Positions 1 to 64,000 of a stretch of 64,000 bases of DNA are shown here, piece after piece; the first letter of the stretch is position 1; the number at the start of each line of letters is the position of its first letter. The notes under the pieces were generated by a model, which did not search any database, was not told where the DNA came from, and was given only the letters and a program-made list of their open reading frames with translations. The DNA is taken from contig OZ024744.1 in assembly GCA_964016885.1 (NCBI GenBank), positions 89,156,001-89,220,000 on the forward strand, given 5' to 3'. The DNA comes from Eledone cirrhosa (Eukaryota). Made by a program: the position numbers and the translations under genes.

Positions 1-10259: not shown

Positions 10260-10972
10260 AGCAATTTGAGGGAAAGGGGGAAAGTCGATTAATCGCATCA
10301 GTGTATTACTGGTACATTAATTTATCGACCTCGTAAGGATGAAAGGCAAAGCTAAAATCGGGTGGAATTTGAACTCTGAATGCTGTGCGACGTCCAACCG
10401 TGACTGCCAATCCACCTAATAATATTTATGGTTTCTACTTTGGGCACAAGGCCAGAAAATTTGGAGGAGGGGAAAGTCGAATACATAGACCCCAGTGCAT
10501 TACTGATGATTTAGTTTATCGACCGCGTAAGGAAAAAAGCCAAAGCTAAGCTCGGCGGGATTTGAACTCAGAACGTAAAGGGCCGTAACTCTATGCTGCA
10601 AAGCATGATGTCCGCAGCTCTACCAATATTGCCAATCCACCGCCTTTATCCACTTAATAATAATTGTTTCTACTTTTGGCTACACAAGGCCAGCAATTAT
10701 CGCAATGTATTACTGGTACTTTATTTTATCGACCCCGTAAGGATGAAAGACAAAGTTAATCTCGGCGGGATTTGAACTCAATTATAATTGTTTCTACTAT
10801 TGGCACAAGGCCAGCAATTATCCAGTACATTACTGGTACTTTATTTTATCGACCCCGTAAGGATGAAAGGCAAAGTTAACCTCGGCGGGATTTGAACTCA
10901 GAATGGCAAGGGCCGTAACTCTATGCGTCAAAGCATGGCGTCCGACCCTCTACCGATACTGCCAATCCACCA
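10260..10972 (-). mobile_element. Cluster of four tRNA-derived SINE copies (main family of the window)
   Basis: A box TGGCAGTATCGG, B box GAGTTCAAATCC, body GCCTTTCATCCTTACGGGGTCGATAAAATAAAGTACCAG, tail GTGCCAAAAGTAGAAACAAT. Confidence 0.9.
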
Positions 10973-11400
10973 CTCAATAATAATGATGATGGAGAAAACG
11001 AAGTGAACTGACCATTTCAACAGTCAGGATGGAAAAAGGACACAGAAAATGTGAGAGGGAGGGAGGGAGGAGTAAGAGAATTGCATGATGGGAAGGTTGT
11101 AAAGCAACAGGCAGATGATATTAGATAGTATAAGCAATAATCAATACTATTGTATAGTAATAGAGACGAGTGAAAAGACTCAGTAATTTGTGTGTGTAGG
11201 AGGAATATGTTTCAGATCATCTGGAAAGTTGCGTGCGTGAAATAGATAAATTGAACTGATTTTAATCCACATCTATAAATTTCACATACATATTTCCTCC
11301 CTCGTACTTAGACTATTGTCTTCGGTGGAAGTATGTCTGTGTGTGTGTGTTTGTGCCTGTGACTGCTAGCGCGTGTCTATATGTATGTGTGTATATATAT

Positions 11401-11955
11401 TCTTCTTCTTCTTCTTCTTCTTCTTCTTCTTCTTCTTCTTCTTCTTCTTCTTCTTCTTCTTGAGAGGATCGCGGGTGCAGAGTCCTCAAACACTCCTTCC
11501 AGCGGGTCCTGTTAGAAGCAACTACCTCCAACTGATCCGGCTGCATCCGCAAACGTAACCAACCAGGCTCATGGATGTTATCCAACCATCTTGCTCGGGG
11601 TCTACCCCTGGGTCTCCTGCAAATTGGTTTTCCTCGTAAAATCTGTCCAGCGATTCTTTCCTGAAACATTCTAACCACATATGCCCATAATACCGGAGCT
11701 GTGATCTCTCAGTTCGAAGAAGTAGCGGCTCTACCTGGAGTGACCCTCTGATCTCCGATCTACGCATTCTATCGAGTACCATTACTCCAAAGACTCTTCG
11801 GAAGAAGCCCCATTCGGCTGATTGTTTTTCGAGATTGTATTCTTTCGGTCATTACCCAAGATTCATGACATAGGTAAGGGTTGGCACGAATACGGAACTA
11901 AAGATAGTGATTTTGGCTTTTACACCTACCTCCCTGCTTCTGATTACCGAATGCC
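11401..11955 (-). mobile_element. 5'-truncated, frameshifted RTE-clade LINE with (GAA)n tail
   Basis: VFVPTLTY..ESWVMTER..GFFRRV..RSQLRYYGH..RRPRGRPRARWLD; (AAG)n tail 11401-11461. Confidence 0.85.
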
Positions 11956-12235
11956 TGTGTGTGTATATATATATATATACTGCTCAGAAGCGATTCTTAG
12001 AGCTGAAATAATTGTAAATGACCCCATTGAGTGTAAACTCTAAGTTATATTATATTACTGCTCCCTCAGTCGAGCTGAATTTGTAATCCCATATAAACGG
12101 CTGTTATTTCTAGCACTATGTGTGGGAGGTTAGAGGACTGGAATAAGTCGTGTGCAAAACCTCGTGTATTTTCGCTACGTTAACCAGACCTTAGATATTT
12201 TTCTGAGGTGAAGTTACTTAATTTATCTGGGTACC

Positions 12236-12321
12236 TATTGATAAACACAGAAAATTAATTAACTCACTACTAATTAATTAATTATTTCACTATTATACCA
12301 TCCTTTGTGAAACATGTTTAA
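12236..12321 (+). ncRNA. Degenerate U3-A8 hammerhead in a TA-flanked element (~11980-12550)
   Basis: TTGATAA-ACACAG...CTTTGT-GAAAC-AT-GT-T; stem I only 2 bp. Confidence 0.4.
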
Positions 12322-12785
12322 AGTTTGAAGTTCTGACCGATCTGCGGAAAAAGTTTGTATTTTGAATTTTAAACGTGTCTAGGTACCAAGGCCTTTTGCC
12401 CATACGGTTTGTGAGTATTGATTTATTATTTTTTAGATCGTACAGGCAAACTATATGTATTTGAATTAAGATATTTCATTCTAACTATTTTATTAGTCAA
12501 TTGCAACTAAAACATGTAAATGTTTATCAAATATTAATTTAATTTAATTTATATATATATATATATATGGGAATGGGCGAAGACTTCAAGAACACCACCT
12601 TTGTCCGTTCCCTTGTAGTTTCAATTTGGGTTGCCTCGGGAACGTAACCTTTTTATGTAAGATGCTGTCTGATGAGATCATGGAACTGGGTACACGGAAT
12701 CACATGGCCACTGTCGTCATTAAAATATATATCAAGACCTTGTGAATAAAAGGATTTTAACATCTGAAACTACTTCGCATTTTCT

Positions 12786-12880
<95 letters not shown>

Positions 12881-12939
12881 GGACGTAAAATAAGAAAATT
12901 TTAAAAAAAGATTTAAAAAATTAACTTACTAAAATTTTC

Positions 12940-13021
12940 ACTCCAACTAATTAGTTTCTGCAATGGGATAAAGGCAGTTACGTAATATAACCGTCGAGAA
13001 TTCATTGCGTCATCAGGGAGT
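12940..13021 (-). ncRNA. Type I hammerhead (inverted copy of 13502-13583)
   Basis: Reverse complement of the plus-strand motif with one substitution in the distal stem II hairpin. Confidence 0.8.
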
Positions 13022-13501
13022 GACAATTTTAGGGAGTGAAAATTTTAGTAAGTAAGTTAATTTTTTAAATCTTTTTTTAAAATTTTCTTATTTTACGTCC
13101 TTCATATTATTGTTCTGCATCCTCCTGCATTGAAACACCTAGGTACTATGACATAACTTATGTATTTGCTGGCATTAGCGTACATCTGTACGCATTTGTT
13201 AGTAGATATACTAAATTCTCTATATTTATCTCCAAATTATTTATTTGTTGAGCAAACCTGCCAAAACCACTACTAATTCATTGGTGTGGTAGTAGGCTTC
13301 TGTCATCTTACCATCCCACTCCTTCCGACTAGCCTCAGTGTCACGTGATTGATTCTTTAGAATCTGCCATTTGACCAGAGACAGCGAGCTTTTCAGTGCA
13401 TGGAATCCAGTCCCCGCTAGCTGTTCCATCTACCGAATTATTATTATTTTTATATGAGTCCCCGGTGTCCGCGCATTGCCTGGAGACTTAGCTGAGAATA
13501 G

Positions 13502-13583
13502 ACTCCCTGATGACGCAATGAATTCTCGACGGTTATATTACGTAACTGTCTTTATCCCATTGCAGAAACTAATTAGTTGGAGT
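13502..13583 (+). ncRNA. Type I hammerhead (predicted cleavage after 13578)
   Basis: ACTCC-CTGATGA-C-GCAATG..GACGGTTA/TAACTGTC..CATTGC-A-GAAAC-TAATTA-GTT-GGAGT. Confidence 0.85.
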
Positions 13584-13755
13584 GAAAATTTTAGTAAGTT
13601 AATTTTTTAAATCTTTTTTTTTAATTTTCTTATTTTACGTCCTTCATATTATTGTTCTGCATCCTCCTGCATTGAACCACCTAGGTACTATGACATAACT
13701 TATGTATTTGCTGGCATTAGCGTACATCTGTACGCATTTGTTAGTAGATATACTA

Positions 13756-13873
<118 letters not shown>

Positions 13874-14839
13874 CGAAATGCCTAAGGATTATTTGTTACA
13901 AACACAATTTTGTCAGGGCGAAACAGATTAAATCTTTAGTCTGTCCGAGAGATGAAATCGTTATTGATACGGTATGTATAGGAAATCCTGTATCCAACTG
14001 CATGTTTCAGTTTAAATATATAAAACATTTGTGGTAAAATCTACCCTCGTAATTTTGGACGCAGGATTTGGTGTGTTTATTTCTACATATATTACCATCG
14101 TGTTGTTGTCTGGCATGTTCGTATATTCGTATAGTACTGAACACGACAACAACACAACGATAACATAGACAACATAGAAATTAGAATAATATCTAAACAA
14201 AGAAATGACCCAGCAGATAGGCAAATCAGAGAGGCCAGTGAAATAGAACTTAGAAGGCCAAGGCTAAACAGAAAGAATGAATGGAATAACAACAACACCC
14301 AAACAAACAACACTGACCTAAGAGAAGTATAAATAAATAAATAGATAAATAAATAAATGCATACACAAGCACAATAACAACAAACACATATAAACACACA
14401 CTAGTAAAGATAGAATACATTAACCAATACACAGTCACCCAATCACAAACACACATCAAACAAAACACTATACACACACACGCAAACGCATGCGCAAAGA
14501 AGACAAAATAAAATAAACAAATAAATAAATATATAAACAGACTAAATAAAGATGGCGTAGAAAATACAATGCAACGGGAGGAAACAATAGCACCACTGAC
14601 GATGTTGCAGATGTGCAACGAAAGAACTTTGATAAACTATATATATGTGTTTGTGTCTATATTGTATCTGTATTTTTGACCGTTGGTCAGTCAATGGCAA
14701 CATTGAGGACCGAATAAATTAGATTTTGCTTGTTTATAAATATTATTTTACTACTAGAAATGCTAGTGAAGTTGTTTCACCCACTTCTTTAGAGAAAACA
14801 ACAACTTTCTTATATATTATTATAACATATTTGGTTGTA

Positions 14840-16005
14840 TCTATAGAGGGTCGGACGCCATGCTTTGATGCATAGAGTTACGGCATTTGCCATTCTGAGT
14901 TCAAATCCTGCCGAGGTTAGCTTTGCCTTTCATCCTTACGGAGGTCGATAAAATAAAGTACCAGTAATGTACTGGATAATTGCTGGCCTTGTGCCAAAAG
15001 TAGAAACAATTATAATTATAGGCAAAAGAATATTGGTTTCTGATTTAGGCACAAGGCCAAAAATTTTGCCATCTTTATTTAGTCTGTTTATATATTTATT
15101 TATTTGTTTATTTTATGGGGGAAAGTCAACTAAATCGATCTCAGTGCATTACTGGTACTTTATTTTATCTACGTCGTAAGGATGAAAGGCAAAGTTAAAC
15201 TTGGCGAGATTTGAACTCAGATCGTAAAAGGCCGTAACTATATGCCACAAAGCATGTTAAAGCCAGCAGTTTTGTGTGTCTGTGTGTGTGGGGGGGGTAT
15301 ATGGGTCGGGGAGTCAATTAAATCGACCCCAGTGCATTACTGGTACTTTATTTTATTTACGCCGTAAGGATGAAAGGCAAAGCTAATCTCGACAGGACTT
15401 GAACTCAGAAGGAAAAGGTCCGTAATTCTATGTCATAAAGAATGTTGTCCGATGCTCCACCGAAACAGCCAATCAATTGCCCTTATATAGGCAAAAATAT
15501 TACAAGTAAGACAGTACAGTGCACATTAGAAATACGTAATGGAGTCAAAAGGGGAAGACAAAATAAAACAACAGTTTATACTTTTACATCATATTTTATT
15601 ATATCTTTGGTGAAGGATGGTGGATTGGAAATATCGGTAGAGCGTCAGACAAGATGTTTTACGACATAGAGTTACGCCCCTTTAGCTTTGCCTTTCATCC
15701 TTACGGGATCGACGATAAAATAAAGAACCTATAACGCGCTGGGGTCGAATTATTCGACTTTCCCCTTCCCTACAAATTTCTGGCCTTGTGCCTATATCAG
15801 AAACCATTATATGTCAGGTTAAGGGTTGCGGATTGGCAGTATCGGTTGAGCGTCGGACAACATGCTTTAGGACATAGAGTTACACCCCTTTACGTTCTGA
15901 GTTCAAATCCGGCCGAGGTTAGCGTTGCCTTTCATTCTTCGGGGTCGATAATAATATAAAGTGCCAGTAACAGCAACCCACTGGGGGCGATATAATCGAC
16001 TTTCC
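14840..16005. mobile_element. Cluster of about five copies of the main SINE family, both orientations
   Basis: Same A/B box and body motifs as 10260-10972. Confidence 0.85.
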
Positions 16006-16161
16006 CGTCCCTTTTCAAAAGTGTTGGACAAAAGTATTGTGCTTAAATCAGAAACCGTTATATTTCGGAATGCGAACCCTTTTTCAAAAGAAAACGAAAA
16101 TGGGGTGCTATAAGAAAGCCCGTTATTAAATATGGTAATCTGTCTGCTTCCTTTTCAATCA

Positions 16162-16422
16162 TCACCACCCTTCGCTGATATGAAACACTGATATGGATGG
16201 AATTATATTAGTAAACAAGACCTTAATGAACAATATAACTGAAGTAATGAAATCAAATAGGTTATAAGGTAACAACACAACAACAACACAAACAACAATC
16301 AAAACAAAACAAAACTGAAGTCTCCTTTGGTTCTCGTCCACATTCTTCAGATTCTCTTTTATTTTTATTCCTAAGATGGCCGCCATTTCGGCTTGGGTTA
16401 TGTAAATATGATAAAAACAGCT
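16162..16422 (-). CDS. Candidate coding exon of a small membrane protein (tentative)
   Basis: Branch-like GCTAAT and TTTCAG acceptor at 16423; open frame with GAAATGGCG and hydrophobic FCFVLIVVCVVVVLLPYNLF; no recognised homology. Confidence 0.3.
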   Translation of the reverse strand, partial: SCFYHIYITQAEMAAILGIKIKENLKNVDENQRRLQFCFVLIVVCVVVVLLPYNLFDFITSVILFIKVLFTNIIPSISVFHISEGW

Positions 16423-16629
16423 CTGAAACCGTCTAATAATGACAAATTAGCACCTTTATCTAATCAAAAAATAAAAATAAGATTCTAAGTAGCTGTTTAA
16501 CTGCAAGTCTGTCCTGTTTGTGCAGACCCATGGTCAAAGGCATTACAGCGATGTCTGTTCTTAAAAGACATTTTAAAAAAACATATTATGTGTATGCATG
16601 CATGCCCTCGTGCGCTGCAAGCAGCGCGT

Positions 16630-16876
16630 TGAGCCGGTGCTTATCTCGGTGTCATGGCGTGAAGCGACTGAGAGTATAAGACGCCCCACTGGACAGAACG
16701 CCAGTCCATCGCAGAATTAAACCCCTAACTATTGCTGGTACTCATTTTCAGCTGAGTATACTGGAGCAACGTGAAATAACGTGTTTTGCTCAAGAACACC
16801 ACACGCAACCTAGCCCAGGAATCGAACCCACGACATTACAATCGTAAGTCCAACACTCTTAACACTAGGTCGCGTG
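16630..16876 (-). mobile_element. Second tRNA-derived SINE family
   Basis: B box GGTTCGATTCC then GTGTTCTTGAGCAAAACAC..TTTCACGTTGCTCCAG..CTCAGCTGAAAATGAGTACC. Confidence 0.8.
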
Positions 16877-17119
16877 TTTTTACTTAATATATACACAGAG
16901 AACTAAATTATCAATATGTTCATTTTCAAGAAGGTGGGATGGGTTGAGGGAAATGTGGTTGCTATTTATAATGGAGCTGAACTAAAACGTAGAGGTTTCG
17001 TTGTTTGATTGAAATCTTACATTATAGAGCAACTGGTTCCAACAAACCGAACACAATACCTTCATTTATTTCCTGGCTGTAATTATTTGGATTAATTGCC
17101 CGTTACTAATAAGAATTTT

Positions 17120-17762
17120 ACATATAGGGCACAAAGATAGAAATTCTGAGGTGAAGAGGGGGACAGTCGGTCATATCGACTCACTGCTTTTTTGACAGGC
17201 TTTTTATTGTATCAAATCCAGAAGAATGAAAGTAAAAGTCGACCTCGGTGGAATTCGAACTTAGAATGTAAATACCGACAGATATTTTGTCTAACACTCT
17301 AATAATTTCGTTAGTCCACCGATCTTAACAATAATTGTTTCTACTTTTGGCACAAGGCCAGCAATTACCCGGTACATTACTGGTACTTTATTTTATCGAC
17401 CCCGTAAGGATGAACGGCAAAGCTAATTGCGTTGGGATTTGAACTCAGTACGTGAAAGGCCATAACTATGTTGAGTAGCATGTTGTCAGACCCTCTACCA
17501 ATACTGCCAATCCACCACCCTCACCGATCTTAGCAATAATGATTTCTATTATAGGCACAAGGCCAGTCACTTTTTTTTGGGGGGGGGGAGTCGGTTAAAT
17601 CGACGCCAGTGCATTACTGGTACTTTATTTTATCGTCCCCATAAGGATGAAAGGCAAAGTTAGCCTCGGCAGGATTTGAACTCAGATCATAAAGGGCCGT
17701 AACTCTATGTTGCAAAACATGGCGTCCGACCCTCTACCAATACTGCTAATCCACCACCCTCA
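17120..17762 (-). mobile_element. Three main-family SINE copies; middle copy has a TSD
   Basis: CACCGATCTTA(A/G)CAATAAT duplicated at ~17317 and ~17522. Confidence 0.85.
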
Positions 17763-18594
17763 CAATAAAACCAAAGATTCATTTGGATAGCTATCTCAAG
17801 ATTTCATATTTCTTCTTTGCTATACATTCGTGGCCTCTGACTGAGTATTAAATCAGCATTCGCTTGCACCACCAACCAAGCAGCCAACCAGCCAACCAGC
17901 CTTGCAATGAAAAAAAAAATGTAGGTTGCCGTCTTCACAATATACTTCACAGTTTATCATTGCACTAAGAATGTATTACAATATAAAGCAAATAAATAAA
18001 TGAAATGCTATCAGAAGGTTCCATTTTCACAGTAATTTGCTCTCTGTTTGTGCTACCTTCTTCTACTATAATCTCAAACTAACCTCGTTCCAATGTTTTC
18101 TTTATAACAATTTCTAGGATTAGTTTACAAAAACAAGGGGGAAATAAAATAGAAAAATCTAAAACAAACAATAAGGAGTTGATACAGTAAATGCCATCAA
18201 TTGAAGTTACTTATAATGCTTTTTTTTATATTCCGAAATATTATTACATATATTATTAATGAAAAAAAAAAAAAAAAAAGGAGCTCGCAGGAATATGAAC
18301 TATGCTCCGAGCGAACACGAGTCCGCAATCCCACTTCATTTTCACCACTAATACCACTGGAGAAATACATGTATGTCACAGATTTCCCCTCGTTCTTCCT
18401 TAAGAAAGCTGCAGTCAAGAAGAAATAAGTATTATTGATGAAAAGAAAAGATTAAAAGACACGATTGTAAATAGTGCAACATTTACCGACGCGTAGGAAT
18501 ACTGATTACGTCAAGATTCATAGAGAAGGAAATGAATCATGAGGCAGGCTGTTGAAGAAGGGAGAGTAATTTCCGGTATTTTCAATTCACTTAC

Positions 18595-18624
18595 AGCTCC
18601 GCTCGTGAAAACGGCACTCTGCAT
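18595..18624 (-). CDS. Candidate first coding exon (MQSAVFTSGA), in frame with 16162-16422 (tentative)
   Basis: ATG at 18624, GTAAGT donor at 18594, phase 0 matches the downstream exon. Confidence 0.25.
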
Positions 18625-19027
18625 AGAATTGTCCTTTTTCATGAAATCAAAACTCTTCTATGTAACTTTTGTCATTTTTTTTCCCTCTCTCATCCATTTC
18701 AATAGCATCTCAGTTTAAACGTCATGTGCTTAAAAACACGATTATTGTAGGTTTCTGCGTATATAGCTGTTGCACACAGCGACATATTCTCTTCTATCTG
18801 TTTATGTTAGCAGCAACATCTTTTCTTATTGGCTTTATCTATGCTTAATGTTCATGTGCATACAATTTTTTTTTCTTTTGGAATAATTTCCTTTCTTTCT
18901 TTCCTGCTTCTAACTCCTCTTTATCTCTTTCGGATCACACTCTTTGTTTTTCTATCGTTCTACAACGTCTCTCTCCACATCACTCACCTTCCCAGTTTCC
19001 CCACTCTCTCTCTATCTCTCTCTCTAT

Positions 19028-19249
19028 TTATGTATGTATGTATGTATGTATGTATGTATGTATGTATGTATGTATGTATGTATGTATGTACGTACGTATG
19101 TATCTATCTATTTACACACACACACACACACACACTCACACATAAACACAAATATATCATATTTCTATTCTATTGCTTTCCATACGTCTGTCTGTCTGCT
19201 TATCTATCTATCTATCTATCTCTATCTATCTATCTATCTGTCTGTCTGC

Positions 19250-19336
<87 letters not shown>
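19028..19336. repeat. Compound (TATG)n/(CA)n/(TATC)n/(TA)n microsatellites
   Basis: Directly visible. Confidence 0.95.
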
Positions 19337-19340
<4 letters not shown>

Positions 19341-19709
19341 CTCGTGGCAATAAATAGAAACTTCGTTTTTATGAAAGATGGGTGAAAGTGGCGAGAATGG
19401 CCCGTGTGAATGGGCCTTCACTCTACATCAGACTATAGGTGAGGAAGATGAAAAATCAAGGGAGCACCTCCTCTCTGTGCTCCTGAGGAGTAGGGTTGCA
19501 CACTTTTTTTCGGGGGTGTGTGCGACCCCCCAAGGCGCCTCCTCCCTATTGAGGATTTTGTTATAAAATTTATTTTGTTATATTTTATTTTATTTTTATA
19601 CTTTTATATCTTGTTATTGCCTCCTCCTTATTGAGGACGCCTTTGCATGTAAACTCCCCCCATTGTACTTGTCCCACTTTTTGATGCCCTGGTGGCAAAT
19701 AAAAAGAAA

Positions 19710-19711
<2 letters not shown>
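19337..19711 (+). mobile_element. Two stacked 3'-end fragments of the Tx1 family (~24 bp and ~350 bp) followed by (TATC)n
   Basis: TGCCCTCGTGGCAATAAATAGAAA, then FYERWVKVARMARVNGPSLYI and the 3' UTR, matching 4078-4400 reverse complement. Confidence 0.9.
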
Positions 19712-19772
<61 letters not shown>

Positions 19773-19774
<2 letters not shown>

Positions 19775-21550
19775 TCCCAGTTCTGTGACCAAGGGCGTAG
19801 TCACGCTAGTCAGGAAGGACGAGAATAAGGGGGGATGACCTAGGTAACTTCAGGCCCATAACTCTGCTAAACACAGAGTTACAGATTTTGGCCAAGGTGT
19901 TGGCAAAGAGGCTGGCGCTTGTCGTCGGGAAACTGGTGGGAGAAGCGCAGACATACGCAATTCCGACCAGGTTAATACACGACAATCTCCACCTCATGCG
20001 ATACATCGTAGAGAGGATAGGGTGTGAACCCGGCTTCGGTGAGGCCCTGATCAACATGGATCTGTCTAAGGCGTTTGATAGGGTTGACCATCGTTACCTG
20101 GATGCGGTGCTCGAGGCGGCAGGCTTCGGAACCGTGTTCAGGGGCTGGATTACTGCAATGCACAGCAGCAACATCTGCTCAAAGGTCAAGGTCAACGGCT
20201 ACCTCTCGGAGCCGTTCCATATCACGCGATCCATCCGACAGAGATGCCCTCTCCTCCTTTCTGTACGTATTATCTTTCGAGCCACTACTGCGGAATCTGG
20301 AGCTATTGCAGGGCATCTCTCTGGAACCGGGACTGCGTAAAGCGACGTCGGCCTAGGCCAACGACGTGACAGTAATGGTGTCGAGCGCCTCGCAAATCGG
20401 GGAGGTCGGCACCTTACTGGAGGAATACGAAGTTTCACAGGAGCGAAGCTGAACCGAGACAAATCCGTCGGTTTGCAACTCGGAACGTGGAGAGGCAAAC
20501 CGATGCCTTCCGATGGCGTCATCGGACGCCGGACGGAAGGACCGGTAAAGCTGCTCGGGGTCTGGTTTGGTCCGGACCTCCAGGTGGAGAAGAACTGGAA
20601 CGAGGTGACGGCCAAGGTGTTTGCGCTCACCCAGAAGTGGGCCGAGTGCAAACTATCCTTGAAAGGTCGAGCGGAGGTGGCGAACACTTTTATAGCGTCC
20701 GCCATCTACTACCGCTTGACCGTCGTGCCTTGTCCAGCCAAAATGCTCACGAAAATGGAGCGCGCGCTCTTCCAATTCCTTTGGAAGAAACGGGTTCCTT
20801 TGGTGAGAAGATCCATCTGCTGCCAACACCCTTCAAACAGAGGGCTGGGGGTGCCGTGGATGACGATGCGCAAACACACGCTCAGGCTGCGGCACCTCTA
20901 CGTATTCCTCACGGGACAATCGGTGTGGGCCCCGTTCGTGAGGCGAGCCTTCCCACGAGTCGTCTCGCTGACCGAGCTGCAGTCCTGGGTCAAGCAAAGA
21001 CCGAGGAAAATGGGCGACTGGCACATTGAATGTGCTCAGGCGCTCACAGTCCTCTGGCAAACGGACTCGGCGATCACTGGAGACTCCATTTCGACATTCT
21101 ATAGAGGGTTAGTCCGCAGCAAGTGCAACGACATGCTCGGAGAAACTCTAGGCGTAGAGGAGGACGTACTGGCCAGTCTGTTCGATGAAACCGTCGCGCA
21201 CGCATTTGTACACTGCCCGGGCGTTACGGACCTGTGGGTCTATGTAGAACGACTATTGTCGCGGATGGGACCAATCCAGTTGACCACCGAGTCCATTGTC
21301 ATGATCAAATCGCCACCCTCCTTCAAAAACGAAGGAGAGGCGGTTTTCCCATGTGTTATGGCTATGGTGAAAGAGGTTATATGGTGGACGAGGTTAAAAG
21401 GGCTGAGGTCAGACACCTTTCTCTCAGTCGAACAACTGATTCGTTTTTTCAAATATCATTTTGGAAGAAGAATCAGGATGGAGAGAGAGGTGCTGTACCC
21501 CAGCAAGTTTTATAAAAGGTGGGTGAATGTGGCAAAGATGGCCCGAGTGG
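19773..21550 (+). pseudogene. 5'-truncated Tx1 ORF2 copy with stop, frameshifts and an internal deletion
   Basis: Homologous to ORF2; YADD reads TAG-A-N-D at ~20354; deletion at 21183 removes CPRC; starts directly after (TATC)n. Confidence 0.92.
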
Positions 21551-22100
21551 TAGCTCCAATAATGATCGGTATGAAGCTAAAGGTGTATCTTGGATACTGG
21601 ATTTGTAAACTCCTCATCAATGGTCCGTAGATGTCCTCCTCCTGTATTTTTCTGACAACGTTTACATAAAATGGGAAACTGCTCTCCACAACACAACACG
21701 TTTTCAATATGTGGTCCCAAACAACAATAGCAGGCCGATTGTGCTTTAATTTGGTGGCAGTTTTTATTTTCAGGTTCCACCAGTATTCCTTAGTGCCATC
21801 TGTCTCAATATATTCTTCCTCGTTTGTTGTTAATTTTGTTTTCCGAAGTGCGTTCCAGATGGTTCTAGCTATCCTATCGTGTCTCATGGGGAGGTAGTAG
21901 CGAGATGACATTCTTTCGCAGCTGGCAACAATGTGGCTTACATCCTCAATCTTTGTTTTACAAAGCCTACATTTATTGTCAGCTGATGGCCCTCCCCTTT
22001 TGTGCAGCAGATATTTGGTAGGGAGTTCTTGTTCCTGTATGGCATAGAGATATCCCTCAAAGTGTGATGTCATAAACTTGTCGGAACTCCATGCCAGGCT
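21551..22100 (-). mobile_element. Fragment of an RLE-type non-LTR retrotransposon (R4/Dong-like C-terminus)
   Basis: EGYLYAIQEQ..CRLC..EDVSHIVASC..RHDRIA..HNRP(A)IVV..FIPIIIGA: CCHC, RHD and PD-type nuclease motifs. Confidence 0.8.
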
Positions 22101-22572
22101 TTGTATGTATGTATGTATGTATGTATGTATGTATGTATGTATGTATGTATGTATGTATGTATCTACGTACGTATGTGGGTATGTGTGTATGTATGTGTGT
22201 ATGTATGTATGTATGTATGTATGTATGTATGTATGTATGTACGCATGTATGTATGTATATATGTATGTATGTATGTATGTATGTAAGCATGTATGTATTT
22301 ATGTATGTGTACGTATGTATGTCTGTATGTATGTGTATGTATGTACAAATGCATGTTTCTATATAATGTATGTATGTAAGTATGTATGTATAAATGCATG
22401 AATGTATATAATGTATGCATGTATATATGCATGTGTGTATGTATGTAAGTATGCATGTATATAATGTGTGCATGTGTGTATGTAGGTAGGTATATATACA
22501 TGTATATATGTATGTATATATGTATGTACGTATGTATGTATGTAGATATGTATGCATATATGTATATATGTA
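22101..22572. repeat. (TATG)n-derived microsatellite
   Basis: Directly visible. Confidence 0.95.
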
Positions 22573-22756
22573 CGTATATTATAATTGAATATAAAAGAAA
22601 AACGAACACAGATATATACATATATGTGCTCAAATCGCAAGGGACCAGATTCGCTAAGGTGAAAAGAACACTAACTATAGACAATTGGGTTCGCTTGTCT
22701 CAATTTAAGAATAAATCAAGAAAATAAATACAAACCGGAATTGTGGTAACTACCAA

Positions 22757-22834
22757 TCACCCAGACAGCTCTTGGTGCTGTTTCGCAATATTAATTGTAA
22801 ATAGAATTACCCATTCTTGCTCATCAGTGGGTGA
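22757..22834 (-). ncRNA. Canonical type I hammerhead with GUC site
   Basis: TCACCCA-CTGATGA-GCAA...TTGC-GAAAC-AGC accaaga GCT-GTC-TGGGTGA; 7-bp stem I, 5-bp stem III. Confidence 0.9.
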
Positions 22835-23174
22835 CCAATTAGTATTCTAGACACTTCTAAGTATATTAAGAAACTGAATAGTGTGCTATATATAACAACG
22901 CACATGGTATCTTAGCGTGTCTCACAAACTTACACCACTAAAAATAGCAGCCAGGTTTATTCGACATTTGAAATAGCTCAACAAATTAACGGAGCCGAAT
23001 ATATCGAAGGTATATATTGAGTTAGGAACTCAAAACTCAAAATGTCGAATAAACCTGGCTGCTATTTTTAGTGGTGTAAGTTTGTGAGACACGCTAAGGT
23101 ACCATGTGCGTTATTATATATAGCACACTATTTAGTTCCTTAATATACTTAGAAGTGTCTAGGATACTAATTGG

Positions 23175-23254
23175 TCACCCACTGATGAGCAAGAATTGGT
23201 ATTTCTATTCACAATTAATTAGCATTGCGAAACAGCACCAAGCTGTCTGGTTGA
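23175..23254 (+). ncRNA. Canonical type I hammerhead (predicted cleavage after 23247)
   Basis: TCACCCA-CTGATGA-GCAA...TTGC-GAAAC-AGC accaa GCT-GTC-TGGTTGA. Confidence 0.87.
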
Positions 23255-23498
23255 TTAATAGTTACCACAGTTCCGGAATGTATTTATTTCCTTGATTTAT
23301 TCTTAAATTGAGACAGGCAAACCCTATTGTCTTTTCACTTAGCGAATCTGGTCCCTTGCGATTTGAACACATATATGCATATATCTGTGTTCGTTCTTCT
23401 TTTATATTCAATTATAATATACGGCTCGGAAGAATCTCCTTCTTAGAGCTATTTAATTGTAAGAGACTATTGTGAGTTCCTAACTCAATATATACCTT

Positions 23499-36800: not shown

Positions 36801-38830
36801 CACCACCATCACTACCACCACAACCACCACCGCCACCCCTACCACCATCACCACCACCACCACCACAACCACGACCACAACCACAACCACGGCCACAACC
36901 ATAACTACCACCGCAACCACAACAACCACAACCACAACCACAACCACTGCCACAACCACAACCACAACCACAACATCAACCACAACCACAACTACTACCA
37001 CAACCACAACTACAACCACTACCACAACCACAACCACAACCACTACCACAACCACCACCACAACCACAACCACAACTACAACCACGGCCAGAACCATAAC
37101 CGCCACCTCAACCACAACCACAAGCACTACCACAACCACTACCACAACCACAACTACAACCACAACCATAACCACAGCCACAACCACTACCACCACAACC
37201 ATTACCAGCACAACCACTACCACCACAACCACAGCTACGACCACAACCATTACAACCACAACCACAGCCACAACTACAACCACAACCACAACTAGAGCCA
37301 CAACCACAACCATAACCACAACCACCACAACCACTACCACCACAACCTCTACCACCACCACCACTACCACTACAACTACCACCATCACTACAACAATCAC
37401 CATCATTACCACAAACACCACCACCACCAACACCACTACTACCACCAACACCACCACCAGTACCACCAACACTACCATCACCACTTCCCCCAACAACACT
37501 ACCACCACCACTACCACTACTACCTACACCACCACCACAACCACTACCTCCACTACCAACACCACCAACACCACCACCACTACCACTACTACGAGCACCA
37601 CCAACACCACCACCACTACCACTACTATGAGCACCACCACTAACACCACCACCACTGCCACCGCTAACACCACCACCACTACTACCACCACCACTACCAC
37701 AACCACTACCACCACCACAAGCACCAGGACCGCCACTACTACCATCACCACCACCACCACAACAACAACAACCACCACTACAACCACCAACACCACCACT
37801 ACTACCATCACCACCACAACCACCACCACAGCTACCTCTACCACCACCACTACCACCACCACCATCACAACCACCACGACTACCACCACGACCTCCACCA
37901 CAACCACCACCACAACCACTACCTCCACTACCAACACCACCAACACCACCACCACTACCACTACTACGAGCACCACCACTAACACCACAACCACTGCCAC
38001 AACCACAGCCACAACCACAACCACAACTACAACCACTACCACAACCACCACCACAGCCACAACTACAACCACGGCCACAACGATAACCACCACCTCAACC
38101 ACCACCTCAACCACAACCACAAGCACTACCACAACCTCTACCACAACCACCACCACCACAACCATTACCACCACAACCACAGCCACAACCACAACCACAA
38201 CCACAACCAGCACAACCACTATCACCATAACCACTACCACCACCACCACCACTACTACACCTACTACCATCACTACCACAATCACCATCATTACCACAAA
38301 CACCACCACCAACACCACTACTACCACCACCACTACCACCACAACCACCACCAGTACCACCAACACTACCATCACCACTTCCCCCAACAACACTACCACC
38401 ACCACTACCACTACTACCTACACCACCACCACCACCACCACCACCACTACCTCCCTAACCAACACGACCAACCCTACCACCACAACCACTACTCCGAGCA
38501 CCACCACTAACAACACCATCACTGCCACCGCTAACACCACCACCACACCACCACCACTACCACCACCACCACCACTACCACCACCACCACTACCACCACC
38601 ACATCCATCACCACCACCACCACCACTTCCACTACTACCACGACCACTACTACTACTACCACCATCACCACCACCACCACCACTTCCACTACCACCACCA
38701 CCACCACCACTACTACTACCACCATCACCACCACCACCACCACTACCACCACCACATCCATCACCACCACCACCACCACCACCACTACCACCACCACATC
38801 CATCACCACCACCACCACCACCACCACCAC
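33820..38830. repeat. 5-kb (ACC/ACA/ACT)n complex trinucleotide tract with higher-order repeats; poly-Thr reading on plus
   Basis: Landmark ACTTCCCC(C)AACAACACTACCACCACCACTACCACTACTACCTAC recurs near 34950, 36140, 37480, 38375. Confidence 0.9.
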
Positions 38831-38904
38831 ACACAAAGTTGTGTATCCGTTTCTAACAAATCAGAACTCCATTCTAGTTTTATAATGAAATAATTTTTTA
38901 TACT

Positions 38905-39495
38905 TTCTACTTTAGTCACACGGCCAGCAATTTGTAGGGAGGGGAAAATCGATTAAATCGATACCAGAGCATTACTGGTACTGTGTTTTATCGACCACGT
39001 AAGGAAGAAAGGCAAAGCTAACCTCGGCGGGATTTGAACTCGGAACATAAAGGGCCGTAATTCTCTGCCGTGAAGCATGGTGTCTGACGCCCTACCGATA
39101 TTGCCAATCTACCGCCATAAAATAATTGTTTCTACTTTTGGCTCAAGGCCAGCAATCACCCAGTGCATTACTGGTACTTTATTTTATCGACCCCCGTAAG
39201 GATGAAAGGCAAAGTTAACCTCGGCGGGATTTGGACTCAGAACATAAAGGGACGTAACCTTTTTTCCTGAGTTCAAATCCCGCCGAGGTTAACTTTGCAA
39301 TAAGATAATTGTTTCTACTTTAGGTACAAGGACAGCAATTACTCCTGTGTATAACTGGTACTTTATTTTATCGACTCCGTAAGGATGAGAGGCAAAGTTA
39401 ACCTCGGCGGATTTGAACCCAGAACGTAAAGGGCCATAACTCCATGCTGAAAAGCATGGTGTCTGACGCTCTACCGATACTGCCAATCCACCACC
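38905..39495 (-). mobile_element. Three main-family SINE copies, one with a short inverted piece (39268-39298)
   Basis: Family motifs; inverted B-box segment. Confidence 0.85.
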
Positions 39496-40007
39496 TTTTG
39501 CCATAAAATAATGCTTGGATATTCGTCTATTATTTCAAGTAGCTGGTGCGTAACTTTGTACTCGTGTTTGTAACTTCCTTTCCATAGTTACACTATTTTG
39601 TTTTTTTTGTTTTTTTTTAATAGCAGACAACATACAACCGAGCGATAAAACCAAACATATATGACAGAGATAAATGGACAACCACAAACTACAGTTGAAA
39701 CAAAGAGGAAACTTCGATCAAAATGCTATAAATAGCAGCCAAATCACCATCAAATTATACCTTATCGTCTTTTGAAAAATCCTGAAAGACAAACTGGATA
39801 ATATATATTATGTTTGAGAAATATGGGATAATGGTAGGTCTGATGGAGCAAGAACTGACTTGGTAAATGGTTCCACACACGAAAACTATTTCTTTGTTGT
39901 TTAGCCAAAAGTCAATCTTTATCGAAAAGACCTATGATGACCAAAGTAAGTTTCACAGTGCCCATCTGATGTTTTTCTTTTCTTTAAGCATAAGCATTAT
40001 TTAGATC

Positions 40008-41510
40008 TAGAGAGTCGGACGCCATGCAAAGCAGCATAGAGTTACGGCCATTTACGGTCTGGGTTCAAATCCCACCGAGGTTAACTTTGTCTTTCATCCT
40101 TACGGGTTCGATAAAATAAAGTACCAGTAATGCACTGGATAATTTCTGGTCTTGTGCCAAAAGTAGAAACAATTTATTTAGATCCACATTATATATGTCC
40201 TTCGATTATTTCAGCCACGAGAGAGAATCGTTTGTTCGTAAAAATTAAATATTTTTGTATCGATACACTCTAGATATAAACCTTTAATTGAAAAGTTAAC
40301 TGACGTTAGTTTTTAATTTGTTGTTAATATTACATAATACAACCTTGTCTGATGTCTATATATTTATAAACCACATTTTAAACCATACATTAGTAAAAAC
40401 AACTTAATAGAGAAAGAAAAAATAGATCGAGAAGAAAGGATGGAATGTGATATAAGAAAATATAAAAACGGAAAAAGAAAGGAAAGACAAGGGCTCGAGT
40501 GTCACAGAAAAATGGGGACCGGGTTATTTTAATTGATATATAAGAGAATAAAGTAGTTTTCTATAGTTGTAATTTGAATAGAGTTTGCTTAGCATCTTTG
40601 ATAATTGTTTCTACTTTTGGCACAAGGCCAGCAATTATCCAGTGCGTGACTGGTACTTTATTTTATCGACCCCGTATGGATGAAAGGCAAAGTTAACCTC
40701 GGCGGGATTTGAACTCAGAATGGCAAAGGCCGTAACTCTATGCGTCAAAACATGGCGTCCGACCTTCTACTGATACTGCCATCTTTGATAATGTAGATTT
40801 AAGGTGTTTCTAATTCATTACAGGAACAGAGGACTAGAGTGAAATACTTTGGTGAGACATCTGCTGGAAAATGTCATATTGATGTAATTGCTAACATGCT
40901 TGATGTAATACAGACCTGTCAATTCTCCCTGTCCGATGGGGAGATCTCCCACCCACTTTAGGATGAGTGAGAGATGTCTTCTCTTGTGAAAATGGGTATA
41001 GCTTTCATTATGTAACATAAGGGCGGTGGATTGGCAATATCGGTAGAGGATCGGACGCCATGCTTCGACGCATAGAGTTACGGCCCTTGCCATTCTGAGT
41101 TCAAATCCCGCTGAGGTTAACTTTGCCTTTCATCCTTACGGGGTCGATAAAATAAAGTACCAGTAATGCACTGGGTAATTGCTGGCCTTGTGCCAAAAGT
41201 AGAAACAATTATGTAACATGTCCCCATTTACCTCATTTCTCCCTGTTTTGGGGTACTTTTTTTCATGGTACTCCCCGTTTGGGATTTTAGGAGTTGGCAG
41301 GTCTGTTAATGAGACAAGATTATTGTTTCTACTTTTGGCACAAGGCCAGCAATTACCCAGTATATTACTGGTACTGATATATTACTGATATTTTATCGAC
41401 CCCGTAAGGATGAAAGGCAAAGTTAAACTCGGCGGGGTCTGAACTCAGACCGTAAAGGGACGTAACTATGCTGGTGTCCAACCCTCTACCGATACTGCCA
41501 ATTCACCCTA
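40008..41510. mobile_element. Four main-family SINE copies (40008-40175 +, 40600-40782 -, 41021-41210 +, 41320-41510 -)
   Basis: Family motifs; TSDs CATCTTTGATAAT, TTATGTAACAT, TTAATGAGACAAGAT. Confidence 0.85.
40911..41305. mobile_element. MITE with nested SINE
   Basis: TIRs CAGACCTGTCAA / TTGGCAGGTCTG; TSD not resolved. Confidence 0.65.
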
Positions 41511-42217
41511 TTTAATGAGACAAGATAATGATTACTAATTAGACCAGCAAATTGGGTGGATGAACAAAGTTGATTAAACCAAACTTAATACTTATTTTAT
41601 TGAACCCTGAAAAACGAAAGTCAAAATCAACCTCGGCTTGATTTGAACTAGGAAGTATATGTAATACATACGACAACAAATATGGATGTTCTACCTATTC
41701 TGCCAATCTACCAAGATATTGATAGAAATTACGGTAGAGAGGGTATAACAACATTAAATATAGTTATGGTATGAGTCTGCTCTTTAGCAGTTGGCTAACA
41801 ACTGAGTATGTTTCGGTCTCATCACACCTTATCAGTGGATTATTATAATTTCAGCTTATAGAATGACTAGATGATTATATAAAGTTTTCGTGAATGAATG
41901 ATCAATTAAAGAACCAAAGAGCACCTAGTTTTTATTTTAAAAAAAAACATAAAAAGAGAAACACAAAATGGTGTTGGTATCACTAGCATAATTCAATTCG
42001 CATTAGAAAAGGCATTCTAGGAATAAACATCGAATCCAATATTTGACAGGTATTTAATTTTACCTAATATGAACTTAGAACACCTCAAAGAATTTTTTTT
42101 TTTCTGACACTCACATTTTCGACAGCCCACTACCTTCACAATGAAGATTAGACATGTGTTAAATGTATATACATAATTATTATAAGCACACTAAATCACA
42201 GTATGAGTATTATGCTA

Positions 42218-42297
<80 letters not shown>

Positions 42298-42409
42298 CCC
42301 GTGTTTAATCGGGTGTAACCACACCAAGTAAGGTACTCATTACATAGTAGAGTATATACAATATTTAATATAGAAATCACTTCTTCAGGACTATGTATGT
42401 ATGTATGTA

Positions 42410-43190
42410 TGTTCTTCTGGTTTTATAATTTCACAAATTTGTTTCCCAATAGAGTGAGAGTCGGTTTCTAACATAGACACAAGACTCTCTCATTGGAATT
42501 TACATGAAATATAATGATACATCTCCTTTGTATATATTTCTTTAAGTAAGAAATATATTTCACCTATTAATCCGTAAATCACAGCAGTTAAATTCTTGGA
42601 TGTTCACCAAAGGAGAAGAAAAATAACCATCTGTGTTTACAAAGCAAATGCAAATCTGTGAATGATTCGAACCACGTATTGCATTTTTTTTTAAATACAC
42701 TCGTTGAACAACGTCATCCCAGTGGCGTGAAGAGGACCATCGACAGCCAAAAATAGCAGCCGAGCCTATTCAACTTAAAATTAAGGGTTGTCATGTCTGA
42801 GAGACATGCACCATATCCACCGTAGAATAAGCTCAAAGATTAGATCCGAGCATTACATATCAACTAGAAATAGATTGACATATATATATATAAAATAAAT
42901 ACATGAAACAATCACAGGGAATAATTTGTAAAGAATGTAAGCACACATAGCTAGGTAGGTGACTAATTAAAGTTTGACTAGAACTTCAAATATAGATACC
43001 TTTTAAAATGATTAATCTCCTTTGGATATATTTCTTTAAGTAAGAAATATATTTCATCTATTAATCCTATTTCTGGCTGTCGATGGTCTTATTCACGCCA
43101 CTGGGATGACGTTGTTCAACGAGTGTATTTTTTAAAATGCAACACGTGGTTCGAATCATTCACAGATTTGCATTTGCTTTGTAAACACAA
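42410..43190 (-). mobile_element. Non-coding PLE-type element with 5' inversion and partial direct repeat (495-bp period)
   Basis: 43068-43189 is the reverse complement of ~42632-42754; 42521-42572 repeats at 43016-43067. Confidence 0.75.
42522..42616 (-). ncRNA. Type I hammerhead, G3-C8 variant
   Basis: TCTCCTTTG-GTGAACA-T-CC...GG-T-GAAA-TATATTTCTT actta AAGAAATATA-T-A-CAAAGGAGA; 9-bp stem I, 11-bp stem III. Confidence 0.75.
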
Positions 43191-43229
43191 ATATATATAT
43201 ATATTTATAACATGATAAGTATATATATA

Positions 43230-43447
43230 ATCGGCAGCCGATAGACTTTTCGTCCAATCGGACCGATGAAACGATGTTTCCATCGGTCGTTCCAATTGCT
43301 AATACTATCTCTCGGTCGCAACTCCAGGTAGAACGAGCGACGTGAAATAATGCGTCTTGCCCAAGGACATAACGCATCACTCGGTTCGGGAATCGAACTC
43401 ACAGCCTCAAGATTGCAAACACAATTCTCTAACCACTCAGCCACACG
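43230..43447 (-). mobile_element. Third tRNA-derived SINE family (sister copy 51520-51733)
   Basis: GTGTGGCTGAGTGGTTAG A box, GAGTTCGATTCC B box, shared CTACCTGGAGTTGCGACCGAGAGATAGTATTAGC body. Confidence 0.85.
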
Positions 43448-43638
43448 GTTTTACCAATATGCATACATATACACGTACATAAACATACAGTACATACATA
43501 CACAAATGCGAGCAAACACGCATACACCCACACATATATAAACATAAGCGTACATACAAACACAGAACTCACAAACATAGTGTACACTATCACACGAACA
43601 AACACATACATACACACATACACAATAGTGCACGCGTG

Positions 43639-43753
<115 letters not shown>

Positions 43754-44101
43754 GTGCGTGTGTGTGTGTGTGTGTGTGTCAGTGGGTGTATGTCCATGAA
43801 ATGGCATGCAAGAGAAAGAGAGAAGGCAACATATCGCGTGATGGGAAGGCTGCAGAAGGAAAGAGCCTCACATTGGTTATGAGGGAGGAAAGAAGAAATA
43901 TATTGGAAGAAAAGATGAACAATGATTTGCTCACAATTCCTGATCCTCCATCGGTGGTTCAGTATAGAAACAACCAATGGACGCCGGGCATATATATTTA
44001 TTGTGTGACTGAGATCAGACTATTCTGAATTTCGCAAATTACCGCTGATCGTATATGTTTTGTGTATATGTATATTTATAAATGTGTGTGTGTGTGTATG
44101 T

Positions 44102-44147
<46 letters not shown>

Positions 44148-44164
44148 TAAAATAACAGATTAAA

Positions 44165-44213
44165 TTTTAAGCAAAGAACCGTTGCTTTCACCCTTAACAG
44201 GATCTTCTGAAAC
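44165..44213 (-). ncRNA. Second U4A hammerhead-like motif
   Basis: TTT-CAGAAGA-T-CCT gttaa GGG-T-GAAA-GCAA..TTGC-T-T-AAA. Confidence 0.45.
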
Positions 44214-44313
44214 TAACCTTTGCTAACTATTTGCTCTACGGTTCCTATATATTTGATATATATGTATCCTTATCGAGCCCTCTTTGGATTTTAGTCTTCA
44301 AATTTATTATTAT

Positions 44314-44387
<74 letters not shown>

Positions 44388-44389
<2 letters not shown>

Positions 44390-44905
44390 AAGGCGGGTAA
44401 CATTCCCGAGATCCATGGACGAGTTCTCTCCAGCGGTCTCTGTCCCTCATTATCGCTGCCATATCCTGCATCTCCAACAGACCAGTGTCTGTCCTTAGGG
44501 CATCAACATATGTTAACCTTGGTCTTCCTCTTCTAGTGTGTCCATGTAGGGGCTCCCAAAGGAGCACTGAGTGCAATGTCAACTCTGGATGTCGGTGAGC
44601 ATGTCCAGCCAACCTCAGTCTCCTCTGTGTCACTTTTGAGCTGACTTTTGGGATGCTCCCATACAGCTCTGAGTTTTTCATCCTCAGTGTATACTGATTA
44701 ATGTTCAGAGCCATCCTCAGCATTCTCGTGTAGCACCCATCCACCATCTGAGTGAGTCTCTTGGGCGGCGTGTCACAGCTTGAGATCGGTGTGGAGGTCG
44801 GACCTTCGTAGAGACCTGAAAGTCCGCCTCTTCATTGCTGTAGTGGAGTCTGTGCTGCTGTATGGGTCTGAGACTTGGACACTGACCAAGAGACTCACTC
44901 AGATG

Positions 44906-44908
<3 letters not shown>
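44388..44908 (-). mobile_element. RTE-clade LINE 3' fragment with inverted 5' segment, inserted in (TA)n
   Basis: Minus 44388-44764 encodes ..RRLRLAGH..RRGRPRLTYVD..DRDRWR; plus 44765-44908 encodes the upstream ..ESVLLYGSETWTLTK; 23-bp overlap duplicated. Confidence 0.88.
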
Positions 44909-44973
<65 letters not shown>

Positions 44974-45011
44974 ATTAAATAAATGGAAAACTATATTTAT
45001 AAAACCATATT

Positions 45012-45077
45012 TATTTCATTATATATATTTCGGGGATATCATATTAACAATATGCTATGCCTTCATCAGACAAAATA
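45012..45077 (-). ncRNA. Hammerhead in the inverted pseudo-LTR
   Basis: Reverse complement of 48364-48429. Confidence 0.78.
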
Positions 45078-45226
45078 CAATATAAACAGTTTTATAGATA
45101 AATATATTCGACATACCGTAATAAACATCAACTTCATTTGAAGAGGTTTACGCTAGCAGTGAAAATACAGAGAGAAAGAAAGAGAGAAAGAAAAGAGCAG
45201 ATAGAGATAGCAATTTTGACATAACT

Positions 45227-46477
45227 ATGGGATCTTCCGACTCAGCTCAGGTAACTGACCTTGTGGGCTTATTTTTAATCAATTCGCTACATAGGAAAAT
45301 ACCTGGTACTACCGGAGGTTTATATAGGGATGACATGCTTTTACTTATTAATAATAATAACCCTGAACTAAATAGAAAATGTAAACAAATTACAAATTTT
45401 TTTAATTACTTTAACCTTAAAATAGAAATTGAGAACAACCATAGAATAGTCAATTTCCTAGATATAACATTAAATCTCAACACATGTCTCCACTATCCTT
45501 TTCACAAGTTGAATGAAAACTTAAACTATGTCAACTTTAACTCTAACCACCCCAGATCTGTCAAAAACACTATAGTAAACTCAGTCCAAAAACGTATCTC
45601 TAGGATCTCGTTGAATAGAAAGATTTTTGACGAAAAGGCCCAATACTATAATGATGCACTAGCTAGGGCAGGGTATGATGATAAGATTGTGTACATAGAT
45701 AATGATAGACAAACTAAACAAAGTAACAACTTTTTTAATTACGGCAACAACATTAACAACTATAATAGTAAGCATTACAATAATTCCAAAGGACAAAAAA
45801 GAAATAGAACTAGGAACATAATTTGGTTTGCCCCCCCTTTCTCACTAAACATTAAAACCCACATCGCTAAATTATTTTTCAAAGCTCTTGATAATCGCTT
45901 CCCTAGAACACATAGGTATCACTCAATCTTCAATAGGCATACAATTAAATTAACCTACTCATCCACCAAAAATTTAGCACAAAATATTAATAGAATAAAT
46001 AATAGGAACTTAAAACCTACTGATAATAGCATAAATAATATACAAGTTAACAAATGTAACTGTAGAGATAGATCTAAATGTCCGTTAAATAACAACTGCT
46101 TAGTTAAAAATATAGTATACAATTGTAATGTTAATACTGACTCTAATTCTTTTAACTACGTCGGTTCCACATCGACGGAATTTAAACTTCGCTATAATAA
46201 CCACAAGAATTCTTTCACAGATCCAAATAAAAATTCTTCAACGGCACTATCAGGGGTACTCTGGCAACTTAAGCTAGATAACGTTAGATATTCGACGGCT
46301 TGGAATATAGTCTCAAGAGGGATTCCTTTTAATTCATCCTCTGAGACATGTGACCTCTGCGCAGAGGAGATATTCTTTATACTAAAATCTAAAAATTCCC
46401 TTAACCTACGGACAAATTTATTCAGTTGTTGCAAACATAGATTAAACTCAACGTTTAAATATAAATTTAAAATGTAG
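45227..46477 (+). CDS. PLE reverse transcriptase C-half plus GIY-YIG endonuclease (YRDD type, probably Naiad-like), 5'-truncated
   Basis: (FDIT)MGSSDSAQVTDLVG, GLYRDD, NFLDITL, SNHP, CNCR..CPL..CL, NIVY..YVGST..FKLRYNNH, CDLC..E..LN.R..CKH. Confidence 0.92.
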   Translation: MGSSDSAQVTDLVGLFLINSLHRKIPGTTGGLYRDDMLLLINNNNPELNRKCKQITNFFNYFNLKIEIENNHRIVNFLDITLNLNTCLHYPFHKLNENLNYVNFNSNHPRSVKNTIVNSVQKRISRISLNRKIFDEKAQYYNDALARAGYDDKIVYIDNDRQTKQSNNFFNYGNNINNYNSKHYNNSKGQKRNRTRNIIWFAPPFSLNIKTHIAKLFFKALDNRFPRTHRYHSIFNRHTIKLTYSSTKNLAQNINRINNRNLKPTDNSINNIQVNKCNCRDRSKCPLNNNCLVKNIVYNCNVNTDSNSFNYVGSTSTEFKLRYNNHKNSFTDPNKNSSTALSGVLWQLKLDNVRYSTAWNIVSRGIPFNSSSETCDLCAEEIFFILKSKNSLNLRTNLFSCCKHRLNSTFKYKFKM

Positions 46478-46854
46478 TATATTTAGTTTGATTTATATTT
46501 ATATGAGAGCTAGCCGATAAATCTTTTGATTCCTAAATCTTTGATTCCCTCTTTTTACTCTTTTTACTCTTTTTATTTTATTTTATTTATTTTTATTTTT
46601 ATCTAAACATTCCTCATGAAAAATTAAGCTACCCTAAAAGCCGATGCTCCAAATTTTTTGAATTAACCTTACACTAGATAAACTTCTATATTAAATATAG
46701 GAACATATGTAGACATTATTGGACATCATAATCTTTTTGCGATATTCTTTGCTAGATGTGATTTGATAGATAATTTTTGGCTTTGTCTTGTAATGAACTT
46801 GGCAATATATTGTCAATTAACTTTGAAGGGTTGTTCTTTGTGGTTTATTTTTAC

Positions 46855-47321
46855 TTTTATTTTCATTTTTATTTTTATTTTTATTTTTATTTTTATTTTT
46901 ATTTTTATTTTTATTTTTATTTTTATTTTTATTTTTATTTTTATTTTTATTTTTATTTTTATTTTTATTTTTATTTTTAATTTTATTTTTATTTTTATTT
47001 TTATTTTTATTTTTATTTTTATTTTTATTTTTATTTTTATTTTTATTTTTATTTTTATTTTTATTTTTATTTTTATTTTTATTTTTATTTTTATTTTTAT
47101 TTTTATTTTTATTTTTATTTTTATTTTTATTTTTATTTTTATTTTTATTTTTATTTTTATTTTTATTTTTATTTTTATTTTTATTTTTATTTTTATTTTT
47201 ATTTTTATTTTTATTTTTATTTTTATTTTTATTTTTATTTTTATTTTTATTTTTATTTTTATTTTTATTTTTATTTTTATTTTTATTTTTATTTTTATTT
47301 TTATTTTTATTTTTATTTTTA
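46855..47321. repeat. (TTTTTA)n hexanucleotide expansion within the PLE 3' UTR
   Basis: Directly visible. Confidence 0.97.
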
Positions 47322-47969
47322 TTCTTTTAGTATTGTAGTATTCTATAATATTTTTATTTTATTTTTAATATTTTTATATGTATATTTTTAATACGTAATA
47401 TTTTTTAATACGTAGTATTTTTAATATGCAATATTATTTTTATTATGTAATATTCTTTCGTAATATTTTTTTATTTTTTTAGTTTTCTATTCTATATTTT
47501 TATATATTTTTACTTATTATTATTATTATTGTTATCTTTGTTTATAATATAATATATATTTTCGATTAGTATATTGAAATCTGCTCTCTATTTCTGCTTG
47601 ATAGATAATCTTGTAGAGTAATCGCAAGAATAATAATACGCTCAAATTTTTATACCACATTGAGAATGTTTTCCGGTAACCTAGAGTTTGCGGAGTGAAT
47701 CAGTTGGATTCACATTGATGTTTGTAGCTGTCACATAAACATATGAATTTTTTAAAACTAAACATAAGATAATGAATTTTCACACATTGTGAATACTTGT
47801 TTCATTCAGGAATACTGATATTTACAATATAGTGTAAGTTTTATAAATATTAATACATTAAAACATAGGGTTTTCTACGCCTCGAATATGTCTGGCTATT
47901 TTTAAATTTTTTCTCTCTCTATATCTCTCTATATCTCTCTATATATCTCCCTTACATTAATACTTGAGC

Positions 47970-48000
<31 letters not shown>

Positions 48001-48363
48001 ATGTATCATTGATACACTTACTCAAAATGACCTCCCACTACCTAATTTTCTATATATATATATGTATCTATCTCTATTTCCTCTCTCTATATATATATGT
48101 ATCTCTTTCTGTCTCTTTACATGAAGCTCTTCGCTTTATCTATTTTTCAATCTCTCTATTTTGTTCCATGCATTTCTTCTTTTTCTTTTTCTTCTTTTTC
48201 TTCCTTTTCTTCGTTTTGTCTTTCTTTCTTTCTTTTTTTTTCCCTCTTTTCTTTCTCTCTTTCTTTCTCTCTGTATTTTCACTGCTAGCGTAAACCTCTT
48301 CAAATGAAGTTGATGTTTATTACGGTATGTCGAATATATTTATCTATAAAACTGTTTATATTG

Positions 48364-48429
48364 TATTTTGTCTGATGAAGGCATAGCATATTGTTAATAT
48401 GATATCCCCGAAATATATATAATGAAATA
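48364..48429 (+). ncRNA. Minimal type I hammerhead in the PLE 3' pseudo-LTR
   Basis: TATTTTGT-CTGATGA-A-GG..CATATT gtt AATATG..CC-C-GAAA-TATATAT-A-ATGAAATA. Confidence 0.8.
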
Positions 48430-48557
48430 AATATGGTTTTATAAATATAGTTTTCCATTTATTTAATATTGTAAATATACTCCAAATATTTGTCGAGTGC
48501 TTTTATATCAGTTATAAATATTTACTAGTTGTAACCCAACAATTTTAAATATAACTT

Positions 48558-48613
<56 letters not shown>

Positions 48614-48849
48614 AGCGAGGATCGCATTTCAACGGGTAGAAATTAGCGAAACGCAACTTCAATAATGTGCAGACAAGCGCTCCATACATATGAGAAGGAT
48701 AGCAGAACTATAAACATAAGTTAAAATGGTCATACGCACTGAAGTGTGTGTGTGTTATGTATTTCCGTAGAAAAGGTAAAGGAAAGAAGCGTGCTCTATG
48801 TATAAATATTAATTTCGAATCTTATTCTCATATCCAAAAATATAAATAT

Positions 48850-48894
48850 TTCATCTGAAGAGCGAACTGGACGTGAAATATTTGGTAATGGAAT
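48850..48894 (+). ncRNA. Compact minimal hammerhead in a TA-flanked element (~48610-49018)
   Basis: TTTCAT-CTGAAGA-GCG aactgga CGT-GAAA-T atttg G-T-A-ATGGAA. Confidence 0.65.
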
Positions 48895-49013
48895 AATTAT
48901 ATTGTGTTGTTTATTATGTAAATAATATTTGCTCTATGGTTCTTATATATTTGATATATATATTTATCCTTATCGAGCCCTCTTTGGATTTTAGTCTTCA
49001 AATTTATTATTAT

Positions 49014-49070
<57 letters not shown>

Positions 49071-49291
49071 CATATATATATATATACATATACATATATA
49101 TGTATACGTGTATATATATACACATACATACCCAAACATATACATATACACACACAGATATATAGATATACACACACACACACACATATATAACTATATA
49201 TGTGTGTACACATAGATGTATAGTTAAAGAAATAACACAAACACAGACATGCAAAAACACAATGACTTCTCAATATCACGCTTAAGAGAAA

Positions 49292-49350
<59 letters not shown>

Positions 49351-49983
49351 ATATATATAAATGTAATCTGAGTTTTTCGAATATTAATAATAACATTCGA
49401 TTCGTTTGCAATTATGCAAACAAGCTCAATTTTATAGGCATGTCAGTAGAATGAACACTTCATTCTTGCTCTTGTGTTGGCATGTGAACAGAACTGCAGA
49501 CACTAATGTTTCTGGGTATCACCCTTCATCAGTACAGCTCACTGTTCATCTGCCAAACTCTCAGAGCTAGTGAAAATATATGTTATTTTCAAAAATGCAC
49601 AGTGGCTGATCGGCCTGATTTGCATATTATCAGACTGGCTGACCAGCCAGATCAGCTTATTAGCAGATCCACTGATCAGCCAGATTTGCATATCAGCAGA
49701 CTTGTCAATCAGTTTCCTGTATACGAGCGATAAATGGCCGGCTTTGCCAAATTCAAATAAAAAAGGAAATTCCGCTCTACATGGCTGAATACAATAAATG
49801 TAATCTGAGTTTTTCGAATATTAATAATTGTTTCTACTTTAGGCACAAGGCCAGCAAATACCCAGTGTATTACTGGTACTTTATTAAGCTTAAACATTTT
49901 ATAACTGATATAAAGCACTCAACATTGTTGGAGTAAATATTCAATATATTAATAAATGAAAACTATATTTATAAAAGCATAAT

Positions 49984-64000: not shown

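Follow-up and report, generated by a model that had tools for sequence, protein, structure and literature searches.

The C3-G8 tertiary pair of the hammerhead ribozyme has been proved by engineered swaps. A locus of Eledone cirrhosa (contig OZ024744.1) raised the question of whether a natural family carries the reverse pair, G3-C8, whether its RNA would still cut itself, and what kind of element copies it. The locus was analyzed within a window (the whole stretch of DNA studied, 64,000 nucleotides) of AT-rich, microsatellite-dense DNA of animal type, the SINE-like repeats of which we take to resemble those of octopus genomes. The original prediction placed a minus-strand GUGAACA core between a 9-bp stem I and an 11-bp stem III with an AUA site, and this arrangement was reproduced by a descriptor scan. 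The parts of the motif are given below by window position.

42522..42616, minus strand: complete type I hammerhead motif with a G3-C8 core (descriptor scan, fold and simulations)
42608..42616, minus strand: 5' strand of stem I, partner of 42530-42522
42601..42607, minus strand: core GUGAACA, read as G3 U4 G5 A6 A7 C8 A9 (G3 at 42607, C8 at 42602), kept in aligned copies
42562..42600, minus strand: stem II and its loop, CC/GG in the window copy and CCAA/UUGG where 42565 has the common family letter
42532..42561, minus strand: G12 A13 A14 (42561-42559), then the 11-bp stem III at 42558-42532, capped by a 5-nt loop
42531, minus strand: A17 of the AUA triplet, with the cut predicted 3' of A17

Stem I (UCUCCUUUG/CAAAGGAGA) consists of 9 Watson-Crick pairs. 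The motif at 42616-42522 has the three-stem junction with stem I open, and U4 G5 A6, A9, G12 A13 A14, A15.1-U16.1 and H17 are all in place. The literal C3/G8 of the CUGANGA core is absent, the motif reading G3 and C8, which could form a Watson-Crick 3-8 pair as G3-C8. The R10.1-Y11.1 pair closing stem II is absent as well; instead, U10.1 (42600) faces U11.1 (42562), followed by CC/GG, and the short proximal stem II that had been predicted was confirmed at 2 bp in the window copy. The 11-bp hairpin agrees with the long stem III of monomer type that had been expected. The premise that G3-C8 restores the tertiary pair held in part: the published C3G/G8C exchange rescues cleavage of a Penelope-like element (PLE) hammerhead, but not fully (PMC11167929). 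The swap is the same as in that engineered mutant, as described in the available parts of PMC11167929 and of a review (PMC8495972), but here it is natural and common to many genomic copies.

AT-rich repeat DNA may form chance hairpins that imitate a hammerhead, a reading that draws on the AT-rich stems of the motif and on the lack of an Rfam match. The motif was undetected by Rfam at the gathering threshold or at E ≤ 10, and four matches at E 2-10 were judged to be chance. At the gathering threshold Rfam also missed the canonical-core hammerhead motifs of the window. As a null model, 150 order-2 Markov, composition-matched simulations of the first 51.7 kb of the window were made. A 3-8-paired core with a stem I of at least 9 and a stem III of at least 11 occurred in none of them (0/150), and the sum of stems I and III was 20 in the observed motif vs. 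16 in the best simulated one. At a relaxed threshold the real window gave 12 matches vs. 2.5 expected, which places other hammerhead elements in the neighborhood of the motif. The 95-nt motif folded at -23.5 kcal/mol (z = -3.5), and equally stable shuffles were not obtained (0/300). Against these results the chance reading is largely refuted, with next to no probability left to it, and 42616-42522 is a real hammerhead-type motif.

In the lowest-energy fold of the window copy, stems I and III were present, and stem II (pair probability 0.01) was misregistered and absorbed A9. The active fold lay 4.3 kcal/mol above this structure, vs. a gap of 1.1 kcal/mol with the common family letter at 42565. 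The probability of stem I varied with context (0.01 for 42450-42700 vs. ~0.5 for 42412-43192). By these folding models, the window copy is probably a weaker member of its family.

The 3' half of the ribozyme had been predicted to recur 495 bp away, followed by an inversion. Recurrence and inversion were both confirmed, but the offset is 494 nt. The locus is laid out as follows.

42531..43024, minus strand: 494-nt unit (GC content 33%) bounded by the two cut sites
42857..43024, minus strand: 168-nt tail downstream of the cut site, with the deepest coverage of the family
43004..43067, minus strand: second copy of the ribozyme 3' half (64 nt, 92% identity), with an AUC site in the window copy
43067..43192, plus strand: inverted 5' piece, a copy of 42629-42756 (128 nt, 92%)
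43191..43204, no strand: (TA)n microsatellite marking the 5' boundary of the insertion
42412..42509, no strand: separate high-copy hairpin repeat adjoining the truncated 3' end, outside the unit (depth and loose ends)

On the minus strand the order is (TA)n, the 128-nt inverted piece, the 3' half of the ribozyme, a 430-nt body, the full ribozyme, ~12 nt and the other repeat, amounting to ~1.1 units at the window locus. The span first noted (42410-43190) begins with a piece outside the unit, 42412-42509 being a different, very high-copy repeat. This repeat reached a peak summed depth of 609k in sequencing run X1, has (TATG)n flanks, and holds a CCAAT...ATTGG hairpin; after it, on the minus strand, come GAAA and a palindrome of 10 nt, but no hammerhead 5' core is recognizable. 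A target-site duplication was not found at the locus, and the 3' end of the element is truncated by another repeat. At the inversion junction, 55 nt equivalent to 42574-42628 (the ribozyme 5' half) are absent, and in a tandem the inverted piece would sit 55 nt upstream of the start of the sense part. Along the transcript, the inversion is 5' to the partial copy. This geometry is of the second-primer inversion type; it sets the RNA as minus-sense and the ribozyme as sense. Transcription from the plus strand would put the inversion at the 3' end, and was rejected for that reason. The template would have been ~1.5 units, as an uncut multimer or a circle.

The unit is non-coding and head-to-tail (a 494-nt partial tandem) with one type I hammerhead. 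No stop-free frame exceeds 69 codons, even when the unit is read as a circle, and neither the RT nor the GIY-YIG ORF of an autonomous PLE lies in it. The unit folded at z = -5.2, and none of 100 shuffles folded as well. The insertion bears a Penelope-like signature, namely a partial tandem, an inverted 5' copy, a tail past the hammerhead and a microsatellite target.

Copies were examined in public sequencing contigs. Twelve runs were listed, 8 of which contain part of the stretch (the best with 41% of its words), and four of the 12 (X1, X4, X6 and X8) were aligned at 80% likeness, with variants taken at a share of at least 8%. The aligned contigs numbered 4,453 in X1, 138 in X4, 20 in X6 and 7 in X8. 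The core was covered by X1, X4 and X6, the evidence from X6 being one 151-letter contig at depth 3, and X8 fell outside the core. The proposal of a separate family with a unit of ~495 nt was borne out, the 494-nt unit being multicopy in the contigs of the four runs. The summed X1 depth was 4,316 at 42612 vs. 4-10 for the long contigs listed. This points to hundreds of copies, a rough figure since summed depth differs from copy number.

A canonical C3-G8 requires plus-strand C>G at 42607 together with G>C at 42602, and in none of the three core-covering runs did both changes reach 8%. X1 had no G>C among its 46 variant places, X4 had no C>G among its 46, and every one of the 5 listed changes of X6 lay outside the core. 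Beyond those listed were 14 of the 46 places in X1 and 10 of the 46 in X4 (24 in total), with one C>A and one G>T among them in either run, which leaves room for a U3-A8 minority in the family. Eight listed changes fell in the motif or the second copy, and invariant core positions were hit by none of them (0/8). Three gave G·U wobbles, one restored a pair, one was at H17, and three disrupt distal pairs unless offset by changes beyond those listed. At 42565, 67% of the X1 depth has the letter with which stem II reaches 4 bp (CCAA/UUGG), and at 43025, the equivalent of A17, essentially all aligned depth reads A17. The X1 depth dipped at the core bin (5.5k vs. 13k either side), and one X1 contig, which returns from 43064 to 42623 and hence shows the tandem order, left ~50 of its letters unaligned on the core; diverged subfamilies may therefore have another core. 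At 43019 and 43021, 17% of the X1 depth has stem I variants, an indication of a subfamily with its 5' half outside the aligned data. Because of the places beyond those listed, the depth dip, the unaligned letters and the stem I variants, retention is stated for copies similar enough to align (80% likeness): among these the family keeps G3-C8, in line with the expectation that GTGANCA is retained.

Depth was highest at 42858-42989 (120-185k) and fell gradually through the ribozyme. It was low at 42660-42758 (2.6-4.3k), and contigs were continuous across 42794-43064. One joint connects (TA)n with 42857, a position 168 nt beyond the cut site. The profile and this joint fit a usual family 3' end near 42857 with heavy 5' truncation, which is probable. 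The aligned contigs were inspected for an abrupt drop in depth at the cut site, which would hint at cleavage in vivo, and the fall there was gradual. Joints from 42892-42904 to 43184-43191 were dismissed as AT-repeat artefacts. Of two metagenome scans, one gave 0 matches and the other a single, unrelated 23-letter match. Scanning phages for G3-C8 and a single fixed stem II gave 8 matches vs. 9 for the unpaired G3-G8 control, i.e., chance level, and none of the matches had convincing stems I and III.

The window holds further hammerhead elements. At 2230-3936 (plus strand) lies a U3-A8 element with UUGAUAA cores at 2597, 3188 and 3779, built of 591-nt tandem units of 99.8% identity; it looks very recent, and has a palindromic dimer-type stem III, an inverted 5' part and (TA)n tracts on both sides. 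A C3-G8 element at 12874-13774 (cores at 13507 on the plus and 13016 on the minus strand) has a long stem II with a C·A mismatch at its base, a palindromic stem III, a 546-nt repeat offset and an inverted copy, and lies between (TA)n tracts. The palindromic element at 22573-23423 contains two C3-G8 hammerheads (22827 minus, 23182 plus) with a 12-bp stem I and a hairpin stem III, and is a likely sister of the G3-C8 family, with which it has one motif in common.

42751..42771, minus strand: GAATA-N5-GGCTGCTATTT, common to the G3-C8 unit and the C3-G8 element at 22.6-23.4 kb

Exact matches to GAATA-N5-GGCTGCTATTT number 3 in the window, all of them 115-144 nt upstream of a core, and one unrelated site matches with 3 mismatches, vs. 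0.39 expected. CAAGAAU at the start of stem II is likewise common to the 22827 element and the G3-C8 motif. The alignment score of the two was matched by 6, 8 and 40 of 300 shuffles, and because this support is weak, common ancestry of the G3-C8 unit and the 22827 element is put as likely rather than established. CUGANGA hammerhead-like cores were also seen at 49532, 9900 and 30439 (all minus). In the 49532 core, the base of stem II is an A·A mismatch, which makes unpaired 10.1/11.1 positions a recurrent feature of the genome.

A 5'-truncated Penelope-like element occupies 44962-48560, with a 450-codon frame (45125-46477) carrying YRDD and GIY-YIG-like motifs, a long 3' region and a hammerhead at 48372. 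Its inverted 5' copy is 236 nt long and 99.6% identical, and 49898-50050 is a related piece. Look-alikes of the ORF scored 0.93-0.98, with HTH_animal in 31-94%, GIY-YIG in 21-27% and RVT_1 in 13-23% of the members of their clusters. A Pfam search of the ORF gave no match, for which reason its putative PLE-like assignment is a lead, and a PDB search returned nothing useful. No sequence shared by the 494-nt unit and this ORF was found. The other large features of the window are a two-ORF non-LTR retrotransposon at 4310-9530 (minus; endonuclease and RT, 1151-codon frame), a broken copy related to it at 19810-21630 (plus), a 5-kb CACCAC-type array at 33857-38830 and a 12-kb strand-biased satellite of 20-nt period at 51737-64000.

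Conceivably, the 494-nt repeat is the pseudo-LTR plus tail of an autonomous PLE, and the locus a rearranged fragment of it instead of a free-standing unit. PLEs do make partial tandems with inverted 5' copies and show a microsatellite bias (PMC8557442), the element at 44962-48560 shows such an architecture, and the low coverage at 42660-42758 also suits a fragment. This was nevertheless regarded as improbable: the cut sites are only 494 nt apart with no ORF between them, the contigs run continuously through 42794-43064, and the window has non-coding 546-591 nt tandem units of the same build.

The preferred reading, with a probability of about 0.68, is that a G3-C8 type I hammerhead ends a multicopy 494-nt non-coding unit, which is likely non-autonomous, retrozyme-like and copied by a PLE RT, and the RNA of which is predicted to self-cleave in monomeric form after AUA, probably slowly. 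For family-typical copies taken separately, we lean toward measurable monomer cleavage. By the mechanism proposed, the minus strand would be transcribed as a multimer, and G3-C8 would re-form the tertiary 3-8 pair. Since the pair would be preserved, the cut after AUA could be intramolecular, though probably slow. The 11-bp stem III would abolish the requirement for a dimer, and the two features together would thus yield 494-nt monomers, which may circularize. A PLE protein would nick (TA)n DNA and reverse-transcribe the uncut multimer or the circle, usually beginning internally ~170 nt downstream of the cut site; PLE RT is reported to initiate internally (PMC11167929). Truncation at the 5' end and second priming would then produce the partial tandem plus inversion. 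The U3-A8 and C3-G8 elements of the window share the tandem or inverted build, and the PLE-like ORF has its own hammerhead and inverted 5' copy.

The motif could also be an inactive passenger, derived from a hammerhead but without useful activity (G3-C8, U·U and C-G at the base of stem II), and amplified regardless because the PLE RT copies uncut RNA. In one PLE tested, hammerhead cleavage depended on protein, and insertion in vitro could proceed without cleavage (PMC11167929); moreover, the family depth lies mostly in the tail and not in the ribozyme, the window copy is predicted to misfold, and several non-standard features meet in one motif. Yet positions 3 and 8 both differ with the pairing kept, the remaining core letters are intact, stems I and III retain their 20 bp, and the common family letter makes stem II stronger, on which grounds the passenger was held to be unlikely, though less so than a PLE fragment.

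The retrozyme-like reading was compared with known systems, in each case from the available part of the source. PLE hammerheads of type I (PMC4209133) are similar in topology, in the partial tandem with an inverted 5' copy and in the long stem II. They differ in having C3-G8 or U3-A8, the latter a natural 3-8 covariation, in place of G3-C8, and a conserved G10.1-C11.1 in place of U·U then C-G. The animal motifs described there are minimal and dimeric, unlike the 11-bp hairpin stem III and ORF-less unit seen here, and it is the fungal and protist ones with a long helix III that cut as monomers. Metazoan non-LTR retrozymes, for which PLEs have been proposed as mobilizers (PMC7229834), resemble the present family in their non-coding, low-GC units, each with one type I hammerhead, and in a structured monomer; in one axolotl family among them the base of helix II is U·U. 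In contrast to that study, the unit here is 494 nt vs. ~220-400 nt, the core is swapped, a canonical loop I-loop II contact is not recognizable, and the locus has ~1.1 units plus an inversion. Natural U3-A8 and U10.1-U11.1 variants have been described (Perreault et al., 2011, PMC3088659). They share natural 3-8 covariation and U10.1-U11.1 with the present family, but G3-C8 was not found in the available text, and four GUGANCA spellings gave 0 matches in the supplement (11 files). A limited literature search found no natural G3-C8 in print, engineered uses only, and the literature searched gave no octopus hammerhead study.

More tentatively, and with the balance somewhat against it, an animal retroelement lineage would have fixed G3-C8 over hundreds of copies and in more than one species, and, together with the U·U-closed stem II, the pair would make an active, tuned-down monomeric hammerhead that spares multimeric or circular RNA as RT template. 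G3-C8 has hitherto been known as a laboratory rescue mutant, and the printed natural covariation found was U3-A8; with a natural G3-C8 family of many copies, the evolutionary evidence for the 3-8 pair would be complete, and searches based on CUGANGA would be missing whole ribozyme families in animal genomes. If the reading is true, C3-G8, U3-A8 and G3-C8 form a natural series. As the three core types stand in similarly built elements, cleavage rate could be set against the structure and copy number of the elements, and the series could be used to test what hammerheads do for Penelope-type elements.
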